From: Solirubrobacterales bacterium
GTDB taxonomy: Bacteria > Actinomycetota > Thermoleophilia > Solirubrobacterales > 70-9
Length of the DNA stretch: 64,000 nucleotides
Direction of reading: 5' to 3'
Assembly: GCA_036276255.1 (NCBI GenBank)
Contig: DASUPK010000050.1
Coordinates: forward strand, 26,093 to 90,092
In this document: positions 1 through 64,000 of the stretch, piece by piece
Layout of the letters: every line of letters begins with the position of its first letter
Position numbering within the stretch: the stretch's first letter is position 1
Notes under the pieces: generated by a model
Seen by the model: the letters and a program-made list of their open reading frames with translations, nothing else
Databases searched by the model: none
Told to the model about the DNA's origin: nothing
Program-made: the position numbers and the translations under genes

Positions 1-1
1 C

Positions 2-259
2 GTGGAGATGCTCCGCGAGGAGGGAATGGCGGGCGCGACGGTGCTGCGGGGGATCGAGGGCTTCGGGGCCACGTCGCACCTGCACACGGCTCGGATCCTG
101 CGGCTTTCCGAGGACCTGCCCATCGTGATCGAGGTTGCCGATACCGCCGAGCGGATCGAGGCGATCATGCCCAGGATCGACGAGATGGTGAGCGACGGGA
201 TGGTCACGCTCGAGCGGGTCGAGGTGGTCACCTACCGGGCGCAGGAGAAGGGCGACTAG
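2..259 (+). CDS. DUF190/UPF0166 family small protein (often CrcB-associated); possibly 5'-truncated by window edge
   Basis: ORF track 2..259. GATVLRGIEGFG...IVIEV..ERIE pattern is typical of DUF190. High GC3. Confidence 0.7.
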   Translation: MEMLREEGMAGATVLRGIEGFGATSHLHTARILRLSEDLPIVIEVADTAERIEAIMPRIDEMVSDGMVTLERVEVVTYRAQEKGD

Positions 260-310
260 CGGCCTCCGCCGGCCCGACCCATCGGTGGGCCTCACTACGA
301 TGAGTCGTCC

Positions 311-1696
311 GTGAGCCGGTACACCTCCGCAACCGATCAGGACCGCCGGGAGATGCTCGATGCGATCGGCGTGTCCTCGATCGACGAGCTCTTCGACGTG
401 ATCCCCGAGGCCGTGCGCCTCGGCCGGTCACTCGAGCTGCCCGACGGCAAGCCCGAGACGGAGGTCTACGACCGGCTCTCCGGGCTTGCCCAGCGCAACG
501 CGCACGCCGAGGCCGAGACGAGCTTCCTGGGCGCCGGGATGTATGACCACTACGTGCCGGCGCTGGTCGACGCGATTGTCGGCCGCTCCGAGTTCCTGAC
601 GCCCTACACGCCCTACCAGCCCGAGATCTCCCAGGGCGGCCTTCAGGTGATGTTCGAGTTCCAGACCGCGATGTCGGAGCTCACCGGCCTGCCCGTCTCC
701 AACGCCGCGATGTATGAGGGCCCCTCCGCCGTCGCCTCCGCCGCCTACCTGGCGATCGGCGCGACGGGGCGGAAGAAGCTCGTCGCCTCCCGTGGCGTCC
801 ACCCGCACAGCCGCGAGTCCCTGGTCACGTACGGCGCTGGGTACGGGACCGAGCTGGTCGAGGTCCCGCTTGTGGATGGCGTCACGGACGCCGCCGCCCT
901 GGCCGAGGCCATCGACGACGACACTGCCGCCGTCTTCCTCCAGCAGCCGAATTTCCTGGGTGGCGTCGAGAACATCGAGGCGCTGGGAGCCAAGGCGAAG
1001 GAGAAGGGCGCGCTCGTGGTGGTCGCCTGTGATCCCATTGCTCTCTCGATCCTGCGGCCCCCCGGCGAGTGCGGCGCCGACATCGCAGTGGGCGAGGGCC
1101 AGCCGCTCGGCAACCGCCTCGACTACGGCGGGCCCTCCTTCGGCTTCTTCTGCGCGACCGAGGAGCAGATCCGCCGCATGCCGGGCCGCATCGCCGGCGA
1201 AACGACCGACGTCGACGGCCGCCGCGGCTTCGTGCTCACCCTCCAGACCCGCGAGCAGCACATCCGCCGGGAGAAGGCGACGCACAACATCTGCACCGCC
1301 CAGGCGCTCAATGCGCTGGCGGGGATGGTCCATCTGGCCTGGCTCGGCAAGCGCGGCTTCGTCGAGCTCGGGGAACTTCTGGTGCGCCGCACGGCCTACG
1401 CGCGCGAGCGGCTGGCGCAGGTCGACGGCGTGGAGTCGCTGCACGACGCTCCGGTCGTCCGCGAGTTCGCGGTCAGCCTGGACGCTCCAGTTTCGGAGGT
1501 GCTCGATCGCTGCGCCGCCGAGGGCATCGGAGCCGGGTATCCGCTCGGTCGCGACTACCCCGAACACGAGAACGGGCTCCTGATCGCGATCACCGAGCGC
1601 CGCTCGCCGCAGGACATCGATCGGTTCGCCGAGGTTCTCGGCAACGCGATCGCCGAGTCACGTGGCGCGCCGGTCGCTCAGGGGGTGGCGTTGTGA
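311..1696 (+). CDS. gcvPA: glycine dehydrogenase (decarboxylating) subunit 1
   Basis: 461 aa ORF. N-terminal MLDAIGVSSIDELF, GAGMYDHYVP and TPYQPEISQG motifs are typical of GcvPA. Its TGA overlaps the GTG of the next gene. Confidence 0.95.
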   Translation: MSRYTSATDQDRREMLDAIGVSSIDELFDVIPEAVRLGRSLELPDGKPETEVYDRLSGLAQRNAHAEAETSFLGAGMYDHYVPALVDAIVGRSEFLTPYTPYQPEISQGGLQVMFEFQTAMSELTGLPVSNAAMYEGPSAVASAAYLAIGATGRKKLVASRGVHPHSRESLVTYGAGYGTELVEVPLVDGVTDAAALAEAIDDDTAAVFLQQPNFLGGVENIEALGAKAKEKGALVVVACDPIALSILRPPGECGADIAVGEGQPLGNRLDYGGPSFGFFCATEEQIRRMPGRIAGETTDVDGRRGFVLTLQTREQHIRREKATHNICTAQALNALAGMVHLAWLGKRGFVELGELLVRRTAYARERLAQVDGVESLHDAPVVREFAVSLDAPVSEVLDRCAAEGIGAGYPLGRDYPEHENGLLIAITERRSPQDIDRFAEVLGNAIAESRGAPVAQGVAL

Positions 1697-3222
1697 GCAA
1701 CCCGCTCGGCCCGGAGATCACCGAGACGCCGATGCAGCGCGACCGCGCGGTCACCATCTACGAGCGTTCGGTCGAGGGACGCCGCGCGGCGACCCTGCCC
1801 GAGTCCGGCGTGGAGGAGCGCCCGATCGAGGAGCTGATCCCGAAGAGCCTGTTGCGAGTGAAGGCGGCCGAGCTTCCCGAGATCGCGGAGCCCGAGATCG
1901 TCCGGCACTACAACCGGATCTCGCGGCGGAACTTCGACCTCGACACGGGCTTCTACCCGCTCGGTTCGTGCACGATGAAGCACAACCCGCGCCTCAACGA
2001 GCGGGTGGCCGCCCTGCCGGGCCACGCGCGGCTGCACCCGGCGCAGGAGCCGAAGCGCGCCCAGGGCGCCCTGGAGCTCATGTGGCTGCTCCAGCAGTCG
2101 CTGTCGGAGATCTGCGGCCTCCCTCACGTCAGCCTCCAGCCCTCGGCCGGCTCACACGGCGAGCTCGCCGGGCTGTTGCTCACCCGGGCCTACCAAGCCC
2201 ACCGGGGTGAGAGTCGGACCAAGGTGCTCACCCCGGACACCGCCCACGGCACCAACCCGGCCACGGTGACGATGGCCGGCTACGAGGTGGTGAAGCTCGC
2301 CTCCAACGAGAAGGGGGGCATCGACCTCGACGACCTGCGCGCGAAGGCCGGTGACGACACCGCCTGCCTGATGCTCACGAACCCCAACACGCTCGGGCTG
2401 TTCGACGAGAACATCGAGGAGATCGCCTCGATCGTGCACGAGGCCGGCGGCACGCTCTACTACGACGGCGCCAACCTGAACGCGATCATGGGCCACTCGC
2501 GGCCGGGTGACATGGGCTTCGACATCGTCCACGTCAACCTGCACAAGTCCTTCTCGCAGCCCCATGGCGGCGGCGGCCCGGGGGCCGGACCGATCGCCTG
2601 CTCGGACCGGATCGAGCCGTTCCTGCCCCGCCCCCAGGTGGTGCGCAGCGAGCCCCAGAACGGGGGAGAGCCGTCCTTCGATCTCGACTTCGACCGCCCG
2701 AAGTCGATCGGCCGCCTGCGGGGCTTCCAGGGCAACTTCGGCGTCTTCGTGCGCTCCTACGCCTACATCCTCAGCCTGGGCGGCGACGGCCTCCAGGAGG
2801 CCTCCGAGACCGCCGTGCTGAACGCCAACTACCTGCTCGCCAAGCTGAGTGAGGGGAAGGCCGGCAAGTACACGCCGGTCGCCTTCCAGAACCGCCCGAT
2901 GCACGAGTTCGTGCTCTCCGGAGCCCCGGCCAAGAAGGAGCTCGGCATCAAGACGCTCGATATCGCCAAGCGCCTGCTCGACCACGGCATGCACCCGCCC
3001 ACCGTCTACTTCCCGCTGCTGGTCGACGAGGCCCTGATGGTCGAGCCGACCGAGACCGAGACGCGCGAGACGCTCGACGCCTTCGCCGAGGCGATCGACG
3101 CGATTCTCGTCGAGGCCGAGGACGACCCCGCAGTTGCTCAGCAGGCCCCCTACACGACCCCGGTCCGCCGCCTCGACGAGGTCGCGGCGAACCGGAAGCC
3201 CGTCGTCCGCCAGCCCCTCTGA
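1693..3222 (+). CDS. gcvPB: glycine dehydrogenase (decarboxylating) subunit 2
   Basis: C-terminal ~510 aa of ORF 1069..3222. Start set at the in-frame GTG 1693 (GTGA overlap with gcvPA). FYPLGSCTMKHNP and PLP-lysine motif NLHKSFSQPHGGGGPG. The part upstream of 1693 is out-of-frame overlap with gcvPA. Confidence 0.95.
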   Translation: MSNPLGPEITETPMQRDRAVTIYERSVEGRRAATLPESGVEERPIEELIPKSLLRVKAAELPEIAEPEIVRHYNRISRRNFDLDTGFYPLGSCTMKHNPRLNERVAALPGHARLHPAQEPKRAQGALELMWLLQQSLSEICGLPHVSLQPSAGSHGELAGLLLTRAYQAHRGESRTKVLTPDTAHGTNPATVTMAGYEVVKLASNEKGGIDLDDLRAKAGDDTACLMLTNPNTLGLFDENIEEIASIVHEAGGTLYYDGANLNAIMGHSRPGDMGFDIVHVNLHKSFSQPHGGGGPGAGPIACSDRIEPFLPRPQVVRSEPQNGGEPSFDLDFDRPKSIGRLRGFQGNFGVFVRSYAYILSLGGDGLQEASETAVLNANYLLAKLSEGKAGKYTPVAFQNRPMHEFVLSGAPAKKELGIKTLDIAKRLLDHGMHPPTVYFPLLVDEALMVEPTETETRETLDAFAEAIDAILVEAEDDPAVAQQAPYTTPVRRLDEVAANRKPVVRQPL

Positions 3223-3233
3223 AACCGCCGCAG

Positions 3234-3269
3234 GGCGCCGACACCCCCAGGTGCTGGGCTGCCGGCGCC
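3234..3269. terminator. GC-rich hairpin between convergent genes (candidate bidirectional terminator)
   Basis: GGCGCCG (3234-3240) pairs with CGGCGCC (3263-3269). Inner CCCAG/CTGGG stem. Lies between the gcvPB stop and the stop of the minus-strand ORF 3286..3801. No clean U-tract. Confidence 0.4.
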
Positions 3270-3285
3270 CCGTGACTTTCAGGCG

Positions 3286-3801
3286 TTAGCCCTTGACGAG
3301 CTTCGCTCCGGGAATCTTGAGCGCGGTGATCTCGGCGTGGTTCACGTCCGCCGCCAGGCTCGAGGAGCAGGTGAGCTGGGCGGTCGTGGCCGCCTTGGCC
3401 TGGCCCGAGACCTCCATCGCAACGCTGCTCTGCGCGGAGATCGTGCCGGTACCGGTGAACGTGTCGGATTGGTCCTGACCGACGCCGTTCAGCCGCAGGA
3501 AGCAGCTGATGTTCGCGCTCGCCGCGTTCTGTCGGACATCGAACGTCGACCGGACGTCATAGGCGCCCTGACCAAGGCTGAGAGTGCCGAGCACCGTCTG
3601 CGATGTGCTCAGGTTCTTGACGCCGGAGATCGACAGCTGCGTGACGTTCGTCTTCTTCGCGATCGTCTTGTTGACCTTCTTCGCGGTTACTCCGCTCGAC
3701 CCGGCGATCACCGGGGTAACCAGCAGGGCGGTCGCCAGGACGGCGGCGAGGACCGCCGGAATCGCCCAGCGCCCCGCGCCTCTCTTCAAATGAGACATCA
3801 A
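3286..3801 (-). CDS. secreted/membrane-anchored hypothetical protein
   Basis: 171 aa. N-terminal basic stretch plus hydrophobic helix (WAIPAVLAAVLATALLVTPVIAG), then a K-rich linker (AKKVNKTIAKKTN) and a Ser/Thr/Gly-rich domain. High GC3. Same N-terminal architecture as ORFs at 51815 and 62326. Confidence 0.6.
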   Translation of the reverse strand: MMSHLKRGAGRWAIPAVLAAVLATALLVTPVIAGSSGVTAKKVNKTIAKKTNVTQLSISGVKNLSTSQTVLGTLSLGQGAYDVRSTFDVRQNAASANISCFLRLNGVGQDQSDTFTGTGTISAQSSVAMEVSGQAKAATTAQLTCSSSLAADVNHAEITALKIPGAKLVKG

Positions 3802-3883
3802 TCCCTCCTTCGATTTGCCGCGCCCGGACGCGGGCGCACGGAGGGCACCTTGTCACGGGCCTCGGAGGGCAATCCGGGGCCGC

Positions 3884-4795
3884 CTAGTCGGTCTCGAGCT
3901 CGCCGAGGTCGGGCAGCTTCTGCTTGGTGGAGAGCACCGGCTCGAACAGGTCGCCCTCCTTCTCGATCCGCTTGATCGCGGCCGGAATCTCGAAACGGAG
4001 TCTCTCGGCGCTCTTCTTGTTCTTTGCCGCCCGCTCGACCTCCCGCCAATGCAGCGGGATCGACACCGTCGGGTACTCGCGGGCCCGCAGCGAGTACACG
4101 GCGATCGTCGTCTTCTTCTGGTGGTTCTGGCTCCAGTCGACGAAGACCTTGCCGCGCCGATCGACCTTGGCCATCTTGGAGACGACCTCCTTCGGAGTCT
4201 GCTTCTCGAGCAGCTGGGCGACTGCCTTGGCGAACGGGCTCGTCTGCTCGTACGTCACCTTGGTGTTGAGCGGGAAGTAGACCTGCAGGCCCTTGCCGCC
4301 CGAGACCTTCGGGAACCCCTCGAGTCCGAACGCGTTGAATAGCTCCCTGACCCGCAGGGCGACCTTGCAGCACTCGACCAGGCCCGCGGGCTCGCCGGGG
4401 TCGAGGTCGAAGGCGAGCACCGTCGGCTGCTCCATGCGCTTCGATTTGGAGAGCGAGGGGTGGAGCTCCAGCGCCGCGAGCTGGGCCATCCAGATCAGCG
4501 TGGGGCGGTTCTCGCAGAGGCAGAAGTCGATCTCACCGGCGCGGCGATCGACGTAGATCGGGGTCGTCTTCACCCATTCGGGCCGATGCTTCGGGCAGTT
4601 CTTCTCGAAGAACGACGTCTGCGGCTTGCCCACTCCCTCGGGGAAGCGGCGGAGGGTCAGCGGCCGGCCCTTCAGGTGCGGAATGAGCAGGTCCGCGACC
4701 CGGGCGTAGTAGTCGATCACCTCCGCCTTGGTCGTCTTGGTCTTCGGGTAGAGGACCTTGTCGAGGTTGGTCAGCTTGACCTTGCGCCGACCAAT
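3884..4795 (-). CDS. ligD: NHEJ polymerase/primase (LigD PolDom, archaeo-eukaryotic primase fold), stand-alone
   Basis: ORF track 3884..4720. Motifs FDLDP and SGGKGLQVY are AEP catalytic motifs. The conserved N-terminal segment IGRRKVKLTNLDKVLYPKTKTTKAEVIDYY continues in frame upstream of GTG 4720 with no ATG/GTG/TTG. I place the start at in-frame ATT 4795. The canonical alternative is GTG 4720. Confidence 0.85.
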   Translation of the reverse strand: MGRRKVKLTNLDKVLYPKTKTTKAEVIDYYARVADLLIPHLKGRPLTLRRFPEGVGKPQTSFFEKNCPKHRPEWVKTTPIYVDRRAGEIDFCLCENRPTLIWMAQLAALELHPSLSKSKRMEQPTVLAFDLDPGEPAGLVECCKVALRVRELFNAFGLEGFPKVSGGKGLQVYFPLNTKVTYEQTSPFAKAVAQLLEKQTPKEVVSKMAKVDRRGKVFVDWSQNHQKKTTIAVYSLRAREYPTVSIPLHWREVERAAKNKKSAERLRFEIPAAIKRIEKEGDLFEPVLSTKQKLPDLGELETD

Positions 4796-4815
4796 CGTTA
4801 CTTCAGTGCCCTTGG

Positions 4816-5760
4816 CTATGCCTTGGCCTTCTTGCGAGAGGTGGACTTGCGGCCGTTGCTGGAGCTCTTCGACTTGGTGCTGGAGCTCTTCGAGCTGGAG
4901 GTGGACTTCGCCTTGGGCTTGGCCTTCGGCTTCGGCTTGGGCTTCGACGCCTTGCCGTCGGTGGCCGCTTCCTCGCCGCGGACCGCGCTCAGGCTCTCCT
5001 CGAGGGCGGCCATCAGGTCCGGAGCCTTGGTCGGCTCCGGTTCTTCGCTGGGCGCGCTGACGACCTCCTTGCCGGCAGCCTTGCGCTCGAGCACGTCGAG
5101 CAGCTCCTCGCGGTACTCGTCCCGGTAGCTGTTGGGATTGAAGTCGCTGGTGAGGGACTCGATCAGCTGCTTGGCCATCTCGAGCTCACGCTTCTCGGGC
5201 TTCTTCGGCTTCGCGCCCTCGAAGACGTCATCGAGGTCCTTGGGAGAGGTGACCTCGTCGTGGAATCGCATCGTGGTCAGGGTGAGGACGTCGTCCATGG
5301 GGCGGATTGCCGCGAGGTGCTCCTTGTTGCGGAGCACGAAGCGGGCAACGGCGACCTTGCGTGCATCCTTCATCGCCTGGACGAGCAGCGCATATGCGCG
5401 CTCCGCGCCCTTGTCCGGCCCGAGGTAGTAGGGCTGCTCGAAGTAGATGGGGTCGATGTCGTCGAGGTCGACGAAGTCCTGGATCTCGATCGCTCGGGTC
5501 TTCTTGGGGTCGAGATCGGAGAGCTCGTCTCGGCTCAGGACCACGTACTGGTCCGGCGCGTACTCGTAGCCCTTGACGATCTTCTCGTAGGGGACCTCCT
5601 TGCCGTCGGATTCCGCGACGCGCTTGTGCTTGACCCGCGAGCTGTCGCTCTCGCGAAGCTCGCGGAATCGCACGGTCTGCTTGGAGACCGCGCTGTACAG
5701 CTTCACGGGCACGTTCAGCAGCCCAAAGCTGATCGATCCACTCCATATCGCCCTAGCCAA
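4816..5760 (-). CDS. ku: Ku protein (NHEJ DNA end-binding)
   Basis: ARAIWSGSISFGLLNVPVKLYSA is the canonical bacterial Ku N-terminus. Lys/Ser/Pro-rich basic C-terminal tail. Start chosen at TTG 5760 (GAGG 9 nt upstream). The ORF track start TTG 5766 is the alternative. Confidence 0.93.
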   Translation of the reverse strand: MARAIWSGSISFGLLNVPVKLYSAVSKQTVRFRELRESDSSRVKHKRVAESDGKEVPYEKIVKGYEYAPDQYVVLSRDELSDLDPKKTRAIEIQDFVDLDDIDPIYFEQPYYLGPDKGAERAYALLVQAMKDARKVAVARFVLRNKEHLAAIRPMDDVLTLTTMRFHDEVTSPKDLDDVFEGAKPKKPEKRELEMAKQLIESLTSDFNPNSYRDEYREELLDVLERKAAGKEVVSAPSEEPEPTKAPDLMAALEESLSAVRGEEAATDGKASKPKPKPKAKPKAKSTSSSKSSSTKSKSSSNGRKSTSRKKAKA

Positions 5761-5887
5761 GCTCAATCACCTCGATCCGAATCCTTCGACATAGCTGAGA
5801 GTACCCCTGGGGTCCCATCGGCAATCGGGCGCAACCTTGCGTCCTTGCGGCTGTAGTGACTGCCCCGGCGGCCGAAACTCATCGCCC

Positions 5888-6883
5888 TCAGAACTCCTTG
5901 ACCACCTCGCGCGGGTCCTTGTCGTCCCGCATGCCCTTGAACGCCGGCTGCCGGAGCGTTCCCTGATTCGTCCACTCGGTCCAGGAGACCTCGCAGAAGA
6001 GCTCCGGCTCGCACCAGACCGCGAACCGGGCCTTCGGGCCGGTCGGGGCGCCGACGTCGAACGGGCTGTCAGGGCGCTCTCGCTTACGGAGCTCCTTCGT
6101 CAGGAACTCGAGGTCGCTCTCCTTCAGGCCGGAGCCGACGCCCCCCGCGAAGTGCAGCGTCTGGCGCTGCCCCTTGCGGAGCTCGGAGCGTCGCTTGTCG
6201 TAGTAGCCGACCAGGACCGACCCGACCCGCTTCGCACGGCTGCCCTCGCCGGGGATATAGCCCCCGATCACGAACTCCTGGCGCTTCCAGACCCTGGTCT
6301 TGATCCACTCCCCGGTGCGCTTGCCGGGTCGGTAGGGACTGTCGGCGTCCTTGGAGACGATCCCCTCGAGTCCCTGGCGGCGCGCGGCCTCGAGCAGGTC
6401 GGCACCTCCGTCGAGCCGGTAGGCGGGAGTCCGCCAGCGTGGGCCGTCGAGACCGAGCCCGGCGAGCAGCTCGCGGCGCTGCAGGTAGGTGAGGTCGCGA
6501 AGATTCCGGCCGTCCAGGTGCAGCAGGTCGAAGATCACGTAGTCGACGGGCTGCTGCTTCATCCTCGCCTTGACGGCGCCGGGCGAGGTCAGCCCCATGC
6601 GGCTCTGGATCAGCTGGAAGCGTGGGCGCCCCTCGCCGTCGAGAGCGACAACCTCGCCGTCGAGAATCGCCGAGTGGTCGCCGATCGCCTCGGCGATCGC
6701 CTCGAGCTCCGGATAGCGCGCGCTGACGTCCTCCTGGCGGCGACTCAGCATCGACCACTTGCCGCGCGCGGCATACCCGAGGGCCCTGATGCCGTCCCAC
6801 TTGATCTCGTAGGCCCATTCGCCGGAGTCGGACCCCGGCACGTCGCCGGGCTTGGCGAGCATCGGGTCGAGCCTCCTGGGCAT
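5888..6883 (-). CDS. ligD: ATP-dependent DNA ligase (LigD ligase-domain-only, NHEJ)
   Basis: C-terminal 331 aa of ORF 5888..7300. ATG 6883 is preceded by AAGGAG. Adenylation motif I EIKWDGIR, plus EGIVSK and an OB-domain region. The N-terminal 139 aa of the tracked ORF is spurious because it overlaps the divergent ABC gene. Confidence 0.9.
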   Translation of the reverse strand: MPRRLDPMLAKPGDVPGSDSGEWAYEIKWDGIRALGYAARGKWSMLSRRQEDVSARYPELEAIAEAIGDHSAILDGEVVALDGEGRPRFQLIQSRMGLTSPGAVKARMKQQPVDYVIFDLLHLDGRNLRDLTYLQRRELLAGLGLDGPRWRTPAYRLDGGADLLEAARRQGLEGIVSKDADSPYRPGKRTGEWIKTRVWKRQEFVIGGYIPGEGSRAKRVGSVLVGYYDKRRSELRKGQRQTLHFAGGVGSGLKESDLEFLTKELRKRERPDSPFDVGAPTGPKARFAVWCEPELFCEVSWTEWTNQGTLRQPAFKGMRDDKDPREVVKEF

Positions 6884-6988
6884 GCGCTCCTTAGGGGCGG
6901 CATCCAGCGGCGAGCGGGTTTCGGCGTTCGTCCTCGGCACGCCATCGATTATGCGGGTCGATTTAGAACCGAGTCGGATAATCGGCAG

Positions 6989-7687
6989 GTGCTCTTCGAG
7001 CTCGAGGACGTCAGCTATGCGCGCTCCGGAAAGCTCGTGCTGCGCGATCTGGGCGCCCGGTTGCCGGTCGGCGCCAGCTCGGTCGTTGGCCCCTCGGGCA
7101 GCGGCAAGTCGACGCTGCTGAGGCTGCTCAACCGTCTCGCCGATCCGGACTCCGGCACGGTCGTCTACGAGGGGAAGGACGTCCGCGAGCGCGATCCCCT
7201 GGCGCTCCGCCGCGAGGTCTGCCTCGTACCCCAGCTCCCGGCGCTGATCGAGGGCACCGTCCACGACAACGTCGCCTACGGGCCGCGCCTTGCTGGGCAC
7301 AGCTTCGACGCGCGCAGCTGCCTCGAGCTCGCCGGCCTGGACCCGGCATTCGAGGACCGCGACTCCGCCAAGCTCTCGGTCGGCGAGCAGCAGCGCGTCA
7401 TGCTGGCGCGGGCGCTCGCGCTCGAACCCCGGGTACTGCTCCTGGATGAGCCCACCTCAGCGCTCGACCAGACCGCCCGCGACGCGGTGGAGGCGACTCT
7501 CCAGGGCCTGCGCGCCCGGACGGCGATCTCGACCGTGGTCGTCACGCACGACATGGAGCAGGCGAGGCGGCTCGCCGACTACGTCGTCCGGATCGAAAAC
7601 GGGAGGGCGAGCGCCCAGGGACCAATCGGTGAGGTCCTCGATCAGGAGGTCGAGCCCGCGATCGCCACGGCGGAGGACGCCACATGA
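6989..7687 (+). CDS. fetA: ABC transporter ATP-binding protein, FetA/YbbL-like
   Basis: GTG 6989 is in frame in ORF 5837..7687. Walker A GPSGSGKST, signature LSVGEQQR, Walker B LLLDEPTSALD. Size (~232 aa) and pairing with a UPF0014 permease fit FetAB. Confidence 0.82.
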   Translation: MLFELEDVSYARSGKLVLRDLGARLPVGASSVVGPSGSGKSTLLRLLNRLADPDSGTVVYEGKDVRERDPLALRREVCLVPQLPALIEGTVHDNVAYGPRLAGHSFDARSCLELAGLDPAFEDRDSAKLSVGEQQRVMLARALALEPRVLLLDEPTSALDQTARDAVEATLQGLRARTAISTVVVTHDMEQARRLADYVVRIENGRASAQGPIGEVLDQEVEPAIATAEDAT

Positions 7688-8475
7688 CGCATCTCGCCGC
7701 CGCCTCCTCGATCCACGTCACTCTCGGCGAGGTTGCCGCGGCCCTGGCACTGGTCGCGATCGCCGCGATCGCCTCGCGCGCCTGGCACGCGGAGCTCGAG
7801 GAGGACATCGGGATCGCGGTGTTCCGCTCCCTCGTACAGCTGACTGCGATCGGCTACGTGATCACCCTGATCTTCGACCAGGACTCGGCCGTGCTCGTGC
7901 TCGCTCTGATCACGGTGATGGTGGTCTTCGGCGCGTTCACTGCCCGCAATCGCGCCAAGTGCGTGCCGAACGCCTTCTGGCCGCTGCTCATCGCGCTCGC
8001 CGTGGCGGCGGCCGCGACGTTGGGCCTGGTGATCGCCCTGGGCATCTTCCCGGCGACCCCGCGCTATCTGGTGCCGGTCGGGGGCATGGTGATCGGCAAC
8101 TCGATGACGTCGGCCGCAGTGGCCCTCAACCGGCTCGGGGAGGACGTCCACGACCAGTCGCGCACGATCGAGGCGACCCTGGCGCTCGGCGCGACGTCGT
8201 CCCAGGCGGTCACGCCCCTCGTCCAGCGCAGCCTGCGCTCGGGGATGATCACCCTGGTCGACTCCACGAAGACCACCGGCCTGATCTTCTTCCCCGGGAC
8301 GATGGTGGGAATGCTGCTCGCCGGAGCGAACCCGACGGACGCCGTGCGGCTCCAGCTGATCCTTCTCTACGTGCTGCTCGGCGCGGCCTCGATCGCCGCG
8401 CTGATGGCGATCACCCTGGCGCGGCGGAACTTCTTCACGTCCGCGCACCAGTTGCGCGAGCCCCCCGAGCCCTAG
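7684..8475 (+). CDS. fetB: ABC transporter permease, UPF0014/FetB (YbbM) family
   Basis: 263 aa polytopic membrane protein. ATGA overlap with the ATPase gene. Sequence pattern (FRSLVQLTAIGYV..., LGATSSQA) fits FetB-like iron-export permeases. Confidence 0.82.
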   Translation: MTHLAAASSIHVTLGEVAAALALVAIAAIASRAWHAELEEDIGIAVFRSLVQLTAIGYVITLIFDQDSAVLVLALITVMVVFGAFTARNRAKCVPNAFWPLLIALAVAAAATLGLVIALGIFPATPRYLVPVGGMVIGNSMTSAAVALNRLGEDVHDQSRTIEATLALGATSSQAVTPLVQRSLRSGMITLVDSTKTTGLIFFPGTMVGMLLAGANPTDAVRLQLILLYVLLGAASIAALMAITLARRNFFTSAHQLREPPEP

Positions 8476-9242
8476 GTGCCTGGGGCCTTGGGCGCCTTCG
8501 GATAGATGAACTTGTGGCCGAGCAGCTCGGCCACCGTCACGAACTTGTAGCCGCGGTGGCGGAAGTGGCTGAGGATCGCCGGCAGGGCAGCGACGGTCTC
8601 GCTGCGGTTGCCGCCGCCGTCGTGCATGACGACGATCGAGCCGTTGTGGGCGTTCGAGATGACGTTGGAGACGATCGCGCCGACGCCCGGAGTGGCCCAG
8701 TCGCGGGGGTCGACGTCCCAGTTGACGGTGGTCATGTGAAGTGCGTGGGCGCGCGAGATCAGGCCGCTGTTGACGTTGCCGTCCGGCGGCCGGAAGTCGC
8801 AGGGCCGGAACCCGGTGGCCCGGCGAATCAGCCGGTTCGTCTCGTGAAGCGAGCCGCTCGACGGGTAGGTCTCGTGGTGCAGGGAGTGGTTGCCGATCTC
8901 GTTTCCCTGCCTGAGGATCTTCTTCATGGTGTCGGCTCGGCCCGGGGTCTCCTGGCCGATCTCGAAGAAGGTGGCGTGGGAATCGAAGCGCCGCAGGACC
9001 CGCAGCACCTGTGGCGTGTAGTCACTGGGGCCGTCGTCGAATCCGATCGCGATCCGCTTGCGGCCTCGTGGGCCGTTCGTGACGAAGGAACGGCCGCCGT
9101 GCGTGCACCCCGTCGGCGTGACGGGCCCGGGGCCGTTGTTCCGAGGCCGCCCGGGAGCAGGCCGACTCGCCCCGGCGCTCGCGCCTGAGGCCGCGACCAG
9201 GGTCAAGGACGCCATTGCGATGAGGATGATCCGCCCCTGCAT
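8472..9242 (-). CDS. polysaccharide deacetylase (NodB homology domain), secreted
   Basis: ATG 9242 within ORF 8472..9443 gives a signal peptide (MQGRIILIAMASLTLVAASGASA). NodB motifs GFDDGP and NHSLHH. The stop overlaps the fetB stop in the palindrome CTAG. Confidence 0.85.
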   Translation of the reverse strand: MQGRIILIAMASLTLVAASGASAGASRPAPGRPRNNGPGPVTPTGCTHGGRSFVTNGPRGRKRIAIGFDDGPSDYTPQVLRVLRRFDSHATFFEIGQETPGRADTMKKILRQGNEIGNHSLHHETYPSSGSLHETNRLIRRATGFRPCDFRPPDGNVNSGLISRAHALHMTTVNWDVDPRDWATPGVGAIVSNVISNAHNGSIVVMHDGGGNRSETVAALPAILSHFRHRGYKFVTVAELLGHKFIYPKAPKAPGT

Positions 9243-9312
9243 CGGAACACCCAAGTCTCGCGTGTGAAGCGCCCGCCCGCAAGGGGCCCAACGGCGCTCC
9301 CCGCTAGGCTCG

Positions 9313-10950
9313 TTGTCAGTGGAGGATGAGCGCCGCCGACTGCGCTTCACCATCATCGCGACGATCCTGGGGTCGACCGTCGTCTTCCTCGACGCGACGG
9401 TCGTCAACGTCGCCCTGCCGGCGATCAGCGACGACCTGGGCACTGGCCTGGCGGACCAGCAGTGGGTCGTCGAGGCCTACCTGCTGGGGCTGGTTGCCCT
9501 CCTGCTGGTCGGTGGCTCACTCGGCGACCAGTTCGGCCGCCGTCGGATCTTCATCCTCGGTCTGGGCCTGTTCGGCGCCACCTCGATCCTGTGCGGCATC
9601 GCCCCCAGCAGCGGGGTGCTGATCGCCGCGCGCGGCCTGCAGGGGTTCGCGGGCGCCCTGCTCGTTCCGGGATCCCTGGCGATCCTCGCCGCCACCTTCG
9701 AGGGCGCCGAGCGCGGCAAGGCGGTCGGGACCTGGACCGCCTGGACCGGGATTGCGACGGTGATCGGTCCGGCCGGCGGAGGCGCGCTGATCGAGGCGAT
9801 CTCCTGGCGCGCGATCTTCCTGGTCAACGTGCCGCTGATCCTGGTGACGATGTGGATCGCGCACCGCTTCGTACGTGAGACCGTCGACCCCGAGGCCGAT
9901 CGCCACATCGACTGGCTCGGTATCGCGACGTCCGCAGTGGGCCTCGGCCTGCCGGTGTTCGCCCTCATCCAGGAGCCGACCAAAGGCTGGGGCGACCCCG
10001 TGGTCTACGGGTCCCTGATCGCGGGGATCGCGATCTTCGCCTTCTTCATCTTCTGGGAATCGCGATACCGCCACGCGATGCTCGATCTCAGCCTCTTCAA
10101 GGTCCGGAACTTCGCGATCACGAACATCGAGACGCTGGTCGTCTACGCCGGGCTGTTCGGCGCGTTCTTCTTCATCACGCTGTTCCTGCAGCAGACCGCC
10201 GGGTACTCGCCGATCGGCGCAGGGCTCGCAACGACGCCGGTCTCGGTCGTCATGTTCCTTCTCTCGCCGCGCTTCGGGAAGATGTCGACGGGGATCGGGC
10301 CGCGCGTGCCGATGACGGTGGGGCCAATCATCGGCGGGATCGGGCTGATCATGTTGACGCGAGTCGGCGCGAGCCCCAACTACCTCACCGAGGTGCTCCC
10401 GGCGATCCTGGTCTTCGGGCTCGGGTTGTCGGCCACGGTCGCGCCGCTGACCGCCACCGCGCTCAACTCGGTCGAGGAGCGCCACGTCGGGGTCGCCTCC
10501 GGCATCAACAACGGGGTCTCCAGGGTCGCAGGGCTGCTCGCCATCGCGATCCTAGGCGCCATGATCGCGAGCAAGTTCACCTCGACAATCGACACCAACC
10601 TGGCCGGCAAGCATCTCTCCCCACGGGCCGAGCGGGTCGTCAGCAAGGCGAAGGACAAGCCGCTCGGCACGGTCGACACCGCCGGCCTCTCGGCCGTCGA
10701 GGCCACCACCGTTGATGACGCCGTCACCGACGCGTCGACGGACTCATTCCATGAGGGAGTGTTGGTCGGCGGCCTGCTGATGATCTTGGGAGGCGTGATC
10801 GCCGGCATCGGCCTGCGCAATCCGAGCCGGCAGAACGAGTACGAGGGCCCGGGGGCGGCGACCGCCGGCGAATGTGCCCATTGCCCGGAGCATCTCGACG
10901 GCACGCCGCGGCGCGAAGAGGAGTCCGAGCCCGTGGCCGAACCGGCATAG
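9313..10950 (+). CDS. MFS transporter, DHA2 (EmrB/QacA-like, 14-TMS) family
   Basis: 545 aa. LDATVVNVALPAI, GSLGDQFGRRRIF and LQGFAGALLVPGSLAIL motifs are typical of the DHA2 family. Confidence 0.88.
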   Translation: MSVEDERRRLRFTIIATILGSTVVFLDATVVNVALPAISDDLGTGLADQQWVVEAYLLGLVALLLVGGSLGDQFGRRRIFILGLGLFGATSILCGIAPSSGVLIAARGLQGFAGALLVPGSLAILAATFEGAERGKAVGTWTAWTGIATVIGPAGGGALIEAISWRAIFLVNVPLILVTMWIAHRFVRETVDPEADRHIDWLGIATSAVGLGLPVFALIQEPTKGWGDPVVYGSLIAGIAIFAFFIFWESRYRHAMLDLSLFKVRNFAITNIETLVVYAGLFGAFFFITLFLQQTAGYSPIGAGLATTPVSVVMFLLSPRFGKMSTGIGPRVPMTVGPIIGGIGLIMLTRVGASPNYLTEVLPAILVFGLGLSATVAPLTATALNSVEERHVGVASGINNGVSRVAGLLAIAILGAMIASKFTSTIDTNLAGKHLSPRAERVVSKAKDKPLGTVDTAGLSAVEATTVDDAVTDASTDSFHEGVLVGGLLMILGGVIAGIGLRNPSRQNEYEGPGAATAGECAHCPEHLDGTPRREEESEPVAEPA

Positions 10951-10956
10951 GCTGTC

Positions 10957-11388
10957 GTGATGGCCGATCTCCACCCCGAGGCCCGCAAGCTGATCGAGTC
11001 AGGACGGCTCGCCCACATGGTCACGCTCAACCCTGACGGTGGCCCCCAGGTGAGCTGCGTCTGGGTCGGCTTGGACGGGGACGACATCGTGAGCGGGCAT
11101 TTGCCGCGCAACCAGAAGGTGAAGAACGTGGAGCGCGACGGGCGCGTGGCGATCTCGATCGAGACGGACACCGTCAGCGAAATGGGGCTGATCGAATACC
11201 TGGTCGTCCGCGGGACCGCGCGGGTTGAGGAGGGAGGCGCGGCGGAGTTGCTGCAGCGGCTCGCGCACACCTACCTCGGGCCGGACGTGAAGTTCCCGCC
11301 CATGGACGACCCGCCCGCCGGATACGTCATCCGGACCACTCCGGAGAAGGTCGGCGGGGTCGGGCCGTGGACGGGCAAGAGCGTCTAG
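10957..11388 (+). CDS. PPOX-class (pyridoxamine 5'-phosphate oxidase-like) probable F420-dependent enzyme
   Basis: 143 aa. LAHMVTLNPDGGPQVSCVWVGLDGDDIV...NVERDGRVAISI pattern of Rv1155-like split-barrel proteins. ATG 10960 is an alternative start. Confidence 0.78.
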   Translation: MMADLHPEARKLIESGRLAHMVTLNPDGGPQVSCVWVGLDGDDIVSGHLPRNQKVKNVERDGRVAISIETDTVSEMGLIEYLVVRGTARVEEGGAAELLQRLAHTYLGPDVKFPPMDDPPAGYVIRTTPEKVGGVGPWTGKSV

Positions 11389-11410
11389 CGGCCACCGGGC
11401 GAAGCCGGGC
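11385..11410 (+). repeat. collapsed short copy of the CTAGCGGCC...GCGAAGCC repeat family
   Basis: CTAGCGGCCACCGGGCGAAGCCGGGC. The family 5' end (CTAGCGGCCACC.GG) is fused directly to the 3' GCGAAGCCG motif. Its TAG is the stop codon of the PPOX gene. Confidence 0.5.
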
Positions 11411-11424
11411 ATACTCTCGCCGCA

Positions 11425-12411
11425 ATGCGCATCTTCAGCGGCATCCAGCCGACAGGGCGAAAGCACCTCGGCAACTACATCGGGGCCATCCGCCAGTACG
11501 TCGACGGCCAGGACCGGGGCGATCCGGCGATCTACTGCATCGTCGACCTCCACGCGCTCACCGTCCCCTGGGACCCGGTGACGCTTCGCGAGAGCGTCTA
11601 CGACACGACCACCATCCTGCTCGCCGCGGGACTCGACCCGGAGCGCTCCATCCTCTTCCGCCAGTCCGACGTCCGCGAGCACTCGGAGCTCACCTGGTAC
11701 CTGTCGGCGCTGACCGCGCACGGCGACCTCAACCGGATGACGCAGTTCAAGGAGAAGTCAGCCAAGCAGCGGGAGCTGGTCTCGGCGGGCCTCTTCTTTT
11801 ATCCCGTGCTCCAGGCCGCGGACGTGCTCGCCTACAACGCCGATGAGGTCCCGGTCGGCGAGGACCAGCGCCAGCACATCGAGCTGACCCGCGAGATCGC
11901 GAGGCGGTTCAACGAGCGCTTCGGGCCGATCTTCGCGGAGCCCGAGCTCCGGGTCCCCGAGGTCGGCGCCCGGATCATGGACCTGCAGGAGCCGACGAAC
12001 AAGATGTCGACGACCGGTGGCAGCGAGCAGGGGACCGTCCTGGTGCTCGACGATCCGAAGACGGTCACCAAGAAGATCAAGAGCGCGGTCACGGACTCGG
12101 GCTCCGAGGTGAAGCGCGGCAAGGGCAAGGAGGGGATCGCGAACCTGATCGAGATCCTGGCCGTGGCACGCGGGGCGAAGGAGGAGGAGATCGAGCGTGA
12201 GTTCGAGGGCTCCGGGTACGGCGACTTCAAGGGCGCCGTGGCGGAGGCCGTCGTCGAGTACCTCGCGCCGGTCCGCGAGCGCTACGAGGAGCTGCGGCCG
12301 GACCAGGCCGCGCTCGAGAAGGCGCTCGGGGCGGGCGCGGAGAAGGCACGCGCGATCGCTGCGGAGACGCTCGCCGAAGTCCGCTCGGCCATCGGCGTCG
12401 GTCCGGCCTGA
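11425..12411 (+). CDS. trpS: tryptophan--tRNA ligase
   Basis: 328 aa. SGIQPTG..HLGNY (HIGH region), KMSTT (KMSKS region), VPVGEDQRQHIELTR. Confidence 0.95.
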   Translation: MRIFSGIQPTGRKHLGNYIGAIRQYVDGQDRGDPAIYCIVDLHALTVPWDPVTLRESVYDTTTILLAAGLDPERSILFRQSDVREHSELTWYLSALTAHGDLNRMTQFKEKSAKQRELVSAGLFFYPVLQAADVLAYNADEVPVGEDQRQHIELTREIARRFNERFGPIFAEPELRVPEVGARIMDLQEPTNKMSTTGGSEQGTVLVLDDPKTVTKKIKSAVTDSGSEVKRGKGKEGIANLIEILAVARGAKEEEIEREFEGSGYGDFKGAVAEAVVEYLAPVRERYEELRPDQAALEKALGAGAEKARAIAAETLAEVRSAIGVGPA

Positions 12412-12432
12412 CCTGGCTCTACTGTTTCGCGC

Positions 12433-13158
12433 GTGACCTCGGTCGCCGAGCTTGACCTCGACCTGGACGTCTTCCAGGGTCCGTTCGATCTGCTGCTCGC
12501 GGTGCTGCTTCGCGAGGAGATCTCCCTGTCCGAGGTCCCGCTCGGCGAGATCGTCGTCGCCTACGTCGATCACATGGGGGAGGCCGGCGAGGTCGCCCTC
12601 GATCTCGAGGCGGTCACCGAGTTCCTGGTGCTGATCGCCGCCCTCTGCGAGCTCAAGTCGCGGCTCCTGCTGCCGGCCGAGGAGGGCGAGGAGGAGCTTG
12701 GGCCGCGGGAGGCGGCGGACGAGCTGCTCGCGCGGATGCTCGAGTACCGCCGCTACAGCGAGGCCGCAACCATGCTCAGCGAGCGGCTGGAGCGGGAGGG
12801 CGGAGTCCTCTATCGCTCGGCGCCGCTGCCGGCGGAGCTGCGTCGCGCGGCGCTCGATGCGGCGACGAAGGTCTACGAGCCAGATCGCGTCGGCGTCGCG
12901 CTCGGGGACCTGCTCACGATCCCGCCGGCGCCCGACACCCGCCACATCCGCACGACGGTCACGATCCAGCGGCGTCTCGGCGTCGTCAGGGAGCTGCTGC
13001 GCACGCGCAAGACACTGGACTTCGACGAGGCCTTCGGCAAGGAGGACCGCTTCACCCAGGCGGTCACGCTGTTCGCCCTGCTCGAGCTCTATCGCCGCGG
13101 AGAGGCGACCTGGACGCAGACGGAGACCTTCGGCCGGATCGAGGTGCACGCGCAGTGA
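12433..13158 (+). CDS. scpA: segregation and condensation protein A
   Basis: 241 aa. FQGPFDLLLAVLLREEISLSEVPLGEIV signature. Overlaps scpB. Confidence 0.9.
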   Translation: MTSVAELDLDLDVFQGPFDLLLAVLLREEISLSEVPLGEIVVAYVDHMGEAGEVALDLEAVTEFLVLIAALCELKSRLLLPAEEGEEELGPREAADELLARMLEYRRYSEAATMLSERLEREGGVLYRSAPLPAELRRAALDAATKVYEPDRVGVALGDLLTIPPAPDTRHIRTTVTIQRRLGVVRELLRTRKTLDFDEAFGKEDRFTQAVTLFALLELYRRGEATWTQTETFGRIEVHAQ

Positions 13159-13730
13159 CGGCTGACGGATTGGCCCAGACGATCGAGGCGCTGCTCTTCC
13201 TCTCGCCGGATCCGGTCCCCGCGGCCGAGCTGGCCGAGGCGATCGAGGTGGACGAGGAGGCCGTCGCGCAGGCGCTAGACGAGCTGGAGCGCGGCCTCAC
13301 GGACGATGGGCGGGGCGTGCGGCTCCGCCGGGTCGCGGGCGGCTACGCGCTCGCGGCGGTTCCGGAGGCGGAGGACGCGGCTCGGCGCCTTCTGGCAAAG
13401 CCCCGCACCCCGCCGCTGACCCAGGCCCAGGCCGAGGTGCTCGCGATCGTCGCCTACCTGCAACCGGTGTCGCGACCCGAGGTCGCCCGAATCCGCGGGG
13501 TGTCCTCGGACTCCGCCGTCGCGTCCCTGACCGAGCGCGGGATGATCGAGGAGCGCGGGCGGACCCAGTTCGGCGCGGTCACCTACGGCACGACGCCGCT
13601 GTTCGAGAAGCTCTTCGGCCTCTCCGGCCTGGACGCCCTGCCCGATCCCGCGCAGTTCGATCCGACCCCAGAGGACGAGCGCGAGCTCCGGGAGCGCCTG
13701 CTGAAGGCGGGTGAGCAGCGGGTCGAGTGA
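13155..13730 (+). CDS. scpB: segregation and condensation protein B
   Basis: 191 aa. IEALLFLSPDPV..., LTQAQAEVLAIVAYLQPVSRPEVARIRGV winged-helix pattern. Confidence 0.9.
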   Translation: MTADGLAQTIEALLFLSPDPVPAAELAEAIEVDEEAVAQALDELERGLTDDGRGVRLRRVAGGYALAAVPEAEDAARRLLAKPRTPPLTQAQAEVLAIVAYLQPVSRPEVARIRGVSSDSAVASLTERGMIEERGRTQFGAVTYGTTPLFEKLFGLSGLDALPDPAQFDPTPEDERELRERLLKAGEQRVE

Positions 13731-14476
13731 GGGGCCGGCTGGCAGCCGGTCTCGCGCTGGCGGCGCTCGTGGCGGGAACGACGGCGGGCGCTTCGGCCGA
13801 GCGGGTGGCGGAGACGGCGAGCGACCAGGTCCTCGTGGGGCGCTCCGTCCAGAAGCGGGCGATCCAGGCCGTGCAGATCGGCGACCCGGCCGGGTCGCGG
13901 GTCGCGCTGGTCGTCGGCGTGATCCACGGCGACGAGCCCGGGGGGCTGCGCATCCTCGCCGCGATCAAGCGGCGCGCCGCTGATGAGCGGGCGGCGCTGG
14001 AGGGCACGCAACTCTGGGCGATCGAGACGGTTAATCCCGATGGGCTGAGGGCACACACCCGCAAGAACGCACACGGCGTGGACCTGAACCGCAACTTCCC
14101 CTACAGATGGCGAGACGACGTCCCACGTTCGAACGGCTACTACCCCGGCCCGCGACCGGCCTCGGAGCCGGAGACGCGGTCCGTGCTGGCGTTCGTTCGC
14201 CGGATCCATCCCGATCTCTCCATCTGGTACCACCAGCCCTGGGGCGCCGTGCTCGCCTGCCGGGGCAGGCCGCCGATCGCGGCCGAGTACGCCAAGCTGG
14301 TCGGCATGCGTACGAGCTGCAGGGGCAAGGGCCTGCACGGCACGGCGATCACCTGGGAGATGCACGCGTTCCCGGGTACCGCCGCCTTCGTGGTCGAGAT
14401 GCCTCCCGGGAATGTCACGGGGGCCACTGCCGATCGCCAGGCGCGGGCGGCCCTGACCGTCGCGGAGGGTCGCTGA
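13727..14476 (+). CDS. M14-family zinc carboxypeptidase (murein peptide peptidase-like), secreted
   Basis: 249 aa. Signal peptide, zinc motif HGDEPGG, NPDG, DLNRNF. GTGA overlap with scpB. Confidence 0.8.
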   Translation: MRGRLAAGLALAALVAGTTAGASAERVAETASDQVLVGRSVQKRAIQAVQIGDPAGSRVALVVGVIHGDEPGGLRILAAIKRRAADERAALEGTQLWAIETVNPDGLRAHTRKNAHGVDLNRNFPYRWRDDVPRSNGYYPGPRPASEPETRSVLAFVRRIHPDLSIWYHQPWGAVLACRGRPPIAAEYAKLVGMRTSCRGKGLHGTAITWEMHAFPGTAAFVVEMPPGNVTGATADRQARAALTVAEGR

Positions 14477-14477
14477 G

Positions 14478-15185
14478 ATGATCCGCGTACTCATCGCTCT
14501 GTTCGCGGTCGCCGCCACGATCGCCGCCGGCACGGGATCGGGCGCCGGAGCCCAGCCGCCCGCCGCCACGACATATTCGGCGCCCACAAACACCGGCGCC
14601 GCATCAACCACGAAGCCGCCCATCCACAAGATGCTGATCCCGTATCCGAAGAAGCGGAAACGGGAGATGGCCGCCTACTCCAAGCGCCACTACGGCCAGT
14701 ACAAGTGGCGCCTCAACAACCCTCAGACGATTGTCATCCACTACGCGGTGGCCGGCAGCATCAGCTCGATCTTCAACACCTTCCGCAGCGATCAGCCCGA
14801 CGTCGAGTTCCACGAGCTGCCCAACGTCTGCTCGCACTTCGCCGTCTCCGCCTCCGGTGCGGCCTACAAGTTCGTGCCGCCGACGATCCGTTGCCGCCAC
14901 ACGGTCGGCCTCAACTGGACCGCGATCGGGATTGAGCACGTCGGCTTCTCCGACCAGGACATCCTCGGCCGCCCGGCGCAGCTCAACGGCTCGCTGCAGC
15001 TCGTGCAGTGGCTCCGCTGCCGTTTCGGGATCCCGGTCAGCCAGGTGATCGGCCACAACGAGAGCCTCTCCTCGCCCTTCTACAAGGAGCTCGACCCGCG
15101 TTTCCAGGGCCAGACCCACGGCGACTGGACTCACTCCGACATGCAGATCTACCGGTCCGACCTGAGCAAGCTCGGCTCCTGCTGA
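14478..15185 (+). CDS. N-acetylmuramoyl-L-alanine amidase (Amidase_2/PGRP domain), secreted
   Basis: 235 aa. Signal peptide. IVIHYAV..., SHFAVSASG, GLNWTAIGIEHVG and VIGHNE motifs of Amidase_2. Confidence 0.8.
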   Translation: MIRVLIALFAVAATIAAGTGSGAGAQPPAATTYSAPTNTGAASTTKPPIHKMLIPYPKKRKREMAAYSKRHYGQYKWRLNNPQTIVIHYAVAGSISSIFNTFRSDQPDVEFHELPNVCSHFAVSASGAAYKFVPPTIRCRHTVGLNWTAIGIEHVGFSDQDILGRPAQLNGSLQLVQWLRCRFGIPVSQVIGHNESLSSPFYKELDPRFQGQTHGDWTHSDMQIYRSDLSKLGSC

Positions 15186-15207
15186 GGGCCGCCGCCACAA
15201 TGGCGGC

Positions 15208-15903
15208 ATGAGGCTCGCCAAGTACCTCGCCCACGCCGGTGTCGCATCCCGCCGGGCCGCGGAGGGCCTGATCGCTGCCGGCGAGGTTCGCGTGGGTGGT
15301 CAGGTCGTGACCGACCCGGCGCGGGACGTTGGGGAGGGCTCGGATGTGCGGGTGGGCGGCCGAGCCGTCGCCCCCGAGCCCCGGGAGGTCTGGGCGGTCA
15401 ACAAGCCCGCCGGCGTGGTGTCGACGGCGCGCGAGCCGGGGCCGCGCCGCGCGGTCACGGAGCTGGTTGCCTCCGAGCGGCGGCTCTACCCGGTCGGCCG
15501 CCTCGACGCCGACTCGACCGGGCTGATCCTGCTCACCAACGATGGGGAGCTGGCGAACCGGCTCACCCATCCGCGCTACGGCGTGCCGAAGACCTACCGC
15601 GTTCGCCTCGTCCGTCCGCCGTCTGACGCCGATCTGGACCGGCTGCGCAGGGGTGTCCGGCTCCAGGATGGGCCGACGGCTCCGGCCGATGTCGGCCGCC
15701 GCGGAGAGCGCGAGATCGAGGTGACCATCAGGGAGGGGCGCAAGCGACAGGTGCGCCGCATGGCCGAGGCCGTCGGCAACGAGGTCGAGTGGCTCAGGCG
15801 CGTCAGGATCGGCGCCCTGGAGCTCGGGGACCTCCGCCAGGGCGAGGCCAGGAGGCTCGAGGAGGGGGAGGTCGCTGCGCTCTGGGAAGATTCCGCGTCA
15901 TGA
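15208..15903 (+). CDS. rluB: pseudouridine synthase, RsuA/RluB family
   Basis: 231 aa. S4 domain MRLAKYLAHAGVASRR. Catalytic GRLDADSTGLILLTNDG. Confidence 0.88.
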   Translation: MRLAKYLAHAGVASRRAAEGLIAAGEVRVGGQVVTDPARDVGEGSDVRVGGRAVAPEPREVWAVNKPAGVVSTAREPGPRRAVTELVASERRLYPVGRLDADSTGLILLTNDGELANRLTHPRYGVPKTYRVRLVRPPSDADLDRLRRGVRLQDGPTAPADVGRRGEREIEVTIREGRKRQVRRMAEAVGNEVEWLRRVRIGALELGDLRQGEARRLEEGEVAALWEDSAS

Positions 15904-16274
15904 GCGATGAGAGGCTGTGGGCGGTTCGCGGCGCCACCAAGGCGCCAAGCAACAACCCGGACACGATCGTCGAGGCGACCGAGGAGTTGATGACGGAGCT
16001 GATGGCCCGCAACGACCTCTCGATCGACCGGATGGTGAGCTGCATCTTCACGTCGACCCATGATCTGAACGCCGAGTTCCCGGCGGTCGCGGCCCGCAAG
16101 CTCGGGCTCGACAGCGTGCCGCTGCTCTGCGCCCAGGAGATCGACGTGCCGAACGGGATGCGGTCGGTGATCCGCGTGCTGCTGCACTACTACGGGCCGG
16201 CCGACCACACGCCGGCGCACGCCTACCTCGGCGAGGCTCAGGAGCTTCGCTTCGACCTGAAGGCGGCCCAGTAG
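15900..16274 (+). CDS. aroH: chorismate mutase, AroH class
   Basis: ATG 15900 (ATGA overlap with rluB) within ORF 15789..16274. LWAVRGAT...N....I...T.EL and SCIFTSTHDLNAEFPA match the B. subtilis AroH-type CM pattern. Confidence 0.87.
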   Translation: MSDERLWAVRGATKAPSNNPDTIVEATEELMTELMARNDLSIDRMVSCIFTSTHDLNAEFPAVAARKLGLDSVPLLCAQEIDVPNGMRSVIRVLLHYYGPADHTPAHAYLGEAQELRFDLKAAQ

Positions 16275-16363
16275 CTCCCCAGGTTCGCGAGGCCGCCCCG
16301 GACGACACCGAGGCGATCGTCTCGGTCACCGTCGCGGGCTGGCGGAGCGGCTACCGCAACATC

Positions 16364-16789
16364 GTGGCCCCGGACCGCCTCGCCGACCTTCCGGTCGATC
16401 GCTGGCGCCACGAGGTCGGCGTCGGGTTGCGGAGGCCGGTCGCCGACGCGTTCACCTACATCGCAGAGCTGGACGGCGGCTTCGTGGGCTATTGCTACGT
16501 GGCGGCTCCATCGCTGGAGGCCGACCTCGGCCCGGATGTGGCGGATCTGGTCGCGATGTACGTGGATCCGGACCACTGGCGGGAGGGGGTGGGAAACGCC
16601 CTGATGAACGCGGCGTTCGAGCGGCTGGCCGAGCTGTCCTACGAGGAGGCGGTGCTCTGGACGTTCAAGGAGAACGGCCGCGCCATCGCGTTCTACGAGC
16701 GCCACGGCTGGCGCCCCGACGGCTCCGAGAAGATCCACGCGCGAACGGGTGAGCCGGCGGTCCGGTACCGCCGTCCCGTAACAATGTGA
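16364..16789 (+). CDS. GNAT family N-acetyltransferase (true start probably upstream, near 16283)
   Basis: 141 aa from GTG 16364. Acetyl-CoA motif REGVGNALMNAA. A typical GNAT beta1/alpha1 segment (VREAAPDDTEAIVSVTVAGWRSGYRNI) continues in frame upstream to 16274 without a canonical start codon. Confidence 0.75.
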   Translation: MAPDRLADLPVDRWRHEVGVGLRRPVADAFTYIAELDGGFVGYCYVAAPSLEADLGPDVADLVAMYVDPDHWREGVGNALMNAAFERLAELSYEEAVLWTFKENGRAIAFYERHGWRPDGSEKIHARTGEPAVRYRRPVTM

Positions 16790-16793
16790 GCCG

Positions 16794-17888
16794 ATGACCG
16801 TCACGTTTGCCGAGAAGCTCTCGCGGATCCCCCACTACGAGCCGGGGACCTCGCTAGACGACGCCAAGGCCAAGGCGGAGACGGCCGACGCGGTCAAGCT
16901 CGCCTCGAACGAGTCTCCCTTCCCGCCCCATCCCGATGTGGTGGACGCCGTGTCCCGGGCGGCCGCGGAATCGAATCGCTATCCGGACCCCGAGGCCCGC
17001 GCCCTCCGCCGGGCGATCGCCGACCACCACGAGACCGATCCGGCTCGGATCGCGGTCTCGAACGGCTCCTGCGAGATTCTCCTCGCCGCCTCGCTCGCCC
17101 TCTGCGAGCCAGGCGACGAGATCCTCTATGCCTGGCCGTCCTTCTCGATGTATCCGCATCTGCCGGCGCTCTCGGGGGCGCGGGAGATCCGCGTGCCGCT
17201 GGCCGAGGGTTACGTACACGACCTCGACGCCATGCTCGAGGAGGTCACCGCGGCGACCCAGTTGCTGATCGTCTGCAACCCCAACAACCCGACAGGTACG
17301 CACCTGCCGGCGGAGCGCATCGGCGCCTTCGTCGAGAGCGTCCCGTCGCGGACCACGATCATCCTCGACGAGGCCTACGTCGAGTACCAGACCAATGACG
17401 ACCCGGACACGACGGTCGACCTGCTGGCCAAGCACCCGAACGTCGTCCTGCTTCGGACGTTCAGCAAGACCCACGGCCTCGCTGGGATGCGCGTCGGCTA
17501 TGCGCTCTGCTCGCCGCAGTTCAGGACAGCGGTCGACGCCGTTCGCCAGCCGTTCAGCGTGAACGCGCTCGCGCAGGCGGCGGCGGCCGAGGCGATCCGC
17601 CATCAGGACGACGTGGCCGACCGCGTCGAGAAGAACCTGATCGAGCGCGTCTTCGTCGAGGACGCCCTGCAGGAGCTGGGCTTCGCGACTGCGGAGTCCG
17701 AGACCAACTTCGCCTGGATCGAGCTGGGCGACCTCGACGAGGGGGAGGTGGTCGCGGCCCTGAGCAGGGCCGGCGTCGCGGTCAGGCCCGGCACTCCGCT
17801 TGGGGGCCCGGGCTGCCTGCGGGTCACCTATGGCACCCGCGCCGAGAACGAGCGCTTCCTCGCCGCGTTGCGCGAGATCGCGGGCTGA
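16794..17888 (+). CDS. hisC: histidinol-phosphate/aromatic aminotransferase (class II PLP aminotransferase)
   Basis: 364 aa. KLASNESP, NPNNPTG, and PLP-lysine motif RTFSKTHGLAGMRVGY. Confidence 0.88.
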   Translation: MTVTFAEKLSRIPHYEPGTSLDDAKAKAETADAVKLASNESPFPPHPDVVDAVSRAAAESNRYPDPEARALRRAIADHHETDPARIAVSNGSCEILLAASLALCEPGDEILYAWPSFSMYPHLPALSGAREIRVPLAEGYVHDLDAMLEEVTAATQLLIVCNPNNPTGTHLPAERIGAFVESVPSRTTIILDEAYVEYQTNDDPDTTVDLLAKHPNVVLLRTFSKTHGLAGMRVGYALCSPQFRTAVDAVRQPFSVNALAQAAAAEAIRHQDDVADRVEKNLIERVFVEDALQELGFATAESETNFAWIELGDLDEGEVVAALSRAGVAVRPGTPLGGPGCLRVTYGTRAENERFLAALREIAG

Positions 17889-17920
17889 ATCCTTCGACTT
17901 CGCCTGTGACGTCTGCTTCA

Positions 17921-18016
17921 ATGTCCGTAATGCAGCACCGCGCACACATCGCTTCACCCACGAGCCGCTTCGCGGCTCGCACGCGCGCGTATTTCTACTT
18001 TTGGCGATTTACCTAG
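17921..18016 (+). promoter_or_regulatory. candidate attenuator leader-peptide ORF rich in aromatic codons (MSVMQHRAHIASPTSRFAARTRAYFYFWRFT*)
   Basis: Hand translation: ATG 17921 (or in-frame ATG 17930) to TAG 18014-18016. Codons 17990-18010 read TAT TTC TAC TTT TGG CGA TTT. Lies in the 278-nt low-GC spacer directly upstream of DAHP synthase and is flanked by two near-identical hairpins. Confidence 0.5.
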
Positions 18017-18166
18017 GCGTCCGGCCCGCGGCTGCCATTAGCCGCTGACGCAGAAGCACCACTCGCCGGGCGCCGCTCCACCCGAAGTGGCGTGCAGGAA
18101 CGCCGCCGCGCGGTGATCCAGACCCCAAGGACCGTCGCCAGACCAGTAGAAAGAAGGAGCCTCAGG

Positions 18167-19261
18167 ATGAATTTCAAGATGAAGGAGCTACCGAGAAAGC
18201 AGTCGGACCGCGTCCGCGACCAGCGGATCGAGCGGGTCGTCGAGCTGGTCTCGCCGGCCGAGATCCTCGAGGACCTGCCGCTGGGGCCGAAGCGAGAGGA
18301 CGCCGTCGTCGGGCACCGCGCCGAGGTCAAGGCGGTCCTCGACCGGGAGGACGACCGCCTGATGGTCGTGGTCGGCCCGTGCAGCGTGCACGACCCCGAA
18401 GCGGCGATGGACTACGCGCAGCGGCTCAGCGCCCGGGCGGCCGACCTGCGCGACGACCTCTGCATCGCAATGCGCACCTACTTCGAGAAGCCCCGCACCA
18501 CGACGGGGTGGAAGGGCCTGATCAACGACCCGCACCTGGACGACTCGCGGGACGTCAACTACGGCCTGCACACTGCCCGTCGCCTGCTGCTCGAGGTCAC
18601 CGACCTCGGCCTGGCCGTTGGCTGCGAGTTCCTCGACCCGATCACCCCGCAGTACATCTCTGACGTGGTGGCCTGGGGCGCGATCGGCGCTCGCACCACC
18701 GAGAGCCAGATCCACCGCCAGCTCGCCTCCGGCCTCTCCATGCCCGTCGGCTTCAAGAACGGCACCGCCGGCAGCGTCAAGCTGGCCGTCGACGCCGTCC
18801 GCGCGGCCGCGGGGCCCCACGCCTTCGCGGGCGTGGACGTGAGCGGCACCCCGGCGATCCTCTACACGGAGGGCAATCCCGATTGCCACGTGATCCTGCG
18901 GGGCGGCAAGGGTGCCCCGAACTACGACGCCGAGAGCGTCGGCGGAGCTCTCGAGCAGCTCGCCGACGCCGGCCTGCAGGAGCGGATCGTCGTCGACGCC
19001 TCCCACGACAACAGTGGCAAGGACCACGAGCGCCAGCCGCAGGTGGTGAGCGAGATCGCCGATCAGATCGCCGGCGGCGATGGAGCCATCGTCGGAGTGA
19101 TGATGGAGTCGTTCCTCGTTGCCGGCCGCCAGGACCTCGAGTCCGATGGGGACCTGATCTACGGGCAGTCGATCACCGACGCCTGCATGGACTGGGACAC
19201 GACCGTTCTGACCCTGGACCGGCTCGCCTCGGCGGTGCGAAAGCGCCGCGAAGCCGGCTGA
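18167..19261 (+). CDS. aroG: 3-deoxy-7-phosphoheptulonate (DAHP) synthase, class I
   Basis: ATG 18167 is preceded by AAGGAG (7-nt spacer) within ORF 18092..19261. GPCSVHD, KPRTTTGWKGLINDP, GARTTESQIHR and ILRGG motifs. Confidence 0.92.
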   Translation: MNFKMKELPRKQSDRVRDQRIERVVELVSPAEILEDLPLGPKREDAVVGHRAEVKAVLDREDDRLMVVVGPCSVHDPEAAMDYAQRLSARAADLRDDLCIAMRTYFEKPRTTTGWKGLINDPHLDDSRDVNYGLHTARRLLLEVTDLGLAVGCEFLDPITPQYISDVVAWGAIGARTTESQIHRQLASGLSMPVGFKNGTAGSVKLAVDAVRAAAGPHAFAGVDVSGTPAILYTEGNPDCHVILRGGKGAPNYDAESVGGALEQLADAGLQERIVVDASHDNSGKDHERQPQVVSEIADQIAGGDGAIVGVMMESFLVAGRQDLESDGDLIYGQSITDACMDWDTTVLTLDRLASAVRKRREAG

Positions 19262-19275
19262 CCTAGGTTCTGCCC

Positions 19276-20352
19276 ATGAAGATCGCCGTCCTCGGCGTGG
19301 GGCTGATCGGTGGATCGATCGGGCTCGCCGCCCGCGCCAGACTCGACGCCGAGGTCGCCGGGTTCGATCCCGACCGGGAGCTGCTCGACCGGGCGACCGA
19401 GCTCGGGGCGATCGATGCGGCGCATGACTCGGTCGCGTCGGCCGTCCAAGGCGCGGAGCTGGTGTTCTGCGCCGCCCCGGTACTCGCCCTCCCCGGCCTA
19501 GCGGCAGAGGCGCTCGACGCATCCGGAGAGGATTGCGCCGTGACCGACGTGGGCTCGGTGAAGCGCGACGTGATCACCACTCTCGGATCCGACAGCCGCT
19601 TCATCGGCGGGCATCCGCTGGCGGGGGCGGAGACCTCCGGCGTGGAGAGCGCTCGGGCCGATCTCTTCGAGGGCGCCCGCTGGTACCTGACCCCGACTTC
19701 CACCACCGGCGGCGTGCTCTACGACCGCGTGCAGCGGGCCATCGCGGACATCGGGGCGCGCCCACAGGCGATCGAGGCGGAAACCCACGACCGCCTGATG
19801 GCGTCGATCAGCCACCTGCCTCACGTGGTGGCGAACGTCCTGGTGACGCAGGCGGCGACGGCGCTCAGCGAGGAGGCCGAGCACCTGCCGGAGGTGGGGC
19901 CGAGCTTCCGCGACGCCACCCGGGTCGCCGGGGCCAACCCCGCGATCTGGGGCGACATCTTCGCCGGGAACCGGGAGGCCGTCGCGGCCGAGATCGACGC
20001 CGCCGTGGCCCGGCTGACCGAGGCGGCCGAGCTGATCCGCTCGGGTGAGCGGGAGGCTGTCGCGAGCTGGCATGAGCAGGCCGGCCGCCACCGTCGGGAG
20101 CTGATCGAGGCCGAGATCGCCGGAGGGCCCCTCCATGAGCTGAGGGTGCTGGTGCCGAACCGCCCGGGGATCGTGGCCGAGATCGCGCTGGAGCTCGGCC
20201 GCGCGGGCGTCAACATCGAGGACATGGCTCTCTATCCCGCAGCGGACATGACCTCCGGCGCGGTCTCGCTCTACGTCGCAGGCGAGGAGGAGACCGAGCG
20301 GGCAGAGCGCCTGGTGCGCGAGCTCGGCCACGACGTCTCGCGCGCGGAATGA
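19276..20352 (+). CDS. tyrA: prephenate dehydrogenase with C-terminal ACT domain
   Basis: 358 aa. Rossmann motif IAVLGVGLIGGS, plus GGHPLAG and SHLPH. The C-terminal ~70 aa is ACT-like (LRVLVPNRPGIVAEIALELG). Confidence 0.9.
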   Translation: MKIAVLGVGLIGGSIGLAARARLDAEVAGFDPDRELLDRATELGAIDAAHDSVASAVQGAELVFCAAPVLALPGLAAEALDASGEDCAVTDVGSVKRDVITTLGSDSRFIGGHPLAGAETSGVESARADLFEGARWYLTPTSTTGGVLYDRVQRAIADIGARPQAIEAETHDRLMASISHLPHVVANVLVTQAATALSEEAEHLPEVGPSFRDATRVAGANPAIWGDIFAGNREAVAAEIDAAVARLTEAAELIRSGEREAVASWHEQAGRHRRELIEAEIAGGPLHELRVLVPNRPGIVAEIALELGRAGVNIEDMALYPAADMTSGAVSLYVAGEEETERAERLVRELGHDVSRAE

Positions 20353-21671
20353 CGCGGTTCGATCCCGCCGGCCCACTGCGCGGCGAGCTGCGCCCGCCGC
20401 CTGACAAGTCGGTCACCCACCGCGCGGCGCTGATCGGCGCGATGGCGGATGGCCCGACCCGCGTCACCGGTTACCTCGACTCCGAGGACACCCGGGCGAC
20501 GCTGCGGGCGGTCGCCGCCGTCGGCGCCGAGGTTCGCGAGGGCGACGCGGACGATCACGGAGGGTTCTTCGTCGAGATCGAGGGAGTCGGCCTGAGCGGA
20601 GCGCGTCCGGGCGCGATCGACGTCGGCAACGCCGGCACGCTGCTTCGGATCATGCCCGGATGGCTCGCGGGCCAGCCGGAGGGCGAGTGGACCTTCGACG
20701 GCGACGATTCGATCCGGCGGCGTCCGGTCGATCGGATAGCCGACCCTCTGCGGCTGATGGGCGCGGATGTCGAGTGCCGCGACGGGCGCCTCCCACCGCT
20801 GCGAGTGCGCGGTACGCGTCTCCGCGGCATCGACTACGAGATGCCGATCGCAAGCGCCCAGGTGAAGTCCTGCCTGTTGCTGGCCGGGCTGCTGGCGGAG
20901 GGTGAGACGGCCATCCACGAGCCGATCGGAACCCGGGACCACACGGAGCGGATGCTGGCCGCGATGGGCGCTTCCCTGCGCCGCGAGGGCCACGTCCTGA
21001 TCATCTCCCCGTCCGAGCGCCTGGAGGCGGGGGACGTTCCGGTGCCGGGAGATTTCTCCTCGGCTGCCTTCTTCGTCGCCGGCGCGCTGCTGGTGCCGGG
21101 CAGCGAGGTCGCGCTGCGCGAGGTCGGGATCAACCGCAACCGGATCGGGCTGCTCTCGATCCTCTCCCGCATGGGGGTTGAGATGGGCGGAGCGCACGAG
21201 GACGGAAGGGCGATGACGGTGGACGAGATCCGTGAGCCGGGCCCTGAGCCGATTGCGACCCTGCACGTGCGGGGCGCGTCGCTGCATGGGGCCGAGGTGA
21301 CGGCGGCCGACGTCCCGGCGGCGATCGACGAGCTTCCGCTGCTCGCCCTGCTCGCATGCTTCGCAGAGGGGGAGACGGTCGTCGGGGGCGCGCAGGAGCT
21401 GCGGGCGAAGGAGTCCGATCGGATCAGCGGGGTGGTCGAGGGGCTGTCGGGGCTCGGCGCCGACATCGAGGCGCGCCCGGACGGGTTCGCGGTCCGCGGG
21501 ACCGGTGGCCTGCGGGGCGGCACGATCGACGCCCGGGGCGATCACCGCCTTGCGATGGTCGGCGCGATCGCGGGCTTGGCGTCCGAGGATGGTGTCGAGG
21601 TGGACGGCTTCGATGCCGTCGCGGTCAGCTATCCGCGCTTCGAGCGCGACCTGAGGGCGCTACTCGCCTGA
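20349..21671 (+). CDS. aroA: 3-phosphoshikimate 1-carboxyvinyltransferase (EPSP synthase)
   Basis: 440 aa. PPDKSVTHRA, LDSEDTRATL, LRAKESDR, DHRLAM. ATGA overlap with tyrA. Confidence 0.95.
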   Translation: MTRFDPAGPLRGELRPPPDKSVTHRAALIGAMADGPTRVTGYLDSEDTRATLRAVAAVGAEVREGDADDHGGFFVEIEGVGLSGARPGAIDVGNAGTLLRIMPGWLAGQPEGEWTFDGDDSIRRRPVDRIADPLRLMGADVECRDGRLPPLRVRGTRLRGIDYEMPIASAQVKSCLLLAGLLAEGETAIHEPIGTRDHTERMLAAMGASLRREGHVLIISPSERLEAGDVPVPGDFSSAAFFVAGALLVPGSEVALREVGINRNRIGLLSILSRMGVEMGGAHEDGRAMTVDEIREPGPEPIATLHVRGASLHGAEVTAADVPAAIDELPLLALLACFAEGETVVGGAQELRAKESDRISGVVEGLSGLGADIEARPDGFAVRGTGGLRGGTIDARGDHRLAMVGAIAGLASEDGVEVDGFDAVAVSYPRFERDLRALLA

Positions 21672-21974
21672 GGGCTGCTGGGACGGGTGCCCGTCGCCCG
21701 GCCAGGGGGAGAGCACGAGCAGGATCCGCGAGTCCTCGACCGCCTGCACCTCATGGCGCTCCCTGGGATCGAAAATCGCCAGCAGGCCGGGTCCACCCGC
21801 AGCCGAGTCGCCGTCGGGAGTGTCGAGCACGACGTTCCCGTCGATGACGAGGAGCCAGGCCCGCTCGTGGACCTGGTGCTCCTGGAGCTGCTCGCCCTTG
21901 GGCAGGTTGATGACGATCGCCCGGCCCTCGGACTCGGAGTCGAGGACCTGCGGCTGGCGCGGTTCCACTTGCAT
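21660..21974 (-). CDS. cupin domain protein
   Basis: ATG 21974 within ORF 21660..22100. The beta-barrel segment LPKGEQLQEHQVHERAWLLVIDGNVVL...ERHEVQA resembles a cupin_2 fold. The 3' end overlaps the aroA 3' end by 12 nt (convergent). Start uncertain. Confidence 0.6.
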   Translation of the reverse strand: MQVEPRQPQVLDSESEGRAIVINLPKGEQLQEHQVHERAWLLVIDGNVVLDTPDGDSAAGGPGLLAIFDPRERHEVQAVEDSRILLVLSPWPGDGHPSQQPSGE

Positions 21975-22057
21975 TTCGTTGAGGTTCCAACTCTCCACGT
22001 CAAGCGGCACTCTATATCCGCGCCGGGTCCAGGGGAAACCGTACGCTGGCGAGCACG

Positions 22058-22696
22058 ATGGTGATCGCGATCGACGGCCCCGCCGGGGCCGGCAAGTCAA
22101 CCGTGGCCAGGGGCGTCGCCAGGGCGCTTGGATTCACCTACCTCGACTCCGGGGCGATGTACCGCTGCGTGGCCCTCGCTGCGCTCGATGGGCACGTGGA
22201 CCTCGGTGACGGGGAGGCGCTGGGCGAGATGGCCTGGGGCCTGGCAATCGGATTCGATGGCGACACCATCCAGCTCGACGGCAAGCCGGTCGAAGGCCGC
22301 ATCCGGACTCCCGAGGTGACGGTCGCCTCCTCGAAGGTGTCAGTGCACCCGCAGGTGCGCCAGGCGATGGTGAAGCGCCAACGCGAGCTGATCGCGGCCG
22401 GGAACTACGTCGCCGAGGGCCGGGACATCGGCACCGTGGTCAGCCCGGACTCGCCCCTGAAGGTCTTTTTGACCGCGAGCGAAGAGGAGCGCGCGCGGCG
22501 GCGCGCGGCCGAGACGGGCGCGTCCGTGGACGAGGTCCGGGAGGCGATCGAGGACAGGGACCGTCGCGATCGCGGCCGCGAGTACGGCGCTCTCCGCGCC
22601 GCTGACGACTCGGTCGCGCTCGATACCACGGATCTCACACCCGAGCAGGTCGTCGAGCGGATCGCCACGCTCGCCCGGGAGCGGGGAATCGCCTGA
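22058..22696 (+). CDS. cmk: cytidylate kinase
   Basis: 212 aa. [13 protein letters not shown] and YLDSGAMYR motifs. Confidence 0.93.
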
Positions 22697-24072
22697 TGGA
22701 GGCCGGACCCGCCGCCCAGATGCTGCGCGGCCGGCCCTCGGTCGCGGTGGTCGGCTTCCCGAACGCGGGCAAGAGCACGCTGATCAACCGCCTCGCCGGC
22801 GGCCGCGAGGCGGTCACCGACGCAGAGCCCGGCGTGACCCGAGATCGCCGTGCGCTCCCCTGCGAGTGGAACGGGCTCAGCTTCGACCTGATCGACACTG
22901 GCGGCGTTGACCTCGCGGACTCCGCCAAGCTGGCTCGCTCGGTCCAGGCCCAGGCGAAGGTCGCGATCGAGGACGCTGATGTCGTCCTTCTCGTGGCAGA
23001 CGCTCGGGCCGGGCTCGGCCCGGGGGATGCGGAGCTCGCCGACCTCCTCCGCCGCTCCGGCCGGCCGGTGCTGGTGGCAGCCAACAAGATCGATCGCCCG
23101 GAGGACGAGGCGCTCGGCGCCGAGCTCAACTCCCTCGGCCTGGGTGTGCCCTTCCCGGTCTCCGCCGGCCACGGCCTGGGGACCGGCGACCTCCTGGACC
23201 GGCTGGTCGAGGAGCTTCGCCGGCATTCGGTGGTGGAGGTCGACGACGATGACGAGCAACCGCCCCGCATCACGATCCTCGGCCGCCCGAACGTCGGCAA
23301 GTCGTCGCTGCTCAACTCTCTGCTTGGCTCCGAGCGCGTCATCGTTAACGAGGCCGCTGGGACCACGCGTGACCCGGTCGACACCGAAGCGGAGGTGGCG
23401 GGCAAACGCGTCGTCCTGGTCGACACGGCCGGCCTGCGGCGCAGGGCCAAGGTGGCGGGGACGGTCGACTACTACGCCCAGTTGCGCTCCGAGCGAGCGG
23501 CGGAGCGCTCGGACGCCGCGATCGTGGTCTGCGACGCGACCGAGGGCGTGACCTCCGAGGACCTGCGCGTCGCCGAGCTGTCGATGCGATCGGGCTGCGC
23601 GACCGTGCTTGCCCTCAACAAGTGGGACGTCTCGCGTACGGACATCGACGACGCTCGCGCCCGCGTCGCCCAGAAGAACCGCTTGCGCCCGCCGGTCCTC
23701 ACCTGCTCGGCGCACACTGGGCGTGGGGTGGGAGCGGTGCTGCGGCAGGCGATCGTCCTGGCCGAGCGCTCGGCCGACCGAATCCCGACGCCGGAGCTCA
23801 ACAAGTTCATCGCGACCGTGGTCGGGAACCGGCCGCCGCCACAGCGTCACGGACGCAGGCTCCGGCTCTACTACGGGGCCCAGGTCGGCAGGCGGCCGCC
23901 GCGCTTCGCGATCCAGGTGAACGACCGCCGGCTGATCACGCGCGACTGGGCCTTCCATTTGGAGAACCGGTTGCGCGCGGCTTACTCCCTCGAGGGCGTC
24001 CCGCTGGTGATCGACTACGTGCCTCGCAAGGGGAGGCGGAACCGGAGCGGGGAGCGGGCGGGCCGGGTATAA
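22696..24072 (+). CDS. der: ribosome biogenesis GTPase Der (EngA)
   Basis: 458 aa. Two G domains (GFPNAGKST...DTGG; GRPNVGKSS...DTAG...NKWD) plus a KH-like C-terminus. Confidence 0.95.
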
Positions 24073-24082
24073 CCGGCGGTTC

Positions 24083-26002
24083 GTGAGTGCCGACGAACCC
24101 GGCGACTCCGAGGGCAAGAAGGCCTCCGGAGAGACCGGTGACAAGAGCAAGGAGGGGAAGAAGCACAAGCCCGCGCGCTTTCGGCGCCGTGTCAGCCTGC
24201 CCCGGCCGAGAATTTCCAAACCGAGCCTCTCGAAGCCGAAGGTCCCGGACGGGGCGGGCGACCTCTGGTTCCGGTTCGTCACCCGCCTGCGGGCCGTCGC
24301 CTACTGGCTCAGGGAAAAGGCCCAGGTCGCCTGGCGCTGGATCAAGCAGGCGGCTGCCGCAGTGGCCTACTGGTGGTCGAGGCGCTCCCGCGGGACCAGA
24401 ATCCGGATCTTCGCCGTCGCCGGCGTCGTCGTGCTCTACCTGATCCTCAAGTTCCTGCCGGTTCCCGGCGTCCCCTGCGAGATCTCGGCAGCGAAGGAGT
24501 GTGCGCCCTCCAACGACACGATCGCCTACGTGCCCAGGGACGCCCTGCTCTATGCGCACCTGACGGTGAACAGCTCGAGCCACCAGTGGGATTTGGCGGG
24601 CGACCTGCATGACCAGCTACCCAACTTCGCCGCGCTGCTGCAGAGCGACACCAGCTCTCTCGCCATCCCCGCTGGCCGGGCGGTGGACCTGGGGCACGAG
24701 GTCCTGCCGTGGGCGAAGGACGACCTCGCCCTGATCGGAGTCCCCGGCCCGAAGAGGACGACGGCCGATGCCTACGTCGTCGGCGTGGGGGACAGCGGCG
24801 AGGCCGACCAATTCCTCACGAGCCTCTCTCCGGGCGGCAAGCCCAAGCAGGCGAAGGTGGGCGACGCGACCCTCAGCGTGTACCCGACCGGGCTAGCCAC
24901 CGCGCGCTCGGGCGGCGAGGCCCTGTTCGGAGACGTGCTGGCGGTTCGCGGCGCGCTCGCCGCCGAGTCGGGCCAGGCGCCGAGGCTGGAGGGTTCCGAC
25001 CAGGACGCCGCCCGGTCCGAGCTCCCGGACGTCCGGCTGGCCGAGCTCTATCTCTCCCGGGCAGGAATCAGCCGGCTGCTCGCCGGGCGCCCCGGCAGCG
25101 CAACCCAGCTGGGTACCTTCGTCGACTACGGCGCCACGACCGGCATGGCCGCCTCGCTGCGAGCCCGCGACGACGGGGTGGAGGTGAACCTGGTCAGCGA
25201 CCTCGATCCCAAGCTCGAGCAGCGGAGTCCGACGGTGTTCGCGAGCCTCCCGCGGTTCGAGCCGAGCCTGGCCGATGAGGCCGGATCGGATGCTCTCGGG
25301 TACGTCGGTGTCGGCGACCTCGGCCCGGCGGTGGCCAAGGCTCTGGAGACCGCCGGTGACGGGGCGCGGGGCCTGGCGGGGTCGCTCCGGACCCTGGGGC
25401 GGACCCTGCGCCAGCAGGCGGGGGTCGATCCATTCCGGGACCTGCTGCCGGCGCTGGGAGGCGAGGCGGCGCTGGTCGCCGAGCCGACGGGCACCGTTCC
25501 CTACGCGAGCCTGATCGTCGACGGAGTGGATGAGAACAAGGCGGGCGATGCGCTCGCGTCGCTGCAGCAGCCGATCCTGAAGGCCGCAACCGCCCGTGGC
25601 CAGCAGCAGGTGCCCTCGTTCCAGTCGAAGGAGATCGACGGGGTGGCGGTCCACTCGGTGCAGATCTCGCCGGCGGTCGACCTCTCCTACGCGATCTTCG
25701 ACGGCAAGCTGGTGATCTCGACGCAGCCCGAGGGCATCTCGCAGGTGCGATCGAGCGGCGACGACCTGGGCGGGACCGGCGCGTACCAGGCGGCGACGGA
25801 CCGACTCCCGGACAGTGTGTCGGCGCTAGTCTTCCTCAACCTCAATGAGGTGTTGGGGTTGGCCCAGCGGGCCGGCCTGGCAGAGGATCCACTGTATGCC
25901 TCGCTCAGCGAAGACATCTCGCACGTTCAATCTCTCGGCCTCGCCGTGAGAGGGAGCGACGAGCAGCTTCGCTCAGAGCTCTTCCTGGCCATCCACCACT
26001 GA
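24083..26002 (+). CDS. hypothetical membrane-anchored protein (Lys-rich N-terminus, one TM, large extracytoplasmic domain; possibly DUF3352-like)
   Basis: 639 aa. High GC3 throughout. Basic disordered N-terminus, TM helix [17 protein letters not shown], then ~500 aa with no motif I can assign. The DUF3352 resemblance is from memory only. Confidence 0.6.
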
Positions 26003-26012
26003 GATAAGGACC

Positions 26013-27269
26013 ATGCAACAGCTTTCAGAGAACGAGTTCCTGTTCACCTCCGAATCCGTCACCGAGGGCCATCCGGACAAGGTCTGCGACCAGATCTCCG
26101 ACGGCGTCCTCGACGCCGTGATGGCCGAAGACCCCACCGGGCGGGTGGCCTGCGAGTGCCTGGTCAACACCGGGCTCGTGGTGGTCTCCGGCGAGATCAC
26201 GACCGAGACCTACGTGGACATCCCCTCGATCGCGCGCGAGACGATCCGCAAGATCGGCTACGACGATCCCCGCTACGGCTTCGACCACAAGGCCTGTGCA
26301 GTGCTCACCGCCATCGACGAGCAGTCGCCCGACATCGCTCAGGGTGTGGACAAGGGTCTCGAACAGCGCGAGGGCGACAGCTCCGACGAATTGGACTCGG
26401 CCGGCGCGGGCGACCAGGGGATGATGTTCGGCTACGCCAGCCGTGAGACGAAGGCGCTGATGCCGATGCCGATCCAGATCGCGCACCAGCTGGCCCGTCA
26501 GCTCGCCGAGGTCCGCAAGGCCGGCGTGGTCCCGTACCTCGGCCCGGACGGCAAGACCCAGGTCACCATCCGCTACGAGAACGACCGGCCCGCCGAGATC
26601 TCCAAGGTCCTGATCTCCACGCAGCATCGCGAGGAGGCCGGTGAGCAGATGATCCGCAACGACCTCTGGGAGCACGTGCTCGAGCCCGTGCTGCATACGG
26701 AGTACAAGGAGCTCTACACCGAGAAGGAGCTGCTCGCCAGCTTCCTTGTCAACCCGACCGGCAAGTTCGTGATCGGCGGCCCGGTCGGCGACGCCGGCCT
26801 TACGGGCCGGAAGATCATCGTCGACACCTACGGAGGCGCCGCCCGGCATGGCGGAGGCGCGTTCTCGGGCAAGGACCCGTCGAAGGTCGACCGCTCGGCC
26901 GCATACGCGGCTCGCTACGTGGCCAAGAACATCGTCGCCGCGGGCCTCGCAGACCGCTGCGAGATCCAGGTCGCCTACGCGATCGGCGTCGCGAGCCCGG
27001 TCTCGGTGATGGCGCAGACCTTCGGTACCGGGAAGGTCTCGGACTCCGAGATCGCCCGCCTCGTGCAGGAGAACTTCGACCTGCGTCCGGCCGCGTTCCG
27101 CCGCTACCTGGACCTGCACCGCCCGATCTTCCAGAAGACGGCGGCCTACGGCCACTTCGGCCGTGACGACTCCGACTTCACCTGGGAGCGGACGGACCGC
27201 GCGGACACGCTGCGCGAGGCCGCCGGCCTAGCGGCCGACAGGCCGGTCACTTCCGGAGCGGAGGCGTAA
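26013..27269 (+). CDS. metK: S-adenosylmethionine synthase (with 12-aa C-terminal extension read from a repeat element)
   Basis: 418 aa. [29 protein letters not shown]. The tail after ...EAAGL is encoded by repeat copy D. Confidence 0.96.
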
Positions 27270-27326
27270 GCCGAAGCGACTTGCGAGGGTCCGGCCGATT
27301 CGGCCGCGCCTGGTGGCGAAGCCGTC
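27228..27326 (+). repeat. interspersed structured repeat, copy D (full length, most diverged)
   Basis: CTAGCGGCCGACAGG...GCGGAGGCGTAAGCCGAAGCGACTTGCGAGGGTCCGGCCGATTCGGCCGCGCCTGGTGGCGAAGCCGTC. Aligns along its length with copy B (40340-40446). The 5' part lies inside the metK coding sequence. Confidence 0.7.
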
Positions 27327-27810
27327 AGGCGGTTCCCTCGGCCTCGCCCTGGAGGCCCGAGAGGATCGGGGTGGCCCGCTCCACGTTCTGGACGACCTCC
27401 TCCGGTTGCGCCACGCCGGCGAAGACGAAGTTCGATTCATCGGTCCCGGCAGTGGTGAACTCGACGTCGCCGATCTGCATGATCCGCTCGTAGACGCCCT
27501 GCCCGAAGTTGACGTTCTGGACCCGCTGCAGCCGCGTCTCCTGGACCTTCCGGGAGATGATCCCCACCTTGATGTTGAGCCGGCGGTCGGTGATCGTATA
27601 GACGGTCGCGACGCGCTTGACGAAGCCGACGACGATGGTCACCGCGAGGACGATCAGGAAGGTGACGACGCCGAGGCTGACGCTCTTGATCAACGCGGCA
27701 ATGACGCCGGCGGCGGCGCCCACAAGGGCTCCCTTCAGATAGAAGCCGAGAATCGCCCGCCAGGAGGGATGCCCCTGGTAGATCACCTTCTCCCCGGACT
27801 GCAGATCCAC
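27325..27810 (-). CDS. bacterial PH domain (bPH_2/YdbS-like) membrane protein
   Basis: GTG 27810 within ORF 27325..28095. Two TM helices followed by YTITDRRLNIKVGIISRKVQETRLQRVQNV...IGDVEF, typical of DUF304/bPH_2. Confidence 0.7.
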   Translation of the reverse strand: MDLQSGEKVIYQGHPSWRAILGFYLKGALVGAAAGVIAALIKSVSLGVVTFLIVLAVTIVVGFVKRVATVYTITDRRLNIKVGIISRKVQETRLQRVQNVNFGQGVYERIMQIGDVEFTTAGTDESNFVFAGVAQPEEVVQNVERATPILSGLQGEAEGTA

Positions 27811-27887
27811 GGGCCGGAGCCTACCTGCGCCGCGCTCGGTGACCTTCCAGTGCGGCCCGTCCGTGCCCCTGCCTAGGGTGAATCTCC

Positions 27888-30080
27888 ATGGCGATCGCCA
27901 AGGTTGAGCCGCTGCTGACGACCCGGAGCGTTTCCGGGCCCTTCGACTACCGGCTGCCCGACTCCATGGAGGAGGTTGACGTCGGGTCGGTGCTCGTGGT
28001 CCCGTTCGGCAGGCGCCGCGTCGTCGGCGTGGTCGTAGGCATGGCCGAGCGCAGCGACCTCCCCGACGGGCGCCTCGCCGAGCCGCTTGAGGCACTCGAG
28101 GCCGGTGTGCCGCCTGAGCTGGTCGAGTTGGGACGCTGGGTGGGAGAGGAGTACTGCTCGACGACCGGCCGGGGGCTGGGACTCGTTCTGCCGCCGGGGG
28201 TCGGGACGGGCGCGGAGGCTCGTCGCGTCAAGCCGTTGGTCGAGCTGGAGGTCGAGGCGACGCCCGAGGGCATCGCAGCGGCCGACGGCGGCGAGCGGCT
28301 CGGCCTGCGGCAGAAGGCGGTGCTGCGTGCCCTGATCGGCGGTCCCCAGACGGCGCAACGGCTGGCGTCGGCGGCCGGATCGGATCGCGCAACTCTGCGG
28401 CGGCTGGAGTCGCGCGGCCTGGTCAGGACACGTGAGGTGGAGCGCCGGCGCCTGCACTCCTCCCCCGGAGTGGGGGCGGTCACCGAAGGCGTGGAGCTGA
28501 CCGACGACCAGCGGGCCGTGCTCGAGCGCGTCGTGGGCTCGCTTCCGGGCGGCGAAGGTGGTGGTGGCCGCGGCGGCTCGTTCCTGCTCCACGGGGTCAC
28601 GGGCTCGGGCAAGACCGAGGTCTATCTGGAGGCCGCTCGGGAGACGCTGGCGCGGGGAAGGGGGGCGATCGTGCTGGTGCCGGAGATCGCGCTGACCCCG
28701 CAGACGATGGACCGCTTCCGGCGTCGGTTCGGGGATTCGGTTGCCCTGCTTCACTCGAAGATGCCCGCCGGGGCGCGCTACGACGAGTGGCGGCGAGTGC
28801 GTTCGGGCGAGGCGCGCATCTGCGTCGGGCCGCGCTCGGCCGTGTTCGCCCCGATGCCCGACCCGGGCCTGATCGTGATCGACGAGGAGCACGACTCCTC
28901 CTACAAGCAGGAGAGCGATCCCCGTTACGACGCTCGCGAGGTAGCCCGCCGCCGGGCTTCCGAGGCGGGGGCTGTCCTGCTCTGCGGGACGGCCACGCCG
29001 AGGCCCGAGAGCTGGCATGAGCTCGAGCGCATCGAGCTGCCCAGCCGCGTCGACGGGCGGCCGCTGCCGCCCGTGGAGATCGTCGACATGCGCGGCGGGG
29101 TGCCGGGCCCGCTCCATCCCCGGACGCGCGAGGCCTTCGGGCAGGTGGCGCGCGAGGGCGGCAAGGCGATCCTGTTGATCAACCGCCGGGGCTGGTCGAC
29201 CCATCTGACCTGTCGCTCCTGTGGCCACGCCTGGGAGTGCCCGAACTGCGACGTCTCGCTGATCCTGCACCGCGACAACGCGCTGCGCTGCCATCACTGC
29301 GGCCACGCCGAGCCGATGCCCGAGGCGTGCCCGGAGTGTTCGTCGGTGACCATCGCGCGGGTCGGCTCGGGCACGCAGCGCGTCGAGGCTGAGCTCAACG
29401 AGCTGCTCGCGCCCCTCGAGGTCTTCCGGCTCGACTCCGACAGTGCCGCCGGATCTGGGCATGTGGAGGTGCTGAGACGGTTCGAGGCGGCCGACTCGGG
29501 CGTGCTGGTGGGCACCCAGATGGTCGCGAAGGGACACGATTTCCCCGACGTGACGCTGAGCGTGATCCTCGACGCGGATGGCGCTCTGCGCCTGCCGGAC
29601 TTCCGCTCCGAGGAGCGGACCTTCGCCCTGATCACCCAGCTCGCCGGCCGCAGCGGGCGGGGCGACGCTGGGGGGCGCGTCCTGGTCCAGGCCCTGGCCA
29701 CCGGCGCTCCGAGCATCCGCCACGCCACCAGGCACGATGCCTCGGCGTTCCTCGCGGAGGAGATCGAGCGGCGGCGCGCCCTTCGCTACCCGCCCTTCTC
29801 GCATCTGATCGCAATCGGGCTCGCGAGCCGGGACGAGGACCGGGTCGAGATCTCGGCAGGGAAGGTCGGCGAGCTCGTCGCCGATCGCCTCGGAGCAGAC
29901 GACGACCTGCTCGGCCCGGCGCCGCTCTTCCGTCTCCGCGGGAAGCACCGGCGCCGCCTGCTGATCAAGTCCGGGAACCGCCACCGGGCCGTGGGGGCGG
30001 TCCGCGATGCGGTCCGCACCGCCGTCGCCGACCGCGCCCTGCGCGAGGTCGCGATCTCGGTGGACGTGGATCCCCAGTAG
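27888..30080 (+). CDS. priA: primosomal protein N' (replication restart helicase PriA)
   Basis: 730 aa. Walker A GVTGSGKT and DEEH box. Cys-rich zinc-binding insert CRSCG..CPNCD..CHHCG..CPEC. Confidence 0.93.
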   Translation: MAIAKVEPLLTTRSVSGPFDYRLPDSMEEVDVGSVLVVPFGRRRVVGVVVGMAERSDLPDGRLAEPLEALEAGVPPELVELGRWVGEEYCSTTGRGLGLVLPPGVGTGAEARRVKPLVELEVEATPEGIAAADGGERLGLRQKAVLRALIGGPQTAQRLASAAGSDRATLRRLESRGLVRTREVERRRLHSSPGVGAVTEGVELTDDQRAVLERVVGSLPGGEGGGGRGGSFLLHGVTGSGKTEVYLEAARETLARGRGAIVLVPEIALTPQTMDRFRRRFGDSVALLHSKMPAGARYDEWRRVRSGEARICVGPRSAVFAPMPDPGLIVIDEEHDSSYKQESDPRYDAREVARRRASEAGAVLLCGTATPRPESWHELERIELPSRVDGRPLPPVEIVDMRGGVPGPLHPRTREAFGQVAREGGKAILLINRRGWSTHLTCRSCGHAWECPNCDVSLILHRDNALRCHHCGHAEPMPEACPECSSVTIARVGSGTQRVEAELNELLAPLEVFRLDSDSAAGSGHVEVLRRFEAADSGVLVGTQMVAKGHDFPDVTLSVILDADGALRLPDFRSEERTFALITQLAGRSGRGDAGGRVLVQALATGAPSIRHATRHDASAFLAEEIERRRALRYPPFSHLIAIGLASRDEDRVEISAGKVGELVADRLGADDDLLGPAPLFRLRGKHRRRLLIKSGNRHRAVGAVRDAVRTAVADRALREVAISVDVDPQ

Positions 30081-30100
30081 GCGCGACTAGACTCGAAAGC

Positions 30101-30760
30101 GTGGCTGAGGAACACACGAACACCCCCGTCGAAGAGCGCGACGACGAGCTCGCCGAAGAGGCGAGGGAGCCCGAGGGCGTCGACCAGGAGGCGCTCGAGC
30201 GCCGTTCCGCGGCGCTCTCGCTGGTCGTCAAGTACGGCGACCCGGTGCTCCGCTCGGCCGCGTCGCCCGTGACTGAGTTCGACGACGAGCTCGCCGCTCA
30301 GTCGGTGCGAATGATCGGCCTCATGCGCGACGCGATCGGCGTCGGCCTGGCGGCCACGCAGCTCGGCGTGCTCCGGCGCATGCTCGTCTTCCAGGTCGGC
30401 TCGGAGGCCGAGCCGACGGTGCTCGTCAACCCCGAGATCGAGTGGCTCTCCGAGGACGAGGCGACGGCCGAGGAGGGCTGCCTCAGCCTCCCCGGCGTGA
30501 TCGTCGACGTGGATCGCCCGCTCCATGTCAGGGCGCGCGGAGTGGACGTCCACGGCGACCCGATCTGGGTCGAGGCATCGGGCCTGGAGGCGCGCGTGAT
30601 CCAGCACGAGGTCGACCACCTCGACGGAGTGCTGATGATCGACCGCACCGAGCGTGACCAGCGCAAGGGCGCGCTCAAGGCCCTCCGCGAAGGGGGCACC
30701 TACGCCCCCGAGAGTGAGGACGACGGGGGAGATGCCGACGAAGCGTCCACCGAGGAGTGA
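30101..30760 (+). CDS. def: peptide deformylase (with acidic N- and C-terminal extensions)
   Basis: 219 aa. GVGLAATQ, EGCLSLPG and QHEVDHLDG motifs. About 35 extra acidic residues at the N-terminus and about 20 at the C-terminus. Confidence 0.92.
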   Translation: MAEEHTNTPVEERDDELAEEAREPEGVDQEALERRSAALSLVVKYGDPVLRSAASPVTEFDDELAAQSVRMIGLMRDAIGVGLAATQLGVLRRMLVFQVGSEAEPTVLVNPEIEWLSEDEATAEEGCLSLPGVIVDVDRPLHVRARGVDVHGDPIWVEASGLEARVIQHEVDHLDGVLMIDRTERDQRKGALKALREGGTYAPESEDDGGDADEASTEE

Positions 30761-31671
30761 GGACCGCCTACCTCGGCACCAGTGAGTTCGCGGCGAAGGT
30801 GCTCCGGCGCCTCGCCGACAGCCCGCACCGCCCGGCGCTCGTGGTCACCCGGTCGGACAGCAGGCGGGGACGAGGGCGCAGGCTCGCCCCACCGCCGGCC
30901 GCCGAGGCCGCCCGCGCACTTGGGCTGGCGATCCACCAGACGGCCGACGTCAATTCGCCCGAGTCGCTCGACGCGATCCGCGCCGCACGACCGGAGGCGG
31001 TCGCGGTCTGCGCCTTCGGCCAGCTGATCAAGGAGCCGCTGCTCAGCGAGTTCCCGATGTTCAACGTGCATCCGTCGCTGGTTCCGCGTTGGCGCGGCGC
31101 CGCCCCGATCGAGCGCACGCTGATGGCGGGGGACCAGATCACCGGAGTGACGATCATGCGGGTCACCGAGGGCCTCGACTCCGGTCCGTTGGCGCTCGCC
31201 GAGGAGATCGCCGTCTCACCCGAGGACGACTACGCCTCCCTCTCGGCGAGGCTGGCCGAGGTCGGGGGAGAGCTGCTGGTCAGGGCGCTCGATGCGCTCT
31301 CGGCGGGAGAGCTCGCCTTCACCGATCAGGACGACGCGCAGGCCACCTACGCGGAAAAGGTCACGGGCGCGGAGCGCCACCTGTCTCCCTCGCGGACCGC
31401 GGCGGAGCTGGAGCGGATCGTCCGCGCGCTGACTCCTCACATCGGAGCCTTCCTCGAGCTGGAGGACGGCGAGCGGCTCGGGGTCCGGCGTGCCCGTGAG
31501 GTGGACGACGGCCCGTCCTCGGGCACGATCGAGCCCCGCGACGGGGGCCTGGTGGTCGGCTCCTCGGGCGGCGGCGGTCTCAGCCTCGAGGTCGTGCAGC
31601 CGCCCGGAAAGAAGCCGATGAACGTGGCCGATTTCCTGCGCGGTCACGAGCTGCCGCGTAGGGCGGTCTGA
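30757..31671 (+). CDS. fmt: methionyl-tRNA formyltransferase
   Basis: 304 aa. NVHPSLVPRWRGAAPI motif. Overlaps the def stop. Confidence 0.93.
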   Translation: MRTAYLGTSEFAAKVLRRLADSPHRPALVVTRSDSRRGRGRRLAPPPAAEAARALGLAIHQTADVNSPESLDAIRAARPEAVAVCAFGQLIKEPLLSEFPMFNVHPSLVPRWRGAAPIERTLMAGDQITGVTIMRVTEGLDSGPLALAEEIAVSPEDDYASLSARLAEVGGELLVRALDALSAGELAFTDQDDAQATYAEKVTGAERHLSPSRTAAELERIVRALTPHIGAFLELEDGERLGVRRAREVDDGPSSGTIEPRDGGLVVGSSGGGGLSLEVVQPPGKKPMNVADFLRGHELPRRAV

Positions 31672-31690
31672 CGCTCGATACCCTCGTCAC

Positions 31691-31966
31691 ATGGCTGAAC
31701 GAGTCGACAGCGGCGTGGGAGAGACCGCCGACTCCGCCGACGCCGCGGAAAGCTCCCTCCAGCGCCCGAACTGCCCGGGGTGCGGGGAACCCTGGCTGAG
31801 GCCCGCCCAGCTGCCGGGCCGCTTCGTCTGCGTCTACTGCCTGAAGCGCTTCGAGCTCGTCTCGCAGTGCCCGAACTGCGGCGAGCACGGGACGATCAGC
31901 CGTCTCACCCGGACCGAGGACATGAAGTGCCAGGCCTGCGGGCACTCGATGCTTCGCTCGATCTGA
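31691..31966 (+). CDS. small double zinc-ribbon protein (four CxxC pairs), hypothetical
   Basis: 91 aa. CPGC...CVYC...CPNC...CQAC. High GC3. Its stop lies immediately before the rpe TTG start. Confidence 0.55.
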   Translation: MAERVDSGVGETADSADAAESSLQRPNCPGCGEPWLRPAQLPGRFVCVYCLKRFELVSQCPNCGEHGTISRLTRTEDMKCQACGHSMLRSI

Positions 31967-31968
31967 CC

Positions 31969-32676
31969 TTGGAAGCCGCCACCGATACCGCCTCGACCGG
32001 CCCGCGCGACCTCTTCTCGTCGAAGCGCGTCGCGCCCTCGATCCTCTCGTCCAATTTCTCGCGGCTTGGCTCCCAGGTCGAGGAGGTGATGGCGGCCGGT
32101 GCGCGCGTCATCCACGTCGACGTGATGGATGGTCACTTCGTCCCGCCGATCACCATCGGCCCCCTGGTGGCCGGCTCGATCGCCGACCTCGTCCACGACG
32201 CCGGCGGAGCGATCGACGTCCACCTGATGATCGAGAGTCCTGACCGCCACATCGAGGAGTTCGCCAAGGCGGGCGCGGACAACATCACCTTTCACGCCGA
32301 GGCGACCCCGCACGTCAACCGCACCCTGAACGCGATCCGCGAGCTCGGCTGCCTGGCGGGCCTCGCGATCAACCCGGGCACACCGGTCACCGCGGTCAGC
32401 GAGTCCGTGAACGACGCCGACGTCTTCCTCTGCATGACCGTCAACCCGGGTTGGGGCGGCCAGCCCTTCATCGCCGACTCGCCCGACAAGGTCGGGCGGC
32501 TGAGCGCCGTGGTGGGGGCCGGGACGATCGAGGTCGACGGCGGGATCGACCCGGGCACTGCGGGCGGCGTGGCGGCTGCGGGGGCGAGCCTGTTCGTTGC
32601 CGGCTCGGCCGTCTTCGGAGCCGATGACCCGGCCGCGGCGTACACCGCGATAGCGGAGGCCGCGGGCGCTGCTTAG
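31969..32676 (+). CDS. rpe: ribulose-phosphate 3-epimerase
   Basis: In-frame TTG 31969 within ORF 31780..32676. APSILSSNF, HVDVMDGHFVP, MTVNPGWGGQ. Confidence 0.9.
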   Translation: MEAATDTASTGPRDLFSSKRVAPSILSSNFSRLGSQVEEVMAAGARVIHVDVMDGHFVPPITIGPLVAGSIADLVHDAGGAIDVHLMIESPDRHIEEFAKAGADNITFHAEATPHVNRTLNAIRELGCLAGLAINPGTPVTAVSESVNDADVFLCMTVNPGWGGQPFIADSPDKVGRLSAVVGAGTIEVDGGIDPGTAGGVAAAGASLFVAGSAVFGADDPAAAYTAIAEAAGAA

Positions 32677-33706
32677 TCGCGAGCGAGGCGAGCTCGAGCC
32701 CTTCCTGCGGCGGCTCGCCGCGCTCATCGGCTTGATCGTGGCGGTCCTCCTAGCGGGGAGCGTCGCGTACTCGTTGTCCCAGAACGTCTCCGTTTGGCAT
32801 GGCTTCCTCTTCTCCCTGGACACGGTGGCCACGGTCGGGTCCGCTCCGGAGCCGACTGACCTGCCCGGGCAACTCACCAAGGTCCTGCTGATCGTCCTGG
32901 GCGTGGGTACGCTCTTCTACGCCCTGGTGACGGTGACCGAGTTCTTCGTCGCCGGGCACCTGGGAGAGATTCTCGAGGAGCGCCGAACCCTGAAGAAGAT
33001 CGAAGACCTCAACGGCCACCACCTGATCTGCGGCTTCGGCCGGGTTGGGCGCCAGGTCGCGCGCGATCTTCAGACGGGCGGCGATCGCTTCGTGATCATC
33101 GACAGCCTCGACGAGAACCAGCACATCGCCGAGCAGATGGGTGCGCCCTTCCTGCAGGGCCGCCCCTCCGAGGACGAGATGCTGAAGGCGGCCGGCATCG
33201 AGCGCGCGATCTCCGTCCTCGCCTGCGTCGACTCCGATGCCGAGAACATCTTCACCTGCCTGACCGCACGCGAACTTCGATCAGACATCACGATCGTCGC
33301 GCGTGCGAGCGTCGAAGACTCGGAGAAGAAGCTCCTCCGCGCGGGAGCCGACCGGGTGATCTCCCCCTACAAGTCGAGCGGCGCGGAGATGGCCCGGCTG
33401 GCGCTCCAGCCGCAGGTCACCGGGGTTGTCGACGTCGCCCCCGAGTACCGGATGGAAGAGATCGACGTCAGCGAGGGCTGCCAGGCCGAGGGGATGACGG
33501 TCGGTCAGGTGCGCGGGACCACCTCGATCGCGGCGCTCCGCAACACCGACGGCAAGGTCCATCCCCAGCCGTCGTCGGACGCGGTGCTGCGCGCCGGCGA
33601 CGTCCTGGTCGCGATGGGAACCGTGGAGGCCCTGCGCAAGCTGGAGGCGATGTTCGTCCGGGGAACGGCGCGGAAGTCCGGGTCGGTGCTCGGGGACGTC
33701 GGCTAG
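32669..33706 (+). CDS. two-TM pore ion channel with RCK (TrkA-N/TrkA-C) domains, non-canonical selectivity filter
   Basis: ORF track 32732..33706. Pore region FSLDTVATVGSAP, Rossmann motif ICGFGRVGRQV, TrkA-C region. TM1 and the basic N-terminus (FLRRLAALIG) continue in frame upstream of TTG 32732. The proposed start is CTG 32669, 9 nt after GGAGG. The canonical alternative is 32732. Confidence 0.8.
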   Translation: MLSRERGELEPFLRRLAALIGLIVAVLLAGSVAYSLSQNVSVWHGFLFSLDTVATVGSAPEPTDLPGQLTKVLLIVLGVGTLFYALVTVTEFFVAGHLGEILEERRTLKKIEDLNGHHLICGFGRVGRQVARDLQTGGDRFVIIDSLDENQHIAEQMGAPFLQGRPSEDEMLKAAGIERAISVLACVDSDAENIFTCLTARELRSDITIVARASVEDSEKKLLRAGADRVISPYKSSGAEMARLALQPQVTGVVDVAPEYRMEEIDVSEGCQAEGMTVGQVRGTTSIAALRNTDGKVHPQPSSDAVLRAGDVLVAMGTVEALRKLEAMFVRGTARKSGSVLGDVG

Positions 33707-33779
33707 ACGGCTTCGCCATCAGATCGCGGCTACAAGCGGCCGCCCCCACATAAGTCGCTGCGGGCCTAGTGGCCGCTAG
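33703..33779 (-). repeat. interspersed structured repeat, copy A (short middle)
   Basis: Minus strand reads CTAGCGGCCACTAGGCCCGCAGCGACTTATGTGGGGGCGGCCGCTTGTAGCCGCGATCTGATGGCGAAGCCGTCTAG. It fills the whole gap between the stop codons of two convergent genes. Confidence 0.75.
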
Positions 33780-35215
33780 CCGGCCTCGTCGGCCGAGGCC
33801 AGCTGCAGCTCGATCTCCTCGGTCGACCCGGGTTCGACCCGGTGCTCCAGCGGGGTCAGGGGCTGGCGGTAGAGCCAGTAGAGGACCGAGCAGAGCAGCG
33901 CCGCGGCGCCGAGGTAGCCGATGACGACACGGGTGACGTCATTGGAGACGATCGGAACCACGATCCAGACTATGAAGGCGGTCGCGCACCCGATCCAGCA
34001 GAACGACGCGCGACGCACCTGGCCGCGCGCTAGCGCTGCCTGGTTGAGCGTCGCGGCGGACAGGTAGAGCCCCATGCCGATCGCCACGACGACCAGGTCG
34101 CCCCGGTTGTAGTCGTGCTTCTTGCCGAAGGCGATCTGCATCAGCTCTGGTCCCGCGACCAGCATGGCGAGCGTGACCAGCCCGGCAAAGCCGGCGATCG
34201 CCAGCAGGGTCACGCGGATGGAGGCGCGGAAGTCCTTCTCCTCGCCGCGCGAGCCCAGGGTCGTGAGGTGGGGGAGGAGGCTGGTCTGCACCGCTTGGAA
34301 GAGCTGCAGGGGCGCCCTGGCGATCATCAGCACGTTGAAGATGTACCCCGCTGCGGCCGCGCCCGCGGTCGCCTTGGTGCTCAGGATCCCGGCGTTCATC
34401 AGGGTCTGCTCGCTGAGCATGATCAGGAACACCCCTCCCGCGAACCGGCCGCCTCGAGCCAGGGTGAATTCGTCCGCCGGTGCCGCCGGGGCGGCCGCCG
34501 GCGAGGCCTCCTCAGGCCGGCCTTCGCCGGGAGTTCCTTCGGAGGCCTCCCCGCCGTCCGCCCCTGCGGGGGCGGCGGAACCGAATCGCCGGAAGAAGGC
34601 GAACGGGACGACGATCAGGGAGAGCGTGGGGGCTGCGACGATGCCGAGGGCGACGACGGTTTGGCCTGATGCCAATCCGAGGGCCACGGCGAACGGGAAG
34701 GCCGTCCGCGCGATGGATTCGCTGATGATCTGCAGCGCATAGATGGTCAGGCGATGGCTGCCCGCGAGAAATCCGCGGGCGAAGTAGCTCGCCCCGTAGG
34801 CCGTGACCGCCGCCACGCCGATCCAATACAGCGTCGCGTTGCCGTCCAGCAGGTTGTCCTGGATCGGCGTGCGGAGGGCGAGCGCGACGACGTCGAAGGC
34901 GATCGCAACCGACAGCTGGATCGTGGCCGCGACCCGAACGGTGTGCGTGATCGGCACGTCGTGAGCGAGGTTCTCGGAGATCGTCCGCGAGAGGAGCTGC
35001 TCCACTGGCCGCTGCAGGACCGAGACGACGATGAAGACCGCCGACCAGAGCACGGCGATCTGCCCGTACTGGTCCTTCGACAGCTCGTGCGAGGCGATCG
35101 CGAAGTAGAGGTAGGTGATCAGCCCCGTCAGGCCGACACCGATCGACAGCAGGCTGGCGCGGCGCCCGTAGCTGCGCGCCTCGTCCGTCGCCTGCACCCG
35201 TCCCACTCTCGGCAT
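33776..35215 (-). CDS. polysaccharide/oligosaccharide flippase-like polytopic membrane protein (Wzx/MOP superfamily)
   Basis: ATG 35215 within ORF 33776..35305. About 12-14 TM helices and a Pro/Ala/Gly/Glu-rich central loop. Family assignment is by overall architecture only. The part upstream of 35215 has low GC3 and looks non-coding. Confidence 0.7.
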   Translation of the reverse strand: MPRVGRVQATDEARSYGRRASLLSIGVGLTGLITYLYFAIASHELSKDQYGQIAVLWSAVFIVVSVLQRPVEQLLSRTISENLAHDVPITHTVRVAATIQLSVAIAFDVVALALRTPIQDNLLDGNATLYWIGVAAVTAYGASYFARGFLAGSHRLTIYALQIISESIARTAFPFAVALGLASGQTVVALGIVAAPTLSLIVVPFAFFRRFGSAAPAGADGGEASEGTPGEGRPEEASPAAAPAAPADEFTLARGGRFAGGVFLIMLSEQTLMNAGILSTKATAGAAAAGYIFNVLMIARAPLQLFQAVQTSLLPHLTTLGSRGEEKDFRASIRVTLLAIAGFAGLVTLAMLVAGPELMQIAFGKKHDYNRGDLVVVAIGMGLYLSAATLNQAALARGQVRRASFCWIGCATAFIVWIVVPIVSNDVTRVVIGYLGAAALLCSVLYWLYRQPLTPLEHRVEPGSTEEIELQLASADEAG

Positions 35216-35278
35216 GACGCGGAACACTACGGGCAAGCCTCGATTGCGAATTTGATGTCCCTTAACCGAGGCTGGGCG

Positions 35279-35284
35279 TACAAT
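35279..35284 (+). promoter_or_regulatory. -10-like box TACAAT in low-GC spacer upstream of ribD
   Basis: TACAAT at 35279-35284 in the divergent flippase/ribD spacer. No convincing -35 at 16-18 nt. Confidence 0.25.
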
Positions 35285-35341
35285 CCTGGCTGACTGACCA
35301 GTCAATCAATCGAGCTCGGCCCAACCACCAAGGAGGCGAGC

Positions 35342-36472
35342 ATCGCCACGGTCAGCACAGAACAGGAAGCCGCGTACCTCCGCCGGGCTCTGGAGCTCGC
35401 CGAGGGTGGCCGCGGCCGCGTGAGCCCGAACCCGCTCGTCGGCGCTGTGATCGTGCGCGACGGTGAGGTGATCGGCGAGGGTTTTCACGCCGAGCTCGGC
35501 GGCCAGCACGCGGAGCGCGCGGCGATCGAGGACGCCAGGTCCCGCGGAGCCGATCCCGCCGGCGCCGCGATCTATGTGACCCTCGAGCCCTGCGCCCACA
35601 GCGGCCGTCAGCCCCCGTGCACGGAGGCGATCCTCGAGGCCGGCATCGCGCGGGTCGTCTACGCCTCGGAGGACCCGACCGACAAGGCCTCAGGCCGGGG
35701 CCCGGGAATGCTCCGCGACGGTGGCGTCGACGTGGAGCTCGCCAACGGGGCCGAGCCGAGCGCCGCCCGCCTCCTCAACCAGCCCTTCCGCAAGCGCGCC
35801 AGGACCGGCCGTCCGTTGCTCACCTACAAGGCGGCCATGTCGCTCGACGGCCGCGTCGCCTCGCCCACGGGCGACTCGCGCTGGATCTCGAGCCCGGAGA
35901 GCCGTGAGCTGGTTCACAGCTGGCGCGCCGAGTGCGACGCGGTCGCGGTCGGCATCGGCACGGCCCTCGCCGACGACCCGCTGCTCACCGCGCGAATGGA
36001 GGGCGTCGCGAGGCAGCCGGCGCGTGTCGTCTTCGACTCAGGCGCCCGTTTGCCCATCGACTCGGCGCTGGTCGGCTCCATCGACGAGGCCCCCCTGGTC
36101 GTCGTCTGCGCACCCGAGGCGGCGTCGGCGAAGCGCGACGCTCTCGAGGGCGCCGGTGCCGAGATGATCGTGGTCCCCGGGCGTACTCCCCGTGACCGGC
36201 TCGAGGCCGGGCTCTCCGAGCTCGGGCGCCGGGACATCCAGGATGTGCTGGTCGAGGGTGGGCCCACCTTGGCGGGCGCACTCTTCGACGCGGGCGAGGT
36301 GGACGAGATGCGGCTCTTCATCGCGCCGGTGCTGGTCGGGGCGGCAAGGGCCCGCGCCGTGCTCGAGGGCGAGGGCGCCGTCCGCATCGCCGACGGCGTG
36401 CGGCCATTGGAAACCCGGTTCGAGGGGGTGGGCGAGGACATCCTCGTCCGCGCCAGGCTCCGGGAGTGGTGA
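35342..36472 (+). CDS. ribD: bifunctional diaminohydroxyphosphoribosylaminopyrimidine deaminase / 5-amino-6-(5-phosphoribosylamino)uracil reductase
   Basis: ORF track starts at GTG 35420, but the conserved helix EEAAYLRRALELAEGGRG lies in frame upstream. AAGGAGG (35330-35336) sits 5 nt before ATC 35342. Deaminase motifs HAERAAI and TLEPCAHSGRQPPC. Reductase domain follows. Confidence 0.9.
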   Translation: MATVSTEQEAAYLRRALELAEGGRGRVSPNPLVGAVIVRDGEVIGEGFHAELGGQHAERAAIEDARSRGADPAGAAIYVTLEPCAHSGRQPPCTEAILEAGIARVVYASEDPTDKASGRGPGMLRDGGVDVELANGAEPSAARLLNQPFRKRARTGRPLLTYKAAMSLDGRVASPTGDSRWISSPESRELVHSWRAECDAVAVGIGTALADDPLLTARMEGVARQPARVVFDSGARLPIDSALVGSIDEAPLVVVCAPEAASAKRDALEGAGAEMIVVPGRTPRDRLEAGLSELGRRDIQDVLVEGGPTLAGALFDAGEVDEMRLFIAPVLVGAARARAVLEGEGAVRIADGVRPLETRFEGVGEDILVRARLREW

Positions 36473-36479
36473 TCGGCTG

Positions 36480-37079
36480 ATGTTCACGGGGATCGTCAAG
36501 GAGCTGGGACGCGTCGAGGCTGTGGATGCCTCGGAAGGCGGCGCGCGCCTGCGGATCGCCGCCGGCCTGGCCTCCGAGCTGGCCGAAGGCGACTCGGTTG
36601 CCGTCAACGGCGCCTGTCTGACGGCCACCTCGGTGGGCGACGGGAGCTTCCAGGCAGACGTCATGCACCAGACGCTGTCGCTGACGACTCTCGGCGAGCT
36701 GGAGGAGTCCTCGCCGGTCAACCTCGAGCTTCCCCTGCGAGCGACCGACCGCCTCGGCGGCCACGTCGTCCAGGGCCACGTCGACGGCACGGCGATGGTC
36801 ATCGATCTCGTCGCCGACGGCTTCGCGAAGCGCCTGCGGGTCGAGCTCCCGGAGGAACTGCTGCCCTACGTCGTCGAGCGCGGCTCGATCGCGATCGAGG
36901 GGGTCAGCCTGACCATCGCCGTCCTGGTGGACGACTGCCTCGAGGTCTCGCTGATCCCGGAGACCCTGGAGCGCACCACGCTGGGATCCGTGCAGCCCGG
37001 CGATCGCCTCAACGTCGAATGCGACGTCCTGGCCAGGTACGTCCAGCGCCAGGTTTTACCCTTAACGAAGGAGCACTGA
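36480..37079 (+). CDS. ribE: riboflavin synthase
   Basis: ATG 36480 within ORF 36192..37079. MFTGIV start and two lumazine-binding repeats (NGACLT..., IEGVSLT). Confidence 0.92.
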
Positions 37080-38410
37080 TGGCCGACGGCACGGAACAGA
37101 CACAGACGAAGACGGGCTCGCCCTTCTCGACCATCGAGGAGGCGATCGAGGACATCCGCCGCGGCCGGATGATCGTTGTCTGCGACGACGAGAACCGCGA
37201 GAACGAGGGCGACCTGGTGATGGCTGCGCAGTTCGCGACGCCCGAGGCGGTCAACTTCATGGCGATGCACGGCCGAGGCCTGATCTGCCTCGCGTTGACG
37301 GACGATCGCTGCCAGGAGCTGGGCCTCAACCTGATGGCGGCCAAGAACGAGGCGCCGCTGGAGACTGCCTTCACCGTCTCGATCGAGGCCCGCGAGGGAG
37401 TGACGACCGGCATCTCCGCGGCGGACCGCGCACGGACGATCCAGGTCGCGATCGATCCCCACTCTGGGCCCGACGACCTGGTCCAGCCCGGCCACGTGTT
37501 CCCACTGAAGGCGAAGGAGGGCGGCGTCCTGGAGCGCACCGGCCATACCGAGGGCGCCGTCGACCTGGCACGTCTCGCCGGCCTGATCCCGGCCGGGGTG
37601 ATCTGCGAGATCATGAACGAGGACGGGACGATGGCGCGGGTGCCGGACCTGGCCGAGTACTGCACGAGGCACGAGCTGAAGATGATCACGGTCGCCGACC
37701 TGATCGCCTACCGGCGACGGACCGAGAAGCTGGTGGAGCGGATCGTCTCGACGAAGCTGCCCACCAAGTTCGGCGAGTTCAGCGCCGTGGGCTACCGGTC
37801 GCTGATCGACGACAAGCACCACGTTGCGATGGTCAAGGGCGAGGTCGCGGGGCAGGAGGACGTGCTGGTGCGAGTGCACTCGGAGTGCCTCACCGGCGAC
37901 GTCTTCCATTCGCTGCGCTGCGACTGCGGCGAACAGCTCGAGGCAGCGCTTGCGACGATCGAGAAGGAGGGCAGGGGCGTTCTGCTCTACCTCTCCCAGG
38001 AGGGGCGTGGCATCGGCCTGCTCAACAAGCTGCGCGCCTACAAGCTGCAGGAGGAGGGCCTCGACACCGTCGATGCCAACCTCAAGCTCGGGCTGCCGGC
38101 CGACCTGCGCGACTACGGCATCGGCGCCCAGATCCTGGTGGACCTGGGCCTATCCAGCATCCGCATCCTCACCAACAATCCGAAGAAGATCCTCGGCCTG
38201 GAGGGCTACGGGCTCTCGGTCACCGACCAGGTCCCGATCCAGTCGGTCCCCAACCCGCACAACGAGGCCTACCTGAACGCCAAGCGCGACCGGATGGGGC
38301 ACGCGCTCCATCACCAGGGCCTGTCGCTCGACGAGCAGCTGCTCTACGAGGAGCATCGCAAGGACGCCGAACAGGAGGGCGAGCCGGGGGACTATCCGCC
38401 AGGTGACTGA
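37079..38410 (+). CDS. ribBA: bifunctional 3,4-dihydroxy-2-butanone-4-phosphate synthase / GTP cyclohydrolase II
   Basis: ATG 37079 (GAAGGAG upstream, TGATG overlap with ribE). [11 protein letters not shown], then [18 protein letters not shown]. Confidence 0.95.
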
Positions 38411-38885
38411 CTCCTTCGAGCAGTTCACCGACTCCGACCTCAAGGCCCTGCAGTCGATGGAGTTCGCGGTCTGCGTCGCGACCTTCTACGAGGACATCGC
38501 CGGGCGGCTGCTCAACGGGGCCGCCGAGGGGTTCGACCTCGGCGGTGTGAGCGAGGCCTCGGTCCACACCTACCGCGTGCCCGGCGCGTTCGAGCTGCCG
38601 TTCGCTGCGAAGCTCTGTGCGGAATCCGGCCGCTTCGCCGGGGTCGCCTGCCTCGGCGTCGTCATCCGCGGGGAGACCAGCCACTACGATCACGTCTGCA
38701 ACGAGGTCGCCGCCGGCACGCAGCGCGTCCAGCTCGACACGGGCGTGCCCTGCGCCTTCGGCGTGATCACCGCGGAGAACATGGATCAGGCGCTCGCGCG
38801 CTCAGGTGGCGACAAGCGCGACCAGGGGCGGGGGGCCGCCGTGGTCGCGATGCGCATGGCCCTGCTTCGGGCCGAGCTCAGCTGA
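38403..38885 (+). CDS. ribH: 6,7-dimethyl-8-ribityllumazine synthase
   Basis: 160 aa. [34 protein letters not shown]. Confidence 0.92.
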
Positions 38886-40032
38886 GCTGCCCGAGCACCT
38901 CGTCGAGGGGCCCGGGCACGCCGAAGTAGAAGCCCTGGCCGTAGCGGAAGCCGATCTCGAGCAGCGCCTCGAGCTGCTCCTCGGTTTCGATGCCCTCGGC
39001 AACGACCTTCACGCCGACCTCGTCGGCGAAGGACACGAGCGAGGTCGCCAGGGCGTGCGCGACCTGGTTCTCGTCGATCCGCTCCGTCAGGGAGATGTCG
39101 AGCTTGATCTGATCGGGGCGCACCTTGAGGATGTGCCGCAGGCTGGCGTAGCCGGCGCCGAAGTCGTCGATCGCGACCTTGCCGCCCGCCTCGCGGAGCG
39201 GTCCGAGCTTCGCCGTGAACCCCTCGTAGTCGTCGACGTGCAGGTGCTCCGTGAGCTCGACGGTCACGCGGTCCGTGTCGCGGCCCAGGCAGTCGAGGAA
39301 CCCTTCCGAGAAGATCGTTGGTGGCGACGCGTTGACGCAGAGGCTGACGCCGGCCGGCAGCCGGGGGAGGGCCGTGGCGGCGATCCGGACCGCGAGCAGC
39401 TCGAGGGGGACGCCGAGGCCCACGTCCCAGGCCTCTGCGAACCAGCGGTCCGGGCCACGCTGGGGGTCTCCGGGGAAACGGGAGAGCGCCTCGCAGCCGA
39501 TCGCGCGACCCGAGTCGAGTTCGTAGATCGGCTGGTAGACGGGGTCGATGGTCTCGCCCTCCAGGATCGCCTGGATGCGGCCGAGTGACTGGCGGTGCTC
39601 CTCGCTGCTCAGTTTCGCCACGGCCATGCGGTCGCCCAGAGGGCGGGTGGAGCAGACGATCTCGCTGACCTCGTCACTGTCCCGGTCTCTCAGCACCCTG
39701 GTGGTCGTCTCGACCCAGACGTACTCGTTGTCCTTGCGCCGCAGCCGGTACGCGACGGTCACCGGAGCGCCGTTCAGCGTGCTGCGATGGACGACGCCGA
39801 CCTTCTTCGCGTCCTCCGGGTGGAAGTGGTCGAAGGCCGAGGTCCCGACCAGGTCCTCCGGTTCGTAGCCGAGCAGCTCCTGCGAGGCCGCGGACACGTA
39901 GCGGTAGGTCCCGTCCGGGGCGTGGGCCGAGACCATGTCTCCGAGGTAGTCGGCGATGGATCCCGGGAGCGCCTCGGCCTCCGCGGTCAAGCGCGCGCGA
40001 GATCGGAACAGCGTGCTGTGCCGGGTGGTCAT
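38878..40032 (-). CDS. PAS-EAL cyclic-di-GMP phosphodiesterase
   Basis: 384 aa. PAS segment ([21 protein letters not shown]). EAL-domain catalytic set present ([40 protein letters not shown]). No GGDEF domain. Confidence 0.85.
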
Positions 40033-40082
40033 CTCAGCTCAAGGACTCGCTGCCGGTTATTGGGTCGCGAGATGCGATGCAA

Positions 40083-40133
40083 GTCACTGGCTTCGCCGAT
40101 TGGACGCATGTCCCTGCGTGGCAGCGGCCGCTA
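40083..40133 (-). repeat. short copy of the repeat family (copy G)
   Basis: Minus strand reads TAGCGGCCGCTGCCACGCAGGGACATGCGTCCAATCGGCGAAGCCAGTGAC. It has the family 5' end and the 3' GGCGAAGCC hairpin. Lies in the divergent EAL/rpmB spacer. Confidence 0.5.
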
Positions 40134-40147
40134 CCATCACGCGTCCG

Positions 40148-40342
40148 ATGGCCAAGGTCTGTCACAGCTGCGGCAAGCGTCCCGCGTTCGGGAACTCACG
40201 AAGCCACTCGATGGTCGCCACCCGGAGGCGCTTCAACCCGAACCTGCAGAAGGTGCGGATCCAGGAGCCCGGCGGCGGGACCGCGCGCGTGTACGTCTGC
40301 ACGCGATGCCTGAAGTCGAACAAGGTGACCAAGGCCGCGTAG
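40148..40342 (+). CDS. rpmB: 50S ribosomal protein L28 (Cys-containing, zinc-binding type)
   Basis: ATG 40148 within ORF 39956..40342. [36 protein letters not shown]...CTRCLK. Confidence 0.93.
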
Positions 40343-40446
40343 CGGCCACCAGGGCGCTCTCCTCAGGTGCGGAGGGCAAAGCCCGGAGCGGCTTATGATG
40401 GGCGGCCGCTTGTGGCCGCGATCTGATGGCGAAGCCGTCTGCCTAG
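40340..40446 (+). repeat. interspersed structured repeat, copy B (full length)
   Basis: TAGCGGCCACCAGGGCGC...GCGGAGGGCAAAGCCCGGAGCGGCTTATGATGGGCGGCCGCTTGTGGCCGCGATCTGATGGCGAAGCCGTCTGCCTAG. Starts with the rpmB stop codon. Confidence 0.75.
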
Positions 40447-40470
40447 GGCTAAGGTCCGCTGACTCCCCGC

Positions 40471-42096
40471 ATGGCTGACCCCTCCATAGAGCGATTCCGG
40501 CGCGTGGTCTCCGCGGCGGCCGCTCACCTCGAGGAGCGGCGCAAGGAGGTCAACGACCTCAACGTCTTTCCCGTCGCCGACGGCGACACGGGCGACAACA
40601 TGGCGCTGACCCTGCGGGCCGTCAGCGAGGAGCTCGACCGCCTCGACGGCCAGATGGTCGATGAGGTCGGGCGCACCGAGCTGGTCAACGCGCTCGCGCG
40701 CGCCGCCCTGATGGGGGCGCGAGGGAACTCCGGGGTGATCCTCAGCCAGATCGTTCGCGGCGCCGCCGAGGAGCTCGCCAGCCGGCCGGGCGAGCTCGTC
40801 GACCCGATGCTGGTGTCGGCCGCATTCGCCCGTGCCGCCGACGCCGCCTACGAGTCGGTGCGCGAGCCGGCGGAGGGGACGATGCTGACCGTCTTCCGCG
40901 AGATCGCCCACTCGATCTCGCGCCGCCTCGCGCACATGGAGGAGGTCCGCCTGTCGCCGGATGCCACCCCGGGCGAGCAGGATGCCCTGCTGGCCGAGCT
41001 GCTCGAGGTCGCGGTAAGGGATGGGGAGGCGGCCGTCGCCCGGACTCCGGAGCAGCTCGAGGTGCTGCGCGAGTCAGGGGTCGTGGATGCGGGGGCTCAC
41101 GGAATCGTGGTGATCCTCGCCGGCGTCGTCGCTGGCCTCCGGGGGGACATCGAGGCCTCGCCGCCGGTGCCGCACTACGCGCCCGCGGCGGACACGCGCC
41201 CGCACCACGAGGACAGCCGCTACCGCTACTGCACCAACTTCATCGTCACGGGGACGGGGATGGAGAGCCGCGCTTTCGTGCCGCAGCTGGAGGAGCTGGG
41301 TGACTCAGTCCTGGTCGTGGGCGACGAGGCCACCCTCAAGGTCCATGTCCACACCGACGAGCCCGAGTCGGCGGTTGCCCTCTTCGGCGACTCCGGCGAG
41401 GTCACGCAGCTGGACGTCGCCGACATGCGAGAGCAGATCGCCGAGCGCAGCGCGCGGCTGCAGGCCGGTCGATGCGCGGCCGTGGCGGTGGTGGCCGGCC
41501 GCGGGATGCGGGAGCTCTACGAGGGACTCGGAGCGTTCGTGGTCGACGGCGGCGAGACGTTCAACCCCTCGATCTACGACCTGCTCGCGGCCATCCACGA
41601 GCTCCCAGCCGAGGAGGTGCTCGTCCTCCCCAACAACCCCAACGTGGTGATGGCCGCCGAGCGTGCGGCCGAGCTCTCGGACAAGGAGGCCCGAGTGGTC
41701 GTGTGCACCTCGCAGCAGGCAGGCCTCGCGGCGCTGGTGGAGCTCGACCCCACCGCCTCGGTCGACGAGAACGGCGCGCGTCTCAGCGCGGCGCTCGAGG
41801 GGATCCGGACGGGCTCGGTGGCTCCGGCCGCTCGCGACGACGCCAAGGGGCGCTTCGTGACCGGCGACGCGGTCGGCTTCTTCGGCGACGAGATCGTCGC
41901 CTGGGGCGGGGCCGGCTCAACCCTCTCGGAGACGATGGCGCGGCTGGCCGAGGGCGCCGAGATCCTCACCGTCGTCGTCGGGGACGGGGCGCCGATTCCG
42001 CTCGGCGATCTCGAGAAGCATGCGCCGGAGGGCGTGGAGCTCGAGGTTCATGACGGTGGACAGCCGCACTACTGGTGGCTGTTGGCCGCAGAGTGA
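40471..42096 (+). CDS. DAK2 domain fusion protein YloV
   Basis: 541 aa. NVFPVADGDTGDNM (Dak2 motif) plus a DegV-like C-terminal half. Conserved rpmB-yloV-recG neighbourhood. Confidence 0.88.
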   Translation: MADPSIERFRRVVSAAAAHLEERRKEVNDLNVFPVADGDTGDNMALTLRAVSEELDRLDGQMVDEVGRTELVNALARAALMGARGNSGVILSQIVRGAAEELASRPGELVDPMLVSAAFARAADAAYESVREPAEGTMLTVFREIAHSISRRLAHMEEVRLSPDATPGEQDALLAELLEVAVRDGEAAVARTPEQLEVLRESGVVDAGAHGIVVILAGVVAGLRGDIEASPPVPHYAPAADTRPHHEDSRYRYCTNFIVTGTGMESRAFVPQLEELGDSVLVVGDEATLKVHVHTDEPESAVALFGDSGEVTQLDVADMREQIAERSARLQAGRCAAVAVVAGRGMRELYEGLGAFVVDGGETFNPSIYDLLAAIHELPAEEVLVLPNNPNVVMAAERAAELSDKEARVVVCTSQQAGLAALVELDPTASVDENGARLSAALEGIRTGSVAPAARDDAKGRFVTGDAVGFFGDEIVAWGGAGSTLSETMARLAEGAEILTVVVGDGAPIPLGDLEKHAPEGVELEVHDGGQPHYWWLLAAE

Positions 42097-42824
42097 GCTC
42101 GCTGCTAGACGATGCGATCGACGCGGCCGGCGGACGGCGCCGCTGGCGCGGCGTCAAGGGAATCTCCGCTCACGTCAATTCGGGCGGCCTGCTGATGCGG
42201 ATGAAGGGCAAAGCGGCCTCCTTCCGCGACTACGGCATCAGCGTCACCACCGATGAGCAGGGCGCTGTTCTCCAGCCGTATCCGCGGAAAGGAAGCAGTG
42301 GTATCTACGCGGGGGGCACGGTGCGGATAGAAGGGGAGGACGGGGAGGTGCTCTCCGAGCGCCCCGACCCGCGTGACGCCTTCTCTGGGCTTTCCGGCTT
42401 GCGGCGAGACCTCCGCTGGGACGACCTGGACGCTCTCTACTTCGCGGGCTACGCGTTCTGGAACTATCTGAACATCCCGTTTCTGCTCGAGCGGCCCGGC
42501 TTTCAGGTCTCCGAGGGGGAGCCACTGACCGTTGGCGGTGAGAGCTGGCGCAGGCTCGACGTCGCCTTCCCCGAGGACGTCCACACCCATTGCCGCGAAC
42601 AGGCGCTCTATTTCGACCCGCGAGGCCTGTTGCGCCGCCACGACTATCACCCTGACGTGGTTTCCTCCTTGGCCAATGCCGCGCACCTGTGCGATGGCCA
42701 CCACGAGTTCGACGGGCTCGTCTTCCCGACCATGCGCCGCGTCGTCCCGAAGGGCCCGCGCGGCCGTCCGCTTCGCGGCCCGACCGTCGTCTCCATCGAC
42801 CTCGATTCCATTGAGGCGGACTGA
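42093..42824 (+). CDS. hypothetical protein
   Basis: In-frame GTG 42093 (GTGA overlap with yloV) within ORF 42075..42824. High GC3. No motif I can assign. Confidence 0.55.
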   Translation: MSSLLDDAIDAAGGRRRWRGVKGISAHVNSGGLLMRMKGKAASFRDYGISVTTDEQGAVLQPYPRKGSSGIYAGGTVRIEGEDGEVLSERPDPRDAFSGLSGLRRDLRWDDLDALYFAGYAFWNYLNIPFLLERPGFQVSEGEPLTVGGESWRRLDVAFPEDVHTHCREQALYFDPRGLLRRHDYHPDVVSSLANAAHLCDGHHEFDGLVFPTMRRVVPKGPRGRPLRGPTVVSIDLDSIEAD

Positions 42825-43580
42825 TTGCCCCCTGCCGATGGGCTCCCAACTCTCTGGCAGTACAGCTTCTCCAACTACAACGAGAAGGCTCGCTGGGCGC
42901 TCGACCACAAGGGCATCCGTCACGAGCGCCGGTCAGTGCTGCCCGGCGGCCCGCGAGCGATGATGTTCTCACGCGGCGGCGGCACGCTTCCCGTGATCGA
43001 TCTGGACGGCAAGCGAATCGTCGACTCCGCCCGGATCATCGACGCGCTCGAGATTCGACAGCCTGAGCCCGCCCTCTTTCCCTCCGATCCCGACGAGCGC
43101 CGCCGGGCGCTCGAGATCGCCGCCTACTTCACCGATGAGGTCGGGCACGACATGCGCAGGGTGGGCTTCTGGGAGGGGCGCAAGGATCGGACGTTCATGG
43201 CCGCCTTCATGGCGACCGACCACGGTGCCGCGGCGCGGGTCCAGCAGTGGGCCATGCTCCCCGTTGCCTGGCAGTATGTGGTGCGGCGCTACGGCTTTGA
43301 CCAGGAGTCCTTCGAGCGCAGCAAGGCTGCTCTGGTCGGCGCTCTCGACCGGATCGAATCGGAGCGCCAAGGTCGCGACCATCTGGTCGGGGACCGCTTC
43401 ACGGTTGCGGACCTGACTGCCGCGTCGCTCCTCTACCCGCTCGCCTGGCCCCCGGAGTTCCAATACGAGCTCCCCGAGCCGCCGAGATCCGAGTTCCGCG
43501 AATCGGTGAACGGGCACCCTGCGGTCGACTGGATCTCTGAGACCTGGCGGCGCCATCGCGGCGGCTCCGCCGCGGTCTAG
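42825..43580 (+). CDS. glutathione S-transferase family protein
   Basis: 251 aa. Thioredoxin-like N-terminus (LWQYSFSNYNEKARWALDHKGI...LPVIDLDG) and helical C-domain. Paralogous to the ORF at 58907. Confidence 0.72.
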   Translation: MPPADGLPTLWQYSFSNYNEKARWALDHKGIRHERRSVLPGGPRAMMFSRGGGTLPVIDLDGKRIVDSARIIDALEIRQPEPALFPSDPDERRRALEIAAYFTDEVGHDMRRVGFWEGRKDRTFMAAFMATDHGAAARVQQWAMLPVAWQYVVRRYGFDQESFERSKAALVGALDRIESERQGRDHLVGDRFTVADLTAASLLYPLAWPPEFQYELPEPPRSEFRESVNGHPAVDWISETWRRHRGGSAAV

Positions 43581-43581
43581 C

Positions 43582-44064
43582 TCACCAGCCTTCGGAGCCG
43601 GGTTCGCCCTTGAACGGGCCCTCGATCTCGGCCGTGATCCAGCCGCCGTAGTAGGCGCCCGGCTGCGGGGTGACCTCCTCGTCGTCGAGGAAGGCGGCGT
43701 CCACCCGGCGGGGATAGAAGGCCAGATGGTCGCGCAGCTGCTCGAAGCCGGGCTTGGGATCCGGGTAATGCCACGCCGCGCGGTTGGCTCGCCTGCCCCC
43801 GGCCTCGGCGTGGACGTAGGAGGCGTTGCCCTTCCACTCGCAGTACGTATGGGCCCCATCGGCGTCGATCAGCGCGTCCTCGCGCACATCCTCACGTGGG
43901 ATGTAGATGGTGGGAGGGCTGGCGGTCTCCAGAACACGGAGGGCGCGGTCGCTCTCGGCGATGGTCTCTCCGCCGAGGACGATGCGGACATGGCGGTCGA
44001 GCGGCTCGACCCGCGGCGGCCGCGGGTAGTCCCAGACGTTCTCCTTCGCTCGCTGCGTGTTCAT
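43582..44064 (-). CDS. DUF427 domain protein
   Basis: ATG 44064 within ORF 43582..44622. VWDYPRPP...YIPREDV...TYCEWKGNASY pattern of DUF427. Confidence 0.8.
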   Translation of the reverse strand: MNTQRAKENVWDYPRPPRVEPLDRHVRIVLGGETIAESDRALRVLETASPPTIYIPREDVREDALIDADGAHTYCEWKGNASYVHAEAGGRRANRAAWHYPDPKPGFEQLRDHLAFYPRRVDAAFLDDEEVTPQPGAYYGGWITAEIEGPFKGEPGSEGW

Positions 44065-44115
44065 GTTCGATGGTCCCCGGGGGCCATCCAACGTTACGCC
44101 TAGCCTCTGTTCGCG

Positions 44116-46338
44116 ATGGAAGCCGCCGTCAAGCGCGACTCGCACCCGGGAGCGACGTACGTCCCGCGCTCGTTCGGGACGGGTGAGATCCTCGAGCTGT
44201 CCGAGCTGCTGGGGGCGCCACTGAAGACGACGCCCCGGCCGTCGATCCTCGATGCGCCGATCACGAAGCTGAAGGGCGCCGGGCCGAAGCTGGCGGAGGC
44301 CGCCTCCGAGATGGGGATATCGAGCCTCGGCGACCTGCTGCGCCACCTCCCTCATAGCTACCGGGACCGCGCAAATCCGGTCGGTCTGGGCGAGCTGAGA
44401 CTCGGGGAGGAAGCGACGGTGGAGGTCGAAGTCAAGGGGGCCAGGCTCCGGCCGACCCGGCGCCGCCGCCTGACCATCCTCGAGGCCGATGTCTCCGACC
44501 GAAGCGGGAAGGTGAAGGCCGTCTGGTTCAACCGCGCCTGGCTCGCCGACCGGCTCCAGCCCGGGACGCGGTTGCTGCTCCACGGCAAGCTCGAGAAGCG
44601 CGGCTTTGCCGTCTCCGAGCACGAGTTCCTCGATACCGACACCAAACGGGTTGCGCTGTCGCGCACCCTCGCGTTACCGGTCGGCCTGCACACCACGGGG
44701 GTCGTGCCGGTGCACCCTGCCAGCGAGCGGATCCGGCCGCAGAAGATTCGCGAGTGGATCTGGCAGGCCACTCCGCTAGCCCGGCACGCGGTGGAGCCCG
44801 TCCCGGGTCGCCTGAGGCGTGAGCTGCGAATGGCGAGCGCGACGGAGGCCATCGTCGCTTCTCATTTCCCCGCCGATGAGCACCAGGCGGAGGCCGCGCG
44901 TGAGCGGCTCGCCTTCGAGGAGCTCTTCCTCTACCAGGCCGCCCTGGTCTCGAGGCGCGGCCGCCGCGTCTCCGGCAAGCGGGGCATCGAGCTGCCGCCG
45001 CCGGGAACCGACGTCGCCGGTTGGCTCGGGTCGCTGCCATTCGAGCTCACCGGGGACCAGCGCAGCGCCCTGGCGGAGATCGACGCCGACCTCACGCGGG
45101 AGGAGTCGATGCAGCGGCTACTGATGGGAGAGGTTGGATCCGGGAAGACCGTGCTGGCCCTTTACGCGATGCTGCGCGCGATCGAAGCGGGCCACCAGGC
45201 CGCGCTGATGGCGCCGACGGAGACGCTCGCGGAGCAGCACTTCCGCACGCTCGAGGAACTGAACCGGGGAGCCGCTCCCGCCACGCTGCTCACCTCGGCG
45301 ACGCCGCCCGTCGCCCGCCGCAAACTCCTCGCCTCGCTCGCCGCCGGGACGCCGCAGCTCGTCGTCGGCACCCACGCCCTGATCGAGGGGTCGGTGGAGT
45401 TCTCCTCGCTGGCCGTCGCCGTGGTGGACGAGCAGCACCGCTTCGGCGTCCGCCAGCGCGCGGCGCTCGACGCCAAGGGCCCGGGCGCGCGCCTGCCGCA
45501 CGTCCTGCACATGACCGCCACGCCGATTCCCCGGACGCTTTCGCTGACCGCCTACGGGGACCTCGACACGACCTCCCTGCGCGAGCTGCCGAAGGACCGC
45601 CAGCCGATCCGGACGCGAGTTGTCGACGAGGAGCACCGGGCGGCCGCGTACGAGTTCATCCGCGAGCGCCTGCGCGAGGGGCGGCAGGCCTACGTTGTCT
45701 GCCCGCTGGTGAGCGACTCGGAGGCGATCGAGGCCAAGGCGGCGGAGGCCGAGGCGAAGCGGCTGGCGAAGGGCGAGCTCAGCGACTTCCGGGTCGCGCT
45801 GCTGCACGGCCAGATGTCCTCGGAGCAGAAGTCCCGCACGATGGACGCGTTCTCCTCCGGCCAGGCGCATGTCCTGGTGGCCACCACGGTGATAGAGGTC
45901 GGCATCGACGTGGCGAACGCGACCGTGATGCTCGTTGAGGGCGCGGAGCGGTTCGGCCTCTCGCAGCTCCACCAGCTCCGCGGGCGCGTGGGCCGAGGGC
46001 GGCACGAGTCCTTCTGCATCCTCTTCGGCGACCCCGAGTCGGAGGCGGCCAAGGCGAGACTCGAGGCCATCGCGGGGGAGGGGGACGGCTTTGCGCTCGC
46101 AGAGGTCGATCTGACGATCCGCGGCGAGGGGGAGATCCTCGGGACCCGGCAGCACGGCCTGCCGCGGTTCCGCGCCGCCTCGTTGCCGGAGGACATGGCT
46201 CTGCTGCTCGAGGCCCGGCGGCGCATCCTGGAGCTCCGCGAGCGCTTCGGCTCCCTCGAGGCGCCGGGGATCGGGCCGCTGCTCGACGAGGCGCGCCGGC
46301 GCTTCGGCGACGAGCGCGTCGAGCAGCTCGCGGCGTGA
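44116..46338 (+). CDS. recG: ATP-dependent DNA helicase RecG
   Basis: 740 aa. Wedge/OB N-terminus, GEVGSGKT, VVDEQHRFG, QLHQLRGRVGRG. Confidence 0.95.
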   Translation: MEAAVKRDSHPGATYVPRSFGTGEILELSELLGAPLKTTPRPSILDAPITKLKGAGPKLAEAASEMGISSLGDLLRHLPHSYRDRANPVGLGELRLGEEATVEVEVKGARLRPTRRRRLTILEADVSDRSGKVKAVWFNRAWLADRLQPGTRLLLHGKLEKRGFAVSEHEFLDTDTKRVALSRTLALPVGLHTTGVVPVHPASERIRPQKIREWIWQATPLARHAVEPVPGRLRRELRMASATEAIVASHFPADEHQAEAARERLAFEELFLYQAALVSRRGRRVSGKRGIELPPPGTDVAGWLGSLPFELTGDQRSALAEIDADLTREESMQRLLMGEVGSGKTVLALYAMLRAIEAGHQAALMAPTETLAEQHFRTLEELNRGAAPATLLTSATPPVARRKLLASLAAGTPQLVVGTHALIEGSVEFSSLAVAVVDEQHRFGVRQRAALDAKGPGARLPHVLHMTATPIPRTLSLTAYGDLDTTSLRELPKDRQPIRTRVVDEEHRAAAYEFIRERLREGRQAYVVCPLVSDSEAIEAKAAEAEAKRLAKGELSDFRVALLHGQMSSEQKSRTMDAFSSGQAHVLVATTVIEVGIDVANATVMLVEGAERFGLSQLHQLRGRVGRGRHESFCILFGDPESEAAKARLEAIAGEGDGFALAEVDLTIRGEGEILGTRQHGLPRFRAASLPEDMALLLEARRRILELRERFGSLEAPGIGPLLDEARRRFGDERVEQLAA

Positions 46339-46868
46339 GCGAACTTCGCATCAGCGGTGGGGAGCTCGGCGGGCGCCGCATCCGCGTGCCGAAGGGCGAT
46401 GTCAGGCCGACCACCGAGCGCGTCAGGGAGGCGGTCTTCTCGATTCTGGGCGACGTCTCCGGCTCTCGGGTCCTGGACCTGTTCTGCGGCAGTGGCGCGC
46501 TCGCGATCGAGGCGCTCTCGAGGGGTGCGAGCGAGGCGACGCTCGTCGATACGCGCCCCCGAACCGCGCGGGAGAACGTCGAGCGCCTCGGGTTGGGCGA
46601 GCGCGCCCGCGTCATCCGCTCGGACGCCGTCCGGTTCCTGCGCAGCGCCGAGCAGGGTGCCTTCGACCTCGTGCTCTGCGACCCTCCCTATAGACTCGCC
46701 GACCGCTTGGCGACCGACCTCGGGCCCCTGATCCCGGGAGTGCTGGCGGAGTCAGGCAGAGCAATGATCGAGTCCTCCCCCGACAATCCCCTGCAAATTG
46801 AGCTGCCGCTCCTCACCGAGCGCGCCTACGGCGACACGCTCGTGCGAATCCACGGGAAGGCGCGATGA
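46335..46868 (+). CDS. rsmD: 16S rRNA (guanine966-N2)-methyltransferase
   Basis: 177 aa. RPTTERVREAVFSIL, LDLFCGSGALAIEALSRGA, DPPY. Confidence 0.9.
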   Translation: MSELRISGGELGGRRIRVPKGDVRPTTERVREAVFSILGDVSGSRVLDLFCGSGALAIEALSRGASEATLVDTRPRTARENVERLGLGERARVIRSDAVRFLRSAEQGAFDLVLCDPPYRLADRLATDLGPLIPGVLAESGRAMIESSPDNPLQIELPLLTERAYGDTLVRIHGKAR

Positions 46869-47365
46869 GCGCCGAGGAGCCGCGCGTCGCGGTCTGCCCC
46901 GGCAGCTACGACCCGGTCACCAACGGCCACCTGGACATCATCACCCGCACCTCGAAGGTCTTCGAGCACGTGATTGTCGGCGTGGTCAACCAGCCGGTTC
47001 GAAAGCAGAAGACGCTGTTCACGGCTGAGGAGCGCAAGGATTTCATCGAGGATGCGACGGGCGACCTCGAGAACGTCGAGGTGAAGGTCATGTCCAATCT
47101 GCTGGTCGAGTTCGCAAAGGAGAACGGCGCGAGGGCGATCATCAAGGGCCTGCGAGCGATCTCGGACTTTGAATACGAGTTCGAGATGAACCAGCTCAAC
47201 CGGAAGCTCGCCCCGGACATCGAGAGCATGTACATCTTCGCCTCTGCGCACTACAGCTTCCTCTCCTCGACGGGGGTCAAGGAGATCGCCACCTTCGGTG
47301 GCGACGTCGGCGATCTGGTGCCAGCTCCGGTTGCAAGAGCGCTTGCGGAAAGACTCGCCCGCTAG
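46865..47365 (+). CDS. coaD: phosphopantetheine adenylyltransferase
   Basis: 166 aa. CPGSYDPVTNGHLDII and KGLRAISDFEYE motifs. Confidence 0.95.
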   Translation: MSAEEPRVAVCPGSYDPVTNGHLDIITRTSKVFEHVIVGVVNQPVRKQKTLFTAEERKDFIEDATGDLENVEVKVMSNLLVEFAKENGARAIIKGLRAISDFEYEFEMNQLNRKLAPDIESMYIFASAHYSFLSSTGVKEIATFGGDVGDLVPAPVARALAERLAR

Positions 47366-47465
47366 GTCGCCGTGCGTGAGGGGTGGGCAGGAGCTTGCAA
47401 TCCGGCCGAGAAAGACGACCCAGTGCCCGCCAACTGGGCCGATGCGTAAGCTTTAGCGACTGCAA

Positions 47466-47933
47466 ATGGACGTTCTAGTACTCATCGACAAGCTCGACGA
47501 TCTGGTCCACAACGCGCGGCCCGTGCCGCTCACGGATCAGGTGCGCGTCGATCGCGAGGAGATCTACGACCTCCTCGACCAGATGCGCGCCACGATCCCT
47601 GAGGAGATCAAGCAGGCCCGCTGGATCGTCAAGGAGCGCCAGGAGATGCTCGCCGAGGCGAAGCGCGAGGCCGAGCGGATCGTCAAGGAGGCCCGCGAGC
47701 AGCAGGCCCGCCTCGTCGCGAACGAGGAGATCACGCGTCAGGCCGAGCGAGCCGCCGAGGAGATCGTCGAGGAGGCCCGGGAGCGCGAGCGGGAGATCCG
47801 CCTCGGCGCCGAGGACTACGCCGACGACATCCTCTCGACGCTCGAGGTCAACCTCCAGAAGTTCCTGCAGGCCGTGCAGCGAGGCCGCGACCGGCTTCAG
47901 GGCCGCGAGCGCGAGCCGTCAGAGATTGGCTAG
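47466..47933 (+). CDS. conserved coiled-coil protein (ATP-synthase-b/DivIVA-like heptads), function unknown
   Basis: 155 aa. Highly charged E/R/K/A-rich helix. A similar gene follows coaD in actinobacterial synteny (from memory). Confidence 0.6.
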   Translation: MDVLVLIDKLDDLVHNARPVPLTDQVRVDREEIYDLLDQMRATIPEEIKQARWIVKERQEMLAEAKREAERIVKEAREQQARLVANEEITRQAERAAEEIVEEAREREREIRLGAEDYADDILSTLEVNLQKFLQAVQRGRDRLQGREREPSEIG

Positions 47934-48031
47934 CGGCCACCAGGCCGCAGTAATCGAAGCGGCGGCGTAGCCGCCGCGCCTGACGTGGGCGGCCGCTTGT
48001 GGCCGCGACTTGATGGCGAAGCCGTCACTAG
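47931..48031 (+). repeat. interspersed structured repeat, copy C (full length)
   Basis: TAGCGGCCACCAGGCCGC...GCGGCGGCGTAGCCGCCGC...GTGGGCGGCCGCTTGTGGCCGCGACTTGATGGCGAAGCCGTCACTAG. Starts with the stop codon of the coiled-coil gene. Confidence 0.75.
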
Positions 48032-48062
48032 TCTCCGCTCCCACCCGAGGAGAGGAGCTGCC

Positions 48063-48767
48063 ATGCCCGAGCGCTGGTTCAGCGACGAGGAGCTGGACGA
48101 GATGACCCAGCCGACCATGGACGTCGCAATCGAGGCGATCGACAGCGGCGACCCGAAGACGGCCAAGGAGCTCTGTGAGCGAGAGAAGCATGAGTCCCAG
48201 TTCATGCACGACATGCTGGTCGACGGGATGGCCGGGCTGATCTCCTACGTCAAGGAGAAACTCGGGGACGAGGGTGTCCGCGAGGCCTGGGAGTGGAGCC
48301 TGGAGCGAAGCTGGAAGCAGAGCGTGGAGAAGATCGACGCCGTCGACCGAAAGACCATCGCGCAGGCCTTGGCGGCCACCTGGCGCGGCCATTCGACCGG
48401 CGGGGTCGGCCCCAACCCGGGCGCCTTCGAGATCTCCGAGGACGATGAGAAGCTCACCTTCACGATGAATCCGTGCGGCTCTGGCCAGCGGTTGTGGCGC
48501 AACGACCGCTACGGGCCCGACGGCTGGGGAGTCACCGATGAGGCGCACGATTGGAGCTACGGCCGCAAGGGGTTCCCTCTCTACTGCACACACTGTGCCT
48601 TCATGAACGAGCTGGGGCCGATCAATTGGATCGGCTACCCGGTCTACCCATCCGAGCCGCCGGAGGACTTCGACCGGGATCCGTGCGTCTGGCACTGGTA
48701 CAAGAACCCCGCCGATATCCCGGAGCGCCACTGGGAGCGATACGGGCTGGAGCGAAGCTCGGGTTGA
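48063..48767 (+). CDS. hypothetical Cys-containing protein
   Basis: ATG 48063 is preceded by GGAGAGGAG within ORF 47985..48767. NPCGSGQR and YCTHCAF motifs. No family assigned. Confidence 0.6.
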   Translation: MPERWFSDEELDEMTQPTMDVAIEAIDSGDPKTAKELCEREKHESQFMHDMLVDGMAGLISYVKEKLGDEGVREAWEWSLERSWKQSVEKIDAVDRKTIAQALAATWRGHSTGGVGPNPGAFEISEDDEKLTFTMNPCGSGQRLWRNDRYGPDGWGVTDEAHDWSYGRKGFPLYCTHCAFMNELGPINWIGYPVYPSEPPEDFDRDPCVWHWYKNPADIPERHWERYGLERSSG

Positions 48768-49771
48768 GCGGGCCGGCGGATTCCGTCGAGGAGGTGTTCA
48801 GCGGTCCTCCGGCCGAGGGGGTTCGCGCATTGCTCGCCGAGTCGCTCGGCGAGGACCCGGGCGTCGTCGAGCTGACCCCGATCCCCGGCGGCGCTTCGCG
48901 GGAGACCTGGCTCGTGAGCGGGGAGCGCGGGCCGTGGGTACTTCGGCGCGACCCGGAGGGATCCGTGTCCCTCGTGCCGATCCGCGACGAGTTCGCCCTG
49001 ATCGCCCGCGCCCTCGACGCAGGCGTTCCCGTCCCCGAGCCCCTCGCCCTCGAGCGCGCCGGTGGCAGGCTGGCCACCGACGGGATGGTCATGTCCTTCG
49101 TGGAGGGCACCTCGGTCGCGCCCCGCATCCTCCGCAAGCCGGAGTTCGAGACCGCGCGCTCCCGCCTGGCCGCCCAGCTCGGGCAGGCGCTGGCGCGCAT
49201 ACATTCGATCGACCCGTCGGACCTTGTCGGCGTGCTCCCGGATCCGGGGGATGACCCGGCCGTCGATCAGATCGCCGAATGGGAGCGCCAGCTCGATGAG
49301 ATCGGCGAGCCGCTGCCGGCGGTGGAGCTCGGGATGCGATGGCTGCGGGCGAACGCCCCCGAACCCGCGGAGCCCCGGCTCGTGCACGGCGACTTCCGCC
49401 TGGGCAACTTCATCGTGGACGAGGACGGCCTGGGAGCGGTGATCGACTGGGAGCTCGCCCACCTGGGCGATGCGGCCGAGGACATCGGCTGGCTCGGCAT
49501 TCGCTCCTGGCGGTTCGGCAACGACGACAGGCCGGTCGCCGGCGTCGGCGGTCTCGACGAGTTCATCGCCGCGTACGAGGCGGCGGGCGGCTCACCCATC
49601 GATCGGGATCGAGTCCGCTATTGGGAGGCTTTCGGCAACGTGAAGTGGGCGGTGATCTGCGCCCGCCAAGCCCACGATCACCTGACCGGTGTGCGCCGCA
49701 GTCACGAGCTCGCCTCTCTTGGCCGCCGGGTCTGCGAGCCGGAGTGGGATCTGTTGGAGTTGATGGGCTGA
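48764..49771 (+). CDS. phosphotransferase family protein (APH/choline-kinase-like fold)
   Basis: In-frame TTG 48764 (TTGA overlap) within ORF 48551..49771. Catalytic HGDFRLGN and VIDWE motifs. Confidence 0.8.
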   Translation: MSGPADSVEEVFSGPPAEGVRALLAESLGEDPGVVELTPIPGGASRETWLVSGERGPWVLRRDPEGSVSLVPIRDEFALIARALDAGVPVPEPLALERAGGRLATDGMVMSFVEGTSVAPRILRKPEFETARSRLAAQLGQALARIHSIDPSDLVGVLPDPGDDPAVDQIAEWERQLDEIGEPLPAVELGMRWLRANAPEPAEPRLVHGDFRLGNFIVDEDGLGAVIDWELAHLGDAAEDIGWLGIRSWRFGNDDRPVAGVGGLDEFIAAYEAAGGSPIDRDRVRYWEAFGNVKWAVICARQAHDHLTGVRRSHELASLGRRVCEPEWDLLELMG

Positions 49772-50123
49772 TGCAGGATCGCCCCACCGCCCCGGAGCTG
49801 CTCGACTCGGTCGCCGAGTACCTGTTCGGTGAGCTGCGTCCTGAGGTGCCACGGGAACAGCGCTTCAAGGTTCTCGTCGCCGCCAACGTCTGTGCGGTGG
49901 TGGCCCGCGAGATCAGGGCAGGGGAGGATCCCGACGGGAAGGACCTGGAGCTCTTCAACGAGTTGCTCGGGGAGGAGCAGAGCGACGTGCGCGCGGCGGC
50001 CGCAGAGCTCTCGCGCAGGCTGCGCGCGGGCGAGCTCGACGACAGGATCGACGAGATCGCGCCCAGGCTCGAGGAGCACGTTCGCCGGAAGCTGAGCATC
50101 GCCCGGCCCGATTACGCCGACGG

Positions 50124-50127
<4 letters not shown>
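49771..50127 (+). CDS. small helical protein, DUF6285-like (typical partner of APH-like phosphotransferases)
   Basis: ATG 49771 (TGATG overlap) within ORF 49339..50127. MQDRPTAPELLDSVAEYL... Family name is from memory. Confidence 0.6.
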
Positions 50128-50830
<703 letters not shown>

Positions 50831-50834
<4 letters not shown>

Positions 50835-51682
50835 AACTCGGTCTCGTGGGTCCCCGCGCGGCCCGCGTCCGTCTTCTCATAGAAGCGGCCGAGCAGTTGG
50901 GAGGTCTCCTCCGGATCGGCGCAGCTGTAGGCGTTCCAGGCCTCGTTGCGAAGCTGCTCGTCGAGGGTCTTGCCCACCGTGTCGAGGATGGTCTGCTTGG
51001 CGGAGCGCACGGCGCGCTGGGAGTTCCGCAGGATCTGGCGGGCGACCGTTTCCGCCTCGGCCAGCAGCCGCTCATGCGGGACGACCTTCGAGACCAGGTT
51101 GCACTGCAGGGCTCGCTGGGCGTCGATCGCCTCCGCCGTGAGCAGCATCTCGAGCGCGATCCCGGTGCCGCAGGTGTTGACCAGCCGGACGATTCCGCCA
51201 TCCCCGTGATGGAAGCCCCGGCGAGCCTCGAATGAGCCGAACATGGCGCGGTCGGAGGCGATCCGGATGTCACAGGCGAGAGCGGTCTCGAGGCCTCCCG
51301 CCAGCGCCCAGCCGTTGATCGCTCCGACGATCGGCTTGTAGATCCGGTGCATCCCACGGGTGAAGCCGTTCAGACCGAGCTCGGCGATCTCGCGGATGTC
51401 GGTGATGTTCCCATCGGCCACGATCGGCGGGATGTACTCCTTGAGATCCGCGCCCGCACAGAACGCGTCCCCGGCGCCCGTGAGGATTGCGACGTCAACG
51501 GAGTCGTCCTCGGCGAAGTCGGCCCAGGCGGCGATCATCGCGCGATGCACCTCGGGACTGACCGCGTTCCGCGCCTCGGGCCGGTTGATCGTCACATAGG
51601 CGATCCGGTCTCGCTTCTCGTAGAGGACGACGCCCTCATCGGCTGACGGCGGCGGCCCGGGACGCTCGGGGTTGTGGTGCAT
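50831..51682 (-). CDS. enoyl-CoA hydratase/isomerase (crotonase) family protein
   Basis: ATG 51682 is preceded by AGGAG within ORF 50831..51742. ITINRPEARNAV and GAGDAFCAGADL motifs. Confidence 0.88.
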
Positions 51683-51747
51683 GGCTTCTCCTAGTTTCTT
51701 GACAGGTGCGGATCGTATGGATCCGGTGGTGCCACAGGCCACCCGTC

Positions 51748-51777
51748 TTGACGCGGGGGGTCAGACCGGCATAGGTT
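51748..51777 (+). promoter_or_regulatory. candidate sigma-70-type promoter (TTGACG-N18-TAGGTT)
   Basis: TTGACG at 51748-51753 and TAGGTT at 51772-51777 (TANNNT), about 38 nt upstream of ATG 51815. Confidence 0.3.
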
Positions 51778-51814
51778 GTCTCCGCCAAGGGGAACACTCG
51801 AAAGAGGGAGTGCC

Positions 51815-52252
51815 ATGGGACACCGAATTCGCAGCAGGTTGACCTTCGCAAACGTGCTGTCATTTATCGCCGTATTCCTGGTGATCGGAGGCAGCGCGTA
51901 TGCCGGGTCGAAGCTCAACGGCAAGAAGCTCAAGAACAACTCGGTTGGGGCGATCAAGCTCCATTGCCCGACCGCCGCGCCCAACCGCACCGGAGACATC
52001 TGCTTCGGCGCATCCAACGCCGCGGCGGACTGGTTCACCGCGGTGCAGAATGTGTGCCCGTCGCAGAATCTGCGAGTGCCGACGAGTGGCGAGGCCCTGC
52101 TCGTGACCAAGGCCGCCGGCGGCGAGACGTGGACCGATGACGCCATCGTGCAGGGCCCCGGCGGTGGGGCTGCCCGCGTGCAGGGGGGTGTCGTGATTTT
52201 CGCTCTATACACGGAGCATCATGCGTACCGCTGCGTGGCGGTAGCGGGCTGA
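51815..52252 (+). CDS. secreted/membrane-anchored hypothetical protein (Cys-containing)
   Basis: ATG 51815 is preceded by AGAGGGAG within ORF 51776..52252. N-terminal anchor FANVLSFIAVFLVIGGSAYAGSKLNGKKLKNNSVG. Confidence 0.55.
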   Translation: MGHRIRSRLTFANVLSFIAVFLVIGGSAYAGSKLNGKKLKNNSVGAIKLHCPTAAPNRTGDICFGASNAAADWFTAVQNVCPSQNLRVPTSGEALLVTKAAGGETWTDDAIVQGPGGGAARVQGGVVIFALYTEHHAYRCVAVAG

Positions 52253-52261
52253 CGGAACAGA

Positions 52262-52804
52262 TCACTCGTACGTGGCGCGGACGACCGCAAGGTCGTCCGC
52301 GCGCCACGTCACCTCGCCGCCGCACCACTCGGCCATCTCCTCGGCGGTGTCGGGAAAGTCGAAGCCCGGCTCGATCGGGGTGACCTGCTTGTCGGCCTTC
52401 ACCACGTCGCCGATGACGAGAGCGCGCGACTGCTCGCGAACGCGGCGGAAGAGCGTCTGCTTGACGTCGTCCTGCAGATGGTGCATGGAGAGGACGGAGA
52501 TGACCAGGTCCCACGGGCCATCGGGGAGCGGGTCCTCCATGCGGGCCAGCTGAACGTCGTCGTACTCCTCGCGGAGCCGGTAGACCATGTTCGAGTCTGA
52601 GTCCAAACCGATCACCCAGGCGTCCGGATAGGCCTCGAGCAGCACCCTGGTCGTCTCGCCGGTCCCCATCCCGAGCTCGAGGACGCGCTCCGGAGCGAAC
52701 GGGATCGCGTCGATGGCCGCTCGCTGCAGCTCGTCATAGCGCGGGACCTCGGCCCGGATCTCCTCCAGGTAGGTCTCAGGATTCCAGTGGAATTGTGCGC
52801 ACAC
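52262..52804 (-). CDS. class I SAM-dependent methyltransferase
   Basis: 180 aa. Motif I VLELGMGTGE and motif post-I IGLDSD. Confidence 0.8.
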   Translation of the reverse strand: MCAQFHWNPETYLEEIRAEVPRYDELQRAAIDAIPFAPERVLELGMGTGETTRVLLEAYPDAWVIGLDSDSNMVYRLREEYDDVQLARMEDPLPDGPWDLVISVLSMHHLQDDVKQTLFRRVREQSRALVIGDVVKADKQVTPIEPGFDFPDTAEEMAEWCGGEVTWRADDLAVVRATYE

Positions 52805-52828
52805 GGTTGCTCGCTACCCTCGAAGCGA

Positions 52829-53350
52829 GTGTATGCGGAAGGTGGAATCGTCGATCTGGAGCGCCTGGCGCTGTCCTCGGGTCAGGCCCGCGCGCTCGAT
52901 CTCGAGGTCGCGCTCGACCCGATCGAGCTGGGTGGACAGGACTACGCGCCGGCGGGATCGGGCGTCGACGCCAGGCTGGACGTCTCGCGGACCAGCACCG
53001 GCCACGCGCTTCGCCTTCGCTTCGCGACCGAGCTGACCGGGCCGTGTGTGCGCTGCCTCGAGCCGGTGGCGACGGAGATCCGGATCGACGCCCGCGAGGT
53101 GGACCAGCCCGCCAGCCGCGACGAGGACCTGCGGAGCCCCTACGTCACGGACGGCGAGCTCGACGTCGGTCGCTGGGCGAACGACTCCGTTGTCCTGGCA
53201 CTTCCCGAGCAGCCGCTGTGCCGACCCGACTGCGCGGGCCTGTGCGCGGTCTGCGGCGAGTCGCTGAATGACGCCGACCCGGAGGCCCACCGCCACGAAA
53301 CCGGCGGCGACCCGCGGATGGCCAAGCTCAGAGATCTGAAGCTCGAATAG
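52829..53350 (+). CDS. YceD/YlbN family protein (DUF177)
   Basis: In-frame GTG 52829 within ORF 52787..53350. CxxC...CRPDCAGLCAVCGESLN motif. Precedes rpmF as usual. Confidence 0.8.
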   Translation: MYAEGGIVDLERLALSSGQARALDLEVALDPIELGGQDYAPAGSGVDARLDVSRTSTGHALRLRFATELTGPCVRCLEPVATEIRIDAREVDQPASRDEDLRSPYVTDGELDVGRWANDSVVLALPEQPLCRPDCAGLCAVCGESLNDADPEAHRHETGGDPRMAKLRDLKLE

Positions 53351-53423
53351 ACGGCGGCCACAAACACCGCCGCCGGATCTACGGTCACAGGCTGCGCCTG
53401 TGACCGGCTACCATGCGCCGCCG

Positions 53424-53642
53424 ATGGCGGTCCCCAAGAAGAGACAGTCGAGGACGCGGCGTGACAAGCGGCGCGCCCAGCACAAGGCCTCCACGCCGCG
53501 GCTGAACGAGTGCCCGCGCTGCCACAGCCCGCGCCTGCCGCATCGGGTCTGTCCGACCTGCGGCACCTACGCGGGTCGTGAGGTCGTCCGCCACGATGCT
53601 CCCGAGACCACGCCGCAGGCCGGGTCTTCGCCTCGGGACTAG
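53424..53642 (+). CDS. rpmF: 50S ribosomal protein L32 (CxxC...CxxC zinc-ribbon type)
   Basis: ATG 53424 within ORF 53400..53642. MAVPKKRQSRTRRDKRRA...CPRC...CPTCG. Confidence 0.92.
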   Translation: MAVPKKRQSRTRRDKRRAQHKASTPRLNECPRCHSPRLPHRVCPTCGTYAGREVVRHDAPETTPQAGSSPRD

Positions 53643-53647
53643 ATCCC

Positions 53648-54676
53648 TTGGCTGAGCCCGTCGCGCTCGATGCTTATGGGGCGGACGGTGGACCCGAGCT
53701 CGTCCTGGAGGGCGCGAGAATCGCCGCCGCCGATGGGATCCCGGTTCGCATCTTCGGCCCCTCATCGCTCGAGCCGCCGGCCGGGGTCGACCTGGATCCG
53801 ACGACCGACTGGATCGGCAACGAGGCCGAGCCGGTCGCCGCGGTGAGATCGAAGCCCCACGCCTCGGTCGTACGCGGTGCCGCCGCGGTCGCCGACGGGC
53901 TGTGCAGCTCCCTGGTCAGCGCCGGATCGACAGGCGCGACGATGACGGCCGCGCTCTTCGCCCTGAAGCGGGCCCAGGGAGTTCATCGTCCCGCGCTCGC
54001 GGCCCAGATCCCGGTTCCGAGCGCCGACGGGCCGCCCCTCGTCTTCCTGGACGCCGGGGCCAACACCGACGTCCGGCCTCAACACCTGATCCAATTCGCG
54101 TTCCTCGGTTCGGCCTTCTGTCGGGCCGTCCTCGGCGTGGAGGACCCCCGAGTCGCGCTTCTGTCCGTGGGCGAGGAGCAGAAGAAGGGCCGCGCCGACG
54201 TCGTCGAGGCCCACGAGTCGCTGACCGGCGCGGGTGGCATCCGTTTCATCGGGAACGTCGAGGGCCGCGACCTGTTTTCGGGAGAGGCCGACGTGATCGT
54301 CACCGACGGCTTCACCGGCAACGTCACGCTGAAGACAATCGAGGGCACGGCGCGTGCCGTCGCCGATGCGGTCCGGGCCGCCGCCCGCTCCGGCCCGATG
54401 GCGTCGGCCGGGGGGCTGCTGCTGCGCCCGGCCCTCGGCGGCCTGCGCCGGAGCATGGACCCGAACTCAATCGGCGGCGCGATCCTGCTCGGGCTGCGGG
54501 GGGTGGCCGTGGTCGCGCACGGCAGCTCCACCCCGGTGGGCATCGCGAACGCGGTTCGCCTCGCCGACCGTGCGGTGCGGGAACGAGCGGTGGACCGCAC
54601 TGGAGAGTTGCTCGCTGCCGCGGGCGCGACCAGGGACGCATTGCGTGAGAGCCCCTCCGAGACAGCTGAGCGATAA
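53648..54676 (+). CDS. plsX: phosphate acyltransferase
   Basis: 342 aa. LDAGANTD, VVTDGFTGNVTLKTIEG. Confidence 0.93.
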   Translation: MAEPVALDAYGADGGPELVLEGARIAAADGIPVRIFGPSSLEPPAGVDLDPTTDWIGNEAEPVAAVRSKPHASVVRGAAAVADGLCSSLVSAGSTGATMTAALFALKRAQGVHRPALAAQIPVPSADGPPLVFLDAGANTDVRPQHLIQFAFLGSAFCRAVLGVEDPRVALLSVGEEQKKGRADVVEAHESLTGAGGIRFIGNVEGRDLFSGEADVIVTDGFTGNVTLKTIEGTARAVADAVRAAARSGPMASAGGLLLRPALGGLRRSMDPNSIGGAILLGLRGVAVVAHGSSTPVGIANAVRLADRAVRERAVDRTGELLAAAGATRDALRESPSETAER

Positions 54677-54690
54677 GGGATAATCAGGAC

Positions 54691-54939
54691 ATGGAACGTG
54701 AAGAGGTGATGTCGCTGGTCCGGAACCACCTGAGCACCGAGCTCGAGGTGGCCCCGGAGAAGATCCAGCCCGAGACCAGGTTCCGGGAGGATCTCGACGC
54801 CGACTCGCTCGACCTGTACGAACTCGTCATGGAGCTCGAGGACCGCTACGCGATCCGGGTCAGCGAGGAGGAGGCGGCGGAGATCGAGACCGTGGGCGAC
54901 GCTGTCGACTTCGTCTGCGCCCGCGTGCTGGCCACGTAG
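54691..54939 (+). CDS. acpP: acyl carrier protein
   Basis: 82 aa. DLDADSLDLYELVMELED contains the phosphopantetheine serine motif. Confidence 0.93.
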   Translation: MEREEVMSLVRNHLSTELEVAPEKIQPETRFREDLDADSLDLYELVMELEDRYAIRVSEEEAAEIETVGDAVDFVCARVLAT

Positions 54940-54965
54940 ATCCGGAGGAGCAGCGAGCTGATCCG

Positions 54966-55646
54966 ATGACACCTGGAACCGCCCAGCTGGCGGAGCTGTT
55001 CGCGGATACCCCCGAAGAGCTGCACCGGCAGGCATTCTCTCACTCATCCTGGGTCGAGAAGCGCACCGACAGCTACGGCCGGCTCGCGTTCCTCGGGGAC
55101 AGCGTCCTCGGGCTCTCGGTCGCGACGCTCCTCTTCGAGGAGCATCCCGACGCCGACATCGGCGAGCTCACCAAGATCCTCAATCAGGCGGTCAGCGGGC
55201 GCGCCTGCGCCGAGGTCGCCCGTCGGCTCGAGCTGCCGCGGCTGCTCGCGGAGGAGGCTCCGGACGGGGGCGATGGCCTGCCGGTGGACACGCTGCTCGC
55301 GTCGGAGCGAACTCTGGCCTCCGTCTGCGAGGCCGTGATCGGCGCGGCCTATCTGGCCCACGGCTTCGAGCGCACCTCGGCGGCGGTGGTGGAGGCCTTC
55401 GGCGAGGAGATCGAGCAGGCCACCCGCGAGCGCATGGACTACAAGTCCGAGCTCCAGGAGCGTCTCGCCCGGGACGGCGACACCGTCGACTACGAGGTCG
55501 CCAGCGAGGCTGGGCCGCCGCACGATCGCCGCTTCGAGATCCGTGCGACCGTCGCCGGGGATGAGGTGGGCGTCGGCTCCGGCAGGAGCAAGAAGGCGGC
55601 CGAGCAGGCCGCCGCCCGCCGTGCCCTGGAGCGCCTGCCCGGCTGA
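54966..55646 (+). CDS. rnc: ribonuclease III
   Basis: 226 aa. RLAFLGDSVLGL signature and C-terminal dsRBD (GSGRSKKAAEQAAA). Confidence 0.93.
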   Translation: MTPGTAQLAELFADTPEELHRQAFSHSSWVEKRTDSYGRLAFLGDSVLGLSVATLLFEEHPDADIGELTKILNQAVSGRACAEVARRLELPRLLAEEAPDGGDGLPVDTLLASERTLASVCEAVIGAAYLAHGFERTSAAVVEAFGEEIEQATRERMDYKSELQERLARDGDTVDYEVASEAGPPHDRRFEIRATVAGDEVGVGSGRSKKAAEQAAARRALERLPG

Positions 55647-55700
55647 CGTCCGAGCCAGGCGCGACGCTTCGGTTCGCTCCCTGCGACCCTTGCGAGAGAG

Positions 55701-58700
55701 ATGTATCTGAAGGCCATCAACCTGAAGGGCTTCAAGTCCTTCCCCGACCGCACCCGGCTCACCTTCTCGCCGGGCGTCAGCGTGATCGTGGGCCCGAACG
55801 GCTCGGGCAAGTCGAACATCACCGACGCGGTGTTATGGGCACTGGGCGAGCAGAGTCCCTCCGCGGTCCGCGGCCATCAGATGCGCGACGTGATCTTCGC
55901 CGGCGGCAAAGGCCAGTCGCCTCGCCGCTTCGCCGAGGTCGAGGTGGTGATCGACAACTCCGAGGGCCGCGCCGCGAGCGAGTTCTCCGAGATCTCGATC
56001 TCGCGGCGGATCGAGCGCAACGGCGACGGTGAGTACCGCCTGAACGGTGCCCGTTGCCGCCTCACGGACGTGGTCGAGGCCCTATCGGACACGAACATGG
56101 GCCGGGAGGCTCACTCGGTGATCAGTCAGGGCAAGGTCGAGGCGATCGTCAGCTCGAAGCCCCGTGACCGGCGCCTGCTGATCGAGGAGGCGGCCGGCCT
56201 CGGCAAGCACCGCAAGCGCCGCCACAGCGCGCAGCTCAAGCTGGACCGCACGCGCGACAACCTGGAGCGGGCGATGGACGTGGAGCGGGAAGCCCGCTCG
56301 CGCCTCCGGCCGCTCAAGCGGCAGGCCGAGGCGGCGGAGCGCACCGCCAAGCTCCTGCGCCAGACGAACGAGCTTCGCGCGCGGATCGTCGCCGACGACC
56401 TCCGCGCGCAGCAGGAGCAGCTCACCGCGGCCGAGACGGAGCTCGCGAAGGTGCGAGCCACGCGGGACTCCGTCGAGAAGCGCTTCGAGGAGGTCCGGGC
56501 GCGCCGCACCGCGATCGAGGAGCGGATCGCGGCCGGCGAGGAGGGCCGACGCCGCCAGGGCGAGACCCTGGCCGAGGCCCGGGCGGCCACCGAGCGCGTC
56601 CGCGCCCGCGCCGAGGCCCTCGAGGTGGCCGAGCGCGACCTGCGCGGCGCCCTGGGCGAGCGGCAGCTTCGCCTCGACGCCCTCGACGAGGAGCCCGAGG
56701 ACGCCACCGGTGCGGCGCGTGTCGCCGAGCTCGAGGCCGAGCTGGCCAAGCTCGGGGAGGACGCGTCGGAGGAAGGCGAGCGCCTGCGCGGCGAGGCCGG
56801 GGAGGCCGAGCAGAGGCGCGCCGCCGCCAAGGCCGCCCTCGAGCCGCTGGAGCGGGCCGAGGAGGAGATCTCCGCGGTGCTCCACCGCGCGACGCAGATG
56901 CACGAGATGGCGCGGACCGAGGCGCAGAAGGCCTCCGAGCGGCGAGCCGCGCTGGCGGGCGAGCTCGCGGCGGTCGAGGCGAAGCTGGCCGCCGCCGCGG
57001 TCGAGGGCGAGCACGAGGCCCTCGCGGGGATGCTGGAGGCCGGCTCAGGACTGGAGCGGGCGGTATCGGCTGTCCTTGGGGAGCGGCTGCGGGCCTCCAT
57101 CGTCGGCTCCGTCGACGAGGGGCGCGAGCGGCTGGCCGCCGCCGAGGGCGCTGCGCGCGCACTGATCTCCTCCGGCCCGACCAATCCGACTTCATCGGCG
57201 CCGAAGGACGGCGCCCGCCGCCTGCTCGACCTGATCGAGGCACACGGAGAGGCCGCGCCGATCACCGAGCGCCTGCTGGCCGATGCCTGGCTCGTGGACG
57301 ACTTCGACGAGCTTGCGGAGGGGTTCGCCGGCGTGGCCGTCACGGTGGACGGCGAGTGCTACGACGCCGCCGCCGGCGAGATCCGGCGACTGCCCCGGGA
57401 GGGGACCGATCCCGCCCTGGCCGCGCGCTCCGAGCGCGAGGAGCTCGCCTCGCGGCTCGCCCAGCGCGAGCAGACGGAGGAGCGAGCCAGGCGGGACCTG
57501 GAGCGGACGGAGTCGGCGCTGGCCGAGGCCCGCGGGCGCGAGGAGGAATCCCAGAAGGGCATCCGGGACGCCCGTCGGGCTCTCGACCAGGCCGCGGAGG
57601 AGGCGAGTCGCACCGGTTGGCTCGCGGAGCGCCACGCCGAGCGCGAGGGGGAGGGCTCGGGCACCGCGATCCAGCGCGCCAAGCTCGAGGCCGAGCTGGC
57701 CGCCGAGCGTCGCCACGCCGAGGGTGCCGAACGTGCCCGCGAGAAGCGCCAGGTGGACCGCGAGGAGCTCGAGCGGCGCATCGCCCTCGAGCAGCGGACC
57801 CTGCCGGCGCTGGGCCGGGCCCGGGACGCACTGCGCCGCGTGGCCGAGCGGCTCGAGGCCCGCGCCGCGAAGCTCGCCGAGACCGAGGGAGAGGACGGAG
57901 GCGATGTGGCCGCCGAGCTGCGCGAGTGCTCACAGCAGGAGTTCGGCCTGCAGGCAGAGCTCCGGGAGGCGAGCGAGGCGATGACCGTCGCGGAGGTCGA
58001 GGCCACGCAGCTGCGCGGGCATCACGACGAGAGCACCGCGGAGCTGCAACGCCTCGGCGCTGCTCTGAGCGAGGAGCTGGGCGCCGCCGCCGAGCCGCTC
58101 ACCGGCGAGGAGCGCGAGACGATCGAGACCAAGCTCGCCAGGCTCGATCGCAACCGCGAGCAGATCGGCCCGGTGAATCCGCTGGCGGAGCGCGAGTACG
58201 GAGAGGCGCGCGAGCACGTCACGGAGCTGGCCGAGCAGCGCAAGGACCTGGAGAAGGCGATCACCGAGTTGCGGGCTCTGGTCCGCCGCACGGACAGGGA
58301 AATCGCTGCCGCCTTCGAGGAGACGTTCGAGGCGACCGCTCGAGGCTTCGAGGAGATGGTTGCCGAGCTCTTCCCGGGCGGCAAGGGGCGCCTGCGCCGG
58401 GTGGATGTGGGGCCGCGGCCGTTCGCCGGGCAGGCTCCGGAGGGCGAGGGGGACGCCCCGGCCGACCCGGACGAGGAGATCCTCCCGCCCGACGACGACG
58501 GGGGCGTCGAGATCGAGGTGACTCCGGCGGGCAAGTCCACGCGCCGCCTCTCGCTGCTGTCCGGCGGCGAGAAGTCGCTGGTCGCGCTCGCCTTCGTCTT
58601 CGCTGTGCTGATGGCCCGGCCGTGCCCCTTCTACATTCTCGACGAGGTCGAGGCTGCCCTCGACGACATCAACATCGACCGCTTCCTGCGCCTGGTCCGC

Positions 58701-58895
58701 CGGTTCGCCGAGCGCTCGCAGTTCATCGTCGTCACCCACCAGAAGCGGACGATGGACGCCGCCGACATCCTCTACGGGGTCAGCATGGGCGGCGACGGGA
58801 TCACCAAGGTCGTCTCGCGCAAGCTGCCGCGCGACGAGCTCGAGACGCTGCCGGGCGGCCCCGAGGCAGCGGACGCGGCAGCCGAAGCCGCCTAG
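55701..58895 (+). CDS. smc: chromosome segregation protein SMC
   Basis: 1064 aa. GPNGSGKSN Walker A, long E/A/R coiled coils, LSGGEKSL signature, FYILDEVEAALD Walker B. Confidence 0.93.
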   Translation: MYLKAINLKGFKSFPDRTRLTFSPGVSVIVGPNGSGKSNITDAVLWALGEQSPSAVRGHQMRDVIFAGGKGQSPRRFAEVEVVIDNSEGRAASEFSEISISRRIERNGDGEYRLNGARCRLTDVVEALSDTNMGREAHSVISQGKVEAIVSSKPRDRRLLIEEAAGLGKHRKRRHSAQLKLDRTRDNLERAMDVEREARSRLRPLKRQAEAAERTAKLLRQTNELRARIVADDLRAQQEQLTAAETELAKVRATRDSVEKRFEEVRARRTAIEERIAAGEEGRRRQGETLAEARAATERVRARAEALEVAERDLRGALGERQLRLDALDEEPEDATGAARVAELEAELAKLGEDASEEGERLRGEAGEAEQRRAAAKAALEPLERAEEEISAVLHRATQMHEMARTEAQKASERRAALAGELAAVEAKLAAAAVEGEHEALAGMLEAGSGLERAVSAVLGERLRASIVGSVDEGRERLAAAEGAARALISSGPTNPTSSAPKDGARRLLDLIEAHGEAAPITERLLADAWLVDDFDELAEGFAGVAVTVDGECYDAAAGEIRRLPREGTDPALAARSEREELASRLAQREQTEERARRDLERTESALAEARGREEESQKGIRDARRALDQAAEEASRTGWLAERHAEREGEGSGTAIQRAKLEAELAAERRHAEGAERAREKRQVDREELERRIALEQRTLPALGRARDALRRVAERLEARAAKLAETEGEDGGDVAAELRECSQQEFGLQAELREASEAMTVAEVEATQLRGHHDESTAELQRLGAALSEELGAAAEPLTGEERETIETKLARLDRNREQIGPVNPLAEREYGEAREHVTELAEQRKDLEKAITELRALVRRTDREIAAAFEETFEATARGFEEMVAELFPGGKGRLRRVDVGPRPFAGQAPEGEGDAPADPDEEILPPDDDGGVEIEVTPAGKSTRRLSLLSGGEKSLVALAFVFAVLMARPCPFYILDEVEAALDDINIDRFLRLVRRFAERSQFIVVTHQKRTMDAADILYGVSMGGDGITKVVSRKLPRDELETLPGGPEAADAAAEAA

Positions 58896-58906
58896 CGTTT
58901 CCCGTC

Positions 58907-59659
58907 TTGCCTCCGTGCGTCTTGATCACGATTCCGATCAGCCACTACTGCGAGAAGGCTCGCTGGGCTCTGGATCGCACGGGCGCCAGGTATCGAGAGC
59001 AGGCGCACCTGCAGCTCATCCACCGGCTCGCTGTGCGAAGAGCAGGGGGTGGGACGACCGTTCCGGTGCTGGTGTGCGGCGATCGGGTGCTGGCCGACTC
59101 GGCCGACATCGTTGATGAGGCCAATGCCAATGCGCCGCAGGGTCAGCGGCTTTACCCGGACGACCCCGGCGCGGTCGCGGAGGTTCGAGCCCTGGAACGC
59201 GACTTCGACGCCAATCTGGGACCCCACGGACGACGGTGGATGTACAACGAAATGCGCGGACGTCGCGATCTCGCGGTTGCATACGCCTGCACCGGCGTCC
59301 CAACCTGGGAGCGTCGGGCGCTGCCGCTGGCCTATCCCGCGGTCACACGGATGATCGATCGGATTCTTGACATCTCGGCGACCACCGCAGCGCAGTCTGA
59401 GGCCCAGGTGCGGGTCGTCTTCGACTCGGTCGCAAGACGGCTTGGCGACGACCGCCCGTATCTGTGCGGCGATCGGTTCACCGCCGCCGACCTGACGTTC
59501 GCCGCGCTGGCGGCATCCGTCTTGATGCCGCCCGAGTACGGGGTGCCCCTGCCGCAACCCGAGGAGTTGCCCGTGGCGATGGCGGCGGTCGTGCGGGAGT
59601 TTCGCGAGCACCCGGCGGGTGCGCACGCGCTCGCCATGTACCGCGACGAACGGCGCTGA
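58907..59659 (+). CDS. glutathione S-transferase-like protein
   Basis: In-frame TTG 58907 (or 58922) in the tail of spurious ORF 57356..59659. IPISHYCEKARWALDRTG...VPVLVCGD. Paralog of the ORF at 42825. Confidence 0.7.
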   Translation: MPPCVLITIPISHYCEKARWALDRTGARYREQAHLQLIHRLAVRRAGGGTTVPVLVCGDRVLADSADIVDEANANAPQGQRLYPDDPGAVAEVRALERDFDANLGPHGRRWMYNEMRGRRDLAVAYACTGVPTWERRALPLAYPAVTRMIDRILDISATTAAQSEAQVRVVFDSVARRLGDDRPYLCGDRFTAADLTFAALAASVLMPPEYGVPLPQPEELPVAMAAVVREFREHPAGAHALAMYRDERR

Positions 59660-59699
59660 AGAGAGGGCGGCGGGCGGGCCCGGGGTACAGTCCGCCGCC

Positions 59700-60692
59700 A
59701 TGGCGACGAGTTGGCAGGAGGCCTTCGACCTCGGCGACCGAGAGGTCCCGCCCCTCACAGATCAGGAAGAGCGCACCGGCGTCTTTCGTCGTCTGCGCGA
59801 GGGGTTGACCCGCAGTCGCCAGGCGCTGACCGCCGAGCTCTCCTCCAGCTTCACGGAGCGGATCGACGACGAGACCTGGGAGCACATCGAGGAGGCGCTG
59901 ATCCTTGCCGACGTCGGTGCGCCGACCACGGCTGCGGTCGTGCGGCGCCTCGAGGACGAGGTGGAGGCGGGAGAGCTGACCGGCGGCGAGGCGCTGCGCG
60001 AGCGGCTGATCGCGCTGTTGGCCGAGACCGCGTCGCCAGGCGGGGAGGAGGCCGCGAAGATCCACCTGCCCGACCGGCCCTCCGTCCTGATGGTGGTCGG
60101 CGTGAACGGCACCGGCAAGACGACGACGATCGGGAAGATCGCCTGGCACCTGCAGAAGGAGCTGGGGCTCGACGTGATCGTCGCGGCGGCGGACACCTAC
60201 CGGGCCGCGGCGGTCAACCAGCTGCAGGAATGGGCCGATCGCGCCGGAACGCAGATTGTGCGCGGCACCGAGGGTGGCGACCCGGGTGCGGTCGCCTATG
60301 ACGGTGTCGCCGCGGCGCAGGCGCGCAATGCCGACGTGGTGATCTGCGACACGGCGGGGCGCCTGCACACCCACGGCAACCTGATGGAGGAGCTGGCGAA
60401 GGTGCGACGCGTGATCACCAAGCAGCTCCCCGAGGCGCCACACGAGACGTTGGTGGTGATCGATGCCACCACCGGGCAGAACGGCGTCCGCCAGGCTCGG
60501 GAGTTCGCCAAGACGGTCGAGGTGACCGGCGCGGTCCTGACCAAGCTCGACGGCAGCGCCAAGGGCGGGGTCGCTCTGGCGATCGCCTCGGAGCTCGGCA
60601 TCCCCGTCAAGCTGATCGGGATCGGCGAGGCCCTCGAGGACCTGCGTCCGTTCGACGCCGAGGAGTTCGCCCGGGCGCTGCTCACGGAGTAG
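59700..60692 (+). CDS. ftsY: signal recognition particle-docking protein FtsY
   Basis: ATG 59700 within ORF 59619..60692. GVNGTGKTTT, DTAGRL, TKLDGSAKGG. Confidence 0.93.
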   Translation: MATSWQEAFDLGDREVPPLTDQEERTGVFRRLREGLTRSRQALTAELSSSFTERIDDETWEHIEEALILADVGAPTTAAVVRRLEDEVEAGELTGGEALRERLIALLAETASPGGEEAAKIHLPDRPSVLMVVGVNGTGKTTTIGKIAWHLQKELGLDVIVAAADTYRAAAVNQLQEWADRAGTQIVRGTEGGDPGAVAYDGVAAAQARNADVVICDTAGRLHTHGNLMEELAKVRRVITKQLPEAPHETLVVIDATTGQNGVRQAREFAKTVEVTGAVLTKLDGSAKGGVALAIASELGIPVKLIGIGEALEDLRPFDAEEFARALLTE

Positions 60693-60740
60693 CAACGAAA
60701 CGACCGGCGGCGGCCGCCCCCGCTGCCAGACTTCCGGACG

Positions 60741-61685
60741 GTGGGAGAGGGAGCGAATAGGGGCCCGATCGCGATGATCGCCGCGGCGCTCTGCGCGGCC
60801 GCTCTCGCCCTGCCCGCCACGGCGAGCGCAGCCTCGGGAGCGGACCTGAGCCCGCAGGCGCTCTTCGCGGGCACCACCCTCTCGCTCAAGAAGGGCAGTG
60901 CTCCGCGCATCCTCGGCCGCGTGGTGCTCGCCGGGAAGGTTCAGGTTCCCTGGGTCAACCAGACGGTGAGCCTCGCCGTCCGGCGGGAGGGGAGGCTGGT
61001 CGTCTCGCGAACGGTCCCGGTCAACCCGGAGAACGGCCGGTTCCACGCTTCGTTCCGGCTCAAGGGCTGCTGCGACTACGTCGCCCAGGCGATCCACAAC
61101 ACCGACGCCTCGGCCCCGATCGGCCTCGACGTGCACGCGCCGCGAGTGCTCAGACCTGGGCGTGAGGCCCTGCTCTTCAACCGCCTGCTCGCCGGCGCCG
61201 GGTACCACATGGGCGACATCTCGGACCGCTTCGACGAGAGCACGGGGCTGGCGGTCCTCGCGATGCGGAAGGTCAACGACCTGCCCCGGACCGAGGACTA
61301 CGACCCCCGCCTCTTCGAGATGCTGCTGCGCGGCCGTGGGGCGTTCGAACCGGTCCACGACCAGCCGGGCCGCTACGTCGAGGTCGACCTCTCCCGCCAG
61401 GTGATGGCCCTGATCGAGGACGGCAAGCCCGCCGACGTCTTCCACGTCTCGACCGGCGCCTTCGGCACGCCGACCGGGACCTACAGCTTCTATGAGAAGT
61501 CCCCCGGCTACAACCAGAAGGGCATGTACTACTCCGTCTACTACTCGGGCAACTACGCGACGCACGGCTACTACACCGTTCCTAACTATCCGGCCAGCCA
61601 CGGCTGCGTGAGGAACCCGGAGGTCTACTCCGTCTTCATCTACGACTGGATCTCGCTGGGGGACCCGATCTACATCTACGAATAA
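60741..61685 (+). CDS. L,D-transpeptidase (YkuD domain) with peptidoglycan-binding domain, secreted
   Basis: 314 aa. Signal peptide, PG_binding_1-like segment, catalytic HGY...SHGCVR. ATG 60774 is an alternative start. Confidence 0.85.
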   Translation: MGEGANRGPIAMIAAALCAAALALPATASAASGADLSPQALFAGTTLSLKKGSAPRILGRVVLAGKVQVPWVNQTVSLAVRREGRLVVSRTVPVNPENGRFHASFRLKGCCDYVAQAIHNTDASAPIGLDVHAPRVLRPGREALLFNRLLAGAGYHMGDISDRFDESTGLAVLAMRKVNDLPRTEDYDPRLFEMLLRGRGAFEPVHDQPGRYVEVDLSRQVMALIEDGKPADVFHVSTGAFGTPTGTYSFYEKSPGYNQKGMYYSVYYSGNYATHGYYTVPNYPASHGCVRNPEVYSVFIYDWISLGDPIYIYE

Positions 61686-61690
61686 CCGAT

Positions 61691-61724
61691 GCGCGCGGCC
61701 CAGGGGCCGAGCCTGACCGCGCGC
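61691..61724. terminator. perfect 8-bp GC hairpin between convergent genes
   Basis: GCGCGCGG (61691-61698) pairs with CCGCGCGC (61717-61724). Lies between the ldt stop (61685) and the stop of the minus-strand ORF (61745). No U-tract. Confidence 0.4.
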
Positions 61725-61744
61725 CTCGATCGCTGTCCTAGCCG

Positions 61745-62326
61745 CTAGAACGCGAGCAGCGAGAAGGTCCGGTTGTCGACCACGTTGCCCCCGGCGTTGT
61801 GGACGATCACTTGGAACACGTTCTCTCCCGGGATCGGCGACGGATCCGCGAGCACATAGTTGACGTAGCCATCGGCGCCGACCATCGTCGCCTGCGCAGA
61901 CCCGGAGGCGTCCGGACCGCTGTTGCCCGCGAAGCGGACGAAGTACTGGCCCTGGGCGAGCCGCTCGAGCTGCACCGAGCTCGTCGTGTTGCCGGGCCGG
62001 AAGCAGTTGAAGCCCGGCACGTCGGTGAAGTTCGTGTTGCTGGCGCCTGTCGTGTTGACGACTACGGTCGCCTTGATCCCACCGGCGCTGCAGAAGCGCT
62101 GGAAGCCGGGGGCGGGCGTCCCCCCGAACTTCGCCGCGTTCCCCGCGCTCGCCACGTTCAGCCCCTGGGCCTGCTTCGAGATCTCCTGATCCGCGATCGC
62201 CCGGACCTTCCTCTTGTCCTTGCCCTTGAGCGCGGCGTAGCCGACGCCCCCCAGGGCGACGAACAGGGCCACGCAGGCAACGATCAGCGCAGGGCTGGGC
62301 AGCAGCCCTCGAACGAGCTTCCTCAT
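61745..62326 (-). CDS. secreted/membrane-anchored hypothetical protein
   Basis: 193 aa. ATG is preceded by AGAGAGGAA. N-terminal anchor ALIVACVALFVALGGVGYAALKGKDKRKV, then a Gly/Asn/Thr-rich domain. High GC3. Confidence 0.6.
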   Translation of the reverse strand: MRKLVRGLLPSPALIVACVALFVALGGVGYAALKGKDKRKVRAIADQEISKQAQGLNVASAGNAAKFGGTPAPGFQRFCSAGGIKATVVVNTTGASNTNFTDVPGFNCFRPGNTTSSVQLERLAQGQYFVRFAGNSGPDASGSAQATMVGADGYVNYVLADPSPIPGENVFQVIVHNAGGNVVDNRTFSLLAF

Positions 62327-62530
62327 CGTGTTCCTCTCTTCGTGATCCGGCGGGCGCCGGCCTCGGTTGCGCGGAGAAACCCTCCGACAACCGAGCGCCG
62401 ACGCCCAGCCATCCCCCTGGGATCCCCCTGACTTTGTTCTGTCTACGGGGGAAGAGGCCGTGGGGTTTGGCCAAAGGTGGAGATCGGAGTTGTCCGCCTC
62501 GGCAGAGGCGCCGCTCTAAGCTGGAACGCT

Positions 62531-63862
62531 ATGTTCGACCAGCTTTCAGACCGCCTGCAGGGCGTGCTCTCAGACGTTCGCTCGCGGGGCAAACTGTCTC
62601 CTGACGACGTGGACAACGCCCTCCGTGAGGTCCGCCTCGCGCTGCTCGAGGCGGACGTCAACTTCAAGGTGGTCAAGGACTTCACGGCCGCCCTGCGGGA
62701 GCGCCTCGCCGGCGAGGAGATCTCCGAGGCTCTCAACCCAGGCCAGACCGTGATCAAGGCTGTCAACGACGAGCTCACCGCCCTGATGGGCGGCGCCGGC
62801 CGCGACCTCGTCTTCGCTCCCAGCGGGCCCACCGTGATCCTGATGAGCGGCCTGCAGGGCTCGGGCAAGACCACCGCCACCGCCAAGCTGGCAAAGCTCT
62901 TGGGCAAGGGGAACAAGGACGTGGCCGTCGCCGCTGCCGACCTGCAGCGCCCGGCCGCGGTCGAGCAGCTCGAGAAGCTCGGCGCGCAGGCGAACGCTCA
63001 CGTCTACTCCATCCCCGGCGAGACCGACGCCGTCAAGGTCGCGAAGTGGGCCCGCGAGCAGGCGGTCGAGGAGAACCGCGACGTGCTGATCGTCGACACC
63101 GCGGGGCGCCTGCATGTCGACCAGGACCTGATGGACGAGCTGGCGGAGGTGCGCAAGGTCACCAAGCCGCACGACGTGCTGCTGGTGGTCGACGCGATGA
63201 CCGGTCAGGACGCGGTCAACGTGGCCGAGAGCTTCGCCGAGGTCGCCGACTTCGACGGGGTCGTGATCACCAAGCTCGATGGCGATGCCCGCGGCGGCGC
63301 CGCGCTGTCGGTCCGGGCGGTCACCGGCAAGCCGATCATGTACGGCTCGACCGGCGAGAAGCTCGACGAGCTCGAGCGCTTCCACCCCGACCGGATGGCC
63401 GGCCGGATCCTCGGCATGGGCGACGTCATGTCGCTGATCGAGAAGACGCAGGGCGAGTTCGACGAGGACCAGGCGGCCGACCTCGAGCGCAAGATCCGCA
63501 AGCAGCAGTTCACGCTGGACGACTTCCTGACCCAGATGAAGCAGGTCCGCCGCATGGGCCCCCTCGGCAACCTGATGAAGATGATGCCCGGGATGGGGAA
63601 GGCCATGCAGGGCATGGGCCAGGTCGATGAGCGCGAGCTGGACCGACTGGAGGCCATCATCCAGTCGATGACGCCCCACGAGCGGGCGCACCCCGCCGAG
63701 ATCAACGGCTCCCGCCGCAAGCGAATCGCAACCGGCTCCGGCACCACCGTCCAGGCCGTCAACCGCCTGGTCAAGCAGTTCGGCCAGATGAACAAGATGA
63801 TGAAGCAGCTCTCCGAGGGCAAGATGCCGGACCCCGCCGCCTTGATGCGCAACATGCGATGA
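62531..63862 (+). CDS. ffh: signal recognition particle protein Ffh
   Basis: ATG 62531 within ORF 62477..63862. [25 protein letters not shown], Met-rich M domain. Confidence 0.95.
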
Positions 63863-63884
63863 ACCCTCTAACCTCCGCCGCCGC

Positions 63885-64000
63885 ATGTCCGTGAGAATCA
63901 GACTTCGCAGGGTCGGGTCGAAGAAGAACCCGATCTGGAGGGTTGTCGTCGCCGACCAGCGCTCGCCGCGGGACGGCCGCACGATCGAGACGATCGGCCA
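63885..64000 (+). CDS. rpsP: 30S ribosomal protein S16 (3'-truncated by window end)
   Basis: Hand translation from ATG 63885 gives [38 protein letters not shown]. Not in the ORF track because it is cut by the window end. Confidence 0.85.

Follow-up and report, generated by a model that had tools for sequence, protein, structure and literature searches.

Does the short, aromatic-rich open reading frame (ORF) that precedes a DAHP synthase gene in this Solirubrobacterales genome control the genes behind it, and by which route? The window, i.e. the whole stretch of 64,000 nucleotides that was analysed, had been given a preliminary description in which this ORF, placed in a low-GC spacer between hisC and aroG-tyrA-aroA, was proposed to be a ribosome-mediated attenuator. 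NCBIfam and Pfam matches confirmed the flanking genes. A pseudouridine synthase gene (15208-15903) comes first and is followed by genes encoding an AroH-type chorismate mutase (15789-16274), a GNAT acetyltransferase (16364-16789) and a hisC-like aminotransferase (16794-17888), then by the spacer, by aroG, tyrA and aroA (Table 1) and, after aroA, by cmk and der. The GC content of the spacer (0.57-0.65) is indeed lower than that of its flanks (about 0.70), and the leader ORF lies 150 nt upstream of aroG-tyrA-aroA. The closest relatives of the DAHP synthase, at 87-96% identity, belong to uncultured Solirubrobacterales MAGs, which places the window in this order (Thermoleophilia, Actinomycetota).

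The CM_1 chorismate mutase, GNAT acetyltransferase and hisC-like aminotransferase genes (15789-17888) stand on the same strand directly upstream of the leader, and the region can therefore be regarded as a supercluster for aromatic amino acids, in the middle of which the leader promoter sits. At one related locus, L005, the aminotransferase gene abuts the DAHP synthase gene, and spacer and leader are both missing.

Table 1. Position of the leader, of its predicted RNA elements and of the genes behind it in the window, together with leaders from other actinomycete orders.
Feature	Sequence	Position or location	Strand	Basis
-35-like hexamer	TTCGAC	17893-17898	+	comparison of related leaders
Extended -10 element	TGC TTCAAT	17914-17922 (TGC 17914-17916; -10 17917-17922)	+	comparison
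Leader ORF, probably leaderless	MQHRAHIASPTSRFAARTRAYFYFWRFT	17930-18016 (stop TAG 18014-18016)	+	translation, conserved start
Candidate regulatory codons (Y F Y F W R F)	TAT TTC TAC TTT TGG CGA TTT	17990-18010	+	
Near-invariant core	TGGCGATTTAnCTAGGCG	18002-18019	+	alignment A3, 25 Solirubrobacterales-type sequences
Hairpin P1		5' arm 18016-18025, 3' arm 18065-18074, inner hairpin 18028-18045	+	folds, covariation
Complement of aromatic-codon tract	AGG, TCGCCA, AGTAGAAA	18128-18152 (18128-18130, 18135-18140, 18145-18152)	+	MFE, RNAalifold
aroG Shine-Dalgarno	AAGGAG	18154-18159	+	
aroG start	ATG	18167-18169	+	
aroG, type I-alpha DAHP synthase (aroFGH-type)		18167-19261	+	NCBIfam TIGR00034
tyrA, prephenate dehydrogenase		19276-20352	+	NCBIfam NF005107
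aroA, EPSP synthase		20349-21671	+	NCBIfam TIGR01356
Regulated genes of the proposed attenuator (aroG-tyrA-aroA)		18167-21671	+	
Mycobacterium, Mycolicibacterium leader	VNIGVRAYWRFIVAPGG..	5' of DAHP synthase		
Nocardia leader	MQRVYFWFSQPAPGG..	5' of DAHP synthase		
Micromonospora, Plantactinospora leader	VTRSYRWFSQPA..	5' of DAHP synthase		
Trebonia, Streptosporangiaceae leader	VSRWYWRFTTAPGG..	5' of DAHP synthase		

Translation of positions 17921-18016 of the plus strand yielded MSVMQHRAHIASPTSRFAARTRAYFYFWRFT followed by a stop codon. The last eight sense codons are TAT TTC TAC TTT TGG CGA TTT ACC, ahead of TAG (18014-18016), and six of these eight specify Tyr, Phe or Trp, as the preliminary description had it. 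When all six frames were considered, runs with at least six aromatic codons in eight occurred at two places only in the 64 kb window. The binomial expectation for such runs is 0.0036 per 64 kb window and one of 100 first-order Markov simulations yielded one, so that the run was rightly called unlikely by chance. The reading of the ORF as a chance open frame in an intergenic spacer can appeal to the frequency of short open frames in high-GC DNA; the low expectation for the aromatic run speaks against it and the conservation over dozens of loci in several orders, presented below, refutes it, which makes it practically untenable. Two codons of the run and its stop codon are infrequent in this DNA: TTT represents 4.7% of the Phe codons and CGA 3.7% of the Arg codons in seven genes of the window, and TAG ends none of the seven window genes checked.

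The other run with at least six aromatic codons in eight, VVFFWWFWLQ (4107-4130, plus strand), lies inside a minus-strand ORF (3884-4720) of 278 amino acids (MIDYYARVADLLIPHLKGRPLTLRRFPEGV...) that has, by eye, the look of a LigD-type polymerase domain. As a second leader it was rejected and attributed to chance, being antisense to this long ORF.

Under strict sigma-70 criteria, a scan of the spacer gave no consensus promoter, and it gave no terminator on the plus strand; the promoter was detected by comparison of leaders only. In 20 related leaders, the -10 hexamer is preceded at a distance of about 18 nt by a conserved TT(C)GAC, TTGAC or TTGCC, and the element TGnTAnAAn, or TGCTTCAAT in the group of the window, is found 6-12 nt upstream of the first in-frame ATG or GTG in 20 of 23 leaders. 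The gap between the -10 element and ATG 17930 is 7 nt in the window. Two starts, ATG 17921 and ATG 17930, had been offered for the ORF; because ATG 17921 shares bases with the conserved -10 element (17917-17922), it is disfavoured, and translation probably begins at ATG 17930, giving a peptide of 28 amino acids. Since the promoter motif is conserved at a short distance from the start codon, the mRNA is probably leaderless or nearly so, with transcription starting at or beside ATG 17930.

The recurrence of the aromatic run in relatives, named in the preliminary description as a check on its proposal, was observed at 12 genome loci and on 11 metagenome contigs of the Solirubrobacterales type, which all carry, upstream of DAHP synthase, a short ORF with an aromatic-rich tract and the ending W-R-F-x-stop. 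The leaders of L001-L004, L018 and L023 end in AYFYFWRF[TPSI] before the stop codon, and the distant Solirubrobacterales loci L006, L012, L014, L024, L027 and L032 display the endings ...SYWRFS, ...AYSFWRFL, ...WFTPYWRFS, ...YFAWRFI and ...VYFTWRFI, again followed by the stop codon. A covariance model built on the leader region, R1, gave exactly one match in the window and added L026 and L063, in which the element is followed by a type I-beta-like DAHP synthase gene and then by a I-alpha gene. The metagenome instances were gained by scanning for the core and then filtering with R1; all 11 leaders end in W-R-F-[ST]-TAG and precede type I-alpha or I-beta DAHP synthase genes.

Among the 23 leaders, aromatic residues occupy 70 of 207 places (34%) in the nine positions before WRF as against 8 of 346 (2.3%) in the N-terminal parts, which are unalignable between lineages. 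This enrichment of about 15-fold is maintained though the number, the position and the synonymous form of the aromatic codons vary. The leaders measure 21-32 codons, and the open frame and the position of its start are kept while the N-terminal sequence is not. A variable N-terminus joined to an aromatic-rich C-terminus is the signature of a regulatory leader peptide and not of a functional small protein. The locus thus presents what is expected of a leader-peptide attenuator, namely a short ORF upstream of a biosynthetic operon in which codons for the end products are enriched and conserved.

Two peculiarities were observed in the genes behind these leaders. In L012 (about 2320-2390) and L027 (about 2895-2970), the aromatic leader is separated from the DAHP synthase gene by a second small ORF, which has its own Shine-Dalgarno sequence and meets the start of the DAHP synthase gene, by a GTGA overlap in L012 and by TGACGATG in L027; this arrangement suggests that translational coupling adds a further layer. 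The type I-alpha DAHP synthases behind the leader (window, L006, L090, L121, L156 and L158) carry an N-terminal extension, MMIGME.., MFIGME.. or MIIGMR.., and MNFKMKE.. in the window (18167-18200). This extension is similar to MMIVMK, the native start of the type I-beta enzymes that the same leader precedes at other loci (L097, L106, L120, L139, L142, L147). Either the gene could have been replaced while the initiation region was retained, or the first codons could be under selection as part of the regulatory RNA.

Conservation is strongest at the end of the leader. In alignment A3 (25 sequences), the core TGGCGATTTAnCTAGGCG is invariant or nearly so, synonymous positions included, and remains so past the stop codon. 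The string UGG CGA UUU x UAG is invariant at synonymous sites in the 25 sequences though CGA and UUU are rare, and UUU is also kept in the leaders of other actinomycete orders; slow decoding of rare codons is a possibility behind this invariance. The core runs into hairpin P1, which opens with the stop-codon G. The P1 cells are paired in 99.6% of cases in the 25 sequences, compared with 36-49% in slid controls, and changes of both partners occur in 8 cells, which belong to two pairs; the pairing test was also made on 13 sequences. In other orders, a P1-like helix begins 1-5 nt after UUUA and has a lineage-specific sequence, and the leader stop codon lies inside its loop.

An invariance that covers synonymous positions (CGA, UUU) and runs past the stop codon, next to a hairpin that covaries, is what would be expected if UGGCGAUUUAnCUAGGCG and P1 formed a structured RNA element, either a riboswitch or a protein-binding site, that acted independently of translation and in which the ORF were incidental. 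We consider this highly improbable. Although the N-terminal sequence and the length (21-32 codons) vary, the ORF begins at a constant distance from the promoter and its frame is kept open, and the aromatic codons are enriched 15-fold whatever their number, position and synonymous form. Moreover, no relevant covariance-model match to Phe_leader, Trp_leader, T-box or any other Rfam family was obtained on 17700-18400 at E values up to 10, nor on ten related loci at gathering scores, and the homologous-looking system of C. glutamicum depends on Phe-tRNA.

The same end of the leader could be read as a nascent-peptide or termination-pause module of the TnaC kind, in which W-R-F-x-stop would respond to free aromatic amino acids and not to tRNA charging. 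The invariance of WRF, the rare codons before the stop and the stable hairpin exactly at the stop codon are in keeping with such a module. However, the upstream aromatic codons vary as hungry-codon sensing predicts, and the stop does not appear to be required since the ORF runs 8-15 codons beyond W(R)F in other orders. We know of no arrest motif of the W-R-F-x-stop kind, and we hold this reading to be very unlikely.

How sensing in the leader could reach aroG is suggested by pairings predicted between the aromatic-codon tract and the aroG initiation region. The tract segment TTTCTACT (17992-17999) pairs with AGTAGAAA (18145-18152), the complement ending 1 nt upstream of the Shine-Dalgarno sequence; TGGCGA (18002-18007) pairs with TCGCCA (18135-18140), and CCT (18012-18014) with AGG (18128-18130). 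In the minimum free energy structure, this pairing closes one long stem with P1 at its top, and the fold of the 286-nt spacer is more stable than shuffles (z = -2.8). The RNAalifold consensus of seven near relatives keeps the long-range helix in all seven. There, 97.5% of the cells are paired, with one-sided G-U changes only; compensatory changes are absent because neither strand of the helix varies appreciably between these close relatives. The duplex energy in near relatives beats that of control windows or shuffled tracts with p values of 0.003-0.09, and for the complement at 18128-18152 the p values against controls are 0.005-0.06.

Independent lineages possess complements of their own: CUGGACCUGG:CCAGGUCCAG at -10..-1 in L106, CCUUUCU:AGAAAGG in L158, and CUUCUCCUA:UAGGAGAAG, which is the Shine-Dalgarno sequence itself, in L097 and L120. 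With a wider window and shuffled-tract controls, the pairing of the tract with the initiation region was supported in about half of the lineages, and in about half (L006, L014, L024, L027, L121/L156, L090, L131) complementarity above background was not found. With a lineage grouping of our own, at most one shuffle in 24 was as good as the native tract in 6 of about 15 lineages, i.e. a binomial p of about 7e-4 at an assumed chance rate of 8%. The idea that aromatic codons act as a general anti-Shine-Dalgarno across Actinomycetota was tried and, in this form, rejected, as the duplexes with the narrow window -28..+6 were no better than those with random windows or swapped RBSs.

A stalled ribosome was simulated by masking the aromatic tract, and the predicted accessibility of positions -20..+10 of aroG was used as the readout. 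Masking the tract raised this accessibility from 0.43 to 0.60 in the window, compared with 0.43 for a control mask on the early ORF and 0.45 for a mask on the stop codon. Accessibility also rose with the tract mask relative to the control mask in the mean over 23 leaders (Wilcoxon p 0.0035, the sequences being related and not independent). The Shine-Dalgarno hexamer itself changes little in the window, its unpaired probability being about 0.5 in all states, and the main change is located in -39..-14.

Taken together, these results make it probable that a leader-peptide attenuator sensing aromatic amino acids controls the DAHP synthase-tyrA-aroA cluster through occlusion of the aroG initiation region. 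In the scheme that we favour, the conserved promoter would start transcription at or beside ATG 17930 and deliver a leaderless mRNA, and the 28-codon leader would be translated, its final codons Y F Y F W R F T serving as the sensor. When Tyr-, Phe- and Trp-tRNAs are charged and plentiful, the ribosome would reach UAG at the foot of P1 and leave. The vacated tract (17992-18014) could then pair with 18128-18152, just upstream of the aroG Shine-Dalgarno sequence, closing a long stem with P1 stacked on top that would hinder 30S binding at aroG, an effect that may be strengthened by Rho polarity or by decay of the RNA. When an aromatic aminoacyl-tRNA is scarce, the ribosome would stall on the tract, leaving it unpaired with its partner, and aroG would be translated. 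The ORF, its conservation, its aromatic enrichment, the promoter motif, the covariation of P1, the complementarity and the absence of a terminator are computed features; from them we infer leaderless initiation, stalling, and the direction and the level (translation) of control. The attenuation model leaves the synonymous-site invariance of UGG CGA UUU unaccounted for, and P1 is only a scaffold in it.

The assignment of the output to translation depends on the terminator question. No hairpin followed by a T-run is present between the leader stop and the DAHP synthase start in the window spacer, nor in 23 of 24 Solirubrobacterales-type spacers, and the window spacer has no U-run terminator hairpin that could alternate with an antiterminator. 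As this lineage lacks an intrinsic terminator, control is probably exerted on translation or through Rho and not by termination of the pheL/trpL type. Of the attenuator first proposed from the sequence, the ribosome-mediated sensing is supported by the conservation of the leader and its aromatic enrichment in relatives, while pheL/trpL-type termination is unlikely. P1 was considered as a terminator and rejected: it is not followed by a U-run, and a fast ribosome would destroy it, so that abundant amino acids would turn the operon on. A classical 3:4 partner for the P1 3' arm was also sought. The sole candidate, GCGCCGCU:AGUGGCGU (18067-18097), was rejected; the candidate partner region, 18088-18099, is deleted in the near relatives L002, L004, L003 and L018.

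A serious rival nevertheless keeps the same stalling sensor and places the output in transcription termination, which would occur through Rho in the C-rich, untranslated spacer of 150 nt or else at an unusual terminator devoid of a U-run, with P1 as an antiterminator-like structure that would form only when the ribosome lags. Several observations are consistent with it. A ribosome at the UAG of the window would cover the whole P1 5' arm, the spacer downstream of P1 is richer in C than in G, and a short transcript of 154 nt exists in C. glutamicum. In the leaders of other orders, the stop codon is enclosed by the loop of the P1-like helix; the 3' arm of that helix overlaps a terminator stem in Nocardia, and canonical hairpin plus U-run terminators occur in the Micromonosporaceae and Mycobacterium relatives. 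Yet no terminator-like site was found in the window spacer, and no conserved alternative partner of the P1 3' arm was found, the only candidate (18088-18099) being deleted in four near relatives. We thus regard a transcriptional output as rather unlikely here, and retain occlusion of the aroG initiation region as the preferred reading.

The leader is not restricted to Solirubrobacterales. Leaders with a YWRF/YFWF kernel occur in other actinomycete orders, among them Mycobacteriales, Micromonosporales and Streptosporangiales (Table 1; also Rhodococcus, Prescottella and Pseudonocardia), and always precede a DAHP synthase gene, either type I-alpha or type I-beta; R1 reaches Mycolicibacterium loci at E values of about 1e-3. 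No leader of this type was seen at the Chloroflexota, Myxococcota, Verrucomicrobiota and Gemmatimonadota loci of the same set. Together with the Rfam searches, this comparison of sequences suggests that the leader is part of an actinobacterial family that appears to be uncatalogued.

Some individual loci of the set deserve mention. Outside the Actinomycetota, small frames upstream of the DAHP synthase gene in L043 (2627-2728, Verrucomicrobium sp., ..GIFYFYRPFNF..) and L072 (about 2860-2960, Dasania, ..VYFLFFNFQ..) could be independent aromatic leaders or chance; runs like that of L043 are absent from the other Verrucomicrobiota loci of the set. In L029 (from 2845) and L031 (from 2840), of Streptosporangiaceae and Trebonia, no stop codon interrupts the leader frame over 370-1230 nt, so that it enters the DAHP synthase gene out of frame with the latter; the leader frame of the sister locus L033 stops after 48 nt.

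A bolder reading joins these data. UGG-CGA-UUU-x-UAG and P1 would constitute a programmed slow-termination or nascent-peptide pause that sets the time during which each ribosome holds the aroG initiation region open, within an uncatalogued, phylum-wide actinobacterial 'aro leader' family with interchangeable outputs. We find this reading unlikely; if it were true, one shared sensor, made of aromatic codons and a P1-like helix, would be connected to a terminator output in Micromonospora and Mycobacterium and to initiation-site occlusion in Solirubrobacterales.

The sequence comparisons support a more sober conclusion, namely that the leader is probably a ribosome-mediated attenuator of a known type, encountered here in the little-studied Thermoleophilia, and involves no new principle. 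For this class, a soil lineage known almost only through metagenomes, it would be a concrete element regulating the step at which aromatic amino-acid synthesis is entered. An aromatic leader hitherto represented by one experimental case, aroR of C. glutamicum, looks to be part of a wider actinobacterial family absent from RNA-family databases. This matters for genome annotation, because such mini-ORFs are never called, and for metabolic engineering of the shikimate pathway, and it bears on how one conserved sensor may be used with different outputs, transcription termination or blocked translation initiation.

Regulation of DAHP synthase is best known from other arrangements. In E. coli the enzyme is controlled by the TyrR and TrpR repressors (PMC11802643), and a 2005 comparative study of actinobacterial attenuators leaves aro genes unmentioned (PMC1262725). 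Our literature searches found no description of such an aro leader outside Corynebacterium, and nothing relevant on the motifs YWRF, YFWF and FYFWRF. The enterobacterial pheL-pheA and trpL-trp leaders (Rfam Phe_leader and Trp_leader) similarly encode peptides rich in the regulated amino acids. They differ in being led by a Shine-Dalgarno sequence, in possessing a 3:4 hairpin plus U-run terminator and in their targets, pheA or trp, whereas DAHP synthase is the putative target here.

The Corynebacterium aro leader that the preliminary description had mentioned does exist. According to PMC11802643 (citing Neshat et al. 2014) and PMC7356990, the aroR leader of C. glutamicum, with its Phe-Tyr-Phe motif, attenuates aroF, transcription of which rises at limiting Phe-tRNA; the aroR-aroF attenuator had been predicted in PMC4046766, the supplement of which lists the leader ORF cg4017 as leaderless, 78 nt long and carried on a 154-nt short transcript. 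The likeness to the leader of the window is one of description (gene context, size, leaderless start, motif) and not of sequence alignment. Both are leaderless ORFs of about 25 codons (78 nt there, 87 nt or 28 codons here, where the leaderless status comes from the promoter motif) with a Phe/Tyr motif, F-Y-F there and Y-F-Y-F-W-R-F here, and in both actinobacterial hosts the next gene encodes a type I-alpha DAHP synthase. In C. glutamicum, however, control is described as transcription attenuation with the 154-nt short transcript, whereas no terminator is detectable here, and the leader of the window also contains Trp and the invariant WRF-stop followed by hairpin P1.

With regard to the output, the closest parallel is the polycysteine sORF Ms5788A of Mycobacterium smegmatis, a leaderless ORF of 90 nt whose 3' Cys tract pairs with the peri-Shine-Dalgarno region and acts without termination, a mechanism proven with mutants and compensatory changes (bioRxiv 10.1101/834739). 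The window likewise has a probably leaderless sORF of about 90 nt with its regulatory codons at the 3' end, a tract (17992-18014) complementary to a region (18128-18152) just before the next gene and beside its Shine-Dalgarno sequence, and, as in Ms5788A, a structured spacer of about 100-150 nt devoid of a terminator. The two differ in the signal, Cys being sensed in M. smegmatis and aromatic amino acids putatively in the window, and in the reach of the helix, which pairs the Shine-Dalgarno sequence itself in Ms5788A and is predicted to end beside it here.

Follow-up and report, generated by a model that had tools for sequence, protein, structure and literature searches.

A covarying long-range helix at gene ends in Solirubrobacterales, probably the foot of a REP-like structured repeat

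Introduction

In a 64-kb stretch of Solirubrobacterales DNA (the window), several genes end directly on a short element whose first bases appear to pair with a segment about 60-70 nt downstream. An earlier note on this DNA described the pairing and took a double substitution in one diverged copy as a sign that it is real. Two questions follow. Is there a selected helix at these stop codons, and if so, does it belong to an RNA switch, to a DNA structure read by an enzyme, or to both? Solirubrobacterales are actinobacteria that abound in soil, and there is almost no molecular genetics of them. We found no published description of a structured repeat family in this order, and the main text of two surveys of repetitive extragenic palindromes (REPs) mentions neither Actinobacteria nor Solirubrobacterales (PMC3733652; PMC6006769).

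Results

Copies of the element in the window

The window holds four copies of the element and one decayed remnant, a density of about 1 per 13-16 kb. Copy B is full-length, with 100 nt on the forward strand (40340..40439, +). It opens with the TAG stop codon of rpmB (L28; 40340-42, +), and the following gene, FakA/DAK2, starts at 40471. The outer helix of this copy, P1, joins GCGGCCAC (40342-49, +) to GTGGCCGC (40412-19, +) at 8/8 positions. Copy C (47931..48026, +; 96 nt) has the same P1 segments, also 8/8 (47933-40 with 47999-48006, +). A 155-aa ORF ends on its TAG (47931-33, +), and a second TAG lies 3' of the copy at 48029-31. Copy A, on the reverse strand (33706..33778, -; 73 nt), is wedged between two TAG stops. 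The first (33778-76, -) ends a polysaccharide-synthesis gene; the second (33704-06) ends a convergent ORF and has the last element base in common with the copy. P1 of copy A pairs GCGGCCAC (33776-69, -) with GTAGCCGC (33733-26, -) at 7/8 positions, and 28 nt of core are missing relative to its orthologue (L084).

Copy D is full-length (27229..27326, +; 98 nt) and occupies the entire spacer between metK and a convergent bPH_2 gene. All its parts lie on the forward strand: P1, GCGGCCGA with TCGGCCGC (27231-38 with 27300-07, +; 8/8); an inner helix, P2 (27241-46 with 27291-96, +); a central hairpin, GGC-GTAA-GCC (27263-72, +); and a 3' hairpin, GGTGGC-GAA-GCCGTC (27312-26, +). The metK frame extends 13 codons into the copy and ends at a TAA in the central loop (27267-69), and the bPH_2 stop (TCA, 27325-27) overlaps the final 2 nt. 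The coordinates and pairings given in the earlier note are all correct. Its statement that the 5' segment begins with the stop-codon G applies to copies A, B and C; copy D is the exception, as its TAG (27229-31, +) lies outside the metK frame. The remnant (11386..11409, +) reads TAGCGGCCACC-GGGCGAAGCCGGGC and coincides with the TAG at which a PNPOx-like gene ends.

Orthologues of parts of the window are present at five loci. Locus L035 carries an orthologous copy D with the identical P1/P2 variant, and metK reads into the element there as well. The orthologue L105 has a short form of about 45 nt at the site of the remnant. In L050 copy B is present in the same orientation, and in L075 the rpmB-fakA spacer holds it inverted, its TAG facing the start of the next gene. 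The site of copy C is empty in both of these loci, and the gene ends there on the same TAG.

Covariation of the long-range helix

Four copies cannot settle whether P1 is a chance complementarity or a real helix, and we therefore gathered more. Chance has its attractions here. The genome is about 70% GC, GGCCGC-type motifs within NotI-like palindromes (GCGGCCGC) are self-complementary without any selected structure, and single-sequence z-scores are modest (-0.7 for copy A, -2.4 for copy B). A genome scan with the conserved 3' part as query, a pattern that fixed the 3' hairpin and five P1 bases, yielded an alignment, A2, of 77 distinct copies of about 100 nt. Run on A2, RNAalifold predicts a nested fold whose outer helix is P1. 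At the P1 pairs left free by the search pattern, the combinations are CG 59, GC 7, UA 6 and AU 2; AU 63 and GC 13; and CG 71, AU 2 and UA 2. Across the nested structure 93.8% of cells are paired (89.4% in shuffles) and 83 cells carry double changes (20.1 in shuffles). None of 500 shuffles reached the observed values on any of five measures, and pairing collapses to 29-61% when partners are shifted in slide controls.

Since the scan had fixed the 3' hairpin and part of P1, the test was repeated on a second set, 112 metagenome copies ascertained via the central hairpin only. In this set P1 is paired in 96.6% of cells versus 85.1% in shuffles, with 96 double-change cells versus 20.7. P2 is paired in 99.4% versus 93.1%, with 31 double-change cells versus 1.3. 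For neither helix did any of 1000 shuffles reach the observed values. Compensatory variants occur at 7/8 P1 pairs and all 6 P2 pairs in the two data sets; examples for P1 are GCGACCGC/GCGGTCGC, GCAGCCAC/GTGGCUGC, GCGUCCGU/ACGGACGC and GUGACGGC/GCCGUCAC. The central hairpin, like P2, covaries in both independently ascertained sets.

The remaining P1 pair is that of the TAG G with its C. It is invariant (G-C in 77/77 copies of A2 and in 103/103 ungapped metagenome copies), so covariation is silent on that one pair. The minimum free energy folds of copies B, C and D place this G within P1 at a probability of 0.99-1.0. Cell counts are numbers of sequences and overstate independent evolutionary events because copies share descent. 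The conclusion on the helix is robust because it was replicated in a differently ascertained sample and with slide controls. P1 exists, and both sets support selection for its pairing. The earlier note had named independent variation of the two segments in a larger alignment as the outcome that speaks against its claim of covariation; they covary strongly, and the claim is borne out. We regard chance complementarity as very improbable: the shuffle and slide controls refute it in both sets, as do the compensatory changes throughout P1 and P2.

A nested fold of about 100 nt

The element is about 100 nt long and consists of P1, P2 and a central GNA-loop hairpin, nested within one another, and a separate 3' hairpin. 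Its consensus is TAG-CGGCCAC-CA-GGCCGC-[core]-GCGGCC-GCYY-GUGGCCG-CGAUCUGAUGGCGAAGCCGUC. The TAG tag comes first, and its G opens the 8 bp of P1. A conserved CA/GCNN internal loop separates P1 from P2, which has 6 bp and can be extended. The core hairpin has a stem of GGGC/GCCC, GGCC/GGCC, GGGGC/GCCCC or GCGGCGGC/GCCGCCGC, all covarying, and is closed by a symmetric GNA/GNA internal loop and two outer G-C pairs. The central loops are GAA (42), GUA (7), then GCA, GGA and GUAA, so that at least 57/65 are of the form G-N-A or G-N-N-A. After the central hairpin and the 3' strand of P1, a linker (CGAUCUGA) leads to the 3' hairpin, GAUGGC-GAA-GCCGUC. This hairpin has a conserved T.G (U.G) pair, which is C-G instead in six cases, and a single double change in the metagenome set.

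Both the central loop and the 3' hairpin loop can read GCGAAGC. The element loops fit the consensus of extraordinarily stable DNA mini-hairpins, GCGNAGC/GCGNNAGC (PMC13037366). In the unconstrained helices G.T pairs outnumber A.C (16 versus 7), which modestly suggests that the strand shown is the one that folds, as RNA or as single-stranded DNA (ssDNA). Unit length is 93-101 nt in 80/93 copies, and short forms of about 40 nt retain a 20-nt 3' module.

Several candidate assignments were rejected. A further local hairpin at the 5' end (GCUCCA/UGGAGC), judged by eye, is inconsistent across sub-families. Rfam 15 gave 0 matches in the window at gathering thresholds; under a permissive cutoff (E <= 10) the best match had E = 0.34 and 16-18 bits where 46 are required, far too low for a known Rfam family. 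A hammerhead-like CUGAUG..GAA in the 3' module has an incomplete core and no Rfam match. We dismissed attC sites, PYLIS/SECIS-like recoding signals and DGR hairpins on context, namely housekeeping genes, multiple copies, and a TAG that TAA or TGA can replace.

The local hairpin is a fallback fold

The 5' arm of a second possible hairpin, GCGGCC, can pair with the adjacent GGCCGC (A2 columns 79-84 with 91-96). From this the earlier note had derived two mutually exclusive folds and a 3'-UTR switch that senses translation termination. As it stated, the covarying bases sit outside the stem of the local hairpin. Only with the first 15 nt masked does the local hairpin appear, in folds of copies A, B and D but not C, and the nested fold is more stable than the masked one by 8-22 kcal/mol.

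The alignments do not bear out a second conserved state. The local hairpin has zero double changes in A2, equal to its shuffles (500/500), and is non-significant in the metagenome set (n=112). It is broken at pair 84-91 in 16/76 sequences, exactly where P1 covaries. Its 5' arm has a covarying partner of its own, the 5' strand of P2 (the 31 versus 1.3 double-change cells given above), and the conserved state is therefore one nested fold. The local hairpin is a fallback fold and no conserved alternative. Because it lacks covariation and breaks whenever P1 or P2 covary, a two-state switch is unsupported. The inverted copy in L075, together with the read-through and the presence/absence polymorphism described below, likewise leaves the termination sensor without support. 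A fallback offered in the earlier note, an ssDNA recognition structure, is compatible with these findings and plausible.

Stop codons and neighbouring genes

TAG is present in 72/93 copies, and 10 more have TAA-G. The base before it is C in 50, G in 24, T in 14 and A in 5. Among 143 copies with an upstream sense frame, 105 frames stop on the element TAG (offset 0, 73%), 9 stop on a TAA one base earlier, and about 29 (~20%) read into the element. No sense gene lies upstream in 44/187 assessable copies. At the other end, 59/134 copies adjoin the end of a convergent gene, and 31 of these 59 convergent stops overlap the last 1-2 nt of the element (GTC-TA or GTC-A, with the hyphen after the C). An end of this kind serves the convergent gene as TAG or TGA. 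Contexts comprise 33 convergent and 21 co-directional sense cases; between co-directional genes the orientation favours sense by 21:5 as judged with a crude gene caller. With the same kind of caller, TAG accounts for some 29-36% of window stops and for about 49% of those in loci from metagenome-assembled genomes (MAGs). What is unusual is the exact abutment and not the codon, because TAG is a common stop in the clade.

An intrinsic terminator was ruled out since no T-tract follows the hairpin: no terminator-like site overlaps copy A, B or D, and the 3' flanks of copies are not T-rich.

Spread and mobility

The genome scan found at least 118 element loci in MAGs, nearly all titled Solirubrobacterales, and the metagenome scan at least 120 soil contigs with the element, at least 240 loci together. 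A flank screen returned filled and empty versions of the same site (L093/L033, L072/L031, L024 versus L013/L080/L062, L027/L029 and L018/L066). A single orthologous site carries forms of 36-41 nt, ~100 nt, 130 nt and 250 nt in different genomes. Head-to-tail arrays have a period of 84-88 nt, and all close multimers are head-to-tail (L071, L112, L131, L185, L191/L061, L227 and L238). The element is thus a dispersed repeat with presence/absence polymorphism and not a gene-specific 3'-UTR sensor, and its behaviour is that of mobile DNA.

The junctions are heterogeneous, and no single insertion signature fits them. Two pairs, L093/L033 and L072/L031, have the insert precisely at the meeting point of two abutting convergent stops, without duplication. 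At other junctions, such as copy C in the window and L018, GCCGTC is followed after 0-5 nt by the original (C)TAG. Three empty sites have a TGA stop where the filled counterpart has TAG at the same codon. An IS200/IS605-type insertion 3' of a fixed target fits two junctions exactly and three not.

Such junctions could also fit a DDE element that targets TA or CTAG. On that reading the repeat is a classical MITE derived from an IS630/Tc1-like or IS5-like transposon that duplicates its target; the 5' TAG is TA plus the first G of the element, and GTC-TA at the 3' end mirrors it. TAG is indeed read inward at both ends, and the (C)TAG shortly after GCCGTC in copy C, L018 and many others agrees with a duplicated target. 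A TA lies <=8 nt from the 3' end in 60/120 copies, against a background of ~1% per position, and the ends are weakly similar (G.CGGC..CCAyCAGryCGC). However, much of this TA excess comes from convergent genes and their stop codons, the 3' TA follows GCCGTC at anything from 0 to 10 nt, and the two exact insertions between stops lack a duplication. The ends align as terminal inverted repeats only with 1- and 5-nt indels (~13/16 positions), and end-to-end pairing (columns 16-28 with 95-107) has no signal above shuffles. No DDE gene was seen in 1.4 Mb of loci. We consider a DDE origin distinctly unlikely.

The 1.4 Mb of loci, less than 1% of the genomes concerned, contain no transposase of any kind that we could find and no RAYT gene flanked by repeats. 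A tblastn search of them for an IS200-like ORF, with an approximate TnpA query that is weak for divergent RAYTs, gave no match. Two candidates for an autonomous partner were discarded. The 1.27-kb filled site in L036/L051 holds an NTF2-like gene and a membrane protein, and a PucR-type regulator lies between the two copies of the only close inverted pair, in L118.

Constraint on resident copies

We compared orthologous pairs outside the positions fixed by the search pattern and took the unpaired element positions as the neutral yardstick; divergence at codon positions of the flanks is unsuitable for this because of frame offsets and GC3 saturation. Paired sites diverge by 5.6-7.2% and unpaired sites by 18-19% (Fisher 5e-9), a roughly 3-fold better retention of paired sites. 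There are 11-20 compensatory changes versus 2-5 that break a pair. Unpaired-site divergence is 22% between orthologues and 28% between random family pairs. Orthologues are thus little more alike at these sites than random pairs, which indicates that the copies are old and diverged along with their flanks while their helices were kept. Gene conversion between copies may contribute. The better-kept paired sites hint that resident copies have a role where they stand, possibly as a hairpin at the 3' end of an RNA. The target of selection could be RNA, ssDNA or both.

This constraint bears on whether the element is a host-functional, cis-acting 3'-UTR RNA module, possibly a domesticated repeat, that couples termination to mRNA fate. 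A terminating ribosome would have to melt P1 and P2, and the module could then be a two-state switch or act by stalling or 3'-end protection. The kept helices of orthologous copies agree with this, as do the hairpin that begins at the stop in 73% of copies with an upstream gene, the 21:5 sense orientation, the excess of G.T over A.C with the conserved U.G of the 3' hairpin, and the local hairpin that emerges in three masked copies. A precedent comes from E. coli, where ribosomes stall at REP hairpins that lie <16 nt from a stop and translation is reduced (Liang, Rudd and Deutscher 2015, cited in PMC12306157). Against it stand the local hairpin, without covariation and broken where P1 and P2 covary; the inverted copy in L075 with its TAG towards a gene start; the roughly 20% of upstream ORFs that read into the element, metK at copy D included; and the 44/187 copies with no sense gene upstream. 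There is also neither an Rfam family nor a T-tract, and presence/absence at orthologous housekeeping genes shows that the element is dispensable. Such a host module seems unlikely to us as an account of the family.

Discussion

In our preferred reading, to which we assign a probability of about 65%, the element is a non-autonomous structured repeat of about 100 nt in intergenic DNA that is, or once was, mobile, and P1 forms the base of its main hairpin. The repeat is specific to Solirubrobacterales on this reading and closest to GTAG-tagged REPs. Copies in both orientations stand at many gene ends, to which the element has spread, and their termini abut or replace stop codons. Propagation would start from the folded top strand, recognized by a putative enzyme, most plausibly of the HUH/Y1 (RAYT-like) type, with P1, P2 and the GCGNAGC mini-hairpins as the presumed recognition structure. 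Recognition of one strand by an enzyme would explain both the family-wide compensatory change and the conserved unpaired bases. Only at gene ends, where the tag keeps the stop intact, would insertions survive. In a resident, co-transcribed copy, the very stable hairpin at the stop probably behaves like a REP, as a 3' mRNA stabilizer, a brake on termination, or both; such a role would account for the paired sites kept in orthologous copies. A REP-like repeat of selfish origin with secondary effects at the RNA level is probable.

PATEs offer one comparison. They are non-autonomous elements derived from IS200/IS605 and moved by TnpA-Y1 through ssDNA hairpins. Like PATEs, the element has imperfect hairpins at or near both ends of one strand and a conserved short motif on its 5' flank only, here the near-universal TAG. 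At least two of its junctions lack a target duplication, three junctions do not fit an insertion of the PATE type, and its loops match ultra-stable DNA mini-hairpins. Unlike in PATEs, the hairpin begins directly at the flank motif with no guide or cleavage-site spacing, the hairpins at the two ends do not resemble each other, and no TnpA/TnpB was seen nearby. A second comparison is with the MITEs Correia/NEMIS, RUP and Nezha, which are DDE-mobilized. Like the element, these are ~100 nt long, fold as transcripts, are scattered over gene ends and have derivatives with internal deletions; the element differs in having no clear terminal inverted repeats and, at the junctions compared, apparently no constant target-site duplication.

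The closest known kind is the GTAG-tagged REP. These REPs carry a conserved 5' GT[AG]G at the foot of a hairpin with a stem of 6-13 bp, in a unit of 20-40 bp with loops that range up to long self-complementary inserts, and their sub-families show complementary stem changes and G.T pairs (PMC3733652; PMC6006769). Inverted doublets predominate (REPINs; HH or TT dimers), and the associated RAYT is TnpA-REP, an HUH-Y1 protein (PMC3733652; PMC6006769). They are intergenic, downstream of genes or between convergent genes, and the tag can supply a TAG stop (Di Nocera 2013, PMC3733652). The element, too, has a tag at the foot of a GC-rich hairpin, although only the TAG part of it is conserved, and it matches these features in its 8-bp P1 within the 6-13 bp range and its sub-families with complementary stem changes and G.T pairs. 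Its loops likewise run from minimal (CTTG, in the short form) to long self-complementary inserts. It is lineage-specific, high in copy number and located 3' of genes or between convergent genes; its tag gives the flanking ORF its TAG stop, and some copies lie partly inside ORFs. It differs in that the tag is NTAG (C > G > T > A) and not G-specific, with the G paired, and in its unit, which spans ~100 nt instead of 20-40 and contains three nested helices. Its obligatory 3' module (CGATCTGATGGCGAAGCCGTC) has no REP counterpart, and its multimers are head-to-tail where those of REPs are inverted. The host is an actinobacterial order, and no RAYT was seen in the 1.4 Mb of loci.

The idea of termination sensing has a well-founded form in a positional analogy with ribosome-stalling REPs (PMC12306157). 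In both cases a stable, repeat-borne hairpin starts inside the footprint of the terminating ribosome, here at distance 0. The analogy is one of position only.

A further step is imaginable, although we hold it to be doubtful. The repeat might have been domesticated into a clade-wide 3'-end module, with its folding kept at each locus by purifying selection and its ends donating stops to one or both convergent neighbours. It would then set mRNA stability or termination efficiency, for example through ribosome stalling at a hairpin that starts inside the stop codon. If so, it would parallel the beneficial REPINs in actinobacteria, its fold would be far more elaborate than theirs, and its partner protein might be a new one other than a RAYT.

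A genome probably carries hundreds of copies of the element. By overlapping the stops of housekeeping genes, metK and rpmB among them, by extending some proteins with extra residues and by filling entire convergent spacers, it affects gene annotation, 3'-end prediction and MAG assembly in this clade. It also constitutes a large natural covariation data set for a 100-nt fold. If a mobilizing enzyme recognizes GCGNAGC mini-hairpin DNA, this would be a new mode of ssDNA recognition. Whether REP-like repeats endure as parasites or as useful 3'-end hairpins is a question for which the family offers a test case.

Stop codons at the element

The relation between element and stop codon differs among copies of this ~100-nt repeat. 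The metK frame runs on into copy D for 13 codons (window 27229-27269) before meeting a TAA, which forms the GUAA loop of that copy's central hairpin. The TAG of copy D is out of frame for metK. The orthologue in MAG locus L035 likewise extends into the element, and there the loop stop is TAG. A second arrangement occurs in the AAG-tag sub-family, whose outer helix, P1, has the form GTGACnnC/GnnGTCAC (soil metagenome loci L148, L166, L184 and L198). The upstream frame, read by eye only, apparently ends ..AAG TGA. The stop of this sub-family therefore seems to lie inside P1, with a compensatory P1 change around it.

In a fifth copy, now decayed, TAGCGGCCACC is joined directly to GGGCGAAGCCGGGC; this remnant lies on the TAG that ends a PNPOx-like gene (window 11386-11409). 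The orthologous site in L105 holds a short form of the element, ~45 nt in length. With a crude GC3-based gene caller, TAG makes up ~29-36% of stops at all called gene ends in the window and ~49% in the MAG loci (L001-L118), the latter figure being possibly biased because those loci were picked around elements. By this crude measure, TAG serves as the stop unusually often for a lineage of ~70% GC.

Element boundaries and rearrangements

The conserved end of the element is the GCCGTC that closes its 3' hairpin. In the 3' flanks of about 120 copies, positions +1 and +2 past this motif are A-rich and +4 is C in 66%. The element may therefore have its 3' boundary a few bases further on. The final two bases of the motif (TC) are variable among the 112 metagenome copies ascertained through the central hairpin only: 41 end in GCCGTC, 21 in GCCGT- and 29 in GCCG--.

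Longer forms of 130 nt (L001, L047, L099 and L111) carry an additional GC-rich hairpin (GAGGGCGCGCGCCAGCGCGACCC) 3' of the central one. Elements also occur in arrays, where 2-3 units follow one another head-to-tail and repeat every 84-88 nt (L185:760-1023, L131:2209-2392, L191:5631-5817, L238:170-361, L071, L112 and L227). Their junctions read GATGGCG|(G)CCACC, with ~13 nt (AAGCCGTC-TA-GCG) missing. This loss suggests that the T(A/G)GCG..GCC ends, which resemble each other, took part in a microhomology deletion or an unequal exchange.

Both orthologous MAG loci compared at window 30081-30139 contain ~0.9-1.1 kb (L035:5024-6130 and L084:6603-7518) that is absent from the window. In the rpmB-fakA spacer, L075 carries an element (7391-7488), 10 nt past the rpmB TAG, in the opposite orientation to copy B of the window (40340-40439). 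The reversal implies that the element either inserted there independently or was inverted in place.

Follow-up and report, generated by a model that had tools for sequence, protein, structure and literature searches.

A strand-specific palindromic repeat family of Solirubrobacterales that often begins on amber stop codons, probably of the REP/IS200/IS605 type

Why should a repeated sequence in a bacterial contig run exactly from the stop codon of one gene to the stop codon of its convergent neighbor? We took up this question in a window of 64,000 nucleotides (contig DASUPK010000050.1) from a Solirubrobacterales bacterium, where a first-pass annotation had described positions 33703-33779 as a stop-to-stop element with CTAG at both ends. 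The description was borne out by the window sequence, which has cggCTAGacggc at 33703-33706 and gccgCTAGccgg at 33776-33779, and by the ORF coordinates; the labels given to the two genes also agree with Pfam, which finds TrkA_N and TrkA_C domains in the RCK gene on the plus strand and Polysacc_synt in the flippase-like gene on the minus strand. The frame upstream of the element's head is open for 509 codons (GC3 of 0.93), and the G of the RCK stop (33706) lies opposite the final base (C) of the element, here called copy A, whose sense strand (the minus strand of the window) reads TAGCGGCCACTAGGCC...GGCCGCTTGTAGCCGCGATCTGATGGCGAAGCCGTC. In our best explanation, to which we assign a probability of about 0.6, copy A belongs, in decayed form, to a family of non-autonomous palindromic repeats, strand-specific and about 100 nt long, that occurs in Solirubrobacterales and is similar to REPs or to PATEs of the IS200/IS605 type.

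By pattern scan and covariance model, 111 copies of the family were identified in about 30 Solirubrobacterales MAG species (95 and 16 model matches in 118 loci, represented by 8-kb blocks around copies and amounting to about 1 Mb), from which we extrapolate a copy number per genome on the order of 10^2. On the strand that begins with TAG, the consensus is TAG-CGGCCACCAGGCCGCTCCAC...GTGGGGCGGCCGCTTGTGGCCGC-GATCT-GATGGCGAAGCCGTC, the element running from TAG-CGGCCACC at its head to GGCGAAGCCGTC at its other end. The unit of about 100 nt contains four helices, arranged as a long three-part hairpin (P1-P3) with a C-GNA-G mini-hairpin at its loop tip, a GAUCU linker, and a small 3' hairpin (P4). 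GNA trinucleotide loops form very stable mini-hairpins in DNA, for example d(GCGAAGC). The fold is backed by covariation and by an excess of G·U pairs on the TAG-first strand: 87.7% of cells are paired, a share that falls to 28-56% once the partners are shifted by 1-3 columns; both sides have changed in 15 pairs; none of 500 shuffles reaches any of the pairing measures; and there are 207 G·T pairs as opposed to 45 A·C mismatches. The sense strand also folds better in all four window copies, by 1.3-8.3 kcal/mol, with hairpin energies of -32 to -57 kcal/mol and roughly -50 kcal/mol for the long hairpin; P4 is 100% paired in 59 copies, though the search pattern itself largely fixes P4. Three unpaired blocks, GGAGCG, AGCGACUUAUG and GAUCU, are conserved as well.

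Copy A differs from this reference form in lacking about 27 nt of the middle, as judged against its ortholog at locus L073, a full 100-nt copy in the same place. The same 73-nt form as in the window is found in a relative that is 97.6% identical (L120), while L119 has a form of 40 nt; these orthologs read as a decay series from 100 nt (L073) through 73 nt (window and L120) to 40 nt (L119). Elements become shorter through internal deletions, and now and then two units are joined head to tail with a period of 85-90 nt. Such dimers are the sole form of clustering, and no inverted doublets of the REPIN/BIME kind were present among the family copies.

Table 1. Positions of family copies, probable remnants and adjoining features in the window
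Feature	Position	Strand	Description
Copy A	33706..33778	-	73-nt internally deleted copy; covariance-model match 56 bits, E 5e-8
TAG head of copy A, stop of Polysacc_synt (flippase-family) gene	33776..33778	-	gene 33776..35305
TAG stop of TrkA_N/TrkA_C (RCK) gene	33704..33706	+	gene ORF 32732..33706
3' hairpin P4 of copy A	33706..33720	-	GAUGGC-GAA-GCCGUC; folds in every copy
Copy B	40340..40439	+	full length, 100 nt; 100 bits; begins on rpmB (L28) TAG stop
Copy C	47931..48026	+	96 nt; 84 bits; begins on TAG stop of a highly conserved 155-aa gene
Copy D	27229..27326	+	diverged, 98 nt; 72 bits; TAG out of frame
Probable remnant	11386..11409	+	TAGCGGCCACCGGGCGAAGCCGGG; on TAG stop of PNPOx-family gene; window match only 9.6 bits
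Probable remnant	53351..53410	-	reversed orientation; between yceD stop and rpmF start; weak, 16.8 bits, E 0.33

Four copies (A to D) and two probable remnants were recognized in the window (Table 1), copy D and the weak remnants being all that nhmmer and the covariance model added to copies A-C. A 33-nt core is matched three times in the window with 0 expected, and the motif TAGCGGCY occurs 10 times against 2.8 expected, a count that none of 100 shuffles reached. The five TAG stops followed by CGGC(C/T) that had been listed from the sequence are real, and the list missed a TAG stop with the same motif at 257-259 and the out-of-frame TAG at 27229. Copy B lies 31 nt upstream of a Dak2/FakA-like gene and has orthologs in L115, L044 and L066; in L121 the copy is decayed. 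A -10-like TAGTCT starts 2 nt past the end of copy C, and the orthologous site carries a copy in L121 and a short form in L119, with none in L066, L131, L132 and L136. At the far ends of copies B and C, the nearby CTAG is flank sequence that overlaps the -10-like motif of the next gene. Because the TAG of copy D is out of frame, metK (26013..27269) reads through into the repeat for 13 codons and ends in a hairpin loop, and the TGA stop of a convergent bPH_2 gene (Pfam) overlaps the last 2 nt of the copy; the ortholog in L031 is read through likewise, and copy D is invariant in near-identical strains. As for the remnants, the L093 ortholog of the 11386 site is a short copy that matches the 26-nt 3' pattern of the family. 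At the other, the plus strand of the window reads ACGGCGGCCACAAACACCGCCGCC ... GCTA, and the place orthologous to it in L112 is occupied by a head-to-tail tandem dimer that is antisense to the neighboring genes.

That placement is tied to stop codons, as had been proposed, holds across the family: of 101 copies, 64 have a TAG that ends the upstream gene in frame, five more read TAA|G, and the stop of a convergent gene overlaps the last 1-2 nt in 27. The exact stop-to-stop arrangement of copy A recurs in 18 of the 101 copies; it is a recurrent feature of the family, not a one-off. Of 95 copies, 70 have a TAG head (66 among the 83 with unique flanks), and the preceding base varies as would any codon third position (C 46, G 23, T 11, A 3; n = 83), so the reported CTAG ends are true of copy A while the 5' CTAG is not conserved in the family. 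Copies are numerous and extragenic, with the TAG end facing the upstream gene except in the L112 dimer; most lie 3' of genes, where transcription units end, often just ahead of a -10-like TAGNNT box. No stop was called in the interval 2-60 nt before the element in any copy; by eye, two exceptions were seen (L133, L044), in which the element's own TAA or TAG head lies 1 nt past the resident stop, and the head may therefore travel with the element rather than be its target. A recoding signal (Pyl/readthrough) was rejected as the main reading, since the TAG is kept even when it lies out of frame, as in copy D and L031, or away from a gene end, as in L112.

The first-pass annotation had taken copy A for a MITE derived from an IS630/Tc1-mariner element, which would insert at TA (classically CTAG), duplicate the TA and so supply TA-G stops on both sides. 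The part of this proposal that stood is a dispersed, multi-copy element with insertion polymorphism, for copies are present or absent at orthologous sites of related genomes. The assignment to IS630/Tc1, in contrast, we regard as very improbable. Copy A and 13 other copies do read TA[G...C]TA, giving TAG on both strands, but TA follows GCCGTC in only 18 of 83 copies, essentially those with a convergent stop at that point (14 with a TAG starting at -1, as in the RCK gene), and what is conserved at the 5' edge is TAG rather than CTAG, conservation on the other side stopping at GCCGTC. The weak terminal inverted repeat noticed in copy A, CTAGACGGC versus the reverse complement CTAGCGGC, is present there; it amounts to about 5 matching bases and is not a family feature, the ends GCGGCCACC... 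and ...GCCGTC having only about 5 bases in common in inverted orientation. Complementarity lies instead within the element (P1-P3), and a small hairpin of its own makes up the 3' end. Among 83 copies, no target-site duplication of 2-5 nt rose above shuffled flanks at any offset tested (-2 to +3 at the 5' boundary and -3 to +2 at the 3' boundary). A palindromic target would also leave unexplained the fixed orientation relative to the upstream gene, and no DDE transposase was seen adjoining any copy in searches that covered RAYT motifs and gene-split ends.

Filled and empty sites were also compared, as had been suggested as a check for TA or CTAG duplication. In the cleanest pair, L079 versus L030, exactly 96 nt are inserted between abutting convergent stops (TAG|CTA) with no duplicated base. 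The TAGCTA of L030 could be read as an IS630 excision footprint, TA-G..C-TA, but both stops there are adjacent and intact, and it is more simply an unoccupied site. This is the only clean pair: the empty alleles in L022/L024, in L005/L032 and at sites B and C have 9-30 nt of other sequence in place of the element, so that no simple insertion is seen, although the lengths in L022/L024 would fit X-TA-[element]-TA-Y versus X-TA-Y if two substitutions are allowed. The flank upstream of site B matches the window at 99.8% identity in L125, where the copy is missing, whereas L126-L128 carry it. This polymorphism among near-identical strains also alters the last sense codon (GCG versus GCC), which argues for allele exchange by homologous recombination rather than fresh transposition.

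A role for the hairpin at the RNA level, the fallback reading of the earlier annotation, fits the covariation and the strand asymmetry. In its strongest form, the element would be a functional RNA motif (terminator, mRNA stabilizer or UAG-termination-coupled element) under selection at each locus, with mobility either historical or due to recombination between copies. Besides the pairing evidence, the conserved unpaired blocks, the position at transcription-unit ends and the resemblance of the site B polymorphism to allele exchange speak for it, as does the fact that copies persist at orthologous sites despite near-saturation of synonymous positions; identity is 0.82-0.95 between orthologous copies and 0.61-0.70 for third codon positions in the genes beside them, conservation figures that are inflated because the loci were picked by an exact 26-nt match. 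Sites free of this bias, however, lose the element or let it decay quickly (the absences at site C, the remnants at 11386 and 53351, copy B in L121), and among pairs that differ between orthologs 68 are unpaired in one copy versus 17 compensated. With the antisense position of the L112 dimer, the lack of a matching Rfam family and a hairpin followed by no U-tract also against it, we think selection at each locus an unlikely account.

Several specific functions were set aside. The hairpin is GC-rich, as in an intrinsic (Rho-independent) terminator, but no U-run follows it: over the 15 positions past the element (+1 to +15), no single column has T in more than 33 of 83 copies, which gives no sign of a T-run. 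The conserved 3' block was rejected as a -35 box of the next gene's promoter, its spacing to -10-like boxes being 12-13 or 26 nt by eye, and an attC/integron site was rejected for want of RYYYAAC/GTTRRRY cores and with housekeeping genes (rpmB, metK) on the flanks. A further and equally doubtful possibility is a transposon or recombination-spread module that specifically recognizes amber stops in sense orientation and whose RNA is functionally coupled to UAG termination. Were it true, a hairpin beginning inside the ribosome footprint would set, for example, mRNA 3'-end stability or ribosome release; the family would then be a lineage-wide, stop-codon-addressed module of 3'-end control, not junk, and would point to a previously undescribed single-strand transposase with TAG as guide or target.

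We favor a selfish or co-opted repeat (REP/MITE-like) that places a hairpin on the 3' end of an mRNA. Such a repeat would spread, or would once have spread, by insertion of one strand immediately 3' of TAG without target duplication, a mode proposed here after that of single-strand HUH (Y1) transposases and not that of IS630/Tc1 elements. Copies would then pile up on amber stops because TAG is rare within genes of a 70% GC genome and insertions within genes are lost, and wherever a copy fills the whole gap between abutting convergent genes the stop-to-stop picture results. The element would be transcribed as the 3' end of the upstream mRNA, where by analogy with roles described for REPs its hairpin would most likely serve as a 3'-end barrier or terminator-like insulator.

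The mobilizer was sought in the element-bearing DNA itself. With RAYT motifs as the HUH signatures, a regex search of six-frame ORFs from the 118 loci and the window found no YxxxNP together with WQxRFxD or HxHLL. In the same 1 Mb, no copy had its 5' and 3' ends split by a gene (only tandem dimers and an orphan 5' stub in L082 were seen), and neither search revealed a TnpA (Y1)/TnpB partner with matching ends. In L113 and L105, pairs of copies enclose ORFs whose translated sequences suggest a B12-binding mutase subunit and a PucR-like regulator rather than transposases.

The family adds an undescribed repeat to a poorly studied but abundant order of soil actinobacteria. Rfam 15 gave no match in the whole window at gathering thresholds and chance-level matches only around copy A at E <=10, and the family was not found in the literature searched, including for Solirubrobacter or Conexibacter repeats. 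It explains oddities of annotation such as exact stop-to-stop gaps, strain-variable gene ends and repeat-encoded gene tails, of which the last 13 codons of metK are an example, and it offers a polymorphic marker at strain level. With about two thirds of copies exactly on a stop, it is also a natural data set for asking whether stops are chosen by REP-like elements or whether filtering alone leaves copies there. [quoted passage not shown]

Of the known systems, the GTAG REPs (Di Nocera, De Gregorio & Rocco 2013, PMC3733652), which include the Stenotrophomonas SMAG and enterobacterial REPs, raise the question of whether the family is a canonical REP/REPIN member of that GTAG-tagged superfamily, mobilized by RAYT. 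The two have in common a TAG-containing head beside a GC-rich palindrome that is often the TAG stop of the flanking ORF, high copy number, extragenic positions mostly downstream of genes and between unidirectional and convergent ORFs, the lack of both TIRs and target duplication, and proposed roles for the RNA hairpin. Against canonical membership, the G before TAG is not conserved (G in 23 and C in 46 of 83 copies), the unit is a compound of 100 nt with three stacked helices and a second hairpin rather than a stem-loop of 20-40 bp, and head-to-tail tandems, rare among REPs (PMC3733652), stand in place of inverted dimers. RAYT motifs are lacking in about 1 Mb around copies, and the host belongs to an order of the actinobacterial class Thermoleophilia that goes unmentioned in the literature searched. 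On balance we hold a canonical, RAYT-driven family to be improbable.

The PATEs derived from IS200/IS605, which move by the single-strand HUH mechanism, share with the family asymmetric ends with a hairpin at each (P1-P3 and P4 at the 5' and 3' ends, respectively), strand specificity, a fixed short sequence at the 5' flank (here TAG), a single insertion orientation and no TIRs. Their lack of duplication is consistent with the clean 96-nt insertion, the other filled and empty pairs not being clean, and the GNA loops fit as well. Here they differ: about 1 Mb of DNA yielded no TnpA/TnpB partner having the same ends, several filled and empty pairs are not simple insertions, and the two copies with a head of their own 1 nt past a resident stop would not be expected if TAG were purely a flanking target. 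IS630/Tc1-type and other TA-duplicating MITEs, such as the Correia elements of Neisseria, are likewise about 100 nt long, foldable, intergenic and co-transcribed with their neighbors, and TA adjoins both ends in some copies; unlike them, the present family has no TIRs and no family-wide TA duplication, and its orientation is fixed. Among actinobacteria, the mycobacterial MIRUs are intergenic repeats of 40-100 bp whose ends overlap flanking stop and start codons and which form head-to-tail tandems, mainly as arrays inside operons and not as long palindromes. The family resembles them as an intergenic actinobacterial repeat with ends on stop or start codons and head-to-tail tandems, and departs from them in that most copies are single units and it is the fold that is conserved.

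The stretch at 33703-33779 (cggCTAGacggcttcgcc...gtggccgCTAGccgg) had been read by the first-pass annotation as a possible IS630/Tc1-mariner MITE that targets TA/CTAG with TA duplication, lying stop to stop between an RCK channel gene and a flippase-like gene. The coordinates and both stops given there for copy A are correct by sequence and ORF ends, the gene labels agree with the Pfam domains TrkA_N/TrkA_C and Polysacc_synt, and CTAG is present at each end of the stretch. The motif TAGCGGCY occurs 10 times in the window versus 2.8 expected, and CTAG is about twofold under-represented (37 occurrences versus 80 in dinucleotide shuffles), so three CTAGs inside 77 nt stand out. Many of the window's CTAGs are at gene ends, and by eye the downstream promoters of this clade seem to use TAGNNT -10 boxes (TAGGAT, TAGACT, TAGTCT and TAGGCT).

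A 33-nt core of the copy A stretch is found three times in the window versus zero expected, and 33705-33745 is matched in an inverted-repeat scan to 40400-40440 (98%) and 47987-48026 (93%). Alignment of copies A, B and C revealed a conserved 40-nt block and a conserved distal block with a variable middle, and on one particular strand each copy begins at the TAG stop of its upstream gene; we call this the sense strand, which for copy A is the window's minus strand. Scanning one genome per prokaryotic species with the pattern GGCCGCGN{2,4}TGRTGGCGAAGCCGTC matched at least 118 loci, about 100 of them in Solirubrobacterales MAGs (about 30 different species representatives), and the remaining matches among the loci listed are chance occurrences within coding regions from other phyla. 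At full length the consensus spans about 100 nt (TAG CGGCCACCAGGCCGCTCCACTTTGGAGCGGAGGGCGAAGCCCGTAGCGACTTATGTGGGGCGGCCGCTTGTGGCCGCGATCTGATGGCGAAGCCGTC). A covariance model built from 59 full copies detected copies A to D and no further significant match in the window, and across the pattern-scan loci it identified 95 + 16 copies; since about 14 of the model-found copies fall outside pattern-selected positions, copy number extrapolates to roughly 10^2 per genome. No Rfam family matches the window or the copy A region. Two more TAG stops followed by CGGCC or CGGCT, at 257-264 and 61740-61747, have no recognisable copy and no model match at E up to 10, and may be worn-down remnants or chance.

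Features of the window and helices of the repeat
Feature	Coordinates	Strand	Details
Copy A	33706..33778	-	56 bits; starts at TAG stop of flippase-family gene
Copy B	40340..40439	+	100 bits; starts at TAG stop of rpmB
Copy C	47931..48026	+	84 bits; starts at TAG stop of 155-aa gene (47466-47933)
Copy D	27229..27326	+	72 bits
metK	26013-27269		TAA stop
RCK-type protein gene	32732..33706	+	Pfam TrkA_N + TrkA_C; TAG stop 33704-33706
Wzx flippase family gene	33776..35305	-	Pfam Polysacc_synt; TAG stop read 33778 to 33776
TAG-CGGCC/T stop	257-264		gene ending at 259
TAG-CGGCC/T stop	61740-61747	-	gene 61745..62326
P1			GCGGCCAC / GUGGCCGC; RNAalifold
P2 base			GGCCGC / GCGGCC; RNAalifold
P2 extension			UCCAC / GUGGG; added to the RNAalifold helices
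P3			GCGgaGGGC-GAA-GCCCguaGC; added to the RNAalifold helices
P4, 3′ hairpin			GAUGGC-GAA-GCCGUC; RNAalifold

Three helices (P1, the base of P2, and P4) were recovered by RNAalifold. In the extended structure, 87.7% of cells are paired versus 28-56% after shifting partners by 1-3 columns, and 0 of 500 shuffles reach any measure. Fifteen pairs changed on both sides; at the P3 pair 49/56, for example, 30 copies have GC and 21 have CG. P4 is invariant across copies, but it was fixed by the search pattern. Almost all copies have C-GNA-G (GAA, GTA, GCA or GGA) as the P3 loop, with tandem G·A/A·G pairs below it for which a subset of copies has Watson-Crick pairs instead. The family alignment contains 207 G·T pairs versus 45 A·C mismatches, and in each of the four window copies folding favours the sense strand (sense/antisense -32.2/-30.9, -53/-45.5, -57/-55.2 and -52.1/-43.8 kcal/mol), indicating selection on one strand of the element, which fits an RNA made as the upstream gene's 3′ end or, alternatively, a sense-strand intermediate of single-stranded DNA. 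A subfamily of 119-134 nt (L001:3410-3540, L097:3016-3145, L041:6414-6547, L050:6374-6501, L060:1600-1726 and L051:117-243, all loci of other genomes) has an insertion in the P3 region, an additional module of some 30 nt with the form (A/G)TGCGAGGG-hairpin-ACCCGTTTAGTG, which is evidence of modular evolution of the repeat.

Among 101 copies having enough flank, 64 have a TAG that serves a long, high-GC3 ORF as its in-frame stop, a TAA stop lies one base earlier (TAA|GCGG) in 5, an ORF enters the element and stops inside in 16, and no gene end is nearby in the other 16. No stop 2-60 nt upstream of the element appeared in this automated tally; by eye there were two exceptions, loci L133 and L044, where the element's own TAA or TAG head is kept one base after the resident stop. 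At their 3′ end, 27 copies share the final 1-2 nt with the stop of a convergent gene (CTA 14, TCA 13), and 18 of the 101 are exactly stop-to-stop; the arrangement of copy A is therefore typical of the family. The TAG of copy D is out of frame, and metK reads 13 codons into the element to a stop within the P3 hairpin loop, as does the ortholog in L031, with TAG in place of TAA. The Pfam C-terminal domain of MetK ends at residue 393 of 418, and because of this read-in the last residues, past the domain, are repeat-encoded. Since TAG is kept where it is not a stop (copy D, L031 and L112), it is part of the element or of its required flank. No Pfam match was obtained for the 155-aa protein encoded upstream of copy C, and its gene carries an internal 84-nt repeat (47662 and 47746); the contig collection contains the exact protein sequence in over 1400 blocks, from many species with differing neighbours, an unusually strong conservation for an unnamed protein. 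Between yceD and rpmF, beside a repeat remnant, lies a perfect 10-bp hairpin (GGTCACAGGC-TGC-GCCTGTGACC, window 53383-53405) with no relation to the family; it may be a terminator or serve rpmF as an upstream regulatory hairpin.

Across 83 copies, the base preceding TAG is C in 46, G in 23, T in 11 and A in 3, with 3-nt coding periodicity, so neither CTAG nor GTAG is conserved at the 5′ end; there is also no conservation 3′ of GCCGTC. TA directly follows GCCGTC in 18 of the 83, essentially those with a convergent stop there (a convergent TAG stop from -1 in 14). For copies B and C, and for many that are co-directional, the CTAG close by overlaps the following gene's -10-like TAGNNT box, which is also present in the one orthologous empty allele checked for it (L032). 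Direct repeats of 2-5 nt, at every boundary offset tested in the 83 copies, did not exceed those in shuffled flanks. Filled/empty pairs from syntenic comparisons of loci demonstrate that the element is mobile and polymorphic between genomes. In the cleanest pair, with flanks 89% identical, the convergent ORFs of the empty locus L030 end TAG|CTA without a spacer (stops 3145-3147 and 3148-3150), and the filled locus L079 has exactly 96 nt (CGGCC...GCCGT) between the same two stops (4250-4252 and 4349-4351), with no duplicated bases. By analogy, the empty form of the copy A site would read ...GGC TAG CTA GCC.... Other pairs are less straightforward, and the L022/L024 pair has a length compatible with TA duplication. 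Overall, the empty-site comparison bore out presence/absence variation, with no TA or CTAG duplication in the cleanest pair, and both TA target duplication and terminal inverted repeats are unsupported; one clean case and the family statistics best support a junction in which the element inserts 3′ of TAG and duplicates nothing. Empty alleles with 9-30 nt of other sequence were found in L032 (versus L005, L010 and L045) and at sites B and C. At site B, L125, which is 99.8% identical to the window, is without the element that three other contigs of the same study have; the two forms differ in the last sense codon too (GCG versus GCC), more distant relatives have the spacer allele as well, and the polymorphism looks like allele exchange through homologous recombination.

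Copy A is not the reference form: about 27 nt of its middle are absent relative to the full 100-nt ortholog in L073, and at this site two closer relatives have forms of 73 nt (L120, 97.6% identical) and 40 nt (L119). The latter (TAGCGGCC|GCTYGTGGCCGC...) was found again at unrelated loci and can arise via slippage between internal GCGGCC repeats. An orphan 5′ stub, TAG CGGCCACCAGGCCGC, lies exactly between two convergent stops at L082:694-710 (minus strand); itself a 6-bp hairpin (GCGGCC-ACCA-GGCCGC), it could be a deletion end product or a minimal unit. At sites not chosen by the pattern, turnover is fast: copy C is absent from L066, L131, L132 and L136, copy B of L121 is decayed, and sites that hold a dimer in L112 and a short copy in L093 are down to remnants in the window. 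Identity is 0.82-0.95 between orthologous copies versus 0.61-0.70 at third codon positions of neighbouring genes, which suggests constraint or homogenisation, the figure being biased upward by the choice of loci on a 26-nt exact match. Base-pair differences between orthologs comprise 17 compensated, 26 one-sided yet still paired, and 68 that leave the pair open in one copy. As a separate mobile insertion polymorphism, L120 carries a 425-aa DUF222/HNH endonuclease gene between recG and rsmD (17338-18615, orthologous to window ~46338) that the window lacks. In L059:200-334, orthologous to the L015 repeat site, a 19-nt stretch containing the stop codon is tandemly duplicated (ACGCCGATCTGCCCGACTAG twice).

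The suggested partner transposase with matching ends did not emerge from about 1 Mb around the copies: RAYT motifs, the only HUH signatures tried, were absent from all six-frame ORFs, and no copy in these loci has its halves separated by a gene. ORFs between paired copies are ordinary-looking genes as judged by translated sequence. Clustering consists only of head-to-tail dimers (period 85-90 nt, five loci), with no inverted doublets.

We propose that the element is most likely a palindromic repeat, non-autonomous and strand-specific, which would land in sense orientation right on amber stops, or stay there. TAG is scarce within genes at a genomic GC content of 70%, and intragenic insertions would be purged; between abutting convergent genes, the element would become the entire intergenic region. 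The antisense strand starts GAC..., and therefore a flanking TA or T completes the TAG or TGA of a convergent gene, explaining the overlapping convergent stops without duplication. The element is probably transcribed together with the upstream gene, and its hairpin (about -50 kcal/mol), which begins at the stop codon and has no U-run after it, would serve as a 3′-end barrier or insulator. At such a distance it could also hinder terminating ribosomes, an effect that work cited in PMC12306157 reports for E. coli REPs lying no more than 15 nt from a stop.

The Solirubrobacterales repeat is worth cataloguing and illustrates stop-codon association neatly, with no new principle. The closest described class is the GTAG-tagged REPs, whose termini frequently provide the TAG stops of adjacent ORFs (PMC3733652) and from which it differs in its compound 100-nt unit, in having no conserved G before TAG, no inverted dimers and no RAYT found near its copies (~1 Mb), and in its host, an actinobacterial order. 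Terminal inverted repeats and TA duplication, defining features of IS630/Tc1 MITEs, are not found in this element. Its junction behaviour is similar to that of IS200/IS605-type elements.

Follow-up and report, generated by a model that had tools for sequence, protein, structure and literature searches.

The intergenic DNA of a stretch of 64,000 nucleotides from a Solirubrobacterales bacterium (the window, by which we mean the whole of the 64 kb analysed) contains several copies of one short, structured repeat. This locus raises the question of what kind of element the repeat is, how it came to lie at the ends of genes and why it has been kept there. We argue below that it is probably a clade-specific, REP/REPIN-like mobile hairpin which has been retained under constraint as a stop-proximal hairpin at the 3' ends of mRNAs.

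Copies, structure and covariation of the repeat

The original prediction had proposed four intergenic copies, and a scan of the whole window with covariance model R1 located all of them, with boundaries that are almost the same; beyond these four (copies A–D) the model gave no fifth significant match in the window. The two additional, collapsed copies that had been counted fared unequally. The one on the plus strand at 11386-11412 stands as a decayed remnant: a PNPOx-family ORF terminates at its TAG (ORF end 11388), and the orthologous site in a related genome (L113) holds a 43-nt short form of the element. The other, at 257-300, has the head of the element only, the covariance model gives no match there and it is at most a possible remnant. 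The features of the window are as follows.

257-300, plus strand: possible remnant, the head TAGCGGCC only, after the stop codon of a DUF190 ORF
11386-11412, plus strand: decayed remnant, TAGCGGCCACC fused to GGGCGAAGCCGGG
27229-27326, plus strand: copy D, 98 nt, covariance-model score 81.8 bits
33704-33706, plus strand: TAG stop codon of a TrkA-domain protein, adjoining copy A
33706-33778, minus strand: copy A, 73 nt, internally deleted, 58.4 bits
33776-33778, minus strand: TAG stop codon of a polysaccharide-biosynthesis-family protein, adjoining copy A
40340-40439, plus strand: copy B, 100 nt, the best full-length copy, 111.3 bits
40340-40342: TAG of copy B, the stop codon of rpmB (ribosomal protein L28; Pfam Ribosomal_L28)
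40342-40349, paired with 40412-40419: stem P1 of copy B
40352-40357, paired with 40402-40407: stem P2 of copy B
40425-40439: 3' hairpin of copy B, GATGGC-GAA-GCCGTC
47931-48026, plus strand: copy C, 96 nt, 87.8 bits
47931-47933: TAG of copy C, the stop codon of a 155-aa ORF without a Pfam match

The 36-nt 3' core occurs three times in the window and not once in 100 shuffles, and CTAGCGGCC occurs five times where 0.67 occurrences are expected. A high copy number had also been foreseen, and 114 further copies were indeed found in approximately 0.93 Mb of related loci from some 35 uncultured Solirubrobacterales genomes, for a total of 118 copies in about 1 Mb of the window and related genomes together. 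The family was seen in uncultured soil Solirubrobacterales (Actinomycetota) alone. At gathering thresholds Rfam had no match in the 64-kb window, and a permissive Rfam scan of copy B gave a top score of 18 bits (gathering threshold 46 bits; E = 0.42) and a lowest E-value of 0.34, for a 16.5-bit match; hence the element could be assigned to no known, named family, as had been predicted. A blastn search of a plasmid collection was without match. Among viral contigs there was one exact match to a 23-nt pattern, which is attributed to chance because the covariance model does not recognise it. The hairpin repeat family is real and it is new as a family; its REP/REPIN-like kind is not, since GTAG-type REPs that provide genes with TAG stop codons have been described before.

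The anatomy of the element consists of a TAG head, a stem of 8 bp (P1), a second stem of 6 bp (P2) that is linked to P1 by unpaired stretches of 2 and 4 nt, an apical GGGC-GAA-GCCC hairpin and, finally, the 3' hairpin GATGGC-GAA-GCCGTC, which is invariant. A shared 5' end and a 3' module closed by a GGC-GAA-GCC hairpin had been described correctly; the middle, however, is not a different GC hairpin in each copy but one conserved module, which falls into a few subfamilies (GGGC-GAA-GCCC, GGCC-GAA-GGCC and GCGGCGGC-GTA-GCCGCCGC, the last being that of copy C, with its apical stem fully paired) and some deletions. Each arm of the long hairpin can also fold alone, as GCGGCC-ACCA-GGCCGC and GCGGCC-GCTTGT-GGCCGC. 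The element lacks terminal inverted repeats: although P1 reaches the 5' end, its other arm stops 20 nt short of the 3' end, and the sequence is invariant up to the 3' boundary. In the head, the A and G of TAG are invariant among 63 aligned copies and the T is present in about 79%; TAG lies 0 nt from the stem, its G being the first stem base. The preceding base (C in about 59%, G in about 35%, T in 5%) has the composition of a third codon position, and the head is therefore TAG and not GTAG.

The structure is well supported by the variation among copies. Of the cells of the structure count, 93.7% are paired, versus 28-63% in slid controls, and the count revealed compensatory changes on both sides at 12 pairs (70 cells), with observed covariation values that none of 500 shuffles reached. 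P1 is 99.6% paired and has three covarying pairs; at its pair 9-80, 52 copies have AU, 10 have GC and one has CG, and in copy D the stem carries two compensatory changes (GCGGCCGA / TCGGCCGC). The apical pair 41-48 is GC in 38 copies and CG in 19. The fold also has a strand. The sense strand gives the better structure in 62 of 63 copies, with an average advantage of 7.6 kcal/mol, the variable pairs include 19 G.T versus 4 A.C, the 3' hairpin has an invariant U.G, and the covariance-model score is 111 bits for the sense strand and 21 for the reverse.

The peptide MGGRLWPR.DGEAV can, as previously reported, be read directly in copies B and C only. Indels do shift the reading frame between copies D, A, B and C (98, 73, 100 and 96 nt, respectively), and in the family at large the lengths have a mode of 96-100 nt and a main range of 93-101 nt, with shorter and longer forms besides, so there is no conserved reading frame. 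A small peptide is ruled out by this varying length together with the covariation of the stems, and the conservation is, as had been supposed, of DNA or RNA and not of protein. An intrinsic terminator was likewise rejected: no T-run or U-tract follows either P1 or the 3' hairpin, and a terminator scan was empty at copies A, B and C.

Stop codons, insertion sites and constraint

The head of the element has a precise relationship to the genes upstream. In 63 of the 79 TAG-headed copies (64 of 73 in another count), the TAG is the in-frame stop codon of a co-oriented upstream ORF; the expectation from non-genic TAGs is about 25% (23 stop codons versus 69 intergenic TAGs in the window). The upstream genes, among them those for MetK, L28, a polysaccharide-biosynthesis protein and PNPOx, are unrelated in function. 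The gene context of 88 copies was convergent in 40, sense-tandem in 26, antisense-tandem in 8 and divergent in 4. Copy A exactly fills the gap between two convergent TAG stop codons. In copy D the TAG is out of frame; metK (Pfam S-AdoMet synthetase) continues through it as CTA-GCG-GCC and ends 13 codons further on, at a TAA (27267-27269) within the copy, and the TGA of the convergent gene (TCA at 27325-27327) shares the last two bases of the element. The coincidence of the start of the element with the stop codon of the upstream gene had been overlooked in the original prediction.

Beyond the 3' end there is a second, looser regularity. A TA occurs within 12 nt of it in 62 of 94 copies, versus 7 and 6 in the two bins of 12 nt that follow; in 29 copies this 12-nt stretch has a TAG, and in 15 a TA abuts the 3' end. 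The distances are variable, and the enrichment arises because the convergent stop codons (CTA, TTA) and a set of TANNNT boxes both supply TA. These boxes resemble -10 promoter elements and lie upstream of co-directional genes. The TTGATG of the element was considered as a -35 box for such downstream promoters and rejected, its spacing to TANNNT being inconsistent (13-21 nt); a promoter scan found no sigma-70-like site.

Orthologous sites occur both filled and empty, with clean junctions. The empty site of L035 reads GGGC TAG C TACCCG and the filled site of L100 reads GGGC TAG CGGCC...GCCGTC TACCCG; the insertion was therefore made between two abutting convergent stop codons and nothing was duplicated. 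Further filled and empty pairs are L029/L031, L078/L033, L026 versus L015/L086/L065, L108/L068 and L103/L011, and neither these nor L100/L035 have a target-site duplication. At the site of copy C one relative (L081) has a 19-nt stretch between two TAGs and another (L052) a TAG without the element. Three empty sites have TGA where the filled ortholog has TAG; thus TAG may be the target of insertion or else may arrive with the element. Decay is also evident. There are short forms of 37-40 nt, internal-deletion derivatives that may have arisen by recombination or slippage-like deletion from one internal direct repeat, GCGGCC, to the other, GGCCGC, as well as remnants, tandem copies fused to one another and copies that carry a nested insert; the "orphan" 5' ends are truncated copies and not the termini of some longer element.

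Where the element is present in several relatives, it has been strongly conserved. Orthologous copies are 82-93% identical, versus 54-70% at whichever codon position is least conserved in the flanking gene. Copy B has orthologous copies in two relatives (L052 and L081); copy D is 93% identical to its ortholog in L037, with which it shares a private P1 variant; and the ortholog of the internally deleted copy A, in L090, is the full 100-nt form. Seven orthologous loci display three states of P1 (CCAC/GTGG, CTAC/GTAG and CTGC/GCAG) that are paired in all, and one orthologous series includes a compensatory change in place. Within a genome, copies are approximately 82% identical, as diverged as copies from different genomes are, and there is no cloud of near-identical sequences around a master sequence of the sort found in active REPIN populations; the current mobility of the element is therefore doubtful. 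Most copies are old and vertically inherited, and their consensus is held by purifying selection on both sequence and pairing.

Comparison with REPs, REPINs and IS200/IS605 elements

REPs have (G)TAG heads, and a flanking ORF often takes its TAG stop codon from such a head; those of the GTAG type lie at most 20 bp from ORF 3' ends, between convergent or unidirectional genes, with G-T pairing and, in some families, long self-complementary loops that have GC-rich termini (Di Nocera, De Gregorio and Rocco 2013; PMC3733652). They reach high copy numbers, their stems have compensatory variants and some copies are inside genes (PMC3733652). Their defining characters are a basal stem of at least 7 fully paired, GC-rich bp, an optional second stem reached via a small bulge, and a unit of 20-40 bp; in GTAG-tagged and RAYT-associated REPs, GTAG (or GTGG) is conserved 0-2 nt 5' of the hairpin (PMC3733652; PMC6006769). 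Where the repeats flank a RAYT gene (for a Y1 HUH transposase) of their own genome, the whole is called a REPtron. Like the REPs of E. coli and Pseudomonas and the SMAGs of Stenotrophomonas (PMC3733652), our element has a TAG head directly 5' of a GC-rich stem, compensatory stem variants, G-T pairs and a high copy number; it lies between convergent or unidirectional ORFs, near their 3' ends, with a head that often supplies the stop, and is met with inside genes as well; and its P1 (8 bp) and P2 (6 bp) correspond to the basal and second stems. It differs in that TAG alone is conserved, the base before it varying so that the canonical GTAG recognised by RAYTs is absent as such, and in its size: 97-100 nt with three stacked helices, an apical domain of about 50 nt that exceeds the published definition and an invariant 15-nt 3' hairpin. 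Its host is also different. REPs were reported from eight phyla in a survey whose main text nowhere uses the word "Actinobacteria" (PMC3733652); our element belongs to the Actinomycetota, and no RAYT gene is linked to it. This fit to an already described kind of repeat had gone unremarked in the earlier description.

The resemblance extends to REPINs, which in the work of Bertels and Rainey (PMC3116915, PMC3337134) are inverted REP doublets in a hairpin, mobilised by RAYTs. REPINs are vertically inherited and persist across species. Our element too is a long, non-autonomous hairpin of about 100 nt made of two inverted arms, is vertically inherited and persists across species. Unlike a REPIN so described, it lacks a second head (the 3' arm is followed by CGA instead of CTA), it is asymmetric owing to its 3' tail, and its copies within a genome differ by about 18%, cluster around no master sequence and have no linked RAYT partner.

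IS200/IS605 elements such as IS608 and ISDra2 use single-strand hairpins, are strand-asymmetric and integrate 3' of a specific short sequence, leaving the target unduplicated. The ends of these elements and of the PATEs derived from them are similar to ours in their single-strand hairpins, strand asymmetry and duplication-free insertion 3' of a short sequence; our hairpins, however, reach the very ends and are not subterminal with separate cleavage tetranucleotides, the old copies are under constraint, and no TnpA or TnpB was found for the element in the approximately 1 Mb sampled.

A mobilising gene was sought in this same 1 Mb, that is, the window and the 8-kb pieces around copies, a tiny fraction of each genome; no Y1/HUH transposase was found there. 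tblastn with E. coli RayT and Y1/IS200 consensus queries returned spurious short matches only; the match in L108, which has a counterpart in the orthologous L068, lies in a GGDEF-EAL protein and was rejected. A regular expression for HUH...Y-x-x-N-P had no match in the window or in the 8-kb pieces, and the sampled pieces held neither a TnpA/TnpB gene nor a long element with these ends.

Origin and role of the element

We think it probable, then, that a REP/REPIN-like element spread as non-autonomous mobile DNA and was afterwards retained for what it does at the end of a transcript. Insertion would have occurred immediately 3' of TAG without target-site duplication, and TAG stop codons would therefore be the usual landing sites; the likely agent would be a trans-acting, single-strand-specific HUH tyrosine transposase of the RAYT or IS200 type. 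It is the strand co-oriented with the upstream gene that folds into a long bipartite hairpin, made up of P1, P2 and the apical GA-rich hairpin, and then into the small invariant hairpin. The most likely cause of the selection would be that a transcribed copy forms a 3'-end hairpin on the upstream mRNA, which would guard it against 3' exonucleases or help to define its 3' end; position, strand asymmetry and constraint point to such a role. With its first bases lying in the stop codon, the element could in addition influence termination or the release of the ribosome. There is a parallel in the REPs of E. coli, for which PMC12306157, citing earlier work, reports that ribosomes stall when the distance to a stop codon is below 16 nt. 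As in the cases mentioned there, our hairpin starts at or next to the stop of the upstream gene, on the transcribed strand; unlike them, it overlaps the stop as a rule (in about 80% of the TAG-headed copies) and not in a minority, and its function is one that we infer.

A more far-reaching version, which we put forward tentatively and consider improbable as it stands, is that the element has become a domesticated, stop-codon-embedded RNA module of genome-wide use in an uncultured actinobacterial order. Its invariant GAUGGC-GAA-GCCGUC would be bound by a dedicated protein, it would have been spread by a TAG-targeting single-strand mechanism without a canonical RAYT, and it would couple termination to the protection or decay of mRNA 3' ends. 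The hairpin starts inside UAG, so a terminating ribosome would have to melt it. If this were true, the termination of dozens to hundreds of unrelated genes would be tied to the protection or decay of their mRNA 3' ends.

It is unlikely that the element was never mobile and is simply a host-encoded, cis-acting RNA module (a 3'-UTR stabiliser, a factor-dependent terminator or a protein-binding site) copied by rare duplication. The strong constraint on orthologous copies, with a compensatory change in place, is what such a module would exhibit, as are the strand-specific fold with its G.U pairs, the placement at gene 3' ends with avoidance of divergent promoter regions and the absence of near-identical copies within a genome. 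But the same 100-nt sequence follows unrelated genes in some 35 species, which would still require a mechanism of dispersal; orthologous sites differ in whether they are occupied, and their junctions are clean; and the remnants, internal deletions, fused tandems and the 13 codons added to metK are typical of selfish repeats. Moreover, about 12 of the 88 copies lie antisense to their neighbours or upstream of them, and neither hairpin is followed by a U-tract.

Descent from an IS200/IS605 element as a PATE, with TAG as the left cleavage or target site and the 3' module as the right-end hairpin, perhaps left over from the guide-RNA scaffold of a TnpB, accounts for insertion 3' of a short fixed sequence without duplication, for the hairpins at both of the asymmetric ends, for the missing terminal inverted repeats and the strand-specific folding, and for the invariance right to the 3' boundary. 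We nevertheless regard it as decidedly unlikely. The targets of IS200/IS605 elements are tetra- or pentanucleotides, longer than the three nucleotides here; Rfam models of the IS605/HEARO type match neither the window at gathering thresholds nor copy B permissively; the sampled 1 Mb has no gene or long element of this type, the orphan 5' ends being truncated copies; and purifying selection on old copies is unexpected of dead PATEs. An MITE of a DDE transposon (IS630/Tc1-like with a TA target, or IS5-like with a CTAG or TAG target) whose target-site duplication includes the TAG would fit the TA and TAG found just past the 3' end, and CTAG is the classical IS630 target, but it is highly improbable, being largely refuted by the L100/L035 pair, in which neither TA nor TAG is duplicated. 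Against it stand also the variable distance of a downstream TA for which convergent stops and TANNNT boxes account, and a P1 that falls 20 nt short of the 3' end of an element without terminal inverted repeats.

A REP/REPIN-like hairpin in this position extends repeats of the REP/REPIN type to the Actinomycetota and to an abundant, uncultured soil order, and a calibrated covariance model and defined boundaries are now provided for the family. For annotation, recognition of the family avoids spurious small ORFs and wrong C-termini, such as the 13 extra codons of metK. The systematic fusion to TAG stops makes the family a good test case for the effects of stop-proximal hairpins on termination and the fate of mRNA. 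It also offers a clear natural case of a REP-like repeat on which purifying selection has acted for a long time at single loci, as is evident from compensatory changes made in place in different species and from conservation that far exceeds the level of synonymous sites, and it thus bears on whether REP-like repeats are parasites of the genomes that carry them or parts that benefit their hosts.

The repeat family and its distribution

A covariance model recognized exactly four significant copies of the repeat in the window, as the original prediction had held, and gave the reverse strand of the same sites only about 21 bits.

Copies in the window of the main element, the TAG-headed hairpin repeat of about 100 nt, with covariance-model scores
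27229-27326, + strand, main element copy, 82 bits
33706-33778, - strand, main element copy, 58 bits
40340-40439, + strand, main element copy, 111 bits
47931-48026, + strand, main element copy, 88 bits

The proposed common 5' end, (C/G)TAGCGGCC, and common 3' module, ...GGCCGC-N5-GCCGCG-N-CTGRTGGCGAAGCCGTC, are present in all four stretches; the window has three occurrences of a 36-nt 3' pattern that never arose in 100 shuffles, and CTAGCGGCC occurs five times against 0.67 expected. Two "collapsed" copies had also been suggested. For that at 11386-11412 (+), a 43-nt short form at the orthologous site of L113 (L-numbers denote related-genome loci, 8-kb pieces around matches to the 3' core pattern) shows it to be a genuine remnant; the one at 256 is a head only and unproven. 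Head-like sequences follow two more stop codons of the window, at 61720-61747 (-) and 53348-53385 (+) (TAGCGGCTAGGACAGCG, TAGACGGCGGCCACAAACACCGCCGCC); they received no score in the covariance-model scan of the window and may be very decayed remnants or chance likenesses. Overall, the cautious interpretation of a repeat family was supported and the observation is real.

When species-representative genomes were scanned with the 3' core pattern, at least 118 loci were obtained. Apart from about 15 chance occurrences in coding DNA, the matches listed came from some 35 MAGs of uncultured Solirubrobacterales, for the most part 'MFD' bins from Danish soil. Copies had been expected beyond the window, and the covariance model found at least 114 in 0.93 Mb of related loci; it also matched L055, from a lake 'Actinomycetota bacterium' MAG. 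Plasmids held no match to the main element, a single viral pattern match was rejected because the covariance model did not recognize it, and the Rfam query returned no family. The window is about 76-84% identical along long stretches to five of the related loci and therefore belongs to the same clade.

Among the matches listed, the copies fall into length classes of 37-40, 96-100 and 125-131 nt. Deletion between GCGGCC and GGCCGC, direct repeats inside the element, can account for the shortest, and the longest are main elements into which a copy of a second repeat family is nested. Extra solitary 3' hairpin units (GGCGAAGCCGTC) stand 10-25 nt downstream of the main element in L008, L045, L061, L109 and L055, and partial copies are fused head-to-tail in L075, L025 and L064; these arrangements resemble the 'grouped' ones described for REPs, the known bacterial palindromic repeats.

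The second repeat is a small, independent hairpin with the approximate consensus (A)TG-CGAGGG(C/T)GCGCG-TCAG-CGCG(A/C)ACCCG-TTTnAT. It is found alone after stop codons, nested in either orientation in the main element and within coding regions. In the window it lies at:

44644-44673, minus-strand sense, second repeat within the recG ORF (44116-46338)

Other copies are at L011:3239 and L103:6418 and in L017, L044, L052, L002, L107, L071, L060 and L061. The window's recG has thereby about 8-9 extra in-frame codons relative to its L081 ortholog; in L011 and L103 the repeat lies within a Ser/Thr kinase, between HRDVKPENILV and KLVDFGIA; and L052 has a copy behind the stop of recG, a position at which the window lacks one.

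A strand-specific fold

Single-strand folding gave an identical architecture for every copy of the main element. It comprises an 8-bp long-range stem (P1), in which GCGGCCAC pairs with GUGGCCGC and the first G is that of the head TAG; a 6-bp inner stem (P2) of GGCCGC with GCGGCC; an apical hairpin, GC-GnA-GGGC-GAA-GCCC-GnA-GC; and, after a 5-nt linker, a terminal hairpin, GAUGGC-GAA-GCCGUC. Covariation was checked by counting pairs over this structure in an alignment (A3) of 63 distinct copies, 93-101 nt long, drawn from the window and from related genomes. Paired cells amounted to 93.7%, both sides had changed at 12 pairs (70 cells), and none of 500 shuffles matched the observed value on any of five measures; with partners slid by 1-3 columns as a control, pairing was only 28-63%. 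At pair 9-80, for instance, 52 copies have AU, 10 have GC and one has CG; at pair 8-81, 50 have CG, six UA, four GC and one AU; and at the apical pair 41-48, 38 have GC and 19 have CG.

The fold is specific to one strand: in all but one of the 63 copies the sense strand is the better folder (62 of 63; mean difference 7.6 kcal/mol), G.T outnumber A.C mismatches by 19 to 4 at variable pairs, and the 3' hairpin has an invariant U.G. With DNA parameters either P1/P2 arm can instead form a hairpin of its own, GCGGCC-ACCA-GGCCGC, but the covariation supports the long-range pairing. Judged by sequence, both GCGAAGC hairpins match d(GCGNAGC), an unusually stable type of DNA mini-hairpin; this likeness would fit a single-strand DNA intermediate, though it is no proof of one.

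Stop codons, gain and loss, and constraint on old copies

The original prediction described the 5' end correctly but missed that its TAG is the stop codon of the upstream ORF, as it is at five of the six TAGCGGCC sites in the window. At the sixth, metK (27229-27269), the TAG is out of frame and is read as CTA-GCG-GCC, so that the gene gains 13 codons and ends at a TAA within the element; an annotated MetK C-terminus would thus be partly repeat-encoded. The arrangement in the L037 ortholog is identical. Among the matches listed, the head TAG is in frame with a co-oriented upstream gene in 63 of 79 TAG-headed copies (64 of 73 in an earlier count). The window contains 318 genic and 69 intergenic TAG trinucleotides and 23 that are stop codons, so that an element inserting behind tolerated TAGs in general would be expected at a stop codon in only about 25% of cases. 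About 60 high-GC3 ORFs of the window end in TGA (32), TAG (23) or TAA (5), TAG making up some 38% in a genome of 70% G+C; many convergent pairs have stop codons that directly abut or overlap, and intergenic space is therefore minimal.

Several copies have TAA-GCGGCC in place of the TAG head. At one orthologous site CCG-TAG-CGGC alternates with CCG-TAA-GCGGC (L014, L015, L024 and L065 versus L086, L095 and L002), a 1-nt indel that keeps the in-frame stop and an intact P1 both ways. In at least one clear case, L046, the TAG is kept although no co-oriented gene ends there, and a divergent start codon lies 35 nt away.

Comparison of the flanks of each copy with all other loci indicates mobility of the main element, or at least its gain and loss: at most orthologous sites both genomes carry it, but at several only one of the two does. 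In the cleanest pair, the empty site L035 reads GGGC TAG C TACCCG and the filled site L100 GGGC TAG CGGCC...GCCGTC TACCCG, an insertion of 98 nt exactly between abutting convergent stops (TAG|CTA) with zero duplication. The L029/L031 insertion lies right behind a pre-existing TAG. In L108/L068 and L103/L011 a TAG stop is present at the element-less site too; the 23-60 nt behind it are unrelated in sequence, which leaves these junctions unclean. In L078/L033, and in L026 versus L015/L086, the TAG of the filled site corresponds to a TGA in the empty ones (in L065 to a TAG), so that TAG may be the insertion target or may arrive with the element.

A TA lies within 12 nt of the 3' end in 62 of 94 copies among the matches listed, a strong excess. 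The excess comes from convergent stop codons, often GTC|TA (TAG on the opposite strand), and from TANNNT boxes (cCTAGACTc, for example) that precede co-directional genes; target duplication was rejected on the filled and empty pairs. Such hexamers stand 2-10 nt behind the element, before a gene of the same direction, in L006, L013, L020, L050, L054, L061 and L089, with similar boxes in the window at 40443-40456 and 48029-48034; judged by sequence, they look like actinobacterial -10 boxes. Supply of the -35 box by the element was rejected, the spacing from TTGATG being too variable, and neither a canonical terminator nor a sigma-70 promoter was found at the copies.

The neighboring genes of 88 copies among the matches listed are convergent in 40 cases, tandem-sense in 26, tandem-antisense in eight and four divergent. 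The upstream genes (MetK, L28, a polysaccharide-biosynthesis protein and PNPOx) are unrelated in function, which rules out a gene-specific riboregulator. Purifying selection acts on individual old copies, on their sequence as well as their pairing. Identity between orthologous copies is 82-93%, against only 54-70% at the codon position least conserved in the adjacent gene; between random non-orthologous copies it is 82 +/- 5%. The metK copy and L037 share the private variant GCGGCCGA/TCGGCCGC, and such variants common to orthologs imply vertical inheritance rather than homogenisation. At seven orthologous loci (L002, L014, L015, L024, L065, L086, L095) P1 is CCAC/GTGG, CTAC/GTAG or CTGC/GCAG, paired in every case, so that compensatory evolution has taken place at a fixed site. 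Such constraint would not be seen in a dead parasite.

Relation to REP and REPIN repeats

The TAG head on a GC-rich covarying stem, the G-T pairs, the location at gene 3' ends, the excess of convergent pairs, the duplication-free gain and loss and the decay products all point to the REP/REPIN class; GTAG-tagged REPs have been described with exactly these properties (Di Nocera et al., PMC3733652). Some REP families also have long self-complementary loops whose termini are GC-rich, and REP copies occur within genes, many of them DNA-repair genes (PMC3733652). By the operational REP definition (Quentin et al., PMC6006769), however, the stem qualifies and the head does not, since the position preceding TAG shows no constraint (C 59%, G 35%); moreover, the unit is 2-3 times REP length and has an extra invariant 3' hairpin. 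Most likely, therefore, the main element acts like a REP/REPIN without being filed in the GTAG family mobilized by RAYT, the Y1 HUH transposase of REPs.

Spread would probably occur by a trans-acting HUH Y1 enzyme, through single-strand hairpin transposition and insertion 3' of TAG; the absence of a Y1/HUH gene or other transposase from the roughly 1 Mb sampled is a weak negative, as each genome was represented by few 8-kb pieces. Retention would most likely reflect protection or definition of the 3' end of the upstream mRNA by the transcribed hairpin which, because it begins inside the stop codon, may also modulate termination; REPs of E. coli that lie within fewer than 16 nt of a stop codon are reported to have such an effect (PMC12306157, after its reference 17).

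The main element is thus an undescribed family, but bacterial repeats of this kind are well known, and the literature already records the feature that stands out most, the supply of a TAG stop codon. Its interest lies in the phylum of its host, 'Actinobacteria' being absent from the main text of the REP survey (PMC3733652), in its composite 100-nt architecture and in the clear purifying selection at the level of single loci.
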